A program made the position numbers and the translations under genes. The notes below the pieces were generated by a model. The model made no database searches, had not been told where the DNA came from, and saw only the letters and a program-made list of their open reading frames with translations. From Leptonemataceae bacterium (GTDB lineage Bacteria > Spirochaetota > Leptospiria > Leptospirales > Leptonemataceae), in assembly GCA_965227295.1 (NCBI GenBank), contig OZ245742.1, positions 1,984,001-2,048,000 of the forward strand: a stretch of 64,000 nucleotides of DNA. The letters run 5' to 3'. Of the stretch, positions 1 through 64,000 are shown piece after piece (within the stretch, counting starts at the first letter, position 1; each line of letters opens with the position of its first letter).

Positions 1-640
<640 letters not shown>

Positions 641-643
641 GCT

Positions 644-1666
644 TTATCCGCGCAGATCGGCCCATCGTGTAAACGATTCTTCGACGGCGCTCTGGAAATC
701 ATGGCGGCCCAGAATGAAGGCGGTGACGTGCCCGTAGTCGAGCCAGCGCTGTTCGGAGCCGGCGTTGTGTTGATGGCAGATGTTCGTGGAGTAGGCGGGG
801 ATGTATTGATCGCGGCGGCCGCCGAGGATGAGGCAGGCCTCCGGCGCGGCGACCGGCGGCAGGTGTCGTAAATCGGAAAGGTCCAGGACGTCGATGAGTT
901 TGCGGCGAGGATCTTCGTGCGGGTAGTCCCGGCCCAGGCGCTCCCAGTCCACTTTACGCGCGAGGATGCCCTCGCTGTAAACCGGCGTTGCCGAGTGGGA
1001 CGGGATGCAGGCGGCCACGGCCAGGGGACGGCGATACCGTGCGGCTACGGCCAGCGCCATGTAACCGCCCATGCTGACGCCGGTGACTCCCAGGCAGCGA
1101 CGCCCCCGGCCGCGAAACCAATCGAGGAGGGCGATGCCTTCTTCCTGAGCGGCGCGCGACATTTGCAGTAAGTCGATGACGCGTTCGGAATTCGAAGTGG
1201 CCTGCTGCTGCGGTCGCCGGCTGCCGTACAGGGGATTCTCAAGTATGAGCGCGCCGATCTTTTGTTTCAGCAACGGCCCCGCGATCATCGTGCGGCGGCG
1301 GCCGTAGCCCTCGTCACCGGTAGCGGCATAGTGCAAAGCCAGGGGCGTGTCCGCGTCGGCATCGTTCGGTTCCAGCCACAGAAAACGGGCGGTGCGGGTG
1401 CCCTCGGGCAGTTGATCGAGCTCGCGGCGCCGGCCGTTTTGCCAGGTGTATTGAAACGGGCTTTCAAAGAATCCCTCCCGGGCGGTACCGCCGGGAACGG
1501 CCACGGCCTCCGTCCAGCGTATGTCGTGAATCTTCGGGCGTTGCTGGTTGCGGTTTAGCTTTTGGGCGCTGGAAGTTAAGAGATAGTCGATGAGTTCCGG
1601 CCGGCCCCAGCCCTGGCTAAAAAACGGTTTTCGATTCGCCACCCCGGCATACAGTCTGTCTATCAC
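644..1666 (-). CDS. Alpha/beta hydrolase, ABHD18/DUF2048-like
   Basis: FFSQGWG N-terminal motif, ENPLYGSRRP, nucleophile elbow GVSMGG, C-terminal D and GH. Start moved to GTG at 1666, which has GGAGG upstream and avoids overlap with the next gene. Confidence 0.8.
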   Translation of the reverse strand: MIDRLYAGVANRKPFFSQGWGRPELIDYLLTSSAQKLNRNQQRPKIHDIRWTEAVAVPGGTAREGFFESPFQYTWQNGRRRELDQLPEGTRTARFLWLEPNDADADTPLALHYAATGDEGYGRRRTMIAGPLLKQKIGALILENPLYGSRRPQQQATSNSERVIDLLQMSRAAQEEGIALLDWFRGRGRRCLGVTGVSMGGYMALAVAARYRRPLAVAACIPSHSATPVYSEGILARKVDWERLGRDYPHEDPRRKLIDVLDLSDLRHLPPVAAPEACLILGGRRDQYIPAYSTNICHQHNAGSEQRWLDYGHVTAFILGRHDFQSAVEESFTRWADLRG

Positions 1667-1693
1667 GCGCGGCCTCCGCTGTGTACCTTTCCT

Positions 1694-2956
1694 ATGACGG
1701 TCAGCTCTCCCGAAAACAAAGAAATCATCAGCACGTGTCTCGTGGTATCCGGCGTGGGTGCCCTGGCGTCGTTTTTGGGCATCGGTTCCGATGTGCGCAA
1801 TCTGCCGGAAATCTACACCGCCGCGGCCGTGACGATTCGGTCCGTATTCGGGCTGCTGTTCTTCGCCGGCGTGATCGTGGCCTGGCGTCGACCCGAAGTT
1901 GCTGTTCGCTATCATACGCACATTGTGCTCGCCGGGGCCTTGTTGTCCTTTGTGTATCTGACCTGGCTCGACGTCGCTTCCGGGGATTATACTCGTTCCG
2001 CTTATAACCGGAGTCTCATCGTGCCGAGCATCGCCGTGCTCGTGTTCCGGCGCATGGGTTTTAAACGTCAGACGGCAGCCCTCGTTTTCGCCCTGGTCTT
2101 CTACGGCACTTCCATCAGCTTTGTCTACGAAGTCAGTTTGTTCGGGGCGCGGCCCGCCGACCGGTACTTTCAGGATTTGATGAACGATCTTTTTCAGATT
2201 CTCCTGGTCCTGCTGCTGGTATTTCAGCGCTACAAAGCCTATCAGAACGAGGAGGTCCGTCTAAGGGAGGCGCTTAAGAACGCGAACGACGTGAAATCCG
2301 AAATCATCGCTAAAGTGAATCATGAACTGCAGGTGCCGCTGCTCGGTCTGCTCGCGAACCTGGATTCCCTGGAGAAGGGCCTCGGCCGCGGGGACCAGGA
2401 TCGCATGCAGCGCGTCATTGACCGCAGTTACAACTACTGCATCTATCAGCGGACCCTGGTGAACAACATGATTTACGCGTCCACATCGGACGAACATCTG
2501 CCGTTTCATGTCGATCGCAGCGCCCGGGCTTCGCTGCAGGAGTGTTACCGAAAATCCGCCGAGTTGGTGGGAGACATTCACGACGGAGAGATTCGCGCCG
2601 GTAAGCCGCCCGCGGTGGAGGTCTCCTGCCAGAACGAGATATTGATGATCATCCTGATCAACATCCTTTCGAACTGCGCGGAGCACTCCAGTAACGTTGA
2701 GTTACAGTGGACGCAACTTAAAGACACGGTGGTGATGCATACGAAAAACAGTCTGGTGACACCTATCGACGTCGACGCGATTTTTCAGAAATGGACAAGC
2801 AGTCGTCGAGATGGTACAAAGCCGATCCTCGGTCTCGGCCTGAACATCGCCCGGGATCTGATCCAGCGAAGCGGCGGTACGATTCAGGCCCGGGAGGAGT
2901 CCGGTGAAGACGGCCGCCGGCTGTTTTATCTGGATGTATCCTTGCCGTGCGGCTGA
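1694..2956 (+). CDS. Multi-TM sensor histidine kinase
   Basis: About 5-6 hydrophobic segments, H-box HELQVPL, N-box NILSNCAEH, G2 box GLGLNIA...GGTI. Confidence 0.85.
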   Translation: MTVSSPENKEIISTCLVVSGVGALASFLGIGSDVRNLPEIYTAAAVTIRSVFGLLFFAGVIVAWRRPEVAVRYHTHIVLAGALLSFVYLTWLDVASGDYTRSAYNRSLIVPSIAVLVFRRMGFKRQTAALVFALVFYGTSISFVYEVSLFGARPADRYFQDLMNDLFQILLVLLLVFQRYKAYQNEEVRLREALKNANDVKSEIIAKVNHELQVPLLGLLANLDSLEKGLGRGDQDRMQRVIDRSYNYCIYQRTLVNNMIYASTSDEHLPFHVDRSARASLQECYRKSAELVGDIHDGEIRAGKPPAVEVSCQNEILMIILINILSNCAEHSSNVELQWTQLKDTVVMHTKNSLVTPIDVDAIFQKWTSSRRDGTKPILGLGLNIARDLIQRSGGTIQAREESGEDGRRLFYLDVSLPCG

Positions 2957-3639
2957 AAGGGTACCGGCTCCCGGACCCAGGGCAATTCCGCGCAGAGACG
3001 CAAATCCAGAGCCGTCACGAAGCTCGTGCCGATGTACGACCTGGGCGCACTGAGAGTCAGGGAGGGAACCTTAAGCATACGCCGCAAGAACTGGTTTACC
3101 AGTTCATCGCTTTCCACGATGCAGTAAGTCGCCCCCATGTTTTCGTTCATCAAAAAAAGATGCCGCGCCATTCGCTGAAAAATGCGCATGCCGTCCGCCC
3201 AACGGTAGCCGGCGTCCACAACGGCCGCCGTATCCATGCAAAAATGGCTGCCGTGCCACAGAGAATCGACAGGGACGTTCCAGCGGCGAGCCAGTTCGCG
3301 GAAGTCGACGTCGAATATCTTCTCGGCCGCGAAGCGGGTATCCGGTTGCCAGCGTACGCAACGGTAACCGCCGATGATGGACGAAGGGGCATCCGCTTCC
3401 GACCAGAGGGCCGCCATATAGACGCCGTGCTCGGCCATACTCAGTTCTTCCGCGATCAAGGAATTGATCTCGTCTTCGTCCGCCGACCAGCCCTGACGTC
3501 GGCCGATGCGCCGCGCATACAGGTCGAATACGAAGCGCGCAAATTCTTCGATTCGGTCCAGGCCGAGTTGCGCTATAGTGATGGTGTCGGAAAGATGTTC
3601 CAGAATTCTGGTTTGCTCGGGACATGGGTATGCGTACAT
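2926..3639 (-). CDS. Putative GNAT-fold acyltransferase, LuxI/FeeM-like
   Basis: Pattern IIGGYRCVRW...AEKIFDVD...LWHGSHFCMD...YCIVESD...PRSYIG resembles acyl-HSL and N-acyl amino acid synthase folds. Confidence 0.55.
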   Translation of the reverse strand: MYAYPCPEQTRILEHLSDTITIAQLGLDRIEEFARFVFDLYARRIGRRQGWSADEDEINSLIAEELSMAEHGVYMAALWSEADAPSSIIGGYRCVRWQPDTRFAAEKIFDVDFRELARRWNVPVDSLWHGSHFCMDTAAVVDAGYRWADGMRIFQRMARHLFLMNENMGATYCIVESDELVNQFLRRMLKVPSLTLSAPRSYIGTSFVTALDLRLCAELPWVREPVPFQPHGKDTSR

Positions 3640-3701
3640 TGTGTACCTCTCTTGTGTTTAATTTTTGACTTCTGTGAGGAGTCCGTGAATTTGTTCCGGC
3701 G

Positions 3702-4397
3702 ATGCGGAGTGCACAGTTCATGCATATGGGAAAGGACCGGCCGAAGAATGCAAAACACAGGGTCTACCTGGTGGACGATGAGGTGATCGTCCGTGCCTGG
3801 TTGAAGGATCGTATCGAGGAAGAGGATGATCTGGAGTGCGCCGGGGAAGCCCGGAACGGTGATCACGCCGTAGATTATCTAACGGGACATCCCGGCTCCA
3901 TCGATCTGGTAATACTCGACCTGGCGATGCCCGGTCGCGACGGCTTTGAGGTCCTGAATGATCTTACGAACTGCCAGCCCGACGCCCGGGTGCTGATCTA
4001 TACGCAACACCGCGACCCTGAATTCGTGCGCCGCTGCCGTCGCCGCTGCCAGGGATACATGCTGAAAGACGAGCCCGTGGCGAACATCATGCCCGTCATC
4101 CATCTGATTCTGAGCGGAGAATCGTACTATTCTCCGGGCCTGGAGGCGCCGGAGTTCAACGCGCGCAGCGAGGGCGTGCTGGCGGATTTTAAGATTCGGC
4201 TGACGAAACTTACGCCCAGTGAGCGAGAGGTGGTGATCTGCACGGCCCGCGGGATGACCAGCCGGGACGCCGGCAAACACCTGGGCAAGAGTCACCGGAC
4301 AGTGGAAGAGCAGCTGCGTAAAATCTATCGCAAGCTCGGCGTAAACAATAAAGCGGAACTTGCGCAGTTTGCAGTACGCTCAAATCTCCTTGCATGA
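3702..4397 (+). CDS. NarL/LuxR-family response regulator (start may be 3720 or 3726)
   Basis: REC domain (LVDD, ILDLAMP, MLKD) plus LuxR HTH (LTPSEREV...RTVEEQLRKIYRKLGVNNKAEL). Confidence 0.92.
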   Translation: MRSAQFMHMGKDRPKNAKHRVYLVDDEVIVRAWLKDRIEEEDDLECAGEARNGDHAVDYLTGHPGSIDLVILDLAMPGRDGFEVLNDLTNCQPDARVLIYTQHRDPEFVRRCRRRCQGYMLKDEPVANIMPVIHLILSGESYYSPGLEAPEFNARSEGVLADFKIRLTKLTPSEREVVICTARGMTSRDAGKHLGKSHRTVEEQLRKIYRKLGVNNKAELAQFAVRSNLLA

Positions 4398-4608
4398 GCG
4401 TTTTCATTCAACGCTTTTCTATATCTTACGTAGTACTACATAAATTTCAGCCCGGAATTACGCGTCTTTCGGCGGAAAATCTTGCGACCCTGCGTCCTGT
4501 TTCTTTCGTCCAACGCGCACCGAAAAATATTGCAGCTCCGCCGCCTGCGGCTGATTATGTTGTCACGCAGGGCGGAGACGCGGGCGTTCGGGACAAGGTG
4601 GTACTTCT

Positions 4609-5004
4609 ATGAAACGAAAAGGTCTTACAATGGCGGTAGCGATTTTATGTTTGCTCACGGCGAGTGCGCTTACCGCGGAAGATGGTGCGAAACTCACGGA
4701 GGAGCAGAAGATCGAAAAGCTCCTCGCGGCCATCAGTTCTTCGAATGCCGTTTTCATTCGCAACGGCATCGAGTACGGCGCCGAGGCGGCCGTGGCGCAC
4801 ATGCGTCTAAAACTCTCGCGCTCGGGCGGAATGATCACGACGGCCGATCGTTTCATCGAGTATATTGCAACGAAGTCGTCTATTACAGGTATTCCGTACT
4901 ACATAAAGTTCCAGGACGGAACGAAAGTAAAGAGCGCCGACTGGCTGCGCGCACGGTTGCAGGAGATCGAAGAGCCGGAGGCCTGCTGCTCCATCTCTAA
5001 GTAA
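4609..5004 (+). CDS. Exported DUF5329-like protein
   Basis: Signal peptide; FIRNG...AVAHMRLK...FIEYIATKSSITGIPY...SADWL signature. Confidence 0.8.
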   Translation: MKRKGLTMAVAILCLLTASALTAEDGAKLTEEQKIEKLLAAISSSNAVFIRNGIEYGAEAAVAHMRLKLSRSGGMITTADRFIEYIATKSSITGIPYYIKFQDGTKVKSADWLRARLQEIEEPEACCSISK

Positions 5005-5590
5005 CGTCTTCGGCGCCGGCGGCCTCGTGATCGTCGGCCGCGTCTTCGTCTTCAGCCCCGCTCGTGTCGTCCTCCGCCGGCACGGCCCCGGTGAACTTGC
5101 GCACGGTGAGTACGAGATACAGCCGGCCGTAGTAACGTCGCTCGCGCCGGTCCCGCAGAAAGAAGATCATGATGTACTGGCGGTAGGTTCTGCCGTCCAC
5201 GCGGACCAGTTGATGGTTCAGGTTTTCCGGCGGTTCCAGATCCACGTTGAATCCGCCGTCCTGCAGTTCGAAGACGATGTTCGAGGCCAGCTGGTTGCTG
5301 AATTCCAGCACGATGGAATCGGCCATGCCCCGCAGGCCGGCGTCGATTTGAAAACGTTCCGCGATGCGCGGTAGCAGCTTGAGTTTCGTATAACCGTCGA
5401 GGCAAAAGTAGAGATAACCGTTGATGTCGCCGGAAAAACCGATGCGCGAACAGCTTTCGTAGCACAACCCCTCGTTGCGGGACGGCCCGTAGGCCTCTTT
5501 GTCCGCGCTGATGTACAGGTTTTCCTTGAAGAACTCGGTGGTGATCCGGTTCAGCGTCAGGATGATCTTTTCGTCGAGCAGCGGATCCAT
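4997..5590 (-). CDS. CheX-like chemotaxis phosphatase domain protein
   Basis: IGFSGDINGYLYF and E-x-x-N motif (LEFSNQLAS); acidic tail. Confidence 0.7.
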   Translation of the reverse strand: MDPLLDEKIILTLNRITTEFFKENLYISADKEAYGPSRNEGLCYESCSRIGFSGDINGYLYFCLDGYTKLKLLPRIAERFQIDAGLRGMADSIVLEFSNQLASNIVFELQDGGFNVDLEPPENLNHQLVRVDGRTYRQYIMIFFLRDRRERRYYGRLYLVLTVRKFTGAVPAEDDTSGAEDEDAADDHEAAGAEDVT

Positions 5591-5619
5591 GCCGTAATTT
5601 AACTTTCAGTACGATTAAG

Positions 5620-7689
5620 TTACGTAAGTCGATCTTCCATCTGGAAGGCCAGGGCTTCGCCGACACCCTCGTAGACCCGAAAGCGATTCGGTCCCAGGCG
5701 TTCGCATTGTTCGAGGGCCGTGCCGGCCCGGCGAAACCATTCGTAGGCCGAGGCCGGTCCGCCCTGCTCCGCCAGCACCGCGATGCCGACGTTCAGGTCC
5801 ACCGCCTCACGTTCGCGGGCGTAGGTGAGGTACTCGCCGAAGCGACGTTCGAGTTCTTCCGCGGGCATCTCCGGTCCGAGTACGGCGAAGACGTCCGCTG
5901 CGATGCGATAACGGCGCCAGGGTGACGGAAAGAAGGCCCGCAACATGAGGCCGAGGTTCGCGAAGCTCTCGGGATTCGTACGCCCGTGAAAACGCAGGAG
6001 CGTGAGTGCGCGCGGGATGCGAACTTCTCGTTTCAATGCGAACTCGTGCAACAGATCGCGTTGAAACATGAGGCCGTTGCTGAGCGTGGAACCGCCGTCG
6101 CTGGTCGCCTGTTCAAAGATGCGTGCCTGGTACAGCAGCTCGCCGAACTTGCGGATCTCGTACCAGGCCTCGGTCAGAGCTTCGCGATTGTAGAGCGGAG
6201 CCTCGGAGCGAATGCGCAGCATGCCGGGAATGCCCTCGCGGGACGGAACCGGAAAGAACATCTCGCGACCGTCGTCCAGGGCGACGTAGTTGCCGTCGCC
6301 GAGTTTCTGGATGAGCTTCGGCGGGACGGTGCTCTCTTCACTGATGGCGGCTCCGGAAATGAAAATGTTCCCGCTGCGACGCATCACGGCATGGTAACGT
6401 CCGCGACGATTTCTTAAGTAAAGCGTAATGTCCGCGCGGCCCAGGCAGTCTTCGACGGCGCCGAGAAAACTTTTTGCGAAGGACTCCACGTTGGCCGCGT
6501 CTTCGGGAAAACCCGGCTGATCATGATAACGATAAAAACGAAAGTCGAAGTACGACGAACCGCCGGCGGCCCGGCTCTCATCACGCAGATGAAAGTAACG
6601 CGTAGTGAAATCCAGATCGTCCGGGGGAACGGGTTCCCGAATCGGAGCAAGCACGGATTGAAAGCCGGGCAGGTTCCAGCGTTCCTGCTCGAACTCGTAA
6701 TGTTCCTCGGCCGCGGGTTGCGCGGCGCGCTCTTCCAGGTGTGCGCGCAGGTCCTGCTGCTCGCGCGAGGACAGTGGTCGGTCGAACAGAAAGTTTTTGG
6801 GATCGTTCCATTCGCGGACCGTGTTCTCGATCTCGGCCTCGAAGGCGGCCGGTTTACGGCGCGGGCGATCGTGTACGGGCAGGGCGTCGACGGGCATGGG
6901 CCGTGTCCGGGGTTCTCCGGCCGGGGGCAGGTCGATTTCATCGGCGAAGATGTCCGCGTCGTCGACGGCAGCGCTGTCGCCGCCTTCCAGCGGGCGATCG
7001 GGGTCGGGCCAGGTTTCCGTTTCTACGTTAATCGTTCGTGAGTGAAAGTTACGCGGGCGCAGGCGGTGCAGGCTGATCAAAGCCAGGGCCAGACCCAGGG
7101 CGATCATGGCGCCGCCGATGTACGGGGCCGCTTCTTCGAAACGCAAGAAGAACCAGCGGGATACCGACTGCGGCGCGCCGTAGAGATTGCGGGCCCGGCG
7201 TTGGGCAATGCGGATCGACTCGTACACGTAACGAACGACGGCGTCTTCGGTGCGGCCCTCTTCTTTCAGAAGCTGCACTTCGCGACTCATCGTATAGTAA
7301 CGACCGGAACGCCGGGCCTCCGCCGTCGGAGTGGATTCCTCGAAAGATTTTTCCAGGCGCTTCAGTTGATCCTGCGAAATACGTTGCGGATCATAGGAGC
7401 GGTAGATCACTACTCCGCCGCGAGTCTCGACGCGCAGGTATGCCAGGTTGTGTTTTTCGAGAATCTTACGACCGACCAGCGCCAGCCGATCTCCGGCCAG
7501 GGGATAACCTTGAAATCCGCGGCGCACATCCATCAGCACGTCGTGCGTGGACGGATGACGATCCTCGGGCGGATTCAGCGGCAGAAACTCGCCGCTGCCG
7601 TACGCGGCGAAGAGACCGACGACGACGATCAAGAAGCCCGCGCATAACGCGGAAACGAAGATAGCGATGGAACGGGAACCTGACTCCAC
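5620..7689 (-). CDS. Two-TM protein with C-terminal degenerate GGDEF-like domain
   Basis: Two TM segments. C-terminus TLSNGLMF...RYRIAADVFAVL...LNVGIA...GPNRF follows the GGDEF layout but lacks GG(D/E)EF. Confidence 0.6.
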   Translation of the reverse strand: MESGSRSIAIFVSALCAGFLIVVVGLFAAYGSGEFLPLNPPEDRHPSTHDVLMDVRRGFQGYPLAGDRLALVGRKILEKHNLAYLRVETRGGVVIYRSYDPQRISQDQLKRLEKSFEESTPTAEARRSGRYYTMSREVQLLKEEGRTEDAVVRYVYESIRIAQRRARNLYGAPQSVSRWFFLRFEEAAPYIGGAMIALGLALALISLHRLRPRNFHSRTINVETETWPDPDRPLEGGDSAAVDDADIFADEIDLPPAGEPRTRPMPVDALPVHDRPRRKPAAFEAEIENTVREWNDPKNFLFDRPLSSREQQDLRAHLEERAAQPAAEEHYEFEQERWNLPGFQSVLAPIREPVPPDDLDFTTRYFHLRDESRAAGGSSYFDFRFYRYHDQPGFPEDAANVESFAKSFLGAVEDCLGRADITLYLRNRRGRYHAVMRRSGNIFISGAAISEESTVPPKLIQKLGDGNYVALDDGREMFFPVPSREGIPGMLRIRSEAPLYNREALTEAWYEIRKFGELLYQARIFEQATSDGGSTLSNGLMFQRDLLHEFALKREVRIPRALTLLRFHGRTNPESFANLGLMLRAFFPSPWRRYRIAADVFAVLGPEMPAEELERRFGEYLTYAREREAVDLNVGIAVLAEQGGPASAYEWFRRAGTALEQCERLGPNRFRVYEGVGEALAFQMEDRLT

Positions 7690-7852
7690 CTTTTGAACAT
7701 CGGTCCGGGATTCGAAAGCGTGCAGGAAAAAAGCGGACGTTCAGTCGGCGTGTTCCCTGAAAATTTCCCCGGCCTGGCGGCGGATTTCGCTCAGTTCCTC
7801 CGGTCGTTTGCGATCGAGATTCTTCAATTGTAAGGCGACGCCGCAACCCAAA

Positions 7853-8760
7853 TTAGCCGGCCGCCTGCAGGCGCTGCTCTTTCAACGTTTGTTTGATGGT
7901 GCGGCTGTTTTCTGTGAGTACCAGGGCCGGCTCGTCCACGCTGTAGATACTCAGATGCGCGGTCTTGCCCTTCGGCCGGTACAGCCCGAGTTTTTTTACG
8001 CGCTCCGTCTTAGTCAGGCGTTCGCGCACGGCCTCGTCAAAGACCAGGCCGCGACGCACCTGGCGGGTCACCGCTTCCAGGCGCGCCGCCGTATTCACGA
8101 CGTCACCGAGCAGGGTATAGTCGCGGCGAGACTGTGAGCCGATGTTGCCTTCCAGTACGTTGCCGCAGGTCATGCCGATGCCGGCATGCAGCATTCGGAG
8201 CGGACTGTCGACCTGGGCGTTGTCGCGCACCTGTTGCAGACGTTTTTGAAAATTCACGACGGCCAGTATCGCGGCGTCGGCCTGGTCCGGGCGGAAGCGC
8301 GCCATGAGTCCGTCGCCGGTGAGTTTTAGAACGTCGCCGCCGGCTCCGATGATCTCGGTGGAAGCGGCCTCGTAGAAGGCGTCGAGGATCGGCATGAATC
8401 CGTCCACCGGCAAGAACTCGGCCAGGCTCGTGGAGCCGACGATATCCGAGAACAAAACGATGGCTTCGGTTTTCTTCGGCCGCACGTTCAACGGATTCTC
8501 TCCGGCCTGGATGCTCTCGCGCACGAACTCCGAGGTGTACTTCTCCAGGATGCGGTGCGTGCGGGACAACGAGTTCAGCAAATTTTTAATGGGACGAATG
8601 AGCGAATCCGTCTTTTCGTCCAGGACCACCGTCTTCATGTTCCAGTCCGGATAGGCCCGGTCGGGGATTTGTTGTTGCGGCTGGACGACTCGCCGATCTG
8701 CTCAATGTCTTCGAATGAGAGCGGTCGGGCGAAGTTGGAAATGTAAGTAAGCCGTTTCAT
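7853..8760 (-). pseudogene. Photoactivated adenylyl cyclase (BLUF + class III cyclase) with internal BLUF deletion and frameshift; cyclase ORF 7853-8638 intact
   Basis: ATG 8760 gives MKRLTYISNFARPLSFEDIEQIGESSSRNNK. Another frame continues PDRAYPDWNMKTVVL...LFSDIVG...KLTGDG...DYTLLGDVVNTAARLE, colinear with bPAC. Confidence 0.85.
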
Positions 8761-8806
8761 GTTTGTAAGATAAGGATTCGTTTGAGATCCGTCGCCGATT
8801 TTTTGA

Positions 8807-11170
8807 ATGCGTTCAAAAATGAACCGCGAGGCGAGAACAACGTTAGACAATAATTGCCTGGACATACGGAGGTGTCGGAATTTTATAACGTGGGCTTTCC
8901 CCCGGGGATCGTACGTGCGCCACATCATTTCATCTTCCCTCTGCGCGGTATTTGTCTGCTTGTTGCCCCTGGCATCCCTGTCCGCGCAGAGCATTGCCCC
9001 GGTGATGGAAGGCGTGCCCCTGGAACTGGAGGTTCTGGAAGATCCCACCGGGACGCTGAGTCTCTCCGGCGCGCGCGCCAGCACGGAATGGGAGCCGGCG
9101 AAGCAGTCATCGCCGGGTTTTGGTTTTACGCAGTCGGCCTACTGGGTTCGCTTTAAGCTGCGGCATCCGGAAGGGGCGGGCCGTCCCATCGCCTTCTATT
9201 TACAGCAGCAGTACCCGTTCATCGATCTTCTTCAACTGTACGTCCCCGGCGCGGAGGATGCTTACACCGTGCGAGAACTCGGTGACAGCTTTCCCTTCGA
9301 TCAACGCCCGTTCAAACATCGTACGTTCGTCTTCGAACTGCAACTGGATCCGGGGCAGAGCGCACAGTACTACCTGCGGCAGAAAACCACGAGCGGCATG
9401 AACTTCCAGCTCAGTTTGTGGGACCCGTCTTCGTTCGACCGGCGCCTCAAGGACGAACTCACGGTCCTCTGGATTTGTTACGGCATGATCTTCGGTGTCG
9501 TCGCCTATAACTTCCTGGTCTTCTTGAGCACCCGGGACCCTGGTTATTTCTACTACGTCGTTTCGATGATCAGCCTGGCGTTGGTGCTCATGTCTTTGAG
9601 CGGTCTGTCCTACCAGCATCTCTGGCCGACCCTGGTGACCTGGAACAATCTCTCGATCATCATCGTGATTCACGTCACTGTTTTTTTCGCGGGCGGTTTC
9701 TTTCAAAATTTCCTGGAAACTCGCAAACTTACGCCGCGTGTACATTACACCTGGGTCGTTTTTCAGAGCCTGGCCGTGGCCGGCATACTCTTGACGATCT
9801 ATTCCGGCCTCGGCGGCACCATCAAGCCGAATCTGTACCGCCTGTCCATGATCGGGGCGCTCGTCGTCACCATGCTGGCAGTACTGGCCGCGACCGTAAT
9901 GTCACTTTATCTTGCATTAAAAGGAAGACGCGCGGCCCGGCTGTACTTCATCTCCTGGACTTCGCTTTTCGGCGGCGCTTTCCTTACGATTCTCAACGTC
10001 TTCGGCGTGCTCGCGGAGTACGAGTGGACGCGCCAGGGCATTCTCGTCGGTACGGTGGCCCAGGCCATCCTGCTCGCCATGGCGCTGGCGGATCGCATCA
10101 ATCTGTATCAACGCCGCACCATCGAACTCAACGAGAACCTGGAACGTACGGTGGCAGATCGCACGGCGCAACTGGAAAGCCTGCGCCGCCTCGCCACGAA
10201 CGGACTGCGCCAGGCCCGGCGCGCGCGGCGGGCGTCGAATCAACTCGAAACCGCCATCGGGGCTCTGGCCGATGCGTCGGCGAAGCAGGCGGCCTCCGCC
10301 GAACAAACCTCCGCCGCCGTAACGCAGATGGCCGCTTCGGTGGCGAACGTGACGGCGAACGTTTCGCAGCAGGGCGCGGGCATTCGTAACGCCGGCGATC
10401 GCATGACGAGTCTGAGTTCGGCGCTTTCGGATATCAACAATGCCATGGAAGGCCTGAGCGAAATCGCCGACACTTCCCGCGGAGAAGCTCGCGATGTATC
10501 CGAAGCGGCGACGGCGCTCGTGGCCGCCATGCAACGCATTCGCGAGAAGGCCGCACAAATCGACGAGATCGTAACGGTGATCGACGATATTTCGGATCGC
10601 ACGAATCTGCTGTCGCTCAACGCGTCCATTGAGGCGGCGCGGGCCGGGGAGGCCGGTCGCGGATTTGCCGTGGTCGCTAACGAGGTCTCGCGCCTGGCCG
10701 AGCGCACCGCCGACAACACGCAGAACATTCAGGATCTCATCCTCGATACCCGGGACGAGGTCGAGCAGGGCGCGGAGCAGGTCGACCGCGTAACGCGCTT
10801 TCTCAACAACATCTTAACTTCGATTCAGGCGATTCACGGCGAAGCGGCGCGGGTGAGCGGTCTCGTGCAGGCGCAGGATGAGAACTCCGGTTCCATCGCG
10901 GGGCAAATGAACGACGTCACGCGTCTTACAGCGGAGATCGAACAGTCGGCCGACGAACAAAAACGTACCGCCGCCGAGATCAGCAAGGCCGTCGAACAAT
11001 TCTCGGAAAACGCGGCGCACATTCAGAGCGAAGTGGCGCTGTTGGAAACGGCGGCGAATCATCTGACTCGTATCGCCGCAGCGTTAGAAGAAGACGGCGA
11101 ACGTGTGGGGCGTGAGGCCGGGTTTGATACGAGTGATGAGGAAGCGGAAGTGGTAGAAGAATCGGTCTGA
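8807..11170 (+). CDS. Methyl-accepting chemotaxis protein with 7TM-DISM extracellular and 7TM domains (start possibly about 8914)
   Basis: [11 protein letters not shown] and YYLRQKT (DISMED2-like), 7 TM segments, MCP tip [30 protein letters not shown]. Confidence 0.9.
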
Positions 11171-11176
11171 TTTTTC

Positions 11177-11210
11177 TTGGGCGCCCCGGCTTTCGGTGGG
11201 GCGCCCAAAA
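11177..11210. terminator. Probable bidirectional terminator hairpin
   Basis: TTGGGCGCCCC...GGGGCGCCCAA perfect stem between convergent genes. Confidence 0.65.
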
Positions 11211-11222
11211 GAGAATCAGAAC

Positions 11223-12395
11223 TTACTCGTCTTTGCCTTTCTGCATCGCGGCCATCAACTGCTTGCCGAACGAGGACATGCCGCCGGCCTCGGCGTCTTC
11301 CTGCTTTTGCATGTACTGCTCGTACTCCGCGCGGCTGTCGGCGTCGAAGACACGGGTGACGGACAGCGAAATGCGCTCGCGATCGCGGTCGATGTTCGTC
11401 ACCATTACGCGCACGGTTTCGCCGCGACGAAACTCTTTGTCCAGGGGCTGACCGCGGGGCACGCCGCTCTCGGAGTTCGGCACAAGACCGGTGAACGAGT
11501 CGGTGATGCGTACGAACATGCCGAAGTTCTTCAGGCTTTCAATGCGACCTTCGATGATCTCGCCGACTTCGAACGGCAGTTGACCCTGCCAGGGATTTTG
11601 CAGCAGGGCACGGCGTGACAGCGTAATGCGATCTTCTTTCCAATCGATGGAGAGCACTTTTACCCGCACGGACTGACCGGCCTTCAGTACGTCGCCGGGA
11701 TGGCGGACCCGCACGAAGTCCAGCTCGGAAAGCGGGACGAGTCCTTCGATGCCGCCCAGGTCGACAAAGGCGCCGAAGTTTTGCAGCGACACGACTTCGC
11801 CTTCGACGATGTCGCCTTCTTCCATGGTTTCCATGAGCGTGGAGCGGCTCGCCTCGCGCTGCATGTCCCGGAACGAACGGCGGGATGCGATGACGCGTTT
11901 ACCCTGGATCTCGATGATCAGGAACTCCATGCCGCTACGCCCGCGGCCCTCGTCTTCGTTGGGCATCTGCGAAGCCGGACAGAAGGCCATGACGTCGCCG
12001 AGAGCGATCTCGAAACCGCCCTTGATCTTCTGGGCGATGCGACCGCGCAGGGGAATGCGCTGCTGCATGGCGGTATTCAGGATTTCGCTTTTCGCGCGGC
12101 CTACCGGCTGCGTCGTGAAGACCTGCTCGCCGTTGGCGCGGTCCAGAAAGAAGGCGTCTACTTTTTCACCGACGTTCACGCCGATGTTGCCCTCTGCATC
12201 CAGCAGCTCTTCGCGGCGAATGACGCCGGGGCCGTTGTCCGTCTGTACGGAGACGAATTCACCGTCTTCAATGCCGGCGATGCGGGCGAGTTTGTGATCG
12301 CCTGCGTTGAGGCTGTCGAGGTTCTGGAGGTTGTTTTCGAGGAGTCTGGCAAACTCCGTGTCGTTCTTTTCTTTGCCGATTTGTTTGCTTCTCAT
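11223..12395 (-). CDS. S1 RNA-binding domain protein (ribosomal protein S1-like)
   Basis: Repeated S1 motifs: FGAFVDLGGIEGLVPLSEL, FGMFVRI...GLVPNSE, AFCPASQ. Confidence 0.85.
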   Translation of the reverse strand: MRSKQIGKEKNDTEFARLLENNLQNLDSLNAGDHKLARIAGIEDGEFVSVQTDNGPGVIRREELLDAEGNIGVNVGEKVDAFFLDRANGEQVFTTQPVGRAKSEILNTAMQQRIPLRGRIAQKIKGGFEIALGDVMAFCPASQMPNEDEGRGRSGMEFLIIEIQGKRVIASRRSFRDMQREASRSTLMETMEEGDIVEGEVVSLQNFGAFVDLGGIEGLVPLSELDFVRVRHPGDVLKAGQSVRVKVLSIDWKEDRITLSRRALLQNPWQGQLPFEVGEIIEGRIESLKNFGMFVRITDSFTGLVPNSESGVPRGQPLDKEFRRGETVRVMVTNIDRDRERISLSVTRVFDADSRAEYEQYMQKQEDAEAGGMSSFGKQLMAAMQKGKDE

Positions 12396-12441
12396 GATGT
12401 CGTTCCCTGGTGTGATTTTACTGAGTTCTACTAAAGTAATG

Positions 12442-14883
12442 CTAGTCCTGTGTTTTGAAGCGCACCCGATCTTCCACGCCGAGGTCTTCTTTGGTGATGC
12501 CCAGCTCTTCCATTAAGAGCTTGCGTGCGTCTACGATGCGGTGTGCGTCGCCGCAGACGCCGTCCCGGGGCGCGGGCAGGGGGATGCCTTCGATGATTGT
12601 GTCGCCCATGGCGTAACCGCCGCAGCCGGTCGTTACGATGCCGGCCGGTTCTTCTTTCCACTGCGGATATTGCGCAAAGCGCGGCGCGGCCTGTCCCTTC
12701 TCACGATACACACGATCGTAGAAGGCGCCCATTACCGGAGCGGCGATGCTGCCCCCGGCCTGGCCCGGGCCCAGCGTCACGCTGGATTTGTCGAAGCCGA
12801 ACCAGATGACCGTGGCGTACTCGGGGTTGAAGCCGGTGATCCAGGCGTCGCTGAAGTTCGAGGTGGTGCCGGTTTTACACGCCAGTGCGCCCTGGCCCCA
12901 CCAGCCGCCTTCGCGGAGACCGCGCGTCGCCGTGCCGCCCTCGGCCACGCCCTGCATCATGCTGGAAAGAATGAACGCGAGGCCGGGCTCGATGATCTGA
13001 ATCGTTTCTTCGCGGGTCTTGATGGCCAGGTTGCGGCGCACGCGTTCTTCCTGGCCGTAAATGCGATTGCCGTTTTGATCTTCGACGTAACGAACGGCGA
13101 AGGGAATCACGTCCTTGCCGCCGTTGGCTATGATGGCCACCGCGTTGGCCAGTTCCATGGGCGTGATCTCGCCGGCCCCCAGGGCCAGGGCGGGATCCGG
13201 ATTAAAACGTGCGGTGTTGGAAATCTTCATGAGCCGCGAGGCCAGATCGATGATCGGCTCCGGTCCGGTGCGGAAGTAGGTCTGCACCGCCGCGGTGTTC
13301 AGGGACAGGGCGAGCGCGCGTTTCGCCGGAACGAGGCCCATGAAACCCTGGTCGTAGTTGCCCGGGGACCAGGAACTGCCGTCCGGCGCGACGATGAAAA
13401 ACGGGGCGTCGTTGATGCCGGTGGCGCTGGACATGGTGCGCGTTTCCAGGGCGGCGCCGTAGACGAAGATCTTAAACGCACTGCCGGGCTGGCGCCGGGC
13501 GCGCAACGCGCGATTGAACTGATTCGTCGGCGAGAAGTCCGTGCCGCCGATCATCGTGGTGATGTAACCGGTGCGCGGTTCGATGCCCAGGAACGCGCCC
13601 TGCACTTCCAGGTTCTCGGCGTAAGTGAAAGTATCTTTGCGGAATTCTTCGAAGGCCGCGGCCTCGTCGTTGGCGGGCGTTAAGTACGTGAGCGCCTGCA
13701 TGCCGTCCAGGAACTCGGCCTCGACCTCGCGACGGAATTTGCCGCGGTCATCCAGGGCCTTTGCGACGGGACCGCCCACCGGGGCAATGAGCGAGAGCGA
13801 ACGGTGTAGATCGAACAACGAAAAGTCCACTCCGCCACGACCGCCGGTCTTCGCGTAATTGCGGCCGATGCGGTTGGCATCCTCCAGGGCCGCGCCCATT
13901 TCTTCCTCGGCAATGCGCTGCTGGCGGAGGTCGAGGGTGGTGTAGACTTTGAGGCCGCGCGTATAGAGACGGTCTTCACCGACCTCGGGGGCGGCTTCGA
14001 GGATTTGCCGCACATACTCGGTGAAGTACGGGGCGTCGTTCAGGCGGCGGCCCCAGACGTTGCGCGACGGCGGCTCCACGACGACCTTGTTCCAGTAACT
14101 CTTCCAGAAGTCGGCGTGAATGGCATCGATCTCTTCGGCTTTGACGTAACCTACGTCCACCATGCGGTTCAGCACGAACTTGTGCTGTTTCATGGAGTTC
14201 TTCGGATATTTGAACGGGCTGTACTCGATGGGCGACTTGGGCAGGCGGGCCAGCAAGGCGCCCTCCGCCAGGGTCAGCTCCTGGACGGGCTTGTCGAAGT
14301 ACAGTCGCGACGCGCAGGCAATGCCCTGGCAGCCGTGGCCCAGGTAGATGACGTTAAAAAATACTTCGAGGATTTCTTCTTTAGAAAGGGCCTCTTCGAT
14401 TTGCAGGGCCAGCAGGGTTTCGCGGATCTTCTGTACGAAGCGGCGCTGGCGGCGGCCCTCGGCGTTGAGGTAGATCTGTTTCGCCAGTTGTTGCGAGAGC
14501 GTGGAGCCGCCCTGGACAATGCGGCCGGCCATGACATTCTTTACGGCCGCACGGAAAATGCCGGCAATGTCGATGCCGAAATGATGGAAGAAGTTGTCGT
14601 CCTCGACGGCCAGGAAGGCCTGAATTACGTGCGGCGGGATGTCCGAAAGCGGCACGATTTCCTGGCGATGGCGATAGAGCTCGGCAAAGACCTCGCCGTT
14701 GCGATCGTAGAGTCGCGTGGGCGTGGACGGCCGATACTGAGCCAGCATGGAAAGCTCCCGGCGACCGTCCACCTGGGAGACGATCAGCCCGTAGATTGCG
14801 CCGCCGACAACGCCCGCGGAAAGCAGGCCGATGAGAACGAGTTTTTCCAGTAGTGAGAGAATGCGTTTCTGACGATTGCTCAC
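12442..14883 (-). CDS. Class A penicillin-binding protein (PBP1A family)
   Basis: Transglycosylase EDDNFFHHFGID and QGGSTLSQQLAK; transpeptidase SAFK, SLN and KTG. Start placed at GTG 14883 before the TM anchor. Confidence 0.93.
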   Translation of the reverse strand: MSNRQKRILSLLEKLVLIGLLSAGVVGGAIYGLIVSQVDGRRELSMLAQYRPSTPTRLYDRNGEVFAELYRHRQEIVPLSDIPPHVIQAFLAVEDDNFFHHFGIDIAGIFRAAVKNVMAGRIVQGGSTLSQQLAKQIYLNAEGRRQRRFVQKIRETLLALQIEEALSKEEILEVFFNVIYLGHGCQGIACASRLYFDKPVQELTLAEGALLARLPKSPIEYSPFKYPKNSMKQHKFVLNRMVDVGYVKAEEIDAIHADFWKSYWNKVVVEPPSRNVWGRRLNDAPYFTEYVRQILEAAPEVGEDRLYTRGLKVYTTLDLRQQRIAEEEMGAALEDANRIGRNYAKTGGRGGVDFSLFDLHRSLSLIAPVGGPVAKALDDRGKFRREVEAEFLDGMQALTYLTPANDEAAAFEEFRKDTFTYAENLEVQGAFLGIEPRTGYITTMIGGTDFSPTNQFNRALRARRQPGSAFKIFVYGAALETRTMSSATGINDAPFFIVAPDGSSWSPGNYDQGFMGLVPAKRALALSLNTAAVQTYFRTGPEPIIDLASRLMKISNTARFNPDPALALGAGEITPMELANAVAIIANGGKDVIPFAVRYVEDQNGNRIYGQEERVRRNLAIKTREETIQIIEPGLAFILSSMMQGVAEGGTATRGLREGGWWGQGALACKTGTTSNFSDAWITGFNPEYATVIWFGFDKSSVTLGPGQAGGSIAAPVMGAFYDRVYREKGQAAPRFAQYPQWKEEPAGIVTTGCGGYAMGDTIIEGIPLPAPRDGVCGDAHRIVDARKLLMEELGITKEDLGVEDRVRFKTQD

Positions 14884-15028
14884 AGGAAGCCCCGGAATGA
14901 CCAGAATTCTCGCGGCGTCTCTCCACGGAAGTATTATTGTAGAAAGGCCGCTCCAAAACGGCGGCCCCGGATACCATTCGGGAGCAGTTGTTCTTGCCAC
15001 CGGCGGCCCTCCGGCGTAGGTTTCCGGC

Positions 15029-15937
15029 ATGCGGCAGAGTTGGTCCCAACAGAGCGTCTACTATCCCTCCGTCACGGACGTGGTTTTGCGCCTCATGGCG
15101 CTCATGCTTGCGGCCTTCGTCCTCCAGGTTGTGGCCACCATTATCTTTCCCGGCGAGGTGGTCTTCGATTCCTTCCGCGCGCTTACGCTCAACTTCCGCG
15201 ATTTCAGCCTGCTACAGATTTTCACGCATCCGCTGTTCGCCGCACCGCAACTCGTATCCGCTCTGATCGAGATCCTGTTGCAGTGCCTGGTGCTGTACTT
15301 CTTCGCCTCGGAGCTGGAGCGCACCTGGGGGCGGCACAACTTTCTCAGGTTTTACATCATCTGTCTCGCCGGCGGGGCGATCCTGGGCACCGCGCTCTTC
15401 TTTTTTCCGGAAGGCTACAACTACAGCGGCGTCCTGCACGGCATGGATGCGGCCATCGGCGGCGTGCTCGTCGCGTATGCCATCCTGTGGCCGGATCGCC
15501 AGGTGCTTTTGTTTTTCATCATCCCCGTGCGGATGAAGTGGCTGGTCTTTTTCATTTTTGTGATGCTGATCTTGAGCTTCATCGACGCTGCGACGGTGTT
15601 GATGAGCCTGGTCCTCTACTCCGGCGGCGGTGTGGCGGCGGCGTTGTTTCTGTACTACTACGCGCGCAAGGGCCGGCAGTACTCGGTGCTGTCGGATTCG
15701 CCGATGGCCGGCGACGGCGGCAGCGGTCAGAAGAAAAAGCCGCGCCCGAGTCTGCGGGAACGTTTGAACCAATACCTGCGCAAACGCCGCCTCAAGAAAC
15801 AACAGGATCTAATCAACCGGCGCATCGAAATGAAAGACGAGGTGGATCGACTGCTGGAAAAGATCTCGAAGGACGGCATGGATTCCCTTTCGAAAAAGGA
15901 AAGGGCGTTCCTGGATAAGGCTTCGAAGGAATTCTAG
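15029..15937 (+). CDS. Rhomboid-family membrane protein with DUF6576-like C-terminus, probably catalytically inactive
   Basis: LERTWG, AYAILWP..LLFFIIPVRMKW, tail EVDRLLEKISKDGMDSLSKKERAFL. Confidence 0.8.
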   Translation: MRQSWSQQSVYYPSVTDVVLRLMALMLAAFVLQVVATIIFPGEVVFDSFRALTLNFRDFSLLQIFTHPLFAAPQLVSALIEILLQCLVLYFFASELERTWGRHNFLRFYIICLAGGAILGTALFFFPEGYNYSGVLHGMDAAIGGVLVAYAILWPDRQVLLFFIIPVRMKWLVFFIFVMLILSFIDAATVLMSLVLYSGGGVAAALFLYYYARKGRQYSVLSDSPMAGDGGSGQKKKPRPSLRERLNQYLRKRRLKKQQDLINRRIEMKDEVDRLLEKISKDGMDSLSKKERAFLDKASKEF

Positions 15938-15957
15938 CAGGCTGCCCGGGCGTTCGA

Positions 15958-16593
15958 ATGATCCGGCACGTCGTCTTTGATCTGTACGGGACCCTGTTGG
16001 TTCCACCGACGGAGCGACGCCACGCATTCTCACGACTCCTGGACCATCTTGGTTTGCGCGGTGAACGTCGCCGCCATGCCCGCCGAACAGCCATGACCCG
16101 GGACTTCGCCCGCGCCGAAGACTATGTGGCGCGGTTCGATCCGAAGGCCGTGCACGATCCGGCCGTGCGTTTGATCCTGCAGGACATGGAACGGGACGTG
16201 GAGGAGCGCATCCGTTGTTACCCGGAAGTCCCTGCGGTGCTTGAGCGTTTGCGTGAGTCCACGGTGCGCATGCATTTGATTTCGAACGTTGCCTCGCCGT
16301 ACCGCCGGCCGTTCTATCGCCTGGGGCTGGATCGTTATTTTTCGCGTCCGGTTTTTTCGTGTGAAGTCGGTTGCGTGAAACCCGAGCCACAGATCTACGA
16401 TCTCGTCTTCGATCGTGCGGAAGCGGTCGCGCCGGAGACGGTGTTGATGATCGGTGACCATTCCGTCTGTGATGTTCGTCGGCCGCGCAGCCTGGGCTGG
16501 CAGGCCCTTCTGCTGGATCGCCGGGGCCGGCCGGGAGCCCTGGCCGATCTCGGCGAACTCCTGCACGGCCCGACGGCGATCACACTTACCTGA
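15958..16593 (+). CDS. HAD-superfamily hydrolase
   Basis: Motifs FDLYGTL, ISN, KPEPQIY and IGDHSVCD. Confidence 0.9.
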   Translation: MIRHVVFDLYGTLLVPPTERRHAFSRLLDHLGLRGERRRHARRTAMTRDFARAEDYVARFDPKAVHDPAVRLILQDMERDVEERIRCYPEVPAVLERLRESTVRMHLISNVASPYRRPFYRLGLDRYFSRPVFSCEVGCVKPEPQIYDLVFDRAEAVAPETVLMIGDHSVCDVRRPRSLGWQALLLDRRGRPGALADLGELLHGPTAITLT

Positions 16594-16608
16594 ACATAAA
16601 AAAAGCTT

Positions 16609-17781
16609 GTGAAAAAGGGAAGCGGATCGGAAAAATCGGCGGGGGCTTCGCACGTGGCATCGTTCAAGCGTTATCTGGAATTACGGGACCAGAGTTCATC
16701 GAAGTTCTGGGAAATCGAACTACAGGGGCAGAAGTTCGTGGTGCGTTTCGGTCGCATCGGCACAAAGGGCAGCCTCAACGAAAAGGTCTACGACTCGGAG
16801 GACGAGGCGGAGAAAGAGGCGCATAAGCTCATTTCATCGAAACTTAAGAAGGGCTACGCCGAATCCACCGGCTCCGACTTCGACGTCTTTCAATTTCGCC
16901 AAATTGATTACCGCATGGGGAAGGGCCTCGATCGTCCCGAGTCGACCATATTTCGGTTGTCCGTGGATTACGACGACGATCATTCTTTCGAAGACCTTTT
17001 CAACGCATTCCTGAAGGAACCGGGATTGAACCAGGTCCGGGCGCTCAGCATCGGCATGTGGGAAGAGGTACTCGCCGACGATATCGAGACGCCGCGGCGA
17101 TTGCTCCTGGAAGCCGCGCCGAAGATGCCGCAGTTGAAAGCCCTCTACTACGGTGATGTCGAACAAGAAGAAAGCGAAATCTCCTGGATCGAGTTGACCG
17201 ATCTCGCGCCGGTGGTGCACGCTTTGCCGAATCTCGAAGTCTTTCGCGTGCGCGGTTCCTTATTGCGCCTGAAGAATCTTCAACACGATAAACTCGGCGC
17301 ATTGATCATCGAAAGCGGGGGCACGAGCAAAGACACCCTGGCCGATGTTTGCGCGGCGAAGTTGCCCGCGTTGCAGCACCTGGAGATCTGGATCGGCGTG
17401 GAGGATTACGGCTGGGACGGGAGCATTGCCGACATAGAGCCGCTCTTTGAGGCCGGCCGCTTCCCGTTGCTCAAGCACCTCGGTGTGATGAATGCAAAAG
17501 AGCAGGACGAGATTGCCCGCGTCGCCGCCCGGGGCGCCGTGCTCCAGGATCTGCAATCCCTGGATCTTTCCATGGGTGTGCTGACCGATGCCGGCGCCCG
17601 TCATCTCTTGCAAAGTGATGCTGTTCGTAAGTTAAAGGCGCTGAACCTGCGCCATCACTTCATGAGCGCCGGCGTTGCCCGGGAGTTTCAGGGCATCGGC
17701 CCCGCCGTAAACACCGCCGGAAGCAATGAGCCGGATATTGACGACGACGAGGTCTACTATTACACCGAGGTCGCCGAATAG
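16609..17781 (+). CDS. WGR domain + STM4015-family leucine-rich-repeat protein
   Basis: WGR motif SSKFWEI...VRFGRIGTKG...KLKKGY. STM4015-like ALSIGMW, EISWIE, LEIWIGVEDYG, LDLSMGVLTDAGA, LNLRHHF. Confidence 0.85.
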   Translation: MKKGSGSEKSAGASHVASFKRYLELRDQSSSKFWEIELQGQKFVVRFGRIGTKGSLNEKVYDSEDEAEKEAHKLISSKLKKGYAESTGSDFDVFQFRQIDYRMGKGLDRPESTIFRLSVDYDDDHSFEDLFNAFLKEPGLNQVRALSIGMWEEVLADDIETPRRLLLEAAPKMPQLKALYYGDVEQEESEISWIELTDLAPVVHALPNLEVFRVRGSLLRLKNLQHDKLGALIIESGGTSKDTLADVCAAKLPALQHLEIWIGVEDYGWDGSIADIEPLFEAGRFPLLKHLGVMNAKEQDEIARVAARGAVLQDLQSLDLSMGVLTDAGARHLLQSDAVRKLKALNLRHHFMSAGVAREFQGIGPAVNTAGSNEPDIDDDEVYYYTEVAE

Positions 17782-17796
17782 ACCACGAGCGCCGCT

Positions 17797-18981
17797 TTGA
17801 AATCACCGGCATACATCTGGATCGGCAACCCGGAACACCGCCGCTGGCCGGGCTTCCAACGTGCCGCCCGGGAAGCGGCTGTGGTTGCCCGCTTACTTTC
17901 GTACGAAGAAATCTTAGCCTGCCTGGGGCAACCCGGCGAACTCCGGCATCGTCTCGCCGCGGCAATCGATGGGCTGGACCACCCGGTGCTGCGCCTGGAA
18001 GCCCCCGGAAAGAACGTTACCGTCAGTGACGCACTGACGCGATTGGGTGGTCGTCTTCTGGAGGAGGCCGGTGCTCCGCTTGCGTCGGGTACCGCACCGG
18101 CCGGACCGGGTCGGCTGGGTTCGCCGCGCGCCCGGTACACCGGCTATGCCTGGTTGCTGCGCCGCCTGGATTGCCTGTGGTCGGAGATTCTCGGCGAACG
18201 CGACGCGGCGCTGCCGGTATACGTCAATCATCCCGAGGACGTGCTGACGATGTGCTCGAAGCCGCAGACGTACGAACGATTCTTCCGGAACGCGCTGCCG
18301 GTGCCGCGCAAGCTTACGAGCGTAAACAGCTACGAAGAGTTACTTACGGAGATGGGACGTGCCGGAATTTCGCGCGTGTTTCTGAAGCCTGCTCACGGAT
18401 CGTCCGGGGTGGGCATCGTGGCACTGCGGGTCTCGAACCTGCCGCGACCCCGGCGTATGGCGGCTTACTCCACGGCTGTCCTGCGTGACGGCGAAGTCTA
18501 CAACAGCCGGCGCATTCGGCGTTACGAGTCGCCGGCGGAGATCGCACGCATCATCGATCGGCTGGCCGGCGAAGAACTGCACGTCGAGGAGTGGATTCCT
18601 AAACCTGCGCCGATCTCCGGTTACGCCGGTGACTGGCGCCTGCTGGTGATAGCCGGTCGAGCGCGGCACCGCGTCTTGCGACTGAGCCGGTCGCCCTTTA
18701 CGAATCTGCATCTCGGCAACGAGCGCAGTCACGCCGCCGCCGATCCCGAGACGCTTGCGACTTTCGAAGCACTGGCGCGCCAGACGGCCGCGTGTTTTCC
18801 GCGCTCGCTGTATTTCGGCCTGGACGTCATTGTTCGTCGCGACGGGCGGCCCATCATCCTCGAAGCGAACGCTTACGGTGATCTTTTGCCCGGCGTGCTG
18901 CATCAATCGCAGACGACGTACGCCGCGGAGCTGGCGGCTTTTCCGGACTTCGCGGCCGTGTCACGGGAGGCGCGGACGTGA
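17797..18981 (+). CDS. STM4014-family ATP-grasp protein
   Basis: IGNPEHRR, VFLKPAHGSSGVG, HVEEWIPK, SPFTNLHLGN, GLDV, ILEANAYGDLLPG. Confidence 0.88.
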   Translation: MKSPAYIWIGNPEHRRWPGFQRAAREAAVVARLLSYEEILACLGQPGELRHRLAAAIDGLDHPVLRLEAPGKNVTVSDALTRLGGRLLEEAGAPLASGTAPAGPGRLGSPRARYTGYAWLLRRLDCLWSEILGERDAALPVYVNHPEDVLTMCSKPQTYERFFRNALPVPRKLTSVNSYEELLTEMGRAGISRVFLKPAHGSSGVGIVALRVSNLPRPRRMAAYSTAVLRDGEVYNSRRIRRYESPAEIARIIDRLAGEELHVEEWIPKPAPISGYAGDWRLLVIAGRARHRVLRLSRSPFTNLHLGNERSHAAADPETLATFEALARQTAACFPRSLYFGLDVIVRRDGRPIILEANAYGDLLPGVLHQSQTTYAAELAAFPDFAAVSREART

Positions 18982-19811
18982 GGGACATGCAAGCCATCGT
19001 CGGGCACTGTGACATCGTGTTCGTTACTCTCGATACGTTGCGCTACGACGTGGCCGCGGCGGAACTGAGCGCCGGTCGCCTGCCGTCCCTGGGGCGATTC
19101 ATTGCACGCTGGGAGAAACGCCACAGTCCAGGAAACTTTACGTACGCGAGTCACCAGGCGTTCTTCGGCGGCTTTTTGCCGACGCCGGCGGAACCTGGTT
19201 TGCACCCGCGGCTTTTCGCGCTGGACTTTCCGGGCAGTGAAACGACGGCGGAAGGTACTTTTGTGTTTCAGTCGGACAGCATCGTAGCGGGCCTCGCGGC
19301 GGAGGGTTATCATACCATATGCGTGGGCGGAGTCGGTTTTTTCAACAAGCTGCCCGGCCTCGGTTCGGTGTTGCCGGCCTTCTTTCAGGAGAGCCACTGG
19401 TCCCGGGAAACGAGCGTAGTCGATCCGGAGTCCACGCGGCATCAGGTGGATTGGTGCATCCGCCGCCTGGATGAGATCGATGGAAAAGACGCCGACCGCC
19501 GCATCTTTCTCTTCGTGAACGTCTCGGCGATGCACGATCCGAATCATTTTTATCGTGCGGATTACTCCGGCGAAGGCAATCCGGTGCTTCCCCGCAACAG
19601 CATGGACGGCCACGCGGGTGCGCTAAGATACGCGGACCGGGAGTTAGGGCGTTTGTTTGATCGATTGGCGCGGCGGGGGCGTTGGTTTGCCGTCGTTTGC
19701 TCGGACCACGGCACGGCTTACGGCGACGACGGCTACGAGGGGCATCGCAACGGCAGCGAGGTTGTCTGGACGGTACCCTACGCGGACTTCATGATCGAGG
19801 CGACGCCGTGA
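18978..19811 (+). CDS. STM4013/SEN3800-family metallo-hydrolase (alkaline phosphatase/sulfatase fold)
   Basis: VTLDTLRYDVA, HSPGNFTYASHQAFFGGFLPTP, CSDHGTAYGDDGYEGHR. Confidence 0.88.
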   Translation: MRDMQAIVGHCDIVFVTLDTLRYDVAAAELSAGRLPSLGRFIARWEKRHSPGNFTYASHQAFFGGFLPTPAEPGLHPRLFALDFPGSETTAEGTFVFQSDSIVAGLAAEGYHTICVGGVGFFNKLPGLGSVLPAFFQESHWSRETSVVDPESTRHQVDWCIRRLDEIDGKDADRRIFLFVNVSAMHDPNHFYRADYSGEGNPVLPRNSMDGHAGALRYADRELGRLFDRLARRGRWFAVVCSDHGTAYGDDGYEGHRNGSEVVWTVPYADFMIEATP

Positions 19812-21172
19812 ATCAGTTGCATGGTCAGCGTTCCGGGGCGCTTGCTCTCGAAGAAATCCTGCTCCGGCCCGAGCTGCATACGTACCTCTACTCGTATCCG
19901 CACAAACACGCGTATCGCGAACTGGACACGCCGGTTCCTGTACAGGATGCCTGGGCCTCTGAAGATGCCTCCGCGCTGTTTCTCTACGTGCACGTTCCGT
20001 TTTGCGAGAGCCGCTGCGGGTTTTGCAATCTCTTCGCCGTCGCCCGGCCGGAGGAAGGCCTGGTCGAGCGATACGTCGCCGCGTTGCGGCGGGAGTTCGC
20101 GGTCATGCAAGAAGTCGCGGCGCAACGTGCTCCCTGGCGATTCGCGCAGTTCGCTTTCGGCGGCGGTACACCTTCGTTTTTATCCGTGCGGCAACTGGAA
20201 GACCTGTTGTCCCAGGTGCGCGCTCTGGCCGGCGCGATTCCGGGCGGTGTGGAGGTGGCACCGGACAGCGCGACCGCCGATCGCCTGGACGTGCTGCGGG
20301 CGTACGGGATCGAGCGGGTGAGCATCGGCGTGCAGAGTTTCTTCGAGAACGAAACTGCCGCCGTCTTTCGCAGGCAATCCGTCCAGGATGTGCACGGCAG
20401 CCTTCAGCGTATCCGCGATCGCAGCTTTCCGTCGCTGAACATCGACCTCATCTACGGCCTGCCGGAGCAAACCTTGCAGACCTGGCGCGATTCATTGCAC
20501 GCGGCGTTGGAACATGCACCGGAGGAGTTGTACCTGTATCCGCTGTATGTACGCCCGGGTACGGGCTTCGGCAAGCACCACGACGACTATGAGGCGGAAC
20601 GCACACGATTTTACCGGCTCGGCCGCAAACTTCTACTGCACGCAGGTTACCGGCAGATCTCCATGCGTCTTTTTCGCCGGGGGGACGTTACCGATCCGGA
20701 ATCCCGGGAGTACCGTTGCCAGGCGGACGGCATGGTAGGCCTCGGCGCCGGCGCGCGCTCGTATACGCGGTCTTTGCATTACTCCGGTCCGTACGCCGTG
20801 GGGCGGGCGTCCACGGCGAAAATTATTCGGGACTACGTGCATCGCGGCGAAGAGGAGCTGCGCCGGATCACTTACGGCATTCATTTGAACGAACGCGAAC
20901 AGCGGCATCGCTTTGTGATTCTGTCGCTCCTCATGAAGGACGGCCTTTCCCTGACGGACTACCGCAAGCGTTTCGGCCTGGATGCGTGGGATGATTTCAG
21001 CCGCATCCGGGACCTGCGTCGCCTGGTGGACGCAGGCTACGCGGAGGTACAAACATCCACGGAAGAGATCTTACGACTGACCCCGGCCGGCCTGGAGCGC
21101 AGCGACGCCCTGGGGGCCTGGCTCATCTCCGACGCGGTGCGCGCACGTATGGAGGCGTTTGATCTGCGATGA
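19808..21172 (+). CDS. STM4012-family radical SAM protein (HemN-like fold)
   Basis: YSYPHK, YVHVPFCESRCGFCNLF (CxxxCxxC), GGGTP, NIDLIYG, YLYPLYVRP, GLGAGARSYT. GTG start overlaps the upstream TGA. Confidence 0.9.
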   Translation: MNQLHGQRSGALALEEILLRPELHTYLYSYPHKHAYRELDTPVPVQDAWASEDASALFLYVHVPFCESRCGFCNLFAVARPEEGLVERYVAALRREFAVMQEVAAQRAPWRFAQFAFGGGTPSFLSVRQLEDLLSQVRALAGAIPGGVEVAPDSATADRLDVLRAYGIERVSIGVQSFFENETAAVFRRQSVQDVHGSLQRIRDRSFPSLNIDLIYGLPEQTLQTWRDSLHAALEHAPEELYLYPLYVRPGTGFGKHHDDYEAERTRFYRLGRKLLLHAGYRQISMRLFRRGDVTDPESREYRCQADGMVGLGAGARSYTRSLHYSGPYAVGRASTAKIIRDYVHRGEEELRRITYGIHLNEREQRHRFVILSLLMKDGLSLTDYRKRFGLDAWDDFSRIRDLRRLVDAGYAEVQTSTEEILRLTPAGLERSDALGAWLISDAVRARMEAFDLR

Positions 21173-22065
21173 ACCTCAGCATTCTGTATCGCGGCTCTCT
21201 GGATAGCTGCAACTATGCCTGTCCGTATTGTCCGTTCGGTAAGAATCCCGTGGACCGCGACAATCTACGCATCGACGCGCAACAACTGGAGCGTTTCGTC
21301 GAGCGGATCGCGGAGAACCCGGAGGGCTTTCGGACGATCTCACTGTTCTTCACACCCTGGGGCGAAGCGTTGATCCATCGCAGTTATCAGCGTGCCCTGG
21401 TACGTTTGAGTCATCTAACGCACGTTCCCCGCGTGGCCGCTCAGACGAATCTTTCGTTTCGTCCGGAGTGGCTGGAGGATTGCGACGCGAGGGCGATGGG
21501 TCTCTGGGCGACGTATCATCCCGGTGAGGTCGACGCGGCGCGTTTCGCCCGGAAGAGCCGGCGTTTGCTGGAGATGGGCATTCGCCACAGCGTCGGCGTC
21601 GTGGGAGTTCGTGAGCACTTCCCGGCCATTCGTGACATGCGTGCAGAGCTTTCGCCCGATGTGTACATGTGGGTGAACGCGATCAAACGGCCGGCGCAGT
21701 ACTATGACGCTGCGGACATCGAGTTTCTGGAAGGCATTGATCCGCACGTGCGCTGGAATCTTGAACCGCATGCGAGCTTCGGCCGGGCCTGTCGCACCGG
21801 TGAGAGCGTGGTCTCCGTAGACGGCGCGGGCGAAGTGCGGCGCTGTCACTTTGTTCCGGAGCGTCTGGGGAATCTCTACGAAACATCGCTCCGGGAGATG
21901 CTGCGTCCCCGGGCCTGCACGAACCAGGAGTGCCGCTGTCACATCGGCTACGTGCATCTGGAAGCCTTGCAGTTGGACCGGCTGTACGGGGACGGCATCC
22001 TGGAACGGTTGCCCGCGGCGCACCGAACGTACGGCGCGCCCGTGTCGGGCCTGTCGCGGATTTAA
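21169..22065 (+). CDS. STM4011-family radical SAM protein with C-terminal Cys cluster
   Basis: LYRGSLDSCNYACPYCPF, FTPWGEAL, AQTNLS, CRTG...RRCHF...CTNQECRCHIGY. Confidence 0.9.
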   Translation: MNLSILYRGSLDSCNYACPYCPFGKNPVDRDNLRIDAQQLERFVERIAENPEGFRTISLFFTPWGEALIHRSYQRALVRLSHLTHVPRVAAQTNLSFRPEWLEDCDARAMGLWATYHPGEVDAARFARKSRRLLEMGIRHSVGVVGVREHFPAIRDMRAELSPDVYMWVNAIKRPAQYYDAADIEFLEGIDPHVRWNLEPHASFGRACRTGESVVSVDGAGEVRRCHFVPERLGNLYETSLREMLRPRACTNQECRCHIGYVHLEALQLDRLYGDGILERLPAAHRTYGAPVSGLSRI

Positions 22066-22580
22066 GGCCGCTCCAGTTTCAGTAGCGCCGCGTAGGGATC
22101 ACCGTAACTCTCGATTGCAAAGTATTTGCAAAAGGCAGCTTCGGTGCTGAGGCCGCTGCGTTTCAGCGCGCGAATCGCGGCTCGCGCCGCGGCCGGGTCG
22201 TTCGCCGTTTTCAGGAGTTGTCGTTCGATCCGCATATGTCGCCAGGCATACTGTGTCTCTACCGGACGTGCTTCGGCGTAGATTTCGATGCGCGCGCCTG
22301 CGGGGAATTCCGGCGGGTAGTGTGAGATTGTGCGGAAGTTCGCCACACGCGCTTCGTCGCGTTGCCAGGCTGTGAACTCCGGGAACGTTTCGTAGTGCTG
22401 CGCCACGAGATTCGCAAAGGCGTCGAGGTCCGCCGCGTGGCAGATCACATCCAGGTCGCTGTCGGGCAGATCGACGTCCAGCGGGATCGTGCCGGTCAGC
22501 GTGGGATTGTAGGGGGCCAGCACGGTCCACAGGCCGATCTCATCGAGTATCGCGCGGGCGGCGGTTTCGCGGGGCGGCAT
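22062..22580 (-). CDS. DUF4269-family protein (nucleotidyltransferase-like)
   Basis: GTIPLDVDLPDSDLDVIC, IEIY, AWRHMRIE, LKRSGLSTEAAF, DPY. Confidence 0.8.
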   Translation of the reverse strand: MPPRETAARAILDEIGLWTVLAPYNPTLTGTIPLDVDLPDSDLDVICHAADLDAFANLVAQHYETFPEFTAWQRDEARVANFRTISHYPPEFPAGARIEIYAEARPVETQYAWRHMRIERQLLKTANDPAAARAAIRALKRSGLSTEAAFCKYFAIESYGDPYAALLKLERP

Positions 22581-22779
22581 GAGTAGAGAGTCAGGGAGCG
22601 ACGGATTGCGTAAAGAAATTGTTCCGGATTATGTCACATCATCGCGACCCGCCCCATCTTACGAAATTTCCCTGGAATCCGCGTTTCTGTACGGGATTTG
22701 CCGTTGACGGGGCAGGCCGGGCGCAAAAGGCTGCCAGTTCTTCTACTATTACAGCAGATCTCTTACGGAACACAGGCAC

Positions 22780-23238
22780 ATGGCCGTCACACTGAAACAA
22801 CAGCGGACGCAATATACCCGCAACGAAGACCTCAAGAAGGACTGGATCCTCATCGACGCGGAGGAGCAAACCCTCGGTCGTCTCGCATCGCGCATCGCGC
22901 ATCGCCTGCGCGGCAAACACCGCCCCGACTACGCTCCGCACCAGGACAACGGCGACAACGTTGTCGTGGTGAACGCGGGAAAAATCAAAGTCAGCGGCCG
23001 CAAGCTCGACCAGAAGATCTACTATGAGCACTCCGGCTACACCGGCGGCATGAAAACGTCCACCCTGCGCCGGAAGCTGAACGAGGACCCCACCTACGCC
23101 CTGAAGACCGCGGTGAAGCGCATGCTGCCCCCCGGTCCCCTGGGACGCCGGCTCCTCGGCAATCTCCGCGTCTTCGCCGGTGAAGAGCACGGTCACGCGG
23201 CCCAGCAGCCCACCCGGATCGACCCGGCGAAACTCTAA
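22780..23238 (+). CDS. rplM: 50S ribosomal protein L13
   Basis: [34 protein letters not shown]. Confidence 0.98.
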
Positions 23239-23266
23239 GTTATTTTCTCAAGGAACCTTCGCAAAC

Positions 23267-23662
23267 ATGAGCAACGAAAAAGGCATTTTCACCGTAGGAC
23301 GCCGCAAAACCTCCGTGGCCCGCGTCCGCCTCGTTCCCGGCCAGGGCAAAGTCACCATCAACGGCCGCGAAGTGGCCGAGTACTTTCCCATCGGTCGCCT
23401 GGCCGAGCAGGCGGTCCGCCCGCTGAACCTGGTCGGTGTCGCCGATAAGTACGATCTCAAGGTCCGTGTGAGCGGCGGTGGGGTTTCCTCTCAGGCCGGT
23501 GCCGTGGGCATGGGCATCGCCCGGGCGCTCCAGACGCATGCCCCGGAGCATCGTCCGCACCTCAAGAAAGCCGGCGTGCTGACCCGGGACTCCCGTATGG
23601 TCGAGCGGAAGAAGTACGGCCTGCGCAAAGCCCGCCGCGGCACGCAGTTCTCCAAGCGCTGA
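23267..23662 (+). CDS. rpsI: 30S ribosomal protein S9
   Basis: [34 protein letters not shown]...QFSKR. ATG at 23267. Confidence 0.98.
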
Positions 23663-23687
23663 TTTGTATTCACAGCGCTGGTGCGCG

Positions 23688-23725
23688 AAACGCGTCGTTC
23701 TCAGGGACGGCGCGTTTTTGTTTTT
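23688..23725 (+). terminator. Rho-independent terminator of rplM-rpsI
   Basis: AAACGCGTCGTTC-TCAG-GGACGGCGCGTTT followed by T-runs. Confidence 0.8.
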
Positions 23726-23937
23726 AAAGCGATCGGCGCGATCGGTCAACGATTCGTCAACAGATCGCCACATCCTGACGCTCTGTCGCCGGAAAACACT
23801 GTAAAATAAGGCGTTTTCGAATCCTGACGATGCAACGGAATTGTCATATGGTTGCAACAAAAAGCTTGCGATATTGTCTGATTCTCTAGAATCTCTCCAC
23901 ACACAAAGCTCACAAATACACACAAGGCAGGTTCATC

Positions 23938-25110
23938 ATGGGCACGGCACTCGGTCAGCGAATCGCGAATTACACGCGGGACAAAGTCTTTCGCAGCATT
24001 CACAACAATCACTTAATCTACAACACCAGTTGGGAAGACCCGGCCATCGATCGAAAACTGATGGACATCGGCAAAGATTCTCACATTGTCATGATCACCA
24101 GCGCGGGGGACAACGCCCTCGACTATCTCCTGGATCGTCCGGCGAGCATCAACAGCGTGGACGTGAATCCGCGCCAGAACGCGCTCTTCGAACTCAAACG
24201 TTCGGTCATCAAAAACGCCGAATTCCAGGATCTCTACAAAATGTTCGGCAACGGTTACCACGAAAGCATCGCCGATCTTTACAAAGGCAAACTCCGTGCA
24301 AGTTTACCGGAGTACGCCCGCAAGTTCTGGGACAAGCGCATGAAGTTTTTCAAGCGCGGCGGCCTGAAGAAATCGTTCTACTACTACGGCGGCGCCGGCA
24401 CCCTCGCCTGGCTCTGGCAGGTCTACTGTAAAGTGCACAAGCGCCTGGACCAGAACATCCGCTGGTTGTTCAACGCGCAGACCATGGAAGAACAAAAAGC
24501 GGCTTACGAAAAGCTCGAGCCGATTCTCTGGAACCGCGCGGTAAGCTGGCTCCTCGGTCGTCACATTACCCTGGCCGCCATGGGTGTACCCCGGGCCCAG
24601 CGCGATCTGATCATGAACGGTTTCGAAGGCGGGCTCGCCGGCTTTCTGCGCGACAGTGTGCGTCGCGTCTTCACCGAAGTGCCGGTCACCGAGAACTACT
24701 TCTGGCGCGTCTACGCCACGGGCTCCTACTCTCCGGAGTGCGCGCCGGGTTATCTGCGCGAGAATAACTTCGAAACGTTGCAGGAAACCGTGGACCGCGC
24801 GCACATCCACAACACGACGATGATCGAATTCCTGAAGAACAACCCGCGCGAGTACACGCACTACGTACTGCTCGACCATCAGGACTGGCTGGCCTGGAAC
24901 GATCCGGCCTCCCTGGAAGAAGAGTGGCAGCAGATTCTCCAGAACAGCAAACCGGGCACGAAGATCCTCATGCGTTCCGCTTCGCCGAAGGTCGACTTCC
25001 TCCCGGACTTCGTCCTCGACCGGGTGGACTTCCAGGAAGAAACGAATCTGCACGCCCGGTGCCGCGTAGGTACTTATGCGAGCCTCCTCGTCGGGACGGT
25101 ACAGGCATGA
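23938..25110 (+). CDS. btaA: BtaA-like (DUF3419) SAM:diacylglycerol 3-amino-3-carboxypropyl transferase
   Basis: IYNTSWEDPAID, ITSAGDNALDY, VDVNPRQNALFELK, NYFW, LLDHQDW, RSA, RVGTYAS. Confidence 0.85.
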   Translation: MGTALGQRIANYTRDKVFRSIHNNHLIYNTSWEDPAIDRKLMDIGKDSHIVMITSAGDNALDYLLDRPASINSVDVNPRQNALFELKRSVIKNAEFQDLYKMFGNGYHESIADLYKGKLRASLPEYARKFWDKRMKFFKRGGLKKSFYYYGGAGTLAWLWQVYCKVHKRLDQNIRWLFNAQTMEEQKAAYEKLEPILWNRAVSWLLGRHITLAAMGVPRAQRDLIMNGFEGGLAGFLRDSVRRVFTEVPVTENYFWRVYATGSYSPECAPGYLRENNFETLQETVDRAHIHNTTMIEFLKNNPREYTHYVLLDHQDWLAWNDPASLEEEWQQILQNSKPGTKILMRSASPKVDFLPDFVLDRVDFQEETNLHARCRVGTYASLLVGTVQA

Positions 25111-25775
25111 GCGGTGCCACGGCATCCTTTGACGATCGCGCCGGTCAGATCGACAATCTCCGGCGCTACTATAAGTTCCACGCGTTGATCTACGACGCCA
25201 CGCGCTGGTCGTTCCTGTTCGGTCGCACGGCCATCTTGAAAAAACTGCCGTCGGAAGCCGAACTACTTCAGCGCACGGGCAGCAAACAACTGCGCATCTT
25301 AGAAGTCGGCTGTGGTACCGGGAAGAACCTCGCGTACCTCGCCGCTAAGTATCCCCACGCGCACCTTACGGGCATCGACGTTTCGGCGGACATGATCCAG
25401 AAGTCCGCGAAGAAATTACAGGCCCATGCCGATCGCCTGAATCTGCTGGAAGAACCTTACGAAAAAGGCGGCAACGCCGGCGGGGATTTCGATCTCGTGC
25501 TTTTTTCGTACAGCCTGTCCATGATCAACCCGCAGTGGTCCGAGATCCTGGACACGGCCCGGGAAGATCTGAAGCCGGGCGGCCTCGCGGCAGCGGTGGA
25601 TTTTTCGGACACGGCCTTCGGCTGGTTTCGCAAACACATGGCCGGCAACCACGTGCGCGTGGACGGACATTTGTTGCCGGGACTGCGCGAGCGTTTTGCA
25701 CCGATCCTCAATTTTGAGGGCAGCGCTTACCTGGGCATCTGGAAGTACCTCATGTTCATCGGCGAGAAGAAGTAA
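25107..25775 (+). CDS. btaB: BtaB-like SAM-dependent N-methyltransferase
   Basis: YYKFHALIYDATRWSFLFGR, LEVGCGTGKN, FSYSLSMI, VDF. ATG overlaps the btaA stop. Confidence 0.8.
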   Translation: MSGATASFDDRAGQIDNLRRYYKFHALIYDATRWSFLFGRTAILKKLPSEAELLQRTGSKQLRILEVGCGTGKNLAYLAAKYPHAHLTGIDVSADMIQKSAKKLQAHADRLNLLEEPYEKGGNAGGDFDLVLFSYSLSMINPQWSEILDTAREDLKPGGLAAAVDFSDTAFGWFRKHMAGNHVRVDGHLLPGLRERFAPILNFEGSAYLGIWKYLMFIGEKK

Positions 25776-25856
25776 GATCGGGCCGACCCGGACCGAGCGC
25801 GTCTTCCGGATTGACAACCATATCTTTGCAGTGAGACTGGCGAGTCTTACGGCCGT

Positions 25857-27692
25857 ATGACCAATATCCTCGGCATTTCCTGCTTCTATCACGACTCCGC
25901 GGCGGCTCTCATTCGGGACGGCAAGATCATTGCTGCCGCCCAGGAAGAGCGCTTCACCCGCAAGAAACACGATCCGGATTTTCCCTTGCACGCCTGCGAG
26001 TACGTGCTGCGCGAGGGCGGCATTACGCAGGCCGACGTGGACGTCGTCGCGTTCTACGATAAATCCTTTCTGAAGTTTGAACGTTTGCTGGAGTCCGTGC
26101 TGGACGGCTGGCACCGGGCGCTGCGCCTGTGGTTGACCGCCGTCCCCTCCTGGCTCGATCACAAGTGGCTCATTAAACGTACCGTCTACGATCGCCTGGA
26201 GGACCTGAACCCGGACGCGCGCTTCGTGTTTCCCGAGCACCACGAGTCCCATGCCGCCGCGGCCTTTTATCCGTCGCCGTTCGAGAAGGCGGCCTTTCTT
26301 ACGATCGACGGCGTCGGCGAATGGGCGACGACTTCCTGGGGCCTGGCCGAGGGCAAGGACGTGCGGATCCGCCAGGAGATCCACTTCCCGCATTCGTTAG
26401 GTTTACTTTATTCAGCATTTACGGCTTACACGGGCTTTAAGGTCAACTCGGGCGAGTACAAAGTAATGGGACTTGCCCCCTACGGCGAACCGAAGTTCGT
26501 GCAGAAGATTTACGATCACATTCTGGATGTAAAACCGGACGGATCGTTTCGCCTCAACATGGAGTACTTCGACTATACCGCCGGCTTGCGCATGGCCAAC
26601 GAAAAGTTCTACGAGGTCTTCGGCGGTCCGCCGCGTAAGTCGGAGACGAGGTTGAGTCAACGCGAGATGGACCTGGCACGCTCGGTGCAGGTGGTGATCG
26701 AAGAGACCGTGCTGAAGCTCGGCAACTACATTCACGAACAGAGCGACGGGATCGAGAACCTCTGTCTGGCCGGCGGCGTGGCTTTGAACTGTGTGGCGAA
26801 CGGCATTCTACTGCGCGAAGGCAAGTTCAAAAACGTCTGGATTCAACCGGCCGCCGGGGACGCGGGTTCCGCCGTGGGCGCGGCGCTCATGGCCTGGCAC
26901 AAGGTTCTCGGCAACGAACGTAAGTTAGCGGAAGCCTCGAAGGTCCAGCAGGGTTCGTACCTGGGCCCGCACTATTCCTCCGACGAGATCCAGGCCTACC
27001 TCGATCGCGAAAACATTCCGTACACGAAGTACGACGATAACCTCGCAGCGGCCCGGGCCACGGCGCAGTTGATCGCCGACGGCAACGTTATCGGCTGGTT
27101 CTCCGGACGCATGGAGTTCGGTCCGCGGGCCCTCGGCGCGCGCAGTATCCTGGGTGATCCGCGCAGCGAGAAGATGCAGTCGACCATGAACCTGAAGATC
27201 AAGTTCCGCGAATCGTTCCGCCCGTTCGCGCCCAGCGTTTTGCGCGAGGATGTCTCGACTTACTTCGAACACGACGGCGACTCGCCGTACATGCTCATCG
27301 TCGCGCCGGTGAAGGAACATTTGCGCAAAGAGATGAGCGCGGAACAGCAAAAACTGTTCGGCATCGAAAAGCTCAACGTTACCCGCTCGGAGCTGCCGGC
27401 GATCACGCACGTGGACTACTCGGCGCGCATCCAGACCGTGGACGGAGAGTTTCATCCGGCCTATTACGAACTCATCAAAGAATTCAAGCGACTCACCGGT
27501 TACGGCGTCGTCATCAATACCTCGTTCAACGTTCGGGGCGAGCCCATCGTCAACACGCCGGAGCAGGCCTACACGTGTTTCCAGCGTACGCACATGGACT
27601 ATCTGGTGCTCGAAAACTTTGTCCTCGATAAACGCGAGCAGCCGGAGCTCGAGGACGACGTCGACTGGAAGAACGAGTTCGAGCTGGACTGA
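25857..27692 (+). CDS. Carbamoyltransferase, NodU/CmcH (SxtI-like) family
   Basis: LGISCFYHDSAAAL, EERFTRKKH, EHHESHA, DGVGE, EYKVMGLAPYG, MEFGPRALG, NTSFNVRGEP. Confidence 0.93.
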   Translation: MTNILGISCFYHDSAAALIRDGKIIAAAQEERFTRKKHDPDFPLHACEYVLREGGITQADVDVVAFYDKSFLKFERLLESVLDGWHRALRLWLTAVPSWLDHKWLIKRTVYDRLEDLNPDARFVFPEHHESHAAAAFYPSPFEKAAFLTIDGVGEWATTSWGLAEGKDVRIRQEIHFPHSLGLLYSAFTAYTGFKVNSGEYKVMGLAPYGEPKFVQKIYDHILDVKPDGSFRLNMEYFDYTAGLRMANEKFYEVFGGPPRKSETRLSQREMDLARSVQVVIEETVLKLGNYIHEQSDGIENLCLAGGVALNCVANGILLREGKFKNVWIQPAAGDAGSAVGAALMAWHKVLGNERKLAEASKVQQGSYLGPHYSSDEIQAYLDRENIPYTKYDDNLAAARATAQLIADGNVIGWFSGRMEFGPRALGARSILGDPRSEKMQSTMNLKIKFRESFRPFAPSVLREDVSTYFEHDGDSPYMLIVAPVKEHLRKEMSAEQQKLFGIEKLNVTRSELPAITHVDYSARIQTVDGEFHPAYYELIKEFKRLTGYGVVINTSFNVRGEPIVNTPEQAYTCFQRTHMDYLVLENFVLDKREQPELEDDVDWKNEFELD

Positions 27693-27697
27693 TTTTT

Positions 27698-28381
27698 ATG
27701 ACCGCGGCGGCAGCAGAAAAACGCTCAAAGAAAAAAGTGAAGGGTAGTACCACGCGCGGTTACTACAGCAAGCTGCTCGTGTTCACGCTGATCTTCCTCG
27801 TGATTCAATGGGCGTGGGGTTTTGCCCTGGGGTGGCGCCCGTACTTCTGGATCTTCGCGGCGGTGTGTTTTGTTTTCGCGGTGGTGCCGGCGGTCGGCCG
27901 CCCGTTGCACAGTCTCTGGAACCTCTACCTGGAACGCAGTACCCAGGGCTCACGTTTCTTTCTGGGCACGGCGTGCGTGCTTCTATTGATTGCGTGGTAT
28001 CGTTTTTTCTACATCGCCCTCGGCGAATCTACGGCACGCCTGGCGGATGTGCCGTACGAAGCGTTGTGGCTCTACCGACCGGACGGTGACTATCTCTACT
28101 GGTTCCTCGCGGCTGTGATCCTCGGCGGCGTGAGTTTCTCCGAGCCTGCGGCGAATCGTTTGTTCGATCTCTGGATGAAACTCGCGCTCGCGATTCAGGC
28201 CGTGATGAGTCGTGTTCTCTTGACGTTAGTTTATCTGCTCGGCGTGGTACCATTGGGGCTGGCTGCGCGGTTGGCGGGAAAACGTTTCCTGGTGCGCGAG
28301 TGGGATCCGGAGGCCGCAACCTACTGGATCGATCGCGACGAAAAAGAGTTTACGGAAAAACACTACGGCCGGCATTTTTAA
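27698..28381 (+). CDS. SxtJ-like membrane protein
   Basis: Multi-TM; C-terminal WMKLA...VLLTLVY...PLG...TYWIDR...YGRHF pattern; follows the carbamoyltransferase. Confidence 0.7.
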   Translation: MTAAAAEKRSKKKVKGSTTRGYYSKLLVFTLIFLVIQWAWGFALGWRPYFWIFAAVCFVFAVVPAVGRPLHSLWNLYLERSTQGSRFFLGTACVLLLIAWYRFFYIALGESTARLADVPYEALWLYRPDGDYLYWFLAAVILGGVSFSEPAANRLFDLWMKLALAIQAVMSRVLLTLVYLLGVVPLGLAARLAGKRFLVREWDPEAATYWIDRDEKEFTEKHYGRHF

Positions 28382-28425
28382 CGATCACGCTTTCTTAGAT
28401 CGGCGGCATTTACGGTTACGTTCGT

Positions 28426-28581
28426 ATGGATATACTCAAAGAGTTCTGGGATTTTCTGAAAGAGCGCAAAAAGATCTGGATCGTTCCGTTGATCCTGATG
28501 CTCGGTGCCCTGGCCTTGTTGGCCGTTGCGGTCGCGGGTTCCGCGCCGGGTCTGGCCCCGTTTATTTACGCGATGTTTTAA
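28426..28581 (+). CDS. DUF5989 / SxtK-like small membrane protein (51 aa)
   Basis: Not in the ORF track. MDILKEFWDFLKERKKIWIVPLILMLGALALLAVAVAGSAPGLAPFIYAMF. Confidence 0.88.
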   Translation: MDILKEFWDFLKERKKIWIVPLILMLGALALLAVAVAGSAPGLAPFIYAMF

Positions 28582-30154
28582 GAAGATCTTTCAGGCGGGG
28601 TTTCAGGTACTCCGCCATCGCTTCCGCGGCCACGGCGTTGCCGGCGTTGTTCCAGTGCATGTCGTAGGGATAATGCAGCAGCTCGTCGCCGTGAGCGCGG
28701 AAGGCCGGCAGCAGGTCACGGCATGTGAGGCCGTGTTTCGCACACATTGCCAGGATGCGTCGATTGGGTTGTTCCAGGTCGAAAGCGTCCGTGTTCAGGC
28801 CGAACCAGTCCCTGGTGGCCTCCCATTCCGCCTCGGATTGCTGAAATCTTTGCGGGTACAGAAAGTAGAACAGTGGCGCACCGTTGTTCTGCTCATCCGC
28901 AATCTCTGCCAGCACGCGTTCTTCGGTTTCGTAAAAGAGTTCTCCGCTCGGATGCAGTTCTTTCAGGAACAGTCCGAGATCGTTCTGCTGATCCCACATC
29001 ATCACCTTGCCGTCTTCGGCGGAGCGATAGTTGTAGATGGCCGTCGGCCGGAACAGACCGATCAAAGTTTCCAGACGTAAAACCAGGCGCAGGCAGCGCA
29101 GTTGGTCTTCGGGCAGCAACGAACAGACCCGGGTGCGGCCCGCGCCGCTTTCCAGGGCCGACGGCGGAAGATGGATTCTGCCGAACTCCCGGGCGTAGTA
29201 CTCGAGCGGGCTTAGATTTTCCGTGGATTGCATTAAGTATCTTTCAACGTAAGCTACGGGAAGGTCGTTGCCGATTGTGATGCCGTGGATGATAGCGTCT
29301 TCATCGAAACGGCCGCGGTTCTTGCGCAGCCAGAGCTTGAGGGACGTTTGGTCCATGGCCCTCGCCACGAAGATGCGAACCCTGCGATTCGGAAAGGCCG
29401 TCTGGAGTCGCTCTTCCAGCAACGTGGCCGCGGTCTTGCTCTGCTCCGTTCGGTAGCCGATTGTAAAACTGTCTCCGAGGAACAAGAGGCGCAGTTCGTC
29501 GGCCGGCTTCGGCAAAATCATTTCGTGATTGCTGCGGAAACCCGACGCGTTAGTGCGCACCAGGCCGGTGGAACCGTCGCCCAGGAGCATCGGTTCGTTC
29601 AGGTTCTTCTTGAGCAGGCCGGGATTTTCGCCGTCAAAGAGATCCGGAAAGTCCAGTACCTCCGACTTCGTCGCCGTATACATGCGCATATGAAAGTACA
29701 GCAACGGTAACTCGATCAAGATGATCAGGAATACGGCGTAGAACACGAGATTGCGGGTTCCGTTCAAGATTCTGACCGGCAGGGCGGTGTGCCGGGGCGC
29801 GAGGGTCATGAGCACGACGGCCGCCGCAAAGGCCGGCCACGCATAGCGGATGGACGCGAAGGCGGCGTATTTATAGGTTAAGATGGACGTCGCGAGCGCG
29901 ACGACGATCAACGAGACGGTCAGTGCGCTTTGAACGAAAGCGGTTTCGTTACGCATTGATTTATACAGAAAGTAAAGAAGGAACGCCGTTAGCAGGGGCG
30001 GAAGCGTTCCCATGAGCGTGGTGCAAATCCCGTACGGCCAGGCGGGCAGGAGCAGCCACGCGAAGGTATGGCCGATGATGAAGAGGATAAAGACGAGTAG
30101 ACTGAGGACAAAGGCCAGCGCTACAAGAGAAGGTGCGGAGCGGGGTCTCATCAT
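28562..30154 (-). CDS. Membrane-anchored SGNH/GDSL hydrolase or acyltransferase
   Basis: N-terminal TMs, TNASGFR, LGDSFTIG, GND, DMHWNNAGN. Confidence 0.82.
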   Translation of the reverse strand: MMRPRSAPSLVALAFVLSLLVFILFIIGHTFAWLLLPAWPYGICTTLMGTLPPLLTAFLLYFLYKSMRNETAFVQSALTVSLIVVALATSILTYKYAAFASIRYAWPAFAAAVVLMTLAPRHTALPVRILNGTRNLVFYAVFLIILIELPLLYFHMRMYTATKSEVLDFPDLFDGENPGLLKKNLNEPMLLGDGSTGLVRTNASGFRSNHEMILPKPADELRLLFLGDSFTIGYRTEQSKTAATLLEERLQTAFPNRRVRIFVARAMDQTSLKLWLRKNRGRFDEDAIIHGITIGNDLPVAYVERYLMQSTENLSPLEYYAREFGRIHLPPSALESGAGRTRVCSLLPEDQLRCLRLVLRLETLIGLFRPTAIYNYRSAEDGKVMMWDQQNDLGLFLKELHPSGELFYETEERVLAEIADEQNNGAPLFYFLYPQRFQQSEAEWEATRDWFGLNTDAFDLEQPNRRILAMCAKHGLTCRDLLPAFRAHGDELLHYPYDMHWNNAGNAVAAEAMAEYLKPRLKDLLKTSRK

Positions 30155-30446
30155 GCCGAAAAGTCAAGACACGTTTTGTCAGTCAATTTTGAATCGAATT
30201 CGCATCATCAAGATTGATTAACATGTTGTGTTGATTCTTTAACGAAGCGATCCAGTCTCATAGATGCAGCGGTGATTGTAATTGCCGGCGAGCCGCATAC
30301 TTTGAGTAGCCAACGGATTAGCGAAGTAGACGGTGGTGCCGGGGAATTCGCTTCGCATCAACCGCGACATACGGTATATATTGTCGCGCAGGTGGATTGT
30401 CTCAAAAAAGGGACCGCAAATGCGGAAGCTCGAACGTGATTTTTAT

Positions 30447-32423
30447 TTAGCGGTGTTCGAAGGAATCCACCATCAACGCCGGCAGCGTTGCATGATACAA
30501 CTCCGGTTCCGCATAACGCAGACTCAATGCTTCGGGCAACAGTGAAATCAGTTCGTAGTTCTGACCGTCGGAGCGATAGTGATACTGCTGTTCGCACGCA
30601 TCGTTTCGGCGCGGGTCGCGAGGCAGCGCGTCCAGGAACTCCGGAACCAGGCCGGGAATCCAGTCGTCCGTCGACATACCCATGCAACTGCGCCGGGCGA
30701 ACCACTGGTTCTGCGTCTGCGGATAGCTGCCGCTTTTTGCTTTATATCGTTCCAGGGCCGCGGCGATTGGCCGCAAATCTTTCAAGCGTTCTTCATCGCG
30801 CGCCAGAAACACATCGGGGCCGAGCTTCGCGAAGTCCAGGTCCGCCGGCCCGGGATCGGCGATCATACCCAGGGGCACGTTATGGTAACGTACGCCGTCG
30901 CGATGTTTGTACCCGGCGGGCAGGCTGCCGACGTGTCCGGCCAGAAAGATCAGATCCACGTTGCGTTCCTCGTAGAACTGCCAGGGATCCGCGTGCGGAT
31001 CGCGCGACAACACATTGATCTCAAAGCCGATGACGTCCGTTTCGCTGCAGGTCTTACCGGCGTTCTCAAAGGGAACGCAGAGCAAGTGCGGATCGATGTT
31101 CGCCGCGATGACGACGGGAGAATCGTCGTTGGCCGGAAGACTATGCTCGATCTTTTGCAAGAGAGTACGCATGGGATGCGTGTCGCGCGCGGGCAGTATC
31201 CAGGCATACGTCAGAATCGACAGAACCGCGAGGCCCGCGCCAATGAAGTAGAGTCGGCGGTGCCGCCGTTCGGTGCCGTCCTCGTCCAGCTCAAGGGCGC
31301 TCGCGGCCGCAACGACGGCCGCCGGCAGCAGACCGGCCATGAATTCGGTACGCGGAAAGAGCAAAAGGATGCTCGCCAGATGCACGAGCACGATCAACAC
31401 CGGCACGATCCAGGGCAGGCGTTCCTGCCAGGGCGTTTGCGTGAGCGAAAGACCTCGCGCGTGAATCAACAGACGCACCACCGCATACCCAAAAAAAGCG
31501 CCCGTTAGAACCTGGTGCAACATCGTGGAATCGAAGCCGGCCTGGGCGTGGCTCAGGAATAATCCGAACTGAGCGAAAGTTAGTGGTACGTTGCGCAGAA
31601 CGTGCAGGAGCATATAAACCGGGCGCAGACGAAAGGCCTCAATGAGTCCGGGAAGTTCGGTGCCGAAGATTTCTTTGTTCAACGGCCCGGAGTGCACCAT
31701 CCAGGACGCATCGAGACCCCGGGACCATACCTCCGCGAGCGCGACGTGTTGCGCGAGCGTCAGTCGGCCGCGCTCAACGAAGTCCGGGCATACGATCACC
31801 AGGGCAGCGACTGCGATGAGCGGAGCCGCGGTGGCCGCCAGGATGCGCGTGCGGCGCGGGAGTTCCCGGGATTGCAGCGACATCCATACGACGTAGGCCG
31901 CGAGTAAAAACGAAGGAACAAGGAAATCCAGGCGTAGAAACGGCCCCGCGCCGATGAGCAGGATCAACCAGGGAAAGCGTCGATGGCCCGCGCGCGGGAC
32001 CAGGAGCAACACGGCGGCATAGAGAATGAACTGTACGGCGTACTGCGGCATCTCCCGCAAAAGAAACAAAGCGGGCATGATGATCAGACTCACCAGCGCC
32101 GCCGTGAACGCCGAAGCGTACAGGCGGGCCAGGGCGTAGCCCGTGCACACCGCGGCGCCGAGAAAGAAGTATGAGTGCGCGTAGAACAGTTCCGTCACGG
32201 ACTTCGTAAAGAGCGCGATGATTTTGATCAGCAGCGTGTAGAGGGGAAAGAGGGACGTGACGCTCAGCAACTCCGGGAGCCGCAGGTTGGAGCCGCGCAC
32301 ATAGACGCCGAAGTCGCCGCTCATGGGCAGGTCCCAGCCCGGGATGGAAAGAACGAAGACGGCCGTAAAAAAGAGCAGCGTCAGCGGAAACCAGAGAAGG
32401 TCTTTGCTCCGGAGGGCCGCCAT
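30447..32423 (-). CDS. Polytopic membrane protein, GT-C (PMT/ArnT-like) N-terminus with C-terminal GspG/pilin-like domain
   Basis: D-x-x-x-Y after TM1, PLY motif, many TMs. C-terminus DLRPIAAALERYKAKSGSYP...LVPEFLDALPRDP...YHYRSDGQNYELIS. Confidence 0.55.
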   Translation of the reverse strand: MAALRSKDLLWFPLTLLFFTAVFVLSIPGWDLPMSGDFGVYVRGSNLRLPELLSVTSLFPLYTLLIKIIALFTKSVTELFYAHSYFFLGAAVCTGYALARLYASAFTAALVSLIIMPALFLLREMPQYAVQFILYAAVLLLVPRAGHRRFPWLILLIGAGPFLRLDFLVPSFLLAAYVVWMSLQSRELPRRTRILAATAAPLIAVAALVIVCPDFVERGRLTLAQHVALAEVWSRGLDASWMVHSGPLNKEIFGTELPGLIEAFRLRPVYMLLHVLRNVPLTFAQFGLFLSHAQAGFDSTMLHQVLTGAFFGYAVVRLLIHARGLSLTQTPWQERLPWIVPVLIVLVHLASILLLFPRTEFMAGLLPAAVVAAASALELDEDGTERRHRRLYFIGAGLAVLSILTYAWILPARDTHPMRTLLQKIEHSLPANDDSPVVIAANIDPHLLCVPFENAGKTCSETDVIGFEINVLSRDPHADPWQFYEERNVDLIFLAGHVGSLPAGYKHRDGVRYHNVPLGMIADPGPADLDFAKLGPDVFLARDEERLKDLRPIAAALERYKAKSGSYPQTQNQWFARRSCMGMSTDDWIPGLVPEFLDALPRDPRRNDACEQQYHYRSDGQNYELISLLPEALSLRYAEPELYHATLPALMVDSFEHR

Positions 32424-32424
32424 G

Positions 32425-33222
32425 TCATTCCTCCCGTTGGATTTCGGGGAAGAATCTGCGAATGCCGAACACGCCGGCGTAAATGAACGGCGTATCGATG
32501 AGCGCCATGGCTAACTTCGTTACGTACACGGTTAAGATGACCTGGATCACCGACACCGGTTTCTCCGCGGTGGGCACCCAGAAGGGCATCTCGAAGTAGA
32601 AGTACAGAAAAATTCCGCTTACGATGAACGTATCCGCGAGCTGAGAGACGGCCGTCGAGCCGTTATTGCGCAGCCACAGATGTTTGCCGCCGGTGAGGCG
32701 GCGCCAGAAGTGAAACAGAAAGTTGTCGAGTAACTGCGCCGTGAGATACGCGAGCATCGAAGAGAACAACAGAATGCCCGGGGCCTCGAACGTGAACGTG
32801 TACGCGGCCTGGGCGGCCTGCGCACTGATGGCGATGATCTCCCCCGCGTCGTTCTTGATGTACATGTCCGGATGAAAGAACTCCGCGAAACCGGGGCGGA
32901 TGGTCCAGATTTCGGCCGGCGGTACGGCCTTGGCGATGTTCAGCACGCCCAACATCAAAAGCGAAATCAGAAAACCGTAGATGACCATGAGATCGGCCCG
33001 GCGTTTGCCCCAGGTTTCGGAGACGATGTCCGTAAACCAGAAGGTCAACGGGTACGTGATGATGCCCGTGGTGAGCACGAAGCCGGTGCCGAAAAGTCCC
33101 CGGGGCAGGCTTTCTCCGAACATAATGAAAAGCTTCGTGCCGATCATGTTCGTGATGACCAGGATGCCCACAAAGGCGCTGGCCAAAAAGACGTAGAGTT
33201 TATCGCCGCGGCTCATAAACAA
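32425..33222 (-). CDS. yhhQ: Queuosine precursor transporter (YhhQ/Vut_1)
   Basis: NMIGTK, YPLTFWFTDIVSETWG, SMLAYLTAQLLD, LWLRNNGSTAVSQLADT, DTPF. Confidence 0.88.
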   Translation of the reverse strand: MFMSRGDKLYVFLASAFVGILVITNMIGTKLFIMFGESLPRGLFGTGFVLTTGIITYPLTFWFTDIVSETWGKRRADLMVIYGFLISLLMLGVLNIAKAVPPAEIWTIRPGFAEFFHPDMYIKNDAGEIIAISAQAAQAAYTFTFEAPGILLFSSMLAYLTAQLLDNFLFHFWRRLTGGKHLWLRNNGSTAVSQLADTFIVSGIFLYFYFEMPFWVPTAEKPVSVIQVILTVYVTKLAMALIDTPFIYAGVFGIRRFFPEIQREE

Positions 33223-33231
33223 TTTACCAGG

Positions 33232-34638
33232 TCATCTTAAGAACAGGAAGTACAGAATCAACAACAGTCCGAGTCCGTAGAGAATCGGCGAGACCTCCCG
33301 CCACCGTCCGGAGAGCAACTTGATCACCGGATAGGCGATGAAACCCAGGGCGATGCCGTCGGCGATGCTGTACGAAAGCGGAATGCCCAGGATGATCACG
33401 AAGGCCGGAACGCTTTCGCTGAAATCGTCGAGGGCGATGCTGCGTACGTTTTGCAGCATCATGGCGCCGACCAGAAGCAACGCCGGGGCCGTCACCGGGG
33501 CGTACGAACCCACCATGCCGACGATGGGACTGAAGAACAAGGCCAGCAAGAACAAAGCGGCCGTAACCAGCGAGGCCAGGCCGGTGCGCGCGCCCTGGGC
33601 AATGCCCGACGCGCTTTCGATGTACGAGGTGACCGTGGAGGTACCGAGGGCTGCTCCGGCGACGGTGCCGGTGGCGTCCGCGAGAAAGGCACGGTTCGCC
33701 CGGGGCAGTTTGTTGTTCCGCATGAAGCCGCCCTGTTCGCCCACGGCGACCAGGGTGCCCATGGTATCGAACAAATCAATAAACAGAAAGATGATCACCA
33801 GCGGAATCATCGCGAGCGAAACGGCCCCGGCCAGGTCCATGGCAAAGAGCGTAGGACGAATGTCCGGAGGCAGGGAAAACACGCCGACGGCGGGCTGAAA
33901 GCGAGTCATTAACATACTCTCAGCGACAATTTGCGATTCCGCGGCCGTGGGAAAGAGCGCGAGCCCGTACCGTAACGCCAGGGCGAAGAGCGTGCTTGCG
34001 AGGATGCCCCAGAGAATGGCGCCGGGCAAGCGGCGGACGAACAGCGCCGTCGTAACGATGAGCCCGAAGAAAAAGACGATGAGGTCCGGTGAGGCGAAGG
34101 CCGTGTTGAGTTCCACGGCGGTGGCCTCATTGTTGAGAATCAGGCCGGTGTTCCGCAGGCCGACGAACGCAATGAACAAACCGATGCCCACGGCGATGCC
34201 GTTCTTGAGCGACGGGCTCACCGCGTTCATCAACAGCTCGCGCAAACCGGAGAGCGAAATCAACAGGAACAAGACGCCGGCCACGAAGACCACGCCGAGC
34301 GCCGTCTGCCAGCCCGCGCCGAAGCCGGCGGCCGCGGCGGCGGGCACCACGCCGAACACGAAAAAGAAGTTCGCGCCCATGCCCGGGGCGAGGGCCACGG
34401 GATAACGCGCGGCCAGGGCCATGACGATCGTTGCAAAGGCCGCCGCCAGGCACGTCGCCGTTGTTGCCGCGCCGATGTCCAGGCCGTTGGGAGCACCGAA
34501 CATCTCACCGGAGATGACGGCGGGGTTTACGAAGATGATGTAGGACATCGTCAGGAATGTGACGATGCCGCCGAAGACTTCGGTGCGTAGATCGCTGCCG
34601 GACTCGGCCAGCTTGAAGTAACGTCGGAGAAAATCCAG
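33232..34638 (-). CDS. NCS2-family (AzgA/PbuG-like) purine permease; probable non-canonical CTG start
   Basis: RYFKLAESGSDLRTEVFGGIVTFLTMSYIIFVNP, LAPGMG, DLFDTMGTL, TSYIESASG, GARTGL, YSIADGI. Confidence 0.9.
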   Translation of the reverse strand: MDFLRRYFKLAESGSDLRTEVFGGIVTFLTMSYIIFVNPAVISGEMFGAPNGLDIGAATTATCLAAAFATIVMALAARYPVALAPGMGANFFFVFGVVPAAAAAGFGAGWQTALGVVFVAGVLFLLISLSGLRELLMNAVSPSLKNGIAVGIGLFIAFVGLRNTGLILNNEATAVELNTAFASPDLIVFFFGLIVTTALFVRRLPGAILWGILASTLFALALRYGLALFPTAAESQIVAESMLMTRFQPAVGVFSLPPDIRPTLFAMDLAGAVSLAMIPLVIIFLFIDLFDTMGTLVAVGEQGGFMRNNKLPRANRAFLADATGTVAGAALGTSTVTSYIESASGIAQGARTGLASLVTAALFLLALFFSPIVGMVGSYAPVTAPALLLVGAMMLQNVRSIALDDFSESVPAFVIILGIPLSYSIADGIALGFIAYPVIKLLSGRWREVSPILYGLGLLLILYFLFLR

Positions 34639-34641
34639 GGC

Positions 34642-36231
34642 TCAGGCCTCGTCTTGTTGTGACGTGCCGGCGGCCAGCGAGGACGGATCCTGTTCCAGGG
34701 CCTCGGCGAAGAGGGCTTGCGCGTCGCCGCGTTTTTCGGCGTTCTCGTTGACGAGGGAGATCATGTGATCGGCCAGCTCCTCGATGCGCGAGATTTCCGG
34801 ACGCAGGGAGTTCGACTCCGAGGTGAGCGCGGTCATGTCCTTTTCCATGCGACCCAGGGCCGAGGCGACTTCTTCGCCGGACGCCTTCTGATGGCCGGCG
34901 TTGCGCGCGATGTCGCCGGAGAGGCGGGACATTTGTTCGAGCTGGTCCAGCAGGGACTGGTTCAACTTCTGCTGACGCGTGAAGATCTGCTGGAGGTTCT
35001 TCATGTTTTCGTCGATCTTGATCAGTTCTTCCTGCTGCGCGCGGACCCGCTCACTAACATCACCTGAGCTTTCCTTAACCTGGTCCGTCAAAGTGCGGGA
35101 CTGTTTGATGATGTCGGCGATGCTGCGGGCGTTGTTTACGGAGTAGTCCGCGAGCTTGCCGATCTCCGCCGCGACCACGGCGAAACCGCGGCCGGCCTCT
35201 CCGGCGCGCGCGGCTTCAATGGAGGCGTTGAGCGAAAGCAGGTTCGTCTGGTCGGCGATGTTCGCCATGACCGAGTTGATCTTGCCCAGGCGCGAGAGTG
35301 ACTCGAGGATTTTCAGGACGCTTTCGTTCGTGCTCTGCACGGACTGGTTCACCTCGTTGACGTAAGCGCGGGCGCGGGCCGAGGTCTGGGCCAGGTTTTC
35401 GGTGGAGACGATGATGTCGTTCAGAATGGCACCCATCTCGGTGCCCTGGTTTTGCAGTTCGGTGAGGCGTTCTTTTTGTTTCTCGACGCTGGTGGTGGTG
35501 TTCGTCGACGCCACGGCGAAGCCTTCGACGATGGCGGACATCTCGACGACGGAGCCGGCCTGGGACTCCATGCGTTCGAGCATGTTATCGAGGAACTCGT
35601 TGAACTGCGAGATGGATTTTTTGAGTACACTGACGGCCATGGCCGTGTTCATGCGGTTGTCTTCGAGACGTTGGTAGGCGTCTTCCAGGTCGTCGCCTTT
35701 CTGCTGGGCGGCCGCGGTGATGCCGGGCACCGCGAATCGCAGGACGATGCCGAGGACCAGGAGCGCACCGCTGTAGACCGCCACGTAGCCGACAAGCCGC
35801 GCGTTCGGTTCGCTCAGGGCCAGGTTCGCGGCGGCGTAGAGGATGGCCGCGAGCAGGCCGGCCACGGGAACGAAGCGTCGTCCGGCGCCGCCGGGGAGCA
35901 ACGCCGCGCCGATGGGCAGGATCATGAGGGCGTCGGCGCGGATCAGGGCTTTGCCGACGAATTCAGCGCCGGCAATGGAAGCGGCGATCACGGCCAGGTC
36001 GAGAACCAGCAGGACCTGGCTCAGCCCCGGCCTGGGTGAACGACGGGTGAGCAGGAATTCGACGAGGGTCAGTACCAGCAGGAACCCGCCGCAGCCGGCG
36101 TAGAGGGTGGTGATCTGGAGTGCTTCGGAGTTGCCCGCGTGCAGGCCGGCCAATGCAAAAAAGGCCGCGGCCAGGATCAGTCGCACGAGGGCGGAGATTC
36201 GCGTGCGGCCGGTCTGTTTCCCATCATCCAT
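34642..36231 (-). CDS. Methyl-accepting chemotaxis protein with multi-TM N-terminus
   Basis: About 5 TMs, [37 protein letters not shown]. Start placed at ATG 36231. Confidence 0.9.
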
Positions 36232-36353
36232 ATCGTACCGCCAGCAATACATGCTGGAGCCGATTACGCAAGTCATATCCAGCCGGCGTGGACAATCTGT
36301 GGGTTCCGACACGGCCCGAAAGAAGAGTGAGGTAAGTGAAACAAGAATCTTTC

Positions 36354-36596
36354 GGGCGCGTCGGCGCTCCGCGCCGACCGGGCTGCTCCGGGCTGCTCCG
36401 GGCTCCGCTGTCGCTGCGGTCGCGCTGCGCGCGACGGCCTTCGGCCCCCTGCACATCCCTCGCGCGAAGAGCTTTGGATTTCAAGCGTGAGGGACACGTA
36501 GGGTGGCGCGCAGCGCCAGTCTCAGCCGTCCTCGGCTGAGACCGCAGCGAAGCGGAGCCCGGAGTGGCCCGACCCCGCGCACAGCGCGGGGGCACG
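36354..36596. repeat. Inverted doublet of GC-rich palindromic (REP/REPIN-like) elements
   Basis: 36354-36465 (reverse) and 36485-36596 share GCGYGAGGGA...GACCGCAGCGA.AGCGGAGCCCGGAG..GCCCG-hairpin-CGCCC. Confidence 0.7.
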
Positions 36597-38480
36597 GTGT
36601 GCCCGGCATGGGCGATGACTACCGGTGAGAGTCCGGAACCGTAGGTCAGCAAAACGGTTAGCAGAGGGCAAGGGTTCCATCGCGAGGTGTGGCCTGAAGG
36701 AAGCCGTATGCGAAATTCCGATCCGACGAACAGGAATCTGATGAGGCTGGTGTCCCCGGGCAAGTCTGCCGTACAAGACGAAGCCCGCTGACCGAATGGG
36801 GGCACGAGTAGATCAGGCGGGTGCGGAAGGAAAGCCATCGTTCTTACCCGGGGAGGTCTGCGTGCACGGCGTCTTAAATGGCGCGGAAGATCGGGCGACC
36901 GATATTCCAGGGTGCGCGCAGAAGTCAGCAGAGGCCATAGTAAGCCGTGCGATGCAGTTTCCAGAGCGATAGGCATCAAACGGACGAAGGGCCGAACGAT
37001 ATTTCAGAGGGGAAAGCGGTAATCCTGAATCATGCAGTATGAGCTGGACTTCGTGTTGGCGGTATCATGCCCGGCGATTACCGGTGGAAACCTCGCGGAT
37101 GAATCGAGGATGAGTGATAAGAATCACGCAACGACGAATCTGATGGATCGGATTCTTGAGCGCGAGAACATGGAACGTGCGTTGCGCCGGGTCATTTCCA
37201 ATAAAGGGAAGCCCGGCGTGGACGGTGTAACGGTGGAGGCGCTCAAGCCGTATCTTAAGGTACATTGGGAACGTATTAAGCAAGAGCTTCGTGACGGTCG
37301 CTACCGACCGCAGCCGGTGCGCCGGGTGGAAATCCCGAAGCCGGACGGCGGCGTGCGTCTGCTGGGTATCCCATGTGCCGTGGATCGTTTGATCCAGCAG
37401 GCCGTGTTACAGGTTCTGAATCCGATCTTCGATGCGAAATTCTCGGAATCCAGCTACGGTTTCCGGCCGGGGCGCAGTGCTCACGATGCGGTGCGCGCGG
37501 CCCGGGATCACGTACGCGCCGGATTCACGATCGTCGTGGACATCGACATCGAAAAGTTTTTCGACAACGTAAACCACGACATCTTGATGGCCCGGGTTGC
37601 ACGCACGCTCAAAGACAAAGCGGTGCTGAAGCTGCTGCGTCGCTATCTCCAGGCGGGCGTGCTGATTAACGGCGTGCGTCTGGTGGGCGAAGAGGGTGTG
37701 CCGCAGGGTGGGCCGATCAGCCCGCTGCTGGCGAACATCATGCTGGACGACCTGGACCGGGAACTGGAAAAACGCGGCCATCGCTTCTGTCGTTACGCCG
37801 ATGATTGCAACATCTATGTGCGATCCATGGGCGCGGGACGCAGGGTGAAGGCGAGCATTACTAAGTTCCTGGAAAAGAAACTTAAGCTGCGGGTGAACCC
37901 GGCGAAGAGTGCGGTGGATTATCCCCGGAAACGTAAGTTCCTGGGGTTTCGCATCCTGCGCCGCAAGAAGGGCGGGGTGCAAATCTTTATCGCGGAGCGT
38001 TCCATCGAACGACTGAAGGACGGCATCCGGCGGCTCACCAGAGCCCGGACGCCGATCTCATTCGAGGAACGCATCCGCCGACTGGTCGTGTATCTGCGCG
38101 GCTGGGCGGCATATTTCGCGCCGGGCGAAAACACCGCGGCCTTGAGCAAGATCTCCCAGTGGATGCGCCATCGGCTGCGCATGTGTCTGTGGCGACAGTG
38201 GCGACTCCCGCGAACTCAGATTCGGGAACTCACCAACAGAGGGCTCTCCTTGCGAGATGCATTCCGGCTCGTCACCATGGCACGCAGCAAAGGCCCCTGG
38301 CGCATCTCCGGCACTCACCTGATGGGAATCGCCTTCTCTCCCGGCTACTTTCGCCGGCTCGGCCTCCTGAACATCGAAGAATTTTGCTTACGTAGCCGTC
38401 AAGGATATCGAACCGCCGTATACGGACCCGTACGTACGGTGGTGTGAGGGGCGGCGGGGAGAACCCGCCGCCTACTCGAT
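36597..38480 (+). mobile_element. Group II intron, class C
   Basis: 5' GTGTGCCCGGCATGGG; class C landmarks TTCTTACCCGGGGAGGTCTG and GAAGTCAGCAGAGGCCATAGTA; domain V GAACCGCCGTATACGGACCCGTACGTACGGTGGTGTGAGGGG; domain VI ending CTACTCGAT; inserted 5 nt after a hairpin. Confidence 0.95.
37032..38447 (+). CDS. ltrA: Group II intron reverse transcriptase/maturase without endonuclease domain
   Basis: PGVDG, RRVEIPKPDGGVRLLGIP, SYGFRPGRS, DIEKFFD, GVPQGGPISP, RYADD, FLGF, LRGWAAYF. Stop lies near domain V. Confidence 0.95.
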   Translation: MQYELDFVLAVSCPAITGGNLADESRMSDKNHATTNLMDRILERENMERALRRVISNKGKPGVDGVTVEALKPYLKVHWERIKQELRDGRYRPQPVRRVEIPKPDGGVRLLGIPCAVDRLIQQAVLQVLNPIFDAKFSESSYGFRPGRSAHDAVRAARDHVRAGFTIVVDIDIEKFFDNVNHDILMARVARTLKDKAVLKLLRRYLQAGVLINGVRLVGEEGVPQGGPISPLLANIMLDDLDRELEKRGHRFCRYADDCNIYVRSMGAGRRVKASITKFLEKKLKLRVNPAKSAVDYPRKRKFLGFRILRRKKGGVQIFIAERSIERLKDGIRRLTRARTPISFEERIRRLVVYLRGWAAYFAPGENTAALSKISQWMRHRLRMCLWRQWRLPRTQIRELTNRGLSLRDAFRLVTMARSKGPWRISGTHLMGIAFSPGYFRRLGLLNIEEFCLRSRQGYRTAVYGPVRTVV

Positions 38481-38525
38481 CCCAAAAAAAACTCACCTGA
38501 GTTACTGCCCCATGATCCGGGGTGT

Positions 38526-38963
38526 TTACAATTTTAGAGCTTTCTGGATCGCCTGTTCCAGGGTGTTCCACGATAATGTCGCGCACTTCACGCGCACCGG
38601 ATAACGTTGCACGCCCTTGAAGGCCTCGAGGTCCTCGTGTTCCTCGGGAAAGTTCGGCTCGCGGTTTTCGGTGATCATGGACTTGAACGAGTCGATGAGC
38701 TTCTCGGCCTGCTCGGTGGTCATGCCCTCGACGGCGTCGGCCATCATGGAACCCGACGCCACCGAAATGCTGCAACCCCGGCCGTTCACGCGAATGCCTT
38801 TGAGTACGCCGTCCTGAACTTCGACTTCGATCTCGACCTCGTCGCCGCAACTGCGGTTCACGCCTTCTTCGACGACGCTGGGATGATCCAGATGCCCGCG
38901 ATGCGAAGGGTTCTGCGAGTGTTCGATAATGAGTTCTTTGTAGAGATCTTCCGTAAGAGACAT
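38526..38963 (-). CDS. sufU: SufU Fe-S assembly sulfur-transfer protein
   Basis: LYKELIIEHSQNP, NRSCGD, GCSISVASGS, RVKCATLSW. ATG at 38963. Confidence 0.92.
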   Translation of the reverse strand: MSLTEDLYKELIIEHSQNPSHRGHLDHPSVVEEGVNRSCGDEVEIEVEVQDGVLKGIRVNGRGCSISVASGSMMADAVEGMTTEQAEKLIDSFKSMITENREPNFPEEHEDLEAFKGVQRYPVRVKCATLSWNTLEQAIQKALKL

Positions 38964-38991
38964 GATGATTCGTTCCAGATGTTGCGGCGGC

Positions 38992-40236
38992 TCAGGCCGG
39001 CACGACGCTCTTAAAGATTTCGCGCACGCGCACGAGACCGCGCACCAGGGCGTCCACATCCTCGGGACCGTTGTAAAGATAAAACGACGCCCGCGCCGTA
39101 CCCGTGAGATCGTTCTTGCGCATCCACGGTTCGCAGCAGTGATGCCCCGCGCGAATGGCGATGCCCTCTTCGTCGAGGATCGTGCCCACGTCGTGCGAAT
39201 GCACGCCCTCGACGTTGAACGAGACAATGCCGCCGCGCTGATCCCACTCCCGCGTTCCGTACAGGTTGATGCCCGGCACTCGCTCCATTTCGGCGACGGC
39301 GTACTTCGTGACTTCGACCTCGTGGGCGTGGATGGCGTCCAGGCCGACGTTTTCCAGGTAGTCCAGGGCCACGTGAAAGGCCACCACGCCGGCGATGTTG
39401 GGCGTGCCCGCTTCGAATTTTTCCGGCAGGCCGGCGGCTTTGAAGCCGTCCTTCGTGACGCTTAAGATCATGTCGCCGCCACCTAAGAACGGCGGCATGG
39501 CTTCCAGGATGTCTTTTTTTCCGTAGAGGGCGCCGACGCCGGTGGGCCCGAGCATCTTGTGCGCCGAGAGGGCGTAAAAATCGCAGCCTAACTGCTGAAC
39601 ATCTACGGTTAAGTGGCAGGCCCCCTGGGCGCCGTCGATGACGAACAGCGCGTCTACGGCCTTCGCTTTTTTGCCGATGGTTTCGAGATCGTGAATGGTG
39701 CCAAGAGCATTCGACATGTGCGCCACCGAGACGATCTTCGTGCGCGGGCCGATGACCTCGTCCAGCCGGCTGTAATCGTAGCGGCCGTCGTCGGTGAGCG
39801 GAATGTGTTTTACGACGGCGCCCGTGCGTTCGGCGAGCATGAACCAGGGCACCAGGTTTGAGTGATGTTCCAGCTCGCTGACGACGATCTCATCGCCCGC
39901 ACCGACGTTCGCATCGCCCCAGGAGCGCGCCACCAGGTTGAGGCTTTCGGTTGTGTTGCGTGTAAAGATGATTTCTTCCGGTCGCGCAGCGCCGATGAAG
40001 TTCGCCAGGCGTTCGCGCGTGCGGTCGTAGAGATCGGTGGCTTCGTAGCTGAGGCGATAGGCCCCGCGGTGGATGTTGGCGTTCCGGCAGCGGTAGTAGT
40101 TTTCGAAGGTATCGATGACCTTTCTGGGCTTCTGTGACGAGGCGGCGCTGTCCAGAAAGACGAGGTCCTTGCCGTTCATTTTCGACTGAAGCAGGGGGAA
40201 GTCGTTTTTGATGGCGTGGTAATCGAATGTGCTCAT
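38992..40236 (-). CDS. sufS: Cysteine desulfurase SufS
   Basis: FLDSAASSQKP, EHHSN, SAHKMLGPTG, RAGHHC. Confidence 0.96.
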   Translation of the reverse strand: MSTFDYHAIKNDFPLLQSKMNGKDLVFLDSAASSQKPRKVIDTFENYYRCRNANIHRGAYRLSYEATDLYDRTRERLANFIGAARPEEIIFTRNTTESLNLVARSWGDANVGAGDEIVVSELEHHSNLVPWFMLAERTGAVVKHIPLTDDGRYDYSRLDEVIGPRTKIVSVAHMSNALGTIHDLETIGKKAKAVDALFVIDGAQGACHLTVDVQQLGCDFYALSAHKMLGPTGVGALYGKKDILEAMPPFLGGGDMILSVTKDGFKAAGLPEKFEAGTPNIAGVVAFHVALDYLENVGLDAIHAHEVEVTKYAVAEMERVPGINLYGTREWDQRGGIVSFNVEGVHSHDVGTILDEEGIAIRAGHHCCEPWMRKNDLTGTARASFYLYNGPEDVDALVRGLVRVREIFKSVVPA

Positions 40237-40498
40237 GTAAATCGCCCCGGGCCGGTGTTGCGCCGGCGAGACTGCCGACAGGTTCCCAGTATATGGTTAA
40301 GAAATGGAAGCGGGGGATTAGTTTCAATAAGGAAATGCGTGGAAGATGGGGTCACAGGAGGTTGAGAGGAGGAGAGGGGATGCGTGTGGGATGGTTGGGC
40401 TGCTGATGTCAGTGGGATCTGTGGCTCCTGTGCGATCCGTGACATAAGTTGTGTCCCGGAAATCCGGGATGGATCAGATGGACCAGGCGGATCTTTTT

Positions 40499-40590
40499 GG
40501 GCGTCGGCCCGGCGGTGTCGGGAGCCGCCGGATACCGCGCTACTCCGGGCTCGCTATCCGCTCGGGGAGTGACTAAAGAGGCATCCCGGG
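40499..40590 (-). repeat. Third, diverged copy of the palindromic repeat family
   Basis: Reverse strand reads AGCGGATAGCGAGCCCGGAGTAGCGCGG-hairpin-CGCCCAAAAA. Confidence 0.5.
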
Positions 40591-40631
40591 TTTTTTTAGA
40601 AATCAAAGCAAAACTGAAATGTGACCGGGCT

Positions 40632-40901
40632 TCACGATTGCAGAAGTTGGGCTTCCACCCCATCCACGATAATGATCGGCTTCTCGAAGAAGCCCGGCGG
40701 GTTTACGATCTTGATCTTTCGCTTGTTCAGTGTGAACTGTAGCTTGTTCGGAAACCGAATGGTGCGGGTGCTGATTGTTGGCGGCGCCATGTCCACCAGC
40801 TTGCCTCCGTAGTATACCTTGATTGTGCCGAAGAACCAGCCCACACGGACTTCAAGGACCTTGCCGTCGAGGTAGGTCTTTGCGGTGTATGGGTTGCGCA
40901 T
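40632..40901 (-). CDS. Hypothetical beta-rich protein (89 aa)
   Basis: Clean ORF with protein-like composition; no family recognised. Confidence 0.6.
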   Translation of the reverse strand: MRNPYTAKTYLDGKVLEVRVGWFFGTIKVYYGGKLVDMAPPTISTRTIRFPNKLQFTLNKRKIKIVNPPGFFEKPIIIVDGVEAQLLQS

Positions 40902-40907
40902 AGGTAT

Positions 40908-41102
40908 TTATGGATCGGTTCCCTGCAGTTTGAGGGCTAACTTGCTCAGGCTGTCACGCATCTCCATGCGGTTAATGCCAAAGTGTGCTTCCCGATGGTG
41001 ATTCGGGTAGAGAGCGACGACATTGCTTTCACTATCGCTTCCGCCTTCGGCCAATGAAGTTACATGGTGGGTTTCCAGGTAGATACTTCCATTGGGCATC
41101 AT
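40908..41102 (-). pseudogene. HNH endonuclease C-terminal remnant
   Basis: YLETHHVTSLAEGGSDSESNVVALYPNHHREAH; N-terminus missing, expected Cys is Tyr, locally AT-richer. Confidence 0.7.
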
Positions 41103-41224
41103 TGTACAAGATTGATGAGAAGGGGTTGGTTGGTTTGAGGGCTGGTAGATCCATAGATGGGCGACAAGTTTTTATTTTTATAGGCAGTGACGAATGTTGC
41201 GATGTTTGTCAATGCGATCCCCTA

Positions 41225-41638
41225 TCATCCGTCAAGAAGCCAGAACAGTGCGTTCATGAGGGCCCCCAGCAGTTCTGCGAGCAGATTCGTTACCCACAGA
41301 TCATCCAGGTTCTTCTCGTCTGCCGATTTGCGTTCTCGCTTCTGAGTCTTTTTTGCCGCCCGTGACCGTGCTTTGTCGACCGACTCCCGCCATTTTTCCG
41401 GCTTCGGGTGTTTGCGAACGGATGTCTTCGTTCCGCGTAGTAAGTCGTATTCGCGACGGCGTAGTGGGTGGCGTAGAACCTCGAAAGCTTCGTTCAACTG
41501 CAGGAATTGGTCGTGCGCGTCGTCCGCATCATTACGATCGGGATGAAGCCGGAGTGCTTTCTGCCGGAAGGCAGTGCTGATTTCCAACTGAGACGCGGTC
41601 GGTTTGACGCCCAGAACTTTGTAGTAGTCCTCCATCAT
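41225..41638 (-). CDS. J-domain protein
   Basis: DYYKVLGV...LHPDRN...LNEAFEVL...RREYD; hydrophobic C-tail. Confidence 0.88.
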   Translation of the reverse strand: MMEDYYKVLGVKPTASQLEISTAFRQKALRLHPDRNDADDAHDQFLQLNEAFEVLRHPLRRREYDLLRGTKTSVRKHPKPEKWRESVDKARSRAAKKTQKRERKSADEKNLDDLWVTNLLAELLGALMNALFWLLDG

Positions 41639-41674
41639 GAGCACCGCGGGCGGGACCCCTGCGGCCGTCGCGGA

Positions 41675-42133
41675 TCAGTTCACCCTGTCAGGAATTGCAA
41701 ACATCGCGGCAAGAAATGCAATCCCGGCCAGAACAATGCGCGCCCATTGCCACTGCGCCCACTCAACGAGGGCCGCCGGCAATTGTTCGGGTGCGATGCT
41801 GCGTTCCAGAAAGGCCGCATTGGCCGCTTTGAAATAGACCGGGAAGAGGATCAGTACCGCGACGGCTGCAATCAGAGCCAGAACCATCGTCCACTTTCCG
41901 CGTTGATTGCTCACGAACAACCACAGACTGGCGATCAGGGCTGCGACCGCACTGGTGATTTGCAGCGGGCTGTAGAAAGCCACGAGCCTCGCATGGTTCT
42001 GCGCATACCAGTCGTAGAACTCGACGGGTTCCAGTTCCTGCCAGAACGGGACCAGCAACGTGACTTCGGCGAGGCTCGCACCGGCCGAGATTCCGAGTAC
42101 GGCAGCAACGAGAATGATCAATTTGCGCGTCAT
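41675..42133 (-). CDS. Four-TM membrane protein, DUF1772-like
   Basis: Four hydrophobic helices; YFKAAN...EWAQWQWAR pattern. Confidence 0.6.
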   Translation of the reverse strand: MTRKLIILVAAVLGISAGASLAEVTLLVPFWQELEPVEFYDWYAQNHARLVAFYSPLQITSAVAALIASLWLFVSNQRGKWTMVLALIAAVAVLILFPVYFKAANAAFLERSIAPEQLPAALVEWAQWQWARIVLAGIAFLAAMFAIPDRVN

Positions 42134-42156
42134 AGATTTCGAATCCACACCTATCC

Positions 42157-43473
42157 TTACAGTTTGCGTTTCTCTAACTGCTTGCCCTTCGTGTCAAAGA
42201 AAATGATGTACTCGGTGCCGTCGTCCTCGACCTTGATTTCCATCGCGGCGTAGTTGTAGTAGCCGTGAATGACGGGTTTGTCGTTCGCGTCGAAGAATTC
42301 ACGACGAACCAGGCGGGCGCCTTCGTAGTGATTGCGCTCAATGGAAAAATTCAACAGGCCGACCGTGAAGGGCTTTTCGTTTTGATCGAGCTGACGTTCT
42401 TCCAGAGGGCGGCCGTACTTATCGCGTTTTACGATTTGAACGGCGCCCGCGTAGCTGCGATCCCGGAGTTTGCCGTCCGCGCCGTAGTTGCGAGTCTCGA
42501 CCGGATAGAGCGTACGGTCCGTGCGGTACACCGTCCGGGTGACGTCGTCGGTGACGGGCTTTTCTTCGGCGTTCAGATACTCTACCGTTACTTCGTAGTG
42601 GTCGTCCTTGAGTTCGTAACTGTAGCGCGAGATGGTCGTGCCCTTCGCGCTCGGTTTTCCGTCCGCGGTGAGGCAGCGCCGTTCGGTTACCTGACCGAGA
42701 TCGTTCACGGTGCGTCGTTCCACCGGGCCGCAATGCATCCCCTGCACGGGCCGGTCCTGTTTGTCGAAGTAGCGTGACTCCGTGAGCGCTCCGCGTTCGT
42801 CGTACTTGAACTCGGCGCGGGCCCAGCCCGCGTTGTTCAGTGCAGGCTTTCCGGCCTGATCGAAAAAGCGCACCTCCGCGGCGAGACCGCGTTCGTTCCA
42901 GTGCACTTCGTCGCCCGCGATGTTGCCGGTTGCATCCTCGGATGCGATCGATCGTGTGACTGTGATCCTGCCGTTTTCGTCGCGGGTGATGCTGCGCTCA
43001 TTGCCCGTGCTGCCCGAGTTATCTTCAACGGTCGCACCGGTTTCGTCGATGAAAGTAATCGTCATTGTATCGCCTTCGACGGCGACGCGACGACGATAGA
43101 TGCCTCCATGCACGGCGGTGGCCGGTTCCCCGTCCACATCGAGAAAGGTATGAATGACGGAGCCGTCCTCGGGATACTCGAATTTGACGACGGCCGCGCT
43201 CAGCTCCGAACCGTGGAAGCCCTCTTTGCCGTTGAAGAGAAACGTGATCTGTTTCGGCTGGTTCTCCGCGGCGTACTCCACGCGGTAGGCGCGTCCTTTC
43301 TGTGCGTCCGCGGCGGAGACTTCCATTTGCCCGACGATGTTTAATTGCGGACCGTAGCTTATATCACGGAAGTATCGATCGGCGGGACCGCAGGCGACGG
43401 CTCCGCCGAAGAGTAGCGTCAGAAGAACCAGGACGGTGAACTGCCGAAGTCGACAAATTGGTGGATGTTGCAT
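42157..43473 (-). CDS. Lipoprotein with YD/RHS-like tandem repeats
   Basis: Lipobox-like AVAC; repeated (F/Y)(F/L)DxxG(K/E)P units. Confidence 0.75.
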   Translation of the reverse strand: MQHPPICRLRQFTVLVLLTLLFGGAVACGPADRYFRDISYGPQLNIVGQMEVSAADAQKGRAYRVEYAAENQPKQITFLFNGKEGFHGSELSAAVVKFEYPEDGSVIHTFLDVDGEPATAVHGGIYRRRVAVEGDTMTITFIDETGATVEDNSGSTGNERSITRDENGRITVTRSIASEDATGNIAGDEVHWNERGLAAEVRFFDQAGKPALNNAGWARAEFKYDERGALTESRYFDKQDRPVQGMHCGPVERRTVNDLGQVTERRCLTADGKPSAKGTTISRYSYELKDDHYEVTVEYLNAEEKPVTDDVTRTVYRTDRTLYPVETRNYGADGKLRDRSYAGAVQIVKRDKYGRPLEERQLDQNEKPFTVGLLNFSIERNHYEGARLVRREFFDANDKPVIHGYYNYAAMEIKVEDDGTEYIIFFDTKGKQLEKRKL

Positions 43474-43639
43474 GGAAGCTCCTCGAAGAAGTGGCGCAAC
43501 AGGAAGCGGGGGAGCCTGGTTATGTCAACGTGTTAATAAAGGATCTGAAGTTTTTGTGAAGATGGCTATGGCTTACGCGGATACGCGTGCCGGCGACAGG
43601 AAGATCATCCTGCCGCCGGGTTGGATGCGCGCTTTGTCT

Positions 43640-44423
43640 TCAGGCGTGGACGGCCACCGGCGTCGGTGCCGGTCGGCGGCGGAGAGCCGAAGCGACGCGA
43701 AGACGATAGCGTATATAACCCGGTATCACCCAGGGGTTGGCGAGAACCTTCGCATAAAATGGAACCTGATCGAAGTAAGCCGTGCGTTCGTAGCCGCGAC
43801 CCTCTTTCAGAATGAAACGATCCACGATGGGAATACGCAGAGCTTTGCGACCGATGGGCAGGACGAGGGTCCACTCGATGAAAAAAAGCGGTTCGGAAGG
43901 GGGGCCGGTTCTCTGGCGGGTGCCCCGCCGTACTCCACCTGAGCGTGGACGATGCCCTCAACAGTGCGTACCGGTCATGATCAATTTGACTTTGCCCAGC
44001 ATCCGCCGTACCGTTTGCGTGCGAATGCATTCCCAGCACACGGCCGCACCGACGCCGCCGAGGCCTGTTTGAAAGACGCCATCGTCCGAACCGCCGACAT
44101 AGAAGTTGTTTTCCCACTTGGTCGGTAGATCTTTGTCGTGGGTGTGCAATTCATTCGGACCCGCGAAGAAGTAACGATTGTATAACTGATCTTTATCAAC
44201 GATTAGCATGGATCCGCCGACGTAGCCTTGATAGCGGGACGCGAGGCGCCGCAGCATCTCTACGGCCGGATTGCGTACGTCGAGTGCCGCGCGATACACG
44301 TCTCGTGCCGGTACGATCGCGCTCGTAAAAAATTCGGGGAGGGCCACCAGACGTGCGCCCGCTTCGAAGGCGTTCGTCGCCAATCGTTCGGCCATCCGAA
44401 TGTTGTCCGCCACGTTGCCCGGC
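43640..44423 (-). pseudogene. Carbon-nitrogen hydrolase (nitrilase family) remnant
   Basis: LPEFF, HDK and VCWE triad present. N-terminus absent, stop at 43958, C-terminal EGIVHAQV...PNRFF in another frame. Confidence 0.75.
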
Positions 44424-44838
44424 CGTGTTCTTCGAGACGCTGGAGCAGAGTTTCCGCTCCGAACGCCTGTGAGGGCGTAAGCGCGCCGGAGGCCGTGAAG
44501 TCCCGGCGGCTGGCCAGATGCGCGCAAATCGCGGCCGCTGTTATAGCGATGCCGTTCGGCGCGGAGATGGTTGCAATGCGGGCGCGATCCTGATCGTCGC
44601 TCACTTCTACGCAGGCACGCAGGGGCGGCCCGTGTTCTTCTCCGGTTCGCCGGAAAGATCAAGGCAGTGCCGGCCGGCCGCGAGGGCGGCCTCCTGCAGC
44701 GCCCCCCCCGGTGTGAACGGGGGCAAGGGCGACGCTTGAGCCCATCGCTACCAGCGCTTTGCTTACGGCGCGTCCGGTTCGTCCGGCGGCACCGTAGACG
44801 ACCACGTCCAATTGCGAATCGATTCGGCGAGACTCCAT
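44424..44838 (-). pseudogene. Saccharopine dehydrogenase-like oxidoreductase remnant
   Basis: GGAGG + ATG 44838, VVVYGAAGRTG. Then fragments PFT...AALAAGRHCLDLSGEP and GALTPSQAFGA in shifted frames, far too close together for an intact gene. Confidence 0.7.
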
Positions 44839-44873
44839 CGAGGCAGCCTCCGACCGCAGTTGGAAAAGTCAAG

Positions 44874-44900
44874 CATATACTTTGTTTTTCAAAGTATATG
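44874..44900. promoter_or_regulatory. Perfect 11-bp inverted repeat, candidate operator
   Basis: CATATACTTTG-TTTTT-CAAAGTATATG between the HxlR gene and the downstream pseudogene start. Confidence 0.6.
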
Positions 44901-44953
44901 TGTCGGGCGTCGTTACTGCGATGGGGTACGGGCCGTGGGTAGACGGGATTACT

Positions 44954-45580
44954 TTATTGGAACACGCGCAGTACCCGGCGCATGAGGCTTCCCGGGCCAT
45001 TAATGATCAGCCCTCGGGCGGAATCGCCGTCGCTCTGAAGGGAGCGGACCAGCGCCGTGGCGGTTCCGGAAATGATCAGGTCGGGAGTCACGGTATCATC
45101 GTGGAGACGCTGGAGACCGTCGGGTCCGAAGCGAACATCGAGGGTCGCCCCGGGAGTGCGCCAGCGAACGACGACCGGCTTTGAAAAGTTAGCCTGGTCA
45201 TTGTTGTACAGGCTGAGGATTGCTGAGTAGAGGTAGGAACTGGAAAAATGGCGTTCACCCTGTTTGCCGATGTGCTGCAGGCCGAATCGCGCCAGTTCAC
45301 CGAGGAGCGGCCGAAGCGTTCGCCCGGTGTCCGTCAGTTCATAGACCCGCGACGGACCGGGGGCCGGCAGAGACGTGCGCCGAATGAAACCGTGTTCTTC
45401 CAGGCTCTTCAGACGATTGCTCAGTATGTCGGTCGCAATGCCCGGCAGCCCGTCCTGGAGGTCCGAGAATCTTTGGGGGCCTTCCATGAGTTGTCGGACA
45501 ATGAGCAACGTCCAGCGTTCACCGACCAGATCGAGGGCTTGTGCGATTCCGCAGTACTGATTGTATGATTTCTTGCTCAC
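44954..45580 (-). CDS. HxlR-family winged-helix regulator with C-terminal SCP2-like extension
   Basis: YNQYCGIAQALDLVGERWTLLIVR...RFSDLQDGLPGI...YELTDTG. Confidence 0.88.
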   Translation of the reverse strand: MSKKSYNQYCGIAQALDLVGERWTLLIVRQLMEGPQRFSDLQDGLPGIATDILSNRLKSLEEHGFIRRTSLPAPGPSRVYELTDTGRTLRPLLGELARFGLQHIGKQGERHFSSSYLYSAILSLYNNDQANFSKPVVVRWRTPGATLDVRFGPDGLQRLHDDTVTPDLIISGTATALVRSLQSDGDSARGLIINGPGSLMRRVLRVFQ

Positions 45581-45610
45581 AGCTACTCCGGCGGGGTAAC
45601 GCAGTCCTGA

Positions 45611-45928
45611 TTACGAAAGATCCACCTCGACATCATCCCCGCTCAGCCGCACCGGGTATGTCTCGATCTCTTCCGTTGCCGGCATGCGCAGAACCTCGCC
45701 GTTCGTTACGTCGAACTGAGCGCCGTGGCGGGGACAGGTGATGCACTTCCCATCTAACTTGCCGTCAGCAGAAACCAGCGGCCCGTCGTCGTGCGTGCAG
45801 AGGTCATCGAAGGCGAACAACTCGCCGTCGATCTTTGCGATGCCGATGCGGCCGAAGCGAGTCGTAAACGTAGCGGCACAGCCCTCGGCGGGAAGCTCTT
45901 GAGCGGAAGCGATGCGAACAAAACTCAT
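45611..45928 (-). CDS. Rieske-type [2Fe-2S] ferredoxin
   Basis: CTH...CPRHGAQFD. Confidence 0.92.
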   Translation of the reverse strand: MSFVRIASAQELPAEGCAATFTTRFGRIGIAKIDGELFAFDDLCTHDDGPLVSADGKLDGKCITCPRHGAQFDVTNGEVLRMPATEEIETYPVRLSGDDVEVDLS

Positions 45929-45933
45929 AGATT

Positions 45934-47196
45934 TCAAATAGCCAGCTTGGAGCGCCAGGTGTCCAGGATGCTTTCGTGGTATTCCGGCGCCGGGATCTCG
46001 GCGATGACCTCGTTCAGAAATCCCTGGATCAACAACGCGCGTGCGTCGGCCTCCGGAATACCGCGGGCCATGAGAAAGAACACCGCGTCGGCGTCGAGTT
46101 CGCCGACGGTGGCGCCGTGTTCGGCGGCGACGTCCTCGCTGCGCACGACCAGGCGCGGCATGGACTCGGCGCGGGCCTTCTGGTTTAACAGAATGTTATT
46201 GTTAGTTTGCAGCGAGTCCACGTGTTTGCGGCCCGGCGGGATCAACAGGTTGCCGTTAAACACGCTGTGCGCCCGATCCTTTACGACGGTTTTGTACAAT
46301 AACGACGACGTGGTATGATCGGCATGATGCTCGGCGAGCATCTCCATGTCGCTGAACTCGCGCCCCGAAGCCGCGAGCAAGCCGATCCCCCGAAACTCCG
46401 CCCCGGGTTCCCGCGCCTTCGCAATCACGAAAGCCTTGCCTTTAATGCCGCCCTGGCGCGCCGTGGAATAGTGCACGCGGGAGTCACGCGATTGTTCGGT
46501 GACAAACCTGTGGAAGTGTTGCTCGGGCCCCTGGTAGTTATGCAGCGCGACGTAGTTCACGCGGGCGTTGTTGCCGCAGATGACGTGCGTTTCGCAATTC
46601 CACAACTGCAGTTCTTCGGAGTCGGTGCCCGTGAATTCCTCGATGACGGTGAGCTCCGCGTTATCCGCCGCGGCGATGAACGTTCGATGTACGAGGGCAC
46701 CCCGGCCGGCGTCTCCGGCCATCCGATGTTTAATGTGAACGGCTTCGTTGCCGGCGCCGTTCGAATACACGGCGACGTTCTGGGCGTGGGTGGCGAGGTT
46801 CTGTGCGGCAAAGAGTCCCGCATCCGGACGATCGGCGGCCTGGACTTCTTTCAGAGCGGCGGCGAGATGCGCGCGCAGTTTTTCGGCTAACTTCTGATCG
46901 TTGGCATCTTGCGAAGACAGCACGGTGCCGAAGGGTTTCGCGATGATGCGTTGTTCGTCGGGGTTCTGAATTTCGAGATTGGTCGGCGTATCGGCCAGGC
47001 GGTAGGCCCGCGGATCGAAGCCGGAGTTTACGAGATCGATTTTGCGCCAGGACTCGCGAATGGTATCGCCGCCGTCGATGCCGGGCAGCGGCGCTTTTTC
47101 GTAGGCGGAGAGCGCGGCGAGACGCACGTCCCGCAATTCGGCCGGCTCGTTTTTGTTTTCGATGAAGCCCTTGAGGCTGTCGGTGGCTGTTACCAT
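45934..47196 (-). CDS. sufD: Fe-S assembly protein SufD
   Basis: ESWRK, SVFNG, PRLVVRSEDVAAEHGATVG, FFLMARGI. Confidence 0.92.
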   Translation of the reverse strand: MVTATDSLKGFIENKNEPAELRDVRLAALSAYEKAPLPGIDGGDTIRESWRKIDLVNSGFDPRAYRLADTPTNLEIQNPDEQRIIAKPFGTVLSSQDANDQKLAEKLRAHLAAALKEVQAADRPDAGLFAAQNLATHAQNVAVYSNGAGNEAVHIKHRMAGDAGRGALVHRTFIAAADNAELTVIEEFTGTDSEELQLWNCETHVICGNNARVNYVALHNYQGPEQHFHRFVTEQSRDSRVHYSTARQGGIKGKAFVIAKAREPGAEFRGIGLLAASGREFSDMEMLAEHHADHTTSSLLYKTVVKDRAHSVFNGNLLIPPGRKHVDSLQTNNNILLNQKARAESMPRLVVRSEDVAAEHGATVGELDADAVFFLMARGIPEADARALLIQGFLNEVIAEIPAPEYHESILDTWRSKLAI

Positions 47197-47210
47197 AAAA
47201 TCCTTTTTTC

Positions 47211-47322
47211 ACTCCGAGGACCGAGGTACCGAGGAAAAAGAATCCGGAGGACCTTCATCGCCTGCACGCGCGCAGGTTAAGCGGCTCTCCACATCTTCTC
47301 TCGGTGTCTCGGTCCTCGGAGT
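47211..47322. repeat. MITE-like element with terminal inverted repeats
   Basis: ACTCCGAGGACCGAGGTACCGAG...CTCGGTGTCTCGGTCCTCGGAGT (21/23 match); internal palindrome CCTGCACGCGCGCAGG. Confidence 0.75.
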
Positions 47323-47343
47323 AAACTTTCCTTCGACACCGCC

Positions 47344-48090
47344 CTAAGCGATGCCCGCCTCCTGGGCCACCCAATCGTAGCCCTCCGCCTCGAGTCTTTC
47401 GGCCAGATCGCGCCCGCCGCTTTTGATGATGCGGCCGTCCATGAAGACGTGCACACGGTCAAGGGAGAGATAGTTCAGGATGCGCTGGTAGTGCGTGATG
47501 ATGAGCATGGAACGCCCGGGATCGCGCACGGCTTCCAGGCCCTCGGCGATGATGCGCAGGGCGTCGATGTCCAGGCCCGAGTCGATCTCGTCGAGGATCG
47601 CCATCTTCGGTTTGATCATGGCCATCTGGAGGATTTCATTGCGCTTCTTTTCGCCGCCGGAGAAGCCGTCGTTCACGTAGCGAGCCGCGAAGGCGTTGTC
47701 CATCTGCAACGTCGCCATGCTCGATTTCATTTCGTTGCGGAACTCTTTTACCGGCACGTCGGCCCCGCGCACGTTCTTGAGCACGTTGCGCAAAAAGTTC
47801 GTAACGGTGACGCCGGGGATGGCCGTCGGGTATTGAAACGATAGAAACAATCCGGCCCGGGCACGCTCGTCCGTCGGCATGCCGAGCACGGACTTGCCTT
47901 CAAAGAGAATATCGCCCGATGTCACTTCGTATTTCGGATGGCCCATGATCGTATACGAGAGCGTGGACTTACCGGATCCGTTCGGTCCCATGATGGCGTG
48001 AATCTCCCCCGCGGGGATCGCGAGGTTCAAGCCCTTGATGATTTCTTTGTCTTCGATTTTGACCCGGAGGTCTTTGATTTCTAAAAGCAT
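47344..48090 (-). CDS. sufC: Fe-S assembly ATPase SufC
   Basis: [36 protein letters not shown]. Confidence 0.97.
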
Positions 48091-48111
48091 TGCTTGTTGA
48101 TTCCTTCTGTT

Positions 48112-48237
48112 ACTCCGAGGACCGAGGGATCGAGGTTAAGGATGTGAGGGCGAGTGTAGCCTGCATGCGAGCAGGCTTAAACCATCCCTTTCCATTTTCT
48201 CTAAAGATTCTTCCCTCGGTACCTCGGTCCTCGGAGT
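48112..48237. repeat. Second MITE-like element of the same family
   Basis: ACTCCGAGGACCGAGG...CCTCGGTACCTCGGTCCTCGGAGT; internal GCCTGCATGCGAGCAGGC. Confidence 0.75.
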
Positions 48238-48248
48238 TCAAAATGAGA

Positions 48249-49664
48249 TTACTGAGGCGCGTCCTCCGGTCCGGCGATGGCGTTGCCGTCCTCGAGGATC
48301 ATCCGAATTAAGCGCGTCATCTCCACCGAGTATTCCACGTTCAGGTCGCGCACGACGCCTTCGCAGAAGCCGTTCACGATGAGTAACTTTGCCTCATCTT
48401 CATTTAAGCCGCGGCTTTGTAAATAGAACAGCATGTCCTCGTCGATCTTAGCCACCGTGGCCTCGTAGTTCAGCGTGCCGTGGGCGCCGCTGACGTCGTT
48501 ATAAGGATACGCGTGCGATTCGCTGCGCTCGTCCATCATGAGGCCGTCGCACTTAATGTGCGAGTACGCGTTCTCGGCGCCCTTTTCGAACTTTACGAGA
48601 CCGCGGTACGAATTGATGCCGCCGTCGAGGGACACGCCCTTCGCGAGAACGTTGGAACGCGTATTCTTACCGGCGTGAATGATGCGTGCGCCCGTATCCT
48701 GGATCTGATTGCCGCCGGCGAAGGCGAGCGAGAGAATGTCGCCGGTGGAGTTATCGCCTTTCAGAATGATGCCCGGATACTTCATGGTCTGCGCGCCGAT
48801 GTTTACGTCCGTCCAGGTGATGTGGGCGCCGCGCTCGGCCACGCCGCGCTTCACCGTCCAGTTGAACATGTTCTTCTTCCAGTTCTGGATCGTGGTGTAG
48901 TGGATGCGGGCGTTGTCCAGCGCCACCAGTTCGACGACGGCGGTGTGAAAGTTCGTGCCGGAATCCTGCACCGAGGAACAGCCCTCGCTGTAGACGATCT
49001 CCGCGCCCTCGTCGGCAATGAGCAGCGTGCGTTCGTACTGACCGGAGGATGCGGCCGTAACCTTGAAGTAGGCCTGGAGCGGCATGGGCGTCTTGACGCC
49101 CTTCGGGCAATAGGCGAACGAGCCGCCGCTGAACACGGCCGAGTTCAACGCCGCAAACTTGTTATCCTCGGGAGTTACGACGCTGCCGATGTACTTCTTC
49201 ACCAGGTCCGGATACTCGCGGATAGCGGTGTCGATGTCGCAGAAGATGATGCCGACTTCTTCAAGTTCCTTTTTGACGTTCGCGTAGACCGTCTCGGAAT
49301 CGTTCATGGCTTCGAGGCCGGCCAGGTAACGGCGCTCGTGTTCGGGGATGCCCAGGCGTTCGAAAGATCGCAGGACCTCCGGATCCACCTCGTCCCAGGA
49401 CTTCTTCTTCTGTTTGTTGGAACCCACGTAGTGCACGTAGGTGTCCAGATCAATCTCGAAGTCCTTCATGAAGCCCCACTGCGGCATGGGTTTGCTTTCG
49501 AAGACATCCAGCGCGCGCAGACGGAACTCCGTCACCCAGCCCGGCTCGTTCTTAATGTGCGAGATGGATTCCACGACCTTCCGGCTGAGGCCGGTCGGGA
49601 ACGCGTCCGGGGCGTAGAAGGCTCCGTCCTGTGGTTTCGTTTGTGTTAATGTATCGGTGGCCAT
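48249..49664 (-). CDS. sufB: Fe-S assembly protein SufB
   Basis: [48 protein letters not shown]. Confidence 0.96.
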
Positions 49665-49755
49665 AAGATCTTACTCTGCTGCTTTAAACAAGTCGTACGG
49701 GAGGTGGTACGGCAAGGACTTTGTCACGGGGCGCCGTTCCGGCCGGGGGCGGTGG

Positions 49756-50292
49756 CTAAGGGTATTTGGAGCGGATGAGTGCGTAGAATTCTTCGCGGCT
49801 ACCGCCCGCCTTGATGCGGGCGAGTTCCCGCCAGTCGTTCTCGGTCCAGGCCGCGAGCTTCAGGCCGAGAACGGCCTCCTCCGTCGGCGCGCCGATGACC
49901 AGGCGTTCGTTGAAGTCCGGATTGCCGGGGTAAACGAGGTCCGTGAGGGCGACGTAACGCAGGCCGGTGTAGTAGTTCTTCGACCACTGCATGAGCTGCA
50001 TGGCTTTCTCGGGCGGAAAGGACGTGCCCACCCAGACGGCCCCGGAGTTGTTCGCGGAATACGGAATGGGCCGCAGATCCAGGTACTGGCCGGGGATCTC
50101 CAGGTCCTCCGCCAGAATCAGGATACGGCCGGCCTTGTCCATGCGGGCCAGCAGGATGCGCGGGCCCGGTTCCGGGCCGACGAAAGGTACGAATTCGCGC
50201 CAGGTCGTGCCGCAGCCGCCGAGAAAAGCGGTGCCGAGAACTACGAGGATGGCGCCCAGGCGCGGGCGATGCAGGAATCGGAACATAGACAT
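49756..50292 (-). CDS. Hypothetical lipoprotein
   Basis: Basic N-terminus, hydrophobic stretch, LGGC lipobox. Confidence 0.7.
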   Translation of the reverse strand: MSMFRFLHRPRLGAILVVLGTAFLGGCGTTWREFVPFVGPEPGPRILLARMDKAGRILILAEDLEIPGQYLDLRPIPYSANNSGAVWVGTSFPPEKAMQLMQWSKNYYTGLRYVALTDLVYPGNPDFNERLVIGAPTEEAVLGLKLAAWTENDWRELARIKAGGSREEFYALIRSKYP

Positions 50293-50765
50293 TATATAGA
50301 AAGAATCGGAAATTCAGAGCCCCGGAACGTCAAGACATAGTCATCCCCGGATTCGCGAATCCAGTCGGCCAGTTCCAGCAGCAGGCTGGATTGAATGCGT
50401 CCCCGGGGAAAGCCCTCTTTCCCGGCACTGTGCGCCGGATGATAGAGTACGCCCGTCCTGGAGACCTGGAGCCGGTCCGGCTCGAAATCGCAGTGCAGTC
50501 CGCTGTAGTTGTACTCCAACTGCGCCGGCCCGTTCGGATTCTTCGGCTCCGTCAAACGCATGAAGACGATGGGGCTGTCGGAGGTGGATACGTAGTTTTG
50601 CTCAGGTCCGCACGGAGATACGTACGGGCATTCACTATGGTAGTCGCCGGTGTTGGGGCGCAGGCGTGAGAAGAAAAAGGCCAGGAATCGCTGATCCTCC
50701 AACCGGGTGCCGTCGTGGAAGAGTCGGCCCTCTAAGTCAATGGTATAAAAGTATTCTCGCTGCAT
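50292..50765 (-). CDS. DUF4505 (C8orf82/UPF0598-like) protein
   Basis: REYFYTID..G.LF, FLAFFFSRLRPN, PYVSPCG.E.NY...D.PIVF, LYHP. ATG at 50765. Confidence 0.75.
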   Translation of the reverse strand: MQREYFYTIDLEGRLFHDGTRLEDQRFLAFFFSRLRPNTGDYHSECPYVSPCGPEQNYVSTSDSPIVFMRLTEPKNPNGPAQLEYNYSGLHCDFEPDRLQVSRTGVLYHPAHSAGKEGFPRGRIQSSLLLELADWIRESGDDYVLTFRGSEFPILSI

Positions 50766-51109
50766 TGCGTCCGTCCGGCAAGAGGTAAAACTAATGGTAC
50801 TACAAATTACAGCCTTTTTCCGGGTGAAAATAACCGTTTTTTCATGAAATCCCAACACCCGTTGAACATCGCAGCCGGGATAAGCTCCGATCAGTGAAGG
50901 TTTACAAAAATCCGCCTAATCTCGTACCGCCGAGGGTTAAAAAGGGTAAGCTTGTCGGCGAAAGGAGCGACAGTAGTAGTCTTTCGTTAGAGATTGGTAA
51001 AAAAAGCTTTATTTCTTTACTAAAACTAAGGTTTTCTTCAGCTTCAGCTTGACAACCCGCATTCACGTGATTTCCTTGCAGGAAAGCCTATCAGAAGGGG
51101 TATGTAGAA

Positions 51110-51511
51110 ATGGCTAAATTAAATAAAATTGCCGGAATCAGTGAAGATTACGCAGTGAAGCTGAAAAGCGCCGGCGTGACCACGATCGAGAAGCTTCTGT
51201 CGCACGGCGATACGAAGCAGGGTCGTAAGGCCATCGCTCAAAAAGCGCAGATCAACGAGAAGCTCGTAAGCAAGTGGGTGCACCACGCCGACTTCTTCCG
51301 CATCAAAGGCATCGCCGGACTCAAGGCGGAACTGCTGGAGCAGGCCGGTGTGCCGACCGTTACGGTCCTCGGTAAGCAGGATCCGGACAAGCTGTACGAG
51401 AAACTGGTAAAAGTGAACAACAAAGCCAATCTCGTCGAGCGGGTGCCCGGCATCGTTCAGGTTCGTCGCTGGGTCAAAACCGCGAAGAAACTGAAATCCT
51501 CCGTCAAGTAA
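51110..51511 (+). CDS. DUF4332-family helix-hairpin-helix protein
   Basis: IAGI...KLKSAGV, WVHHADFFRIKGI, ELLEQAGV, QVRRWV. Confidence 0.85.
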   Translation: MAKLNKIAGISEDYAVKLKSAGVTTIEKLLSHGDTKQGRKAIAQKAQINEKLVSKWVHHADFFRIKGIAGLKAELLEQAGVPTVTVLGKQDPDKLYEKLVKVNNKANLVERVPGIVQVRRWVKTAKKLKSSVK

Positions 51512-51535
51512 GCAAAGCGTACTGACTGAATAACG

Positions 51536-51581
51536 AAACGCATCCCGCCGGTGCCGAACAGCGCCGCGGGATGCGTTTTTT
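51536..51581 (+). terminator. Rho-independent terminator
   Basis: AAACGCATCCCG...CGGGATGCGTTT followed by a T-run. Confidence 0.75.
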
Positions 51582-51618
51582 AATAGCCAGGGTCGTGGCG
51601 AACGGGGTACCGGCAGGT

Positions 51619-52527
51619 GTGCAGGACGAAATCCCCGGAATCATCAGCCAGGCTTCTCCCGACGCGGTCTCTATCCCCGCGGCCTTTCTTCTCGGCATCA
51701 TACAAGGACTCACCGAGTTCCTGCCGGTCTCCAGCACGGCGCATTTGCGCATCGTCTCCGCCTTTCTCGACATGCCGGACCCCGGCGCCGCCTATTCCGC
51801 GGTCATTCAACTCGGAACACTGATTGCCCTGCTGATCTTCTTCCGCCAGGATCTCGTCGAATTCAGTCGTGCTTCCCTCGGCGGCCTCCTCGGCGGTGAG
51901 CCCTTTCGCGATCTGAACGCGCGCATGGCCTACTTCCTCATTCTCGGCACGGTGCCGGTCTCGGTCTTCGGCCTCTTGCTCTCGGACTACATCAAAGGCC
52001 CTTTTCGATCGCTCTACGTAATTGCCGGTAGCCTCATCGTACTCGGCCTCCTGCTCTATGTTGCCGACCGCCGGCTGGCGAAGCTCGCCGCCGCCAGCCA
52101 GGCCGCTGATGGATCGTCGTCTTTGCGCGGTATCGAAAACGTCCACTGGTGGGACGCGCTGCTGATCGGCCTTGCCCAGAGCCTGGCGCTGGTTCCCGGT
52201 TCCTCGCGCTCGGGCACCACGCTCACCATGGGGCTGTTCCTGGGATTCAGTCGCTACGCGGCCATGCGCTTCTCGTTCTTGCTGTCGATCCCGGCCATTG
52301 GCCTGTCCGGCGTCTATGAACTCATTAAGGACTACCACGAACTGGAGCAGGCGGGCCTGGCCGGTTTGATTGTAGGAACTCTGACATCGGCCGTGGTGGG
52401 GTACGCCGCCGTAGCCGGCCTGCTGCGCTATCTGCGCACTCACAGCACTTTGCCGTTCGTTCTGTATCGCATCGGAATGGGCCTGCTGATTCTGGGCCTG
52501 CTCTACGCCGGCTGGATCGAGCCCTGA
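51619..52527 (+). CDS. uppP: Undecaprenyl-diphosphate phosphatase
   Basis: GIIQGLTEFLPVSSTAH, IQLG, PGSSRSG, RFSFLLSIP. Start uncertain (GTG 51619). Confidence 0.95.
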   Translation: MQDEIPGIISQASPDAVSIPAAFLLGIIQGLTEFLPVSSTAHLRIVSAFLDMPDPGAAYSAVIQLGTLIALLIFFRQDLVEFSRASLGGLLGGEPFRDLNARMAYFLILGTVPVSVFGLLLSDYIKGPFRSLYVIAGSLIVLGLLLYVADRRLAKLAAASQAADGSSSLRGIENVHWWDALLIGLAQSLALVPGSSRSGTTLTMGLFLGFSRYAAMRFSFLLSIPAIGLSGVYELIKDYHELEQAGLAGLIVGTLTSAVVGYAAVAGLLRYLRTHSTLPFVLYRIGMGLLILGLLYAGWIEP

Positions 52528-52633
52528 GTCGTGAAGCCCTCCTGGCCAGGTCCCGGCTTTTATAATGGAAAAAGTCCTGTCTTTTTCTGCGACCTGGGGA
52601 CATAACTGGCCGGGATTTCCCACAATGGGATAT

Positions 52634-52660
52634 TAAGCGCTCCCGCGAAAACGCCGATAG
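52634..52660 (+). promoter_or_regulatory. Sigma-28 (FliA) promoter of fliS
   Basis: TAAG-N15-GCCGATAG versus consensus TAAA-N15-GCCGATAA. Confidence 0.75.
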
Positions 52661-52716
52661 GGTGATCACAGGGCGGGACCACAGGGTAGCCCTCTGCAAC
52701 GGATTCAGGGGAGAAT

Positions 52717-53169
52717 ATGGCAGCAGCACGAAAAAATCAATACGACGCGTACAAGGATACCGAGATCTCCACCGCGAACCAGGGCAAACTCATTGTGATG
52801 CTCTACGACGGTGCCGTGCGGTTCCTCAAGATCGCCGTAGAGAACATGGAACCGCGGTCCTACGATGTCGTGAACACGAACATCATCAAGGCGCAGGACA
52901 TCATCACCGAACTCATGCTCGCCCTGAATATGGACGAAGGCGGCGAGATTGCCGGGAACCTGTTCAATCTTTACGCCTACATGAAAAAGCGCCTCCTGGA
53001 AGGCAACATTGCCAAAGACGTGGCCCATCTGGAAGAAGTGATCGGCTTCCTGGATCAACTGCGTACCGCCTGGGAAGAAGTTGCCGCCCAGGAAACCGGC
53101 AAGCCGAAGATGGCCCCGGCCGTGTCCATCCGCCAGGAAGAAGGCGCCGGCTTTTCGATCAAAGGCTAG
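52717..53169 (+). CDS. fliS: Flagellin chaperone FliS
   Basis: AY..T.I.TA....LIVMLYDGA, KAQDIITEL, GGEIAGNLFNLYAYM, LRTAW. Confidence 0.95.
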   Translation: MAAARKNQYDAYKDTEISTANQGKLIVMLYDGAVRFLKIAVENMEPRSYDVVNTNIIKAQDIITELMLALNMDEGGEIAGNLFNLYAYMKKRLLEGNIAKDVAHLEEVIGFLDQLRTAWEEVAAQETGKPKMAPAVSIRQEEGAGFSIKG

Positions 53170-53310
53170 CGCCTGAATGGCCACTCTTCCAGCCCGCGAA
53201 TAGAGCGGGTGCGCCATCGGCTTTATCCTCCGGCCCGCGGAGAGAGCGGGCCTCCGGACAAAGCCGATGGCTGGAATACTGATCACCGCGACCGTATCTG
53301 AAGTACTGGC

Positions 53311-53643
53311 ATGACAACGCATCATCCTTCTACTCCTCGTGCTTTGCTGCGGCTTTTGCGGCGTCGACTCGGCCGGCGCGTTGCGCTGCTGCGACTTGGT
53401 CAGTTCGATGCGGCGATCGAGATGGAAGATCTGCTCGCGGAAAGTCTGCAACATTTGCAACAGGCCGCGGCGGGGGATGCCTTCTCCTCTGCTGACCGCG
53501 CGCTGTTTGTCGAATGCTCCGCCCTCGCCGACGAGGCCCAGGCTCGCCTCGAACGCGAACGTGAACTTCTCCGCCGGGAGTGGATCGAGGTCCAGGTCGA
53601 CGGCGAACTCCTGCGCTTCCGCCGGGAAGCCGCGGCCGTCTGA
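53311..53643 (+). CDS. Hypothetical helical protein
   Basis: 110-aa ORF downstream of fliS; no family recognised. Confidence 0.5.
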   Translation: MTTHHPSTPRALLRLLRRRLGRRVALLRLGQFDAAIEMEDLLAESLQHLQQAAAGDAFSSADRALFVECSALADEAQARLERERELLRREWIEVQVDGELLRFRREAAAV

Positions 53644-53778
53644 TCTTCCCATCCGCCCGCTATTGTTCGTTTTTCGTTAGCTTTCTGTGACTTCCCGGAG
53701 CCCCAAAAACCGGTAGACGCGAGAACAATTCGGCGCTCCTCTACGTCGAATTGCCTGCATTTTCCCCAGGAGAGAGTC

Positions 53779-55488
53779 ATGTCCCGGATTTCATTTCGAT
53801 CCTATTCCCGTAATCTGCGCTTCCTGAAATACGCGTTGCTGGTCGGTTTTGTTTTTGCCGCACCCATGCTCGCCGGCCCGCTGGCCGCTCAGGGGCGTCT
53901 GGCGCTGATTGTCGGCTCCAACTACAAGGGCAACGCCTCCGGCATTCCGCCGCTGGACCTGTGCGAGGCCGACGCCAATCTCATGAAGAAAACCCTCGAG
54001 ACCCACGGCGGCTTCAAGCACGTCGAGGTTCTGCTCGGGAAAATGGTGACCTCGTCCCGGCTGGAAAAGGCCATCGACACGCTTTCCAGCAAGGCCGGCT
54101 CCAAAGATACCGTCGTCCTCTACTTTTCAGGACACGGCACCTACCAGCGCGACAGCTCGGCGCCGAACGGTTTACGCAACTACATCGTAATGTACGATCG
54201 GCCGCACGTACCGGATAACGTGCTGAACACCTGGGTCGGCAAGATCAAAACGCCGAAGCTCGTGTGGATCTTCGACTGCTGCTATTCCGGCGGTATCGCG
54301 AAGAAAGGGAAGAAATCCCGGGGCCAGGGCGACGTCCCCATCGACGACGACCAGAAAGGCAAGGTCATCGAAAACGGAAAGGACATCTACTTCCAGGACA
54401 AAGCCATCATGGCTTCCAGCGATGCGAACGAGACTTCGATTGAAGTGCGCGGCGGCATCAACCACGGCATCTTTACATACTACCTGGCGCAAGGGCTACA
54501 ACCACGCAACGGGGACTTAAACAAAGACGGCACCGTTACGGCCCTCGAAGCCTTCGAGTGGACGAAGACCCGCGTCATCAAAAAGGCGAAAGAGTTCAAT
54601 CACCGCCAGACGCCGCAGATCTCCGGCCATGCTTCGGGCATCCTCATTGCCGGTAAGACCGATCCCAAACCGCCGGAACCGGAACCCGTTAAGCCCGATC
54701 CGGAACCGGTTACGCCGGACCCCGAACCGCAGCCGGAACCCGGTCCCACGCCTCCGGACGTCGAAGATCCGGTGACGCCGGACGAGCCGGACGTCGTCGA
54801 ACACGACGAGAAATCCAAAGCGGTCATCGTGACCACGATCTACAAATCCATGCAGGCCGGCCCGACGCCCATGAACCCCGTGCAGATCCTGGCGCGGAAT
54901 AAGCGCGGCAACGACGACCGTCGCATCAAGGTCACCGTCTCCGGCAACGAGTACGAAACGAAAATCTCCTGGCTCGACGCGCGGCAGTTGAAGGCGCGCA
55001 CCGGTGAAACGATTCCGCTCGGCTGGTATACCTACAAGGGCAAACGCTACAAAAACCAGGTGGCCCTCATCGAAGTCAGCGGCATTCCCACGGGCGTGCA
55101 CGAGATCGAGATCCAGGCCGATGGTTATCCCATCATCCAGGAACGACTGGGTGTGGAAGACAACTCGCGGAACAACGAACTCTTCGTGGTCACCTCGCTC
55201 GCGGACTTCGGCATGATCCGCGGCAAGGTCTTCTACAAGAACTTCGAGCAGCCGTTGCGCGGGCAGACCGTCTGGATGCCGGTGGTGAAGACCGTAAACC
55301 AGCAGCACAAGATGAAGACCACCAGCGACGGTTCGTTCTGGTTCCTCAACCTGCCTCCGGGAGCGGATTACTTCATCAAGCCGTCCTTTGCCGAAAGCAC
55401 GCCGCTGGACGACAAGTATCTGACCGTGGAGGCCGGCAAGGTGACCACCGTGGACGTGGTCCTTAAGGTGAAGACGGGCTTGCGCTGA
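53779..55488 (+). CDS. Exported caspase-like (peptidase C14) protein
   Basis: Signal peptide, ALIVGSNY, YFSGHG and FDCCYSG dyad, HGIFTYYL, DLNKDG, QTPQ, Pro/Glu linker, beta-rich C-terminus. Confidence 0.88.
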   Translation: MSRISFRSYSRNLRFLKYALLVGFVFAAPMLAGPLAAQGRLALIVGSNYKGNASGIPPLDLCEADANLMKKTLETHGGFKHVEVLLGKMVTSSRLEKAIDTLSSKAGSKDTVVLYFSGHGTYQRDSSAPNGLRNYIVMYDRPHVPDNVLNTWVGKIKTPKLVWIFDCCYSGGIAKKGKKSRGQGDVPIDDDQKGKVIENGKDIYFQDKAIMASSDANETSIEVRGGINHGIFTYYLAQGLQPRNGDLNKDGTVTALEAFEWTKTRVIKKAKEFNHRQTPQISGHASGILIAGKTDPKPPEPEPVKPDPEPVTPDPEPQPEPGPTPPDVEDPVTPDEPDVVEHDEKSKAVIVTTIYKSMQAGPTPMNPVQILARNKRGNDDRRIKVTVSGNEYETKISWLDARQLKARTGETIPLGWYTYKGKRYKNQVALIEVSGIPTGVHEIEIQADGYPIIQERLGVEDNSRNNELFVVTSLADFGMIRGKVFYKNFEQPLRGQTVWMPVVKTVNQQHKMKTTSDGSFWFLNLPPGADYFIKPSFAESTPLDDKYLTVEAGKVTTVDVVLKVKTGLR

Positions 55489-55513
55489 CATTCAGCGCGG
55501 CCCGTATGGAGCT

Positions 55514-55774
55514 ATGTGGAAGTTTTTCCTCGTCCTGCTCATCCTGTTCGCGATTTCGGCCTACGCCGTCCACCGGCTGCTGCGCTTCCTGAACAGGCTC
55601 GTTGAGCGGGGCGAGGAGATCAAAGAACGCCTGCGCGAGGTCGGGCGCGGCCCCGGCGACCCGGTTTCCGGTGGCTTCGGCGGCGATTTTCCCGCCTCCC
55701 GCCGCGAAAAAGACATATCGGACCGGGTCCGGGTCATCGAAGAAAGTGACGGAAATTCCGATGACGGCCGATAA
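55514..55774 (+). CDS. Small single-TM hypothetical protein
   Basis: GGAG RBS, N-terminal TM, operonic spacing. Confidence 0.7.
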   Translation: MWKFFLVLLILFAISAYAVHRLLRFLNRLVERGEEIKERLREVGRGPGDPVSGGFGGDFPASRREKDISDRVRVIEESDGNSDDGR

Positions 55775-55783
55775 TCTAGAAAG

Positions 55784-57157
55784 ATGAAGCCCTCATTGTT
55801 CGCACAGTTGCGCCGCCTGTTCCTCGCGGTGACTCTGGTCCTCTCGGCCACGGCCTGCCAGAGCGTCTACGATACCCAACCGGACTTCGAAGAGTCTCGC
55901 CAGCGCATCCTGAGCGGCGATCAGGAAGCCGCGAAAGAAGAAGTTCAGATCATCGTCCGGGACATCAACCAGATCCCGAAGAAGTTCCACGACGAAGCCG
56001 TCAAGAACGTGGCCATGAACAAAAGCGAGACCGGTCAGCAAGGTCTCATCACCCTCATGGAGCACCCGTCGCTGCGAGACGACGAATTGCGCGCGGAGAT
56101 TGCGAATACCCTGGTGGAGCGTGATGAAGAGGGTTCCCTGGAAGCGCTGCTCATCGCGGCGGAAAATCGACCGAACATCGTCACTCCGGAAGTGATCGCT
56201 TACTTCGGCGAAAAGCAGTACTTACGCGCCATCCCGCTGCTGCAGAAGCAGGTCGAAGCGGGCAAACACATCAATGAAGCCGTGGCCGCGCTGTACCAAA
56301 TGGAAGATCCGGGCGCAAATGAGTACATTCTGTCTTTATCCATGAACCAGCCGGACGAGCTGCGCGAGCTGTCTCTGGAAACCGTGGCGCAGATGCCGCC
56401 GGAAGACGGCGTGCATTCGAAGGCCGTGCCGATCTACGAAGGGATCGTGCGCAAGTATCGGGACGAACCGCGTTCGCTGGTGGTTCTGTCGATCCAGGGG
56501 CTCGCAGAGTACGGGAGCGAGGATACCTCTTTCGAAGCCTTACGTACGCTTTACGAAACGACGGACGATGCGACGCTGCAACAATCGGCCCTGGCAGCCA
56601 TGGCACGCCTGCGCAACACCACCGCCGAACAACTCGAGCGGGAACTGAACACGGCCCTGCTCGACATTGAGGCGCAGATTGAGTATCTGCGTACGAAGGA
56701 CGTCGAGGAAGAAAAAGAGCCGGAAAAAGAAGTCGTTGAGAAAGTCGAGAAAGAAGAGCGACCTAAGCCGGTGCGCAAGAAGCGCGCACGGTACGACAGC
56801 AAGTATCGCCAGCGCCTGGATCGTAAGTTTGACAGTGTCTTCGGTCCGGATCTTTCGAGTCAACTACAGGCGCATTTAAATAACGTTCTTTTAAGCTACG
56901 CCGATTGGAAAGACGACGCCAAGGGCCGCTTCATTCTGCGATCGTACCGCAAGTACTACGGCGGGGACGACGACGGCGCTCGCAAACGTTTGCGCGAAGG
57001 CCTGGATCATCCCGGCAGTTTCTCCGTGATCGTGAAGAACATCATCGCCGAGTACGACAATGACGCCATGCGCATCTATGCCATGTCGCAGTTCTTCAAC
57101 ATCAAACGCTGGCAGGCCGCCATTCTTCTGGATATGGTCCGCTACAATCAGATCTAA
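55784..57157 (+). CDS. Lipoprotein with HEAT-like helical repeats
   Basis: SATAC lipobox; helical repeats such as AVAAL, SIQGLAEYG and SALAAMARL. Confidence 0.75.
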   Translation: MKPSLFAQLRRLFLAVTLVLSATACQSVYDTQPDFEESRQRILSGDQEAAKEEVQIIVRDINQIPKKFHDEAVKNVAMNKSETGQQGLITLMEHPSLRDDELRAEIANTLVERDEEGSLEALLIAAENRPNIVTPEVIAYFGEKQYLRAIPLLQKQVEAGKHINEAVAALYQMEDPGANEYILSLSMNQPDELRELSLETVAQMPPEDGVHSKAVPIYEGIVRKYRDEPRSLVVLSIQGLAEYGSEDTSFEALRTLYETTDDATLQQSALAAMARLRNTTAEQLERELNTALLDIEAQIEYLRTKDVEEEKEPEKEVVEKVEKEERPKPVRKKRARYDSKYRQRLDRKFDSVFGPDLSSQLQAHLNNVLLSYADWKDDAKGRFILRSYRKYYGGDDDGARKRLREGLDHPGSFSVIVKNIIAEYDNDAMRIYAMSQFFNIKRWQAAILLDMVRYNQI

Positions 57158-57161
57158 ACCT

Positions 57162-57749
57162 ATGCTCCGGAACTATTTCGTCGCGCTGCTCCTTCTGTTC
57201 AGTGTGGCCGGATGTTCTACGCAAATTCGCGGAACCTTCGGCTGGACTGCCGTGGATGATCGTGGCATCGAAGACTTCGAGCGCGGCCTGTTGCTCGAAA
57301 CCGAGTTTCGCATTAAACGCGAGAATCTCTACTTCTTCGATTATCAGACCATCTGGTGGGTCTATCAAATCCGCGGCGGCCGTTACAGCGGCGACGGCTT
57401 TCTTGCGGCGCTCTACGAAAACAACAACACACCGGACCCGGTGGAAGTGGACCTGCGTCGCGTGCCGATTCTCCGCGACGGTTCGTATGATTACATTCGC
57501 CAGTACTACGAGGATCTCTCGCCGGGTCGTTATCTCTTAAAGATCGCCTACGAATCCGAGGTCGTCGATCAGGTGGAGTTCTTCATTGTGCCGCCGGGCG
57601 GACCGTCCGAAATGATCCGCGACGACGAGTTTGCCAACTTCGAGGAGATGCGTCACGAAGACGTCGAAGAAGATTTTCACCGCGACCGCGAGGGCAGCGG
57701 ACGCGACGAAGAGTTCGACGAGATTTTGCGGTACTCAGGCGGGCTGTGA
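57162..57749 (+). CDS. Hypothetical lipoprotein
   Basis: MLRNYFVALLLLFSVAGC lipobox; ATG 4 nt after the upstream stop. Confidence 0.75.
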   Translation: MLRNYFVALLLLFSVAGCSTQIRGTFGWTAVDDRGIEDFERGLLLETEFRIKRENLYFFDYQTIWWVYQIRGGRYSGDGFLAALYENNNTPDPVEVDLRRVPILRDGSYDYIRQYYEDLSPGRYLLKIAYESEVVDQVEFFIVPPGGPSEMIRDDEFANFEEMRHEDVEEDFHRDREGSGRDEEFDEILRYSGGL

Positions 57750-57773
57750 GATCGTCCGCCGTAAGCGACGTCG

Positions 57774-58838
57774 TCAGGAAACAGCAAAGCCCCGCACCGT
57801 ATCGATCATGGCCTGCACGTTTTCGATGGGCGTCTGCGGATGAATGCCGTGTCCCAGATTAAAGACGTACCCCCTGCGTTTGCCGTAATTGTGAAGCACC
57901 GCCTGCGTCGCCGCCCGCACGCGTTCCGGATCGCCGTACAACGTCAGCGGGTCTAAGTTACCCTGAAGTGCCATTTGCGCCGGCGCGAGTTCGAGAACGT
58001 CTTCCGCGCGTACGCGCCAGTCCAGGCTCAGCACGTTCGGTTCCTGGGCGATCATTTCGCGCAGCAAATGCGCACTGTTGCCGACGAACAGGATGATCGG
58101 TTTGTCCGAGCGCTTGCGTAGTGCGGCGATGATCTTTGCCGTGTAGGGTGCCGAGAATTCGGCGTAGTCCGCCGGGGAGAGAATGCCGCCCCAGGAGTCG
58201 AAGATCTGCACGGCATCCGCCCCGGTTTCCAGTTGCATGGCGAGATACTCGACGGTGATTTCGCACAGGCGTTCGCTTAACTTATGAAAAAACGCACTTT
58301 GTCCGAAAACGGCGGCCTTGGTTTTTTCGAAACGCTTCGAGGTACCGCCCTCGACGATGTAGCTGGCCAGGGTAAACGGGGCGCCGGCAAAACCCAGGAG
58401 CGCCGGCCGATCCTGCTCAATGCCGTCGATGTGCGCGCGCAGGCGTGTCAGGATTTCCGTGACGTGCGCGGTATCCCGTGCGGCGTCGAAGCTGTCGATC
58501 AATCTCAACTCGCTTTCGCTGCGAATGGTACGATCGAGGACGGGCCCCTTCGATTCCTCGAAGTGCAACGGAATGCCCGCCGCCTTGATCGGCGTGAGGA
58601 TGTCCGAAAACATGATGATGCCGTCCGGGGCGAAGCGGTGGTACGGTTGCAGACTGATTTCTACGGCCAGGTCGGGGTTTTCGGAAAGATCCAGGAACGT
58701 GCGACCCGTGCGGATTTCCTGATACTCCGGAAGATAACGACCGGCCTGGCGCATGTACCAGAGCGGCACGGTTTCCACGGCTTCGCCGCGCAGCGCGCGT
58801 ACCAAAAGCGGAGTGTTTGAATTATTGGGAGAGTTCAT
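57774..58838 (-). CDS. hemE: Uroporphyrinogen decarboxylase
   Basis: PLWYMRQAGRYLPEY, FSDIL, GAPFTLASY, QIFDSW, NLGHGI. Confidence 0.97.
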   Translation of the reverse strand: MNSPNNSNTPLLVRALRGEAVETVPLWYMRQAGRYLPEYQEIRTGRTFLDLSENPDLAVEISLQPYHRFAPDGIIMFSDILTPIKAAGIPLHFEESKGPVLDRTIRSESELRLIDSFDAARDTAHVTEILTRLRAHIDGIEQDRPALLGFAGAPFTLASYIVEGGTSKRFEKTKAAVFGQSAFFHKLSERLCEITVEYLAMQLETGADAVQIFDSWGGILSPADYAEFSAPYTAKIIAALRKRSDKPIILFVGNSAHLLREMIAQEPNVLSLDWRVRAEDVLELAPAQMALQGNLDPLTLYGDPERVRAATQAVLHNYGKRRGYVFNLGHGIHPQTPIENVQAMIDTVRGFAVS

Positions 58839-59529
58839 AGCCGATTCCGTGTCGTGTGATAAAATGCCGGGGTTTCTGCGGATTGTCTTCAAAAACCTTG
58901 CGAAACTTTACGATGTAGTTATCGATCGTACGATTCGTCGGAAACTCCGCCGTGCCCCAGACGCGATCCAGGATCTCATCCCGGCGCACCGGCCGTCCCC
59001 GATGTTCCACCAGCAACTCAAGGATCGCCACCTCGCGTTCGTTGAAGCGCACCGTCTCCGTTTTGCCGCGCCGGGCGACGGCGGCGTTTAATTCCACGTC
59101 CCACTCGCCGATGCGAATCTTCTCCGGCGGGGCGGAGGCCTCCCGCTGCCACTGGCTGCGTCGGAGCTGGGCCTGGACCCGGGCGAGCAGTTCACCGAGA
59201 TCAAAGGGCTTCGTAAGATAGTCGTCCGCACCCGCCGCCAGGCCGGCGAGTTTGTCCTCGGCGGCATCCCTGGCCGTAAGGAAGATTACGGGAAAGAACA
59301 GCTTCTGATTTCGAAGCGAACGGCACAGGTCCAGGCCGTCCAGCTCGCCGGGCATCTTAATGTCCAGTATGCCCAGGTCGAACTCCGCGCCGTCGGCCTG
59401 GATGTTGCGCAGGGCCGCTTCGGCGTCGGGAAATTCCGTGACGGTGTAACCTTCGGCTTCCAGGTTCATGCGGATGCCCCGGCGCAGGCCGTCTTCGTCC
59501 TCGACTAAAAGTATACGATCCGAACTCAT
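58822..59529 (-). CDS. OmpR-family response regulator (Leptospira HemR/Rrlep-like)
   Basis: LVEDE, LDIKMP, GADDYLTKPF, RTIDNYIVKFRK, HGIGY; located within the hem operon. Confidence 0.9.
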   Translation of the reverse strand: MSSDRILLVEDEDGLRRGIRMNLEAEGYTVTEFPDAEAALRNIQADGAEFDLGILDIKMPGELDGLDLCRSLRNQKLFFPVIFLTARDAAEDKLAGLAAGADDYLTKPFDLGELLARVQAQLRRSQWQREASAPPEKIRIGEWDVELNAAVARRGKTETVRFNEREVAILELLVEHRGRPVRRDEILDRVWGTAEFPTNRTIDNYIVKFRKVFEDNPQKPRHFITRHGIGYELSQ

Positions 59530-60650
59530 CTCCCGGGGACAGCCTCAGATCTTGTATTATTAGAAGTTAGCCGTGCAATGCTACCGGGGATGCGCAGTTC
59601 GAAACATGCTCCGCGACCGGTCCCCTCGGAAAACGCACGCACGCGCCCGCCGGAGCCCTCCACGATTTCTTTCACGATATACAGGCCGATGCCGCTGCCC
59701 CGCACGGGACGCCGGCCTTCGCCGGTCAGCCGGTAGAACGCGTGGAAGACGTTATCCAGTTCCGCCGGCGGAATGCCCGCCCCCTGATCAGCAAAACGCA
59801 GGATGATCAGGCGCCGACCGCGATCCGAACTCGCTTCGATCTTCAGCACCGGTGGTCGTTCGCCGGTATACGTGACGGCGTTCTGCACAAGATTGTCCAC
59901 CACACGCCGGAAGTCGTCGGCATGCATGGCAATGCACAGTTCCGACGGCACGGCGATGCTCAGGTTCTCGGGGAGCAGGCCCAGGCCTTCCAGGCGTGCC
60001 TTGTTTTCTGCGAAGTATTGTTCGAGGCATCGGCGCAGAGATAGGCCGGGGGCGGTCTGTGCTCCTGGCGTGGAGCCGCGCCGGGCCAGCCGGCCGCTGT
60101 GCAGGATGTTGTTCAGTTGTTCTTCCAGGCGCCGCGTGTCGGCGATGCCGGCCTCGATCAGTTCGCGCCGCTGCTCCGGCGGCGGATCGCGTTTGAGTAC
60201 GGTTTGTAAGTTCAGGAGAATAGAAGTTAGCGGCGTTTTTAGCTCGTGAGTGACCGAGTCGATGAAAACGTGGCGTTCGTGGTTCAGCTTGCGTTCGCGT
60301 TGCACGGCCCGGATGACGCGAACGTGACCGTAGCCTATGACCAGGATCACGAAGATCGTTTCGGAGAGCAGCATAATGAAGCGCCGCCGGGATTCCGCGG
60401 CGCGCCGGGCCTGTACTTCCGGGTCCGGCAACCAGCGTTGCGTCCCGGCGTCGTAGCGCAGTCCGCTGCGATCACCTTCGATTCCGGCATTGGCCAGGGC
60501 CAGGCGGGCCGCATCGAGTTCGGAACGCAGTCGGGCACTCTCGTTTTCGTTGCGCTGGAAAAAGATCAGCCACCAGACCAACTGCGCGACGATCAGTGCG
60601 AGCATGCCCAGCGCGATCAGCACCAGGATGGTACTGGAGCGGCCCTTCAT
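59526..60650 (-). CDS. Sensor histidine kinase (Leptospira Hklep-like)
   Basis: Two TMs, HELKTPL, NLVQNAVTY, DQGAGI, GSGIGL. Confidence 0.92.
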   Translation of the reverse strand: MKGRSSTILVLIALGMLALIVAQLVWWLIFFQRNENESARLRSELDAARLALANAGIEGDRSGLRYDAGTQRWLPDPEVQARRAAESRRRFIMLLSETIFVILVIGYGHVRVIRAVQRERKLNHERHVFIDSVTHELKTPLTSILLNLQTVLKRDPPPEQRRELIEAGIADTRRLEEQLNNILHSGRLARRGSTPGAQTAPGLSLRRCLEQYFAENKARLEGLGLLPENLSIAVPSELCIAMHADDFRRVVDNLVQNAVTYTGERPPVLKIEASSDRGRRLIILRFADQGAGIPPAELDNVFHAFYRLTGEGRRPVRGSGIGLYIVKEIVEGSGGRVRAFSEGTGRGACFELRIPGSIARLTSNNTRSEAVPGR

Positions 60651-61936
60651 CGATTCTGGAAATACTCTTTGAGAACCTCGAGCAGACGATAGATCTGCAC
60701 CTCGGACATTACGCTGCTCAGAAAACCCACCTCGTAACCGGACGGTGCCAGATACACACCGCGGTCCAGGCAGTGCCGGTGTAGACCCTTGTAGGTATCC
60801 ATGGTGGCATCACGCTGGATGTGGTCGGCGCGGCGGGGAGCCGGTCCGTCGCCGCGGTAGAGCCAGAAGATGGACTGGATGTTTTGCATCTTCCAGTCGA
60901 AGCCGAATTTGTTGAACTCGGTCATGAGCAACCGGCCGAGGCGTTCCAGGTTTTTGTAAAGTGAATCTTCGAGTAACTTAAGCTGCGCCAGGCCCGCGGC
61001 CATGGCCACCGGATTGCCGGAGAGCGTGCCCGCCTGGTAGACCGGTCCGTCCGGTGCGAGCTTTTCGAAAATTTCCGCGCGCCCGGCGAAGGCGCCCACG
61101 GGCATGCCGCCGCCGATGATCTTGCCGTAACATACCAGGTCCGGTTCGATTTCGTAGTACTCCGCCGCGCCGCCGAAGCCCACGCGAAAGCCGCTGATGA
61201 CTTCGTCGAAGATCAAGAGCGCGCCTTTTTCGCGGCACAACCGGGCGATTGTCTTTAGAAATTCCGGGCGCTGCAGTAAGAGGCCGTTGTTTGCCGGGAC
61301 GGGCTCCAGGCATACCGCGGCGATTTCGTCGCCGTAGGTATCGAAGGCTTCGCGCAGGGCCGCGTCATCGTCCAGGGGCAGGACGATGGTATGTGCCGTG
61401 AACGACGGCGGAACTCCCGCGCTGTCCGGCACGCCGGATGTTACCAGGCCGGAGCCGGCCTTCACGAGCATGGAGTCCACGTGGCCGTGATAGCAACCTT
61501 CGAACTTAATGATCTTTTTGCGATCGGTAAAGCCCCGGGCCAGGCGCAGGGCCGACATGACGGCCTCGGTGCCGGAGTTTACGAAGCGAACTTTTTCTAT
61601 GGAGGGAACCCGCGGCTTCAGGTGTTCGATGATGTACTCGGCGAGCAGGACCGCGCCCTCGCAGGGCGTGCCGAAGGTGAGCGCACGATCGATCTGTGCC
61701 TTCACGGCCTTCACGATCTCGGGATGACGATGGCCGGTGATGAGCGGTCCCCAGGAACAGCAAAAGTCGATGAACTCGTTGCCGTCTTCATCTACCAGAC
61801 GATGGCCTTCGCCGCTCTTCATGAACAGCGGTGTGCCGCCCACGGAGCGAAAGGCCCGCACGGGGCTGTGCACGCCGCCGGGGACCACCGCCTTCGCGCG
61901 CTCGTATAGTTCTCGGGATCGTGATTCTTGAATCAT
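60647..61936 (-). CDS. hemL: Glutamate-1-semialdehyde 2,1-aminomutase
   Basis: PGGVHSPVR, SWGP, NSGTEA, GCYHG, GKIIGGG, YQAGTLSGNP. Confidence 0.97.
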   Translation of the reverse strand: MIQESRSRELYERAKAVVPGGVHSPVRAFRSVGGTPLFMKSGEGHRLVDEDGNEFIDFCCSWGPLITGHRHPEIVKAVKAQIDRALTFGTPCEGAVLLAEYIIEHLKPRVPSIEKVRFVNSGTEAVMSALRLARGFTDRKKIIKFEGCYHGHVDSMLVKAGSGLVTSGVPDSAGVPPSFTAHTIVLPLDDDAALREAFDTYGDEIAAVCLEPVPANNGLLLQRPEFLKTIARLCREKGALLIFDEVISGFRVGFGGAAEYYEIEPDLVCYGKIIGGGMPVGAFAGRAEIFEKLAPDGPVYQAGTLSGNPVAMAAGLAQLKLLEDSLYKNLERLGRLLMTEFNKFGFDWKMQNIQSIFWLYRGDGPAPRRADHIQRDATMDTYKGLHRHCLDRGVYLAPSGYEVGFLSSVMSEVQIYRLLEVLKEYFQNR

Positions 61937-61966
61937 AGTGATAATTCCTGGATCTGCGCGCGGGCC

Positions 61967-63745
61967 TCAGGCCGGTGGGGGGCCGTAGAGCGCGTCGATC
62001 AATCCATCGTAATCCGGTTCGTCGGGGCAGGCGTAAACCGCTTTTCCAAGGCGTCGCAATTCTTCGGCCGTCGTCGGGCCGAGAGCGCAGTAGCGCCAGC
62101 CCGTATCGTTTGTGTCGGGCGTCCATGCCGTGGCGAAGCTCTGCACCGCGGACGGACTGCCGAACAGCAGATAGGCCTCGCGCGGGAGCGCGTTCAGTGC
62201 GTCTTCTGACGGCGGAATGCTTTCTGTTCGGTACAGACTCAACTTCAGCGTGCCGACTCCGGCTTCAAACAGGATTTCATAAAACTCTTCACGCCCGCGT
62301 TCCGCCGCCACGGCCAGCACCCCGCCCAGTTCGCCGACATCGTCCGCGCTCAGCACGTGCGCCAGGCCCGCGCCGGTGCCGTCGTCACTGAAGAAATGCG
62401 GTTCGGCACCGAAGAAATCGCGGACGGCGGCGGCGGTGCGTTCGCCGACGACGCCCCATTCGACACCGGCAAAATCGTGGCCGGTTTCGTCGGCAAGATT
62501 GCGCAGGGCCCGCGCACCGGCGATGCTGAACAAGGCCAGCACACGTCGGCCGGGCGTGCCCGCGAGAAAGTTGTCCAGGTCTTTGCCGGCCCGTGGGTCC
62601 TCGTGGAACGAATCCACCGTGCGCAGCAGCGGCAGCGCCGTGAGCGGAAGCTCCGGACGACGCGCCAGGATCTCTGCAATGCGATCCTCTTTCCCCGTGA
62701 CGACCGCGGGCAACGTTCTCTGAATCTCGGTTGCGACGAAGCGTGCGAGATCCTCCGGAGTATGCGCGGCGCGGTGCAGATGAAAGGACGTCCCCCGGCG
62801 GTTGTCCTCGGCCTGGCGTCCGAGAAAGACGTACATGCGTGCTTCGGTTAAAGCGATGTTGCTAGAAGTTTGTGCCGATAGATTTATGATTTCGCAGCCG
62901 GCGCCCAGAGGTAGGTGGCAACCGCCCTCCAGGGCCGCCAGCAGGCCGCGCTCCGCCGTGAGGGCCGCCGCGGCCTGCGCGTCGTGCAATTGAGCGAGGA
63001 TGGAGCGCGTTGCTTGATCGTCTTCACGACACTGAACGGCCAGAGCACCCTGGGCCGGCGCCGGTGGAAAGAACTCCGGTTTAAGCGAAACGATGTCGAG
63101 TTGTTCCAGCATCGTACTGAGCCCGGGATCGTTCGCGAAGATTCCGGCTGCGATCAAACGATCGAGGCCCGCACGCGCGAGCAGGATCGCGTCCGGTCTT
63201 TCGGCATGATCTTCATCGAACAGCTTACGTATGCGAGTGGGTACGTTGCCGCGCAGTTCCACGCAGCGCACCTCCGGAAAACGAAACTCCACGAGGGCCC
63301 GTCGTCGCACCGACGAAGTGCCGATGCGTCCGCCCCCGGCGATGAACGGCGCTTCAGTGCGCACGCGCCGTTCTTTCGGAAACACCAGGACGTCCTCGAC
63401 GGCCACGCGCTGCGGTACCGCGCCGATGCAAAGACCCGCGGGCATCAGCGACGGCAGATCCTTGTACGAATGCACGGCCAGGTCGATGCGGCCGTCCAGC
63501 AACGCATCTTCCAGTTCCTTCGTGAACACGCCTTTGCGTTCGCTCGCCGTGGCGCCGGCGCTCGCCTCGCTTTCGCCGACCAGATGCAGTGGTACGTCTA
63601 ACACACGATCACCGCGAGTTTGGATGATGGTGATTTCCGTTTGCACGTCGCCGGGCAGTGACCCCAGGCGTTCGGCGACGTACCGGGATTGAGTCAGAGC
63701 CAGGTCTGAACCCCGGCTCCCGATGCGAATCAACCGGGAACTCAT
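61967..63745 (-). CDS. hemC: Hydroxymethylbilane synthase fused to uroporphyrinogen-III synthase (HemC-HemD)
   Basis: IGSRGSDLALTQ, KGVFTKELE, AVHSYKD, GTSSVRR, LEGGC. HemD-like tail VGERTA, YRT, SPSAV, LGPTTA. ATG at 63745. Confidence 0.92.
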   Translation of the reverse strand: MSSRLIRIGSRGSDLALTQSRYVAERLGSLPGDVQTEITIIQTRGDRVLDVPLHLVGESEASAGATASERKGVFTKELEDALLDGRIDLAVHSYKDLPSLMPAGLCIGAVPQRVAVEDVLVFPKERRVRTEAPFIAGGGRIGTSSVRRRALVEFRFPEVRCVELRGNVPTRIRKLFDEDHAERPDAILLARAGLDRLIAAGIFANDPGLSTMLEQLDIVSLKPEFFPPAPAQGALAVQCREDDQATRSILAQLHDAQAAAALTAERGLLAALEGGCHLPLGAGCEIINLSAQTSSNIALTEARMYVFLGRQAEDNRRGTSFHLHRAAHTPEDLARFVATEIQRTLPAVVTGKEDRIAEILARRPELPLTALPLLRTVDSFHEDPRAGKDLDNFLAGTPGRRVLALFSIAGARALRNLADETGHDFAGVEWGVVGERTAAAVRDFFGAEPHFFSDDGTGAGLAHVLSADDVGELGGVLAVAAERGREEFYEILFEAGVGTLKLSLYRTESIPPSEDALNALPREAYLLFGSPSAVQSFATAWTPDTNDTGWRYCALGPTTAEELRRLGKAVYACPDEPDYDGLIDALYGPPPA

Positions 63746-63755
63746 ACGTGATCGT

Positions 63756-64000
63756 TCAGGTCCCGGCGACTTCTTCGCGTCCGCCGTAGTAATGCCGGAG
63801 GATGTCTTCCAGGCCGCGGCGATGCAGGCGATTGAGGTCACGGTTGGCGCGAATGGCCCAGTCGTAGAGTACCCGTCGGTCGCGGGCGCTGAGATGGGCC
63901 AGGCGTTCGGCCAGCAGATCGTCGAGATGGCGGCGGGACTTGTTGCGGACCTCGCGTTGCAGGCGGGTCATGACCGGGGCGGAGAGCCCGGTGATGAGCG
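63756..64000 (-). CDS. hemA: C-terminal part of probable glutamyl-tRNA reductase
   Basis: Open frame entering from the window end; helical C-terminus; position upstream of hemCD. Positional inference only. Confidence 0.55.
   Translation of the reverse strand, partial: LITGLSAPVMTRLQREVRNKSRRHLDDLLAERLAHLSARDRRVLYDWAIRANRDLNRLHRRGLEDILRHYYGGREEVAGT

Follow-up and report, generated by a model that had tools for sequence, protein, structure and literature searches.

In a 64,000-nucleotide stretch of a Leptonemataceae genome (the window), we propose, with a probability of about one half, that a HAD phosphatase, a WGR-STM4015 fusion, STM4014, STM4013, STM4012, and STM4011 constitute a six-gene accessory operon, whose enzymes act on or build on the acidic tail at the C-terminus of the leucine-rich-repeat (LRR) protein encoded within it. 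The cassette combines a pair of radical SAM enzymes with a ligase of the kind that adds groups to C-terminal glutamates of proteins, all beside a protein that practically always ends in Glu. Should the tail prove to be the substrate, the system would be new either as a post-translational modification or as a carrier-protein pathway, and its protein-tail chemistry would be of a new kind.

Five open reading frames run in the same direction at 16609–22065 on the + strand, and each exceeds the curated NCBIfam cut-off for its own family (Table 1). These scores, together with the co-occurrence described below, bear out the five-gene STM4015–STM4011-type operon proposed in an earlier, sequence-only reading. 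Its individual assignments also stood: an LRR protein, an ATP-grasp ligase with invariant catalytic motifs, a hydrolase of the alkaline-phosphatase fold with conserved Asp, His, and Thr residues, a HemN-like radical SAM enzyme with a HemN_C domain, and a second radical SAM enzyme with an extra Cys cluster, where we found five conserved C-terminal Cys residues. That reading overlooked the N-terminal WGR domain of the first protein. It also called the operon complete with five genes, which was right for the families and their order and wrong for the gene count, as the upstream HAD probably brings the number here to six. The overlapping start and stop codons that it described for the last four genes were read from the sequence as GTGA (STM4014/STM4013, 18978–18981), GTGA (STM4013/STM4012, 19808–19811), and ATGA (STM4012/STM4011, 21169–21172). 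The longest STM4012 frame begins at TTG 19682; its overlap with STM4013 arises from GTG 19808. The STM4015 stop codon (TAG, 17779–17781) is followed 15 nt further on by the TTG start of STM4014, and another 15 nt separate the end of the HAD gene from the GTG 16609 of STM4015, for which a database gene call (P0001) places the start at GTG 16654 (375 aa). Because these are its only gaps, the window operon has no space for a separate precursor gene.

Table 1. Coordinates of the operon and of the features discussed, in window positions.
Feature	Position	Strand	Evidence or remark
HAD-IA family phosphatase	15958..16593	+	Pfam Hydrolase/HAD_2; likely gene six of the unit
WGR-STM4015 fusion protein	16609..17781	+	NF038076 299.3 bits (cut-off 275), residues 115-390
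WGR domain, residues 20-87	16666..16869	+	Pfam PF05406 65.4 bits
STM4015 C-terminal tail NTAGSNEPDIDDDEVYYYTEVAE, terminal Glu390	17710..17778	+	Proposed substrate or carrier arm
STM4014 ATP-grasp ligase, LysX/ArgX/RimK-like predicted fold	17797..18981	+	NF038074 297.3 bits (cut-off 175)
STM4013/SEN3800 alkaline-phosphatase-superfamily phosphoesterase, putative NPP-like core	18978..19811	+	NF038075 369.6 bits (cut-off 250)
STM4012 HemN-like (class C type) radical SAM enzyme, HemN_C domain	19808..21172	+	NF006067 533 bits (cut-off 380)
STM4011 radical SAM enzyme, C-terminal twitch/SPASM-like Cys cluster	21169..22065	+	NF038073 374.5 bits (cut-off 200)

For 80 loci anchored on STM4013 alone, STM4015, STM4014, and STM4012 were each present in 78 and STM4011 in 76; with the exception of locus L002, the missing genes fall at contig ends. 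Co-occurrence of the five genes is far above chance. The adjacent and co-directional order 4015-4014-4013-4012-4011 was seen in the window, Salmonella, Deinococcus, and most of the anchored loci. The genes occur as a set in at least nine phyla, Salmonella and E. coli among them, and we estimate that about 2,600 stored stretches (stretches counted, not species) contain a match among 185,579 species representatives. The Salmonella type locus of the NCBIfam STM4011–STM4015 families, located between ompL and typA, shares with the window the gene order, the start/stop overlaps, the terminal Glu, and an accompanying HAD. Its STM4015 (283 aa) lacks the N-terminal WGR domain of the window LRR protein, and its HAD is a Cof-type IIB enzyme encoded by the last gene, whereas that of the window is of type IA and comes first.

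The window HAD gene lies in a block that both same-genus genomes (G001 and G002) lack between their rhomboid and DUF4269 genes, and neither genome contains a homologue of it at E ≤ 1e-5. Since both lack the HAD as well as the cassette at this site, the HAD is likely part of the same accessory block and the sixth gene of the unit. The absence of the cassette from these two genomes, and an STM4013 score above the cut-off in only 2 of the 41 genomes of the window's own order, show that the cassette is not housekeeping; no housekeeping role accounts for the genes. The family names STM4011–4015 carry no function, as had been stated before: in the searched literature we found only three incidental mentions of the locus tags, no functional study of the cassette, and nothing on the gene combination. 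The cassette is real but functionally unstudied, across many bacterial groups.

One such function could be sought in tetrapyrrole metabolism. STM4012 contains the conserved C66-x3-C70-x2-C73 and GGGTP (118–122) motifs, and in the PDB it matched HemN (1olt, 1.6e-27) and the methyltransferase NocN (9p2u, 1.2e-23). The first match and the HemN_C domain would suit a HemN-, HemW-, or ChuW-type enzyme acting on coproporphyrinogen or haem, with accessory roles for the other operon genes. However, STM4012 exceeds the cut-off of its own family and scores 149.4 against 324.95 for hemN (TIGR00538), 145 against 205 for HemW, and 131 against 400 for HutW. The other five genes have no tetrapyrrole link, and the sparse distribution among relatives does not befit such a role, which we regard as highly improbable. 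The window STM4012 is strongly divergent: in a 33-row tree its terminal branch is the longest (1.36), and its identity reaches 51% at most.

The first argument for the tail as the site of action comes from the LRR protein. STM4015, a single-copy protein of 390 aa in this genome, comprises a WGR domain, an RI-type LRR domain, and an acidic tail ending in Glu. The terminal Glu was found in 92 of 93 non-redundant homologues, and in 77 of 78 copies from an independent sample of loci anchored on STM4013 rather than on STM4015. The family motif consists of an acidic stretch followed by [YW]-R-Y-[VI]-x-V-[SAGT]-E; among the 93 homologues, position –3 is Val in 78/93, position –6 is Tyr or Phe in 85/93, and position –7 is Arg in 65/93. 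The window protein ends in YYYTEVAE, which meets the conserved ...Y-x-x-V-x-E tail. Salmonella STM4015 and both tandem Deinococcus copies end in the same manner, with a terminal Glu, and the native sequence of PDB 2RA8 terminates in ...YSYPMITE. Near-invariance across these sources supports the tail as the target. So does its privacy: the strict motif occurs in 2 of the 25,957 frames of at least 100 aa in this genome, in STM4015 and in one non-acidic frame. A third argument comes from domain fusions, as extra domains are always N-terminal; no C-terminal STM4015 fusion was seen among matches of up to 683 aa, nor at 684–2000 aa, where the evidence is weak.

The almost invariant Glu-ending tail makes the LRR protein the obvious candidate, and the repeat protein itself is likely the substrate or carrier. 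The earlier statement that there is no obvious precursor peptide did not hold in this respect. The joint travel of the five genes and the lack of space for a precursor in the window operon point in the same direction. The invariant C-terminus could also be a docking or autoinhibitory motif.

The ATP-grasp ligase adds a further argument. Every ATP-grasp catalytic motif is present in STM4014, and residues K155, K197, E264, D279, R281, TNLHL 302–306, D343, E356, and N358 are invariant in 29 sequences. LysX, ArgX, and RimK are ligases that act on a protein C-terminal Glu; the substrate of LysX is LysW and that of RimK is ribosomal protein S6. VIA-align superposed the predicted STM4014 model (pLDDT 91.3) on LysX (3vpd) and ArgX–LysW (3vpb) with Z = 23.1 and an rmsd of 2.8 over 270–273 residues, and on RimK (4iwx, 5zct, 5zk6, 7qys) with Z values of 22.5–21.4. 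LysX, ArgX–LysW, and LysX/ArgX–LysW entries occupied ranks 1–4 in Foldseek. The model thus places STM4014 in the LysX/ArgX/RimK structural group with its catalytic residues intact. Intact motifs, and nearest relatives that ligate onto a protein C-terminal Glu, argue for the tail. The lead of this group is small, about 1–2.5 Z, which argues against it: GshB follows at Z = 21.8, and PPIP5K/Asp1 kinases and D-Ala-D-Ala ligases at about 21–20.5. Sequence profile matches to LysX (E = 0.005) and RimK (E = 0.01) are weak and not significant alone. STM4014 gave weak NCBIfam matches to RimK and MptN; it was rejected as a RimK-family member (TIGR00768, 20.1 bits against a cut-off of 143.4), the likeness being at the fold level only.

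The closest parallel is the LysW/LysX–ArgX system (3vpd, 3vpb, 5k2m), where an ATP-grasp of the closest predicted fold likewise stands beside an acidic protein with an invariant Glu tail. The carrier candidate here is an RI-type LRR domain of ~290 residues rather than a small zinc ribbon. LysW terminates in the motif EDWGE, whereas the 390-aa WGR-LRR partner ends in ...DDDEVYYYTEVAE, having only the terminal Glu and the acidity in common with it. Both the different motif and the 30-kDa repeat protein in place of a zinc ribbon weigh against the tail as substrate. STM4014 is longer than LysX/ArgX by about 110 residues, and its sequence similarity to them is marginal. Its partners are radical SAM enzymes and phosphoesterases, whereas the LysW route uses a kinase, reductase, aminotransferase, and deacylase; no LysZ-, LysY-, LysJ-, or LysK-type genes were detected in the operon or its flanks by Pfam and NCBIfam scans. 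The lack of a LysK-kind amidase or peptidase to release a product is another argument against a carrier role of the tail. In contrast to RimK, which acts on S6, STM4014 has a candidate substrate encoded in its own operon as a dedicated partner.

An alignment of 77 STM4011 sequences shows at least 95% conservation at each of the radical SAM residues C14/C18/C21 and the additional C208, C226, C250, C255, and C257. The predicted model (pLDDT 89.6) is consistent with a SPASM/twitch layout, in which the radical SAM core precedes a C-terminal Cys-rich domain for putative auxiliary clusters. A full SPASM domain has seven or eight Cys residues, as compared with the five conserved extra Cys of STM4011. 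The nearest folds are BlsE (Z = 16.4), SkfB (15.5), MoaA (14.7), SuiB (14.3), and anSME (13.9). Among the fold neighbours are anSME, SkfB, SuiB, CteB, EpeE, and PqqE, which modify proteins or peptides; this favors action on the tail. The SkfB, SuiB, PqqE, and anSME systems (Z = 13.6–15.5) resemble the cassette in having a twitch/SPASM-like radical SAM enzyme beside an encoded substrate, in the cassette a candidate one, with a conserved C-terminus, and pearlin carrier peptides (reported in PMC9303977) provide a carrier-peptide pathway for comparison. Among the Pfam matches, no short leader-bearing precursor, peptide-recognition element, or protease was found. Unlike the peptide maturases, BlsE and MoaA are small-molecule enzymes, and they match STM4011 equally well. 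With BlsE at the top, and with the nucleotide or nucleotide-sugar enzymes MoaA, DesII, and viperin scoring equal to the peptide maturases, the fold comparison also weighs against the tail.

In STM4013, R22, D24, T55, H59, N181, D243, and H244 are invariant across 15 sequences, and D19, H186, and H256 are nearly so. In profile comparisons, its C-terminal half matched sulfatases, and its N-terminal half matched the nucleotide pyrophosphatase/phosphodiesterase (NPP) 2gsn. By analogy, Thr55, located in the NPP-matching part, may be the nucleophile, the Asp and His residues may bind the metals, and STM4013 would belong to the NPP-like branch of the alkaline-phosphatase superfamily. Natural STM4013–STM4012 fusions exist in P0123 and P0129. 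HADs of three different types accompany the cassette: the IA type of the window, whose NCBIfam matches (best: DREG-2, TIGR02253, YjjG-like) are all below equivalog cut-offs; a second IA type, which 9 of the 80 anchored loci carry embedded upstream of STM4013; and the Cof-type IIB enzyme, found in Salmonella and near a Deinococcus copy. The embedded HAD is most like the nucleotidase-type families YjjG/TIGR02253, below their cut-offs.

A pair of phosphoesterases is a more natural fit for a small phosphorylated molecule than for a protein tail. The operon may make or salvage a free phosphorylated metabolite, probably derived from a nucleotide or sugar phosphate. The radical SAM enzymes would modify it, the NPP-like enzyme would cut a phosphodiester or pyrophosphate, the HAD would take the last phosphate, and the ATP-grasp would add an amino acid; the LRR protein would be a scaffold or regulator, with its tail docking onto an enzyme. 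The recruitment of three unrelated HAD types, the nucleotidase-like character of the embedded one, the NPP-like half of STM4013 with its presumed nucleophile, the BlsE, MoaA, DesII, and viperin matches of STM4011, and the lack of a product-releasing amidase are in accord with this pathway. It leaves unexplained why a repeat protein that is not an enzyme, and whose terminal Glu hardly ever varies, accompanies the enzymes in 77 of 78 loci, and why the ATP-grasp is closest to protein-tail ligases; no transporter or further biosynthetic gene is conserved beside the cassette across phyla. We consider it the less likely explanation, at little better than one chance in four.

If the repeat protein's flexible, acidic C-terminal tail is indeed where the enzymes act, STM4014 would, judging from its fold and the tail conservation, activate a carboxylate of the invariant terminal Glu390 as an acyl-phosphate and ligate an amine, as LysX does on LysW and RimK on S6. 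HemN-like STM4012 and twitch/SPASM-type STM4011 might then perform radical chemistry on the tail or a tethered group, as their families suggest. NPP-like STM4013 and the HAD could strip phospho or nucleotidyl groups from an intermediate, a role proposed from their families and the STM4013–STM4012 fusion. A bolder version, which we think rather unlikely, is a protein-templated radical chemistry not yet described, with the LRR protein as a LysW-like carrier. Its terminal Glu would be loaded by the ATP-grasp and rebuilt by the HemN-like enzyme (e.g., by a HemN-type oxidative decarboxylation that turns the propionate side chain of the Glu into a vinyl group) and the twitch-type enzyme into a new protein-borne cofactor, warhead, or releasable metabolite. 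Delivery to a target, nucleic acid or protein, would fall to the interchangeable front modules (WGR, HEAT, neighboring WD40 proteins).

STM4015 can carry different, interchangeable front modules: WGR, as in the window, double WGR, HEAT, or none. WGR fusions were found in 27 of the 93 non-redundant homologues and in 7 of the 78 anchored loci. PMC4275035 describes WGR as a domain predicted to bind nucleic acids. The probable role of the WGR domain here is to position the repeat protein on a partner, which may be a nucleic acid. Such modules could alternatively belong to a conflict or defence system, in which the LRR protein with WGR, HEAT, or WD40 modules would sense an invader (e.g., nucleic-acid ends through WGR) and switch on the radical SAM enzymes to make a toxic or chain-terminating nucleotide in a viperin-like manner. 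Variable, sensor-like N-terminal modules on a constant LRR, the predicted binding by WGR, the patchy distribution, the presence of the cassette on plasmids and megaplasmids, and the viperins among the fold neighbours of STM4011 (Z about 13) are consistent with this. The association with defence islands raised by the sequence-only reading was examined with PADLOC (PADLOC-DB 2.0) and gained no support on the cassette, its neighbours, or its flanks. The cassette proteins gave only a 43.6-bit partial match to the candidate PDC-M51A and two matches at E of about 0.01; eleven window-flank and conserved-neighbour proteins gave none except the generic repeat match of a WD40 protein; and 117 flanking ORFs from 11 diverse loci gave 8 matches, all of generic ATPase, oxidoreductase, or TnpB-like kind, and no system. 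The neighbours are conserved within lineages and are lineage-specific, the Salmonella site is ompL/typA, and no true phage record contained the cassette. All this renders a defence function improbable.

For the repeat protein, a crystal structure of an STM4015 family member already exists. The family profile matched PDB 2RA8 (uncharacterised protein Q64V53_BACFR) with E = 2.8e-85 and 289 bits over profile positions 11–296, identifying it as a clear member that has the LRR and the tail in common with the window protein. It differs in having no WGR domain in the alignment, and its entry title gives no function.

The five co-directional ORFs of the plus-strand stretch 16609-22065 all scored over the curated NCBIfam cut-offs, and their membership in the STM4011-STM4015 families, first proposed in the sequence-only reading, was thereby confirmed. 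The Pfam folds were those expected: STM4014 matched ATP-grasp models weakly, STM4013 matched Sulfatase (the alkaline-phosphatase superfamily), STM4012 matched both Radical_SAM and HemN_C, and STM4011 reached 27.7 bits with Radical_SAM, slightly below the gathering score. A domain overlooked earlier was found in the first protein, where WGR (PF05406) occupies residues 20-87 (65.4 bits, Pfam) and the NCBIfam STM4015 model spans residues 115-390. The leucine-rich-repeat (LRR) protein STM4015 of the window is thus a WGR fusion. The junctions, read directly, showed the last four genes coupled by 4-nt overlaps, as had been described (GTGA 18978-18981, GTGA 19808-19811, and ATGA 21169-21172). STM4015 stops at TAG 17779-17781, and the TTG start of STM4014 lies 15 nt further on. 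The longest STM4012 frame opens at TTG 19682; the family model aligns only from about residue 66 of that frame, so translation probably starts at GTG 19808. For the first protein, the public annotation (P0001, 375 aa) implies a start at GTG 16654 instead of 16609. A promoter and terminator scan of 14800-22800 yielded no signal beyond the shuffled expectation.

Features of the cassette and its surroundings, in window coordinates
Feature	Position	Strand	Score or remark
HAD-IA hydrolase	15958-16593	+	ends 15 nt ahead of GTG 16609
STM4015	first ORF of 16609-22065	+	NCBIfam 299.3 bits (cut-off 275)
STM4014	second ORF of 16609-22065	+	NCBIfam 297.3 bits (cut-off 175)
STM4013/SEN3800	third ORF of 16609-22065	+	NCBIfam 369.6 bits (cut-off 250)
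STM4012	fourth ORF of 16609-22065	+	NCBIfam 533 bits (cut-off 380)
STM4011	fifth ORF of 16609-22065	+	NCBIfam 374.5 bits (cut-off 200)
DUF4269 gene	22062-22580	-	145 bits
DUF3419 gene	23938-25110	+	361 bits; downstream of cassette
Carbamoyltransferase gene	25857-27692	+	downstream of cassette

The operon had been called complete with five genes. These five are in place, but the HAD-IA hydrolase gene ahead of them was overlooked, and the operon probably comprises six genes. STM4013 exceeded its cut-off in only 2 of the 41 genomes of the window's order (the window genome counted), and it was absent from the two other genomes of the genus, G001 and G002 (completeness 93% each). Alignment of 18 kb around the locus to these two genomes showed synteny on both flanks, one carrying the S1-domain gene, PBP1A, and the rhomboid gene, the other conserved from about 22770 on. 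In G001, an opposite-strand DUF4269 homologue follows the rhomboid gene within about 600 bp, and a homologue of the 185-aa ORF comes next; between the rhomboid gene and the DUF4269 homologue there is neither a HAD nor a cassette. Since HAD and cassette are missing at the G001 site and neither G001 nor G002 contains any homologue of the window HAD at E<=1e-5, the HAD and the five cassette genes form an accessory block of about 15940-22065. The DUF4269 gene is convergent with STM4011, with overlapping stop codons. Its homologue at the same site in G001 (36% identity), unlike the cassette, makes it the right-hand border of the insertion. The carbamoyltransferase gene sits elsewhere in the genome in G001 and G002, which indicates a second rearrangement near the cassette. 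On a 33-row STM4012 tree, the window copy occupied the longest terminal branch (1.36) and fell in no supported clade. The window cassette is a divergent, horizontally acquired member. The WGR label required 4 changes on the same tree, leaving a single ancient WGR subtype unsupported, though the starred branches are still compatible with one origin.

An exhaustive HMMER search with STM4013 returned 798 cluster representatives at E<=1e-3, 58 of which reached E<=1e-30, and a pattern scan over one genome per species returned an estimated 2,600 or so stored stretches with a match. The locus scan was driven by an 8-sequence STM4013 alignment, the initial 15-sequence one being too diverse, and its best 80 loci, chosen by STM4013 alone, were taken for co-occurrence. 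The expected co-occurrence was borne out by phmmer with the window proteins: STM4015, STM4014, and STM4012 were each found in 78/80 loci and STM4011 in 76/80. The missing genes of four loci (L031, L036, L045, and L065) are explained by contig ends. The sole locus with other misses is L002 (1102-1881, an 11-kb Thiomargarita contig), which has STM4013 at 57% identity and no detected member of the other four families. The 80 loci belong to Actinomycetota, Cyanobacteriota, Pseudomonadota, Myxococcota, Planctomycetota, Chloroflexota, and Thermodesulfobacteriota; plasmid records extend the range to Deinococcota, Bacillota, and one alphaproteobacterium. Phage carriage was rejected, the three matching records of the phage collection (all Salmonella or E. 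coli, 2-156 kb, unannotated or annotated as hypothetical proteins) being read as chromosomal fragments. Two database proteins contain complete STM4013 and STM4012 in one natural chain (P0123, 784 aa, 373 and 498 bits; P0129, 703 aa, 372 and 482 bits). Such natural fusions speak for joint action of the phosphoesterase STM4013 and the HemN-like STM4012. More distant STM4013-like domains are joined to glycosyltransferase-like regions in P0245 and P0257. A 'sulfatase-like hydrolase/transferase' is conserved on Agrobacterium plasmids of about 177-207 kb (records H16-H25); it shares 24-26% identity with STM4013 over 97% of the length and is a distant paralogue that does not belong to the cassette.

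The acidic C-terminal tail of the LRR protein was strongly conserved. The best 100 homologues of the window STM4015 gave 93 distinct C-termini, and 92 of them end in E; the exception, P0084, has an unrelated end sequence. Counted from the end, position -3 is V in 78/93, -6 is Y or F in 85/93, -7 is R in 65/93, and -8 is Y or W in 54/93, while D and E predominate at -9 to -17. In the STM4013-anchored sample, the best STM4015 matches end in E in 77 of 78 cases, and the 38-bit match at the remaining locus, L030, is probably not the genuine STM4015 gene. The same ending is present in Salmonella STM4015, in both tandem Deinococcus paralogues, and in the crystallised Bacteroides member 2RA8 (STM4015 profile, E 2.8e-85). 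The paralogues lie on a Deinococcus plasmid (L102, 3053-4919), ahead of one enzyme set, and both end in ...W-R-[YF]-V-A-L-G-E. Extra domains on STM4015 (one WGR, two WGR, or HEAT repeats) are always N-terminal; a search over 684-2000 aa found no larger fused forms, which is weak evidence. The strict tail motif occurred in 2 of the 25,957 stop-to-stop frames of at least 100 aa in the window genome, namely STM4015 itself and one non-acidic 105-aa frame.

The earlier impression that the system has no obvious precursor is best answered by this tail, because the window operon has no room for a separate precursor gene. We estimate a probability of about 0.5 that the target of the cassette enzymes is the tail of the LRR protein encoded with them. 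This reading would assign to STM4014 the loading or extension of the terminal Glu, in the manner of LysX, ArgX, and RimK, and to the radical SAM enzymes and phosphoesterases the subsequent processing of the tail or of a group tethered to it.

For STM4014, an alignment of 29 sequences showed K155, K197, E264, D279, R281, TNLHL 302-306, D343, E356, and N358 to be invariant, and the protein retains all ATP-grasp catalytic positions. A single-sequence PDB search gave nothing useful; among solved structures, the family profile matched LysX (E 0.005) and RimK (E 0.01) best, though weakly in both cases. With the AlphaFold model (pLDDT 91.3), Foldseek ranks 1-4 were LysX 3vpd, ArgX-LysW 3vpb (two chains), and LysX/ArgX-LysW 5k2m. 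VIA-align yielded Z 23.1 for LysX and ArgX (rmsd 2.8, 270-273 residues aligned), 22.5-21.4 for RimK, 21.8 for GshB, and about 21-20 for PPIP5K/Asp1 kinases and D-Ala-D-Ala ligases. The model thus places STM4014 closest to ligases that write onto a protein C-terminal Glu, by a modest margin over the others. The Atlas look-up of STM4014 yielded no clusters beyond those of its own family, in which YheCD, RimK, or ATP-grasp_3 labels are borne by a minority of members.

In STM4013, Thr55 and a metal site of the alkaline-phosphatase type are conserved. The C-terminal half of its profile matches sulfatases, and the Thr-bearing N-terminal part matches the nucleotide pyrophosphatase/phosphodiesterase 2gsn. 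The sulfatase signature matured by anSME is Cys/Ser-x-Pro-x-Arg. STM4013 has the conserved Thr at the nucleophile position and lacks this signature, so STM4011 was rejected as its sulfatase maturase. STM4012 carries CxxxCxxC (66/70/73) and GGGTP (118-122) and matched HemN 1olt (1.6e-27) as well as the class C methyltransferase NocN (1.2e-23); with scores far under all three cut-offs, it was not accepted as hemN, HemW, or HutW. STM4011 contains the radical SAM triad and five conserved C-terminal Cys residues. Single-sequence PDB searches with STM4013 and STM4011 gave nothing useful, and the STM4011 profile found only SkfB (E 0.84). The STM4011 model (pLDDT 89.6) resembles twitch/SPASM enzymes. 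Its neighbours include small-molecule enzymes (BlsE, Z 16.4; MoaA, 14.7; DesII, 14.2; viperins, about 13) and peptide or protein maturases (SkfB, 15.5; SuiB, 14.3; anSME, 13.9; EpeE, 13.8; PqqE, 13.6), a mix that would be compatible with either substrate class. Alternatively, the product could be a free metabolite that is phosphorylated and possibly derived from a nucleotide, the LRR protein serving as scaffold. We consider this main rival less likely than tail modification: it better explains why two phosphoesterases are present and why STM4011 has a BlsE/MoaA-like fold, but it accounts more poorly for the invariance of the tail and for a ligase resembling LysX.

HAD genes recur with the cassette, yet are not fixed. 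A HAD-IA gene stands immediately upstream of STM4013 in 9/80 loci, and with the HAD seeds used, none was found within 10 kb in 71/80. The embedded type was present in six of seven WGR-type loci (L048, L060, L061, L066, L072, and L075, not L062), which are mutually related; the window HAD shares only 24% identity with it over 113 residues. In Salmonella, a Cof-type HAD-IIB overlaps the STM4011 end, and in Deinococcus (L102), another HAD lies just downstream of the cassette, as does a DUF6745 gene. The recruitment of three different HADs to the same cassette suggests that it requires a phosphatase step.

A defence-island association, raised as a check in the sequence-only reading, was not found. 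PADLOC gave nothing real for the cassette proteins and nothing for the window flanks and the conserved neighbours of the cassette. Among 117 flanking ORFs of 11 diverse loci, 8 matched, all to generic ATPase, oxidoreductase, or TnpB-like models. The window flanks are ordinary genes (S1-domain protein, PBP1A, rhomboid, DUF4269, DUF3419, and carbamoyltransferase). Literature searches by locus tags and domain combination found no functional work on the cassette. The sole mention of STM4013 is as an entry in a tabulation of sigma-54 ChIP sites (PMC3844500), and WGR is mentioned in passing as a predicted nucleic-acid-binding domain (PMC4275035).

A DUF6745 gene accompanies the cassette in 39/80 loci and in the Deinococcus copy, and a WD40 gene lies between STM4015 and STM4014 in 11-27 of 80, depending on the criterion; the window has neither. 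In the actinomycete loci (L003-L081), DUF6745 is a constant neighbour (e.g., L022 6293-7435, minus strand), as is a protein of about 200 aa without a Pfam match (34-37 loci; e.g., L019 13377-13976, plus strand). The cassette is stretched in the Nostoc-type cyanobacterial loci L010, L017, L028, L055, L057, and L073, where WD40-type genes separate STM4015 from STM4014 and an additional 1-4 kb precedes STM4011. Their STM4015 carries a HEAT-like region at the N-terminus, and upstream, on the opposite strand, are genes resembling those for Hsp70 and GrpE.
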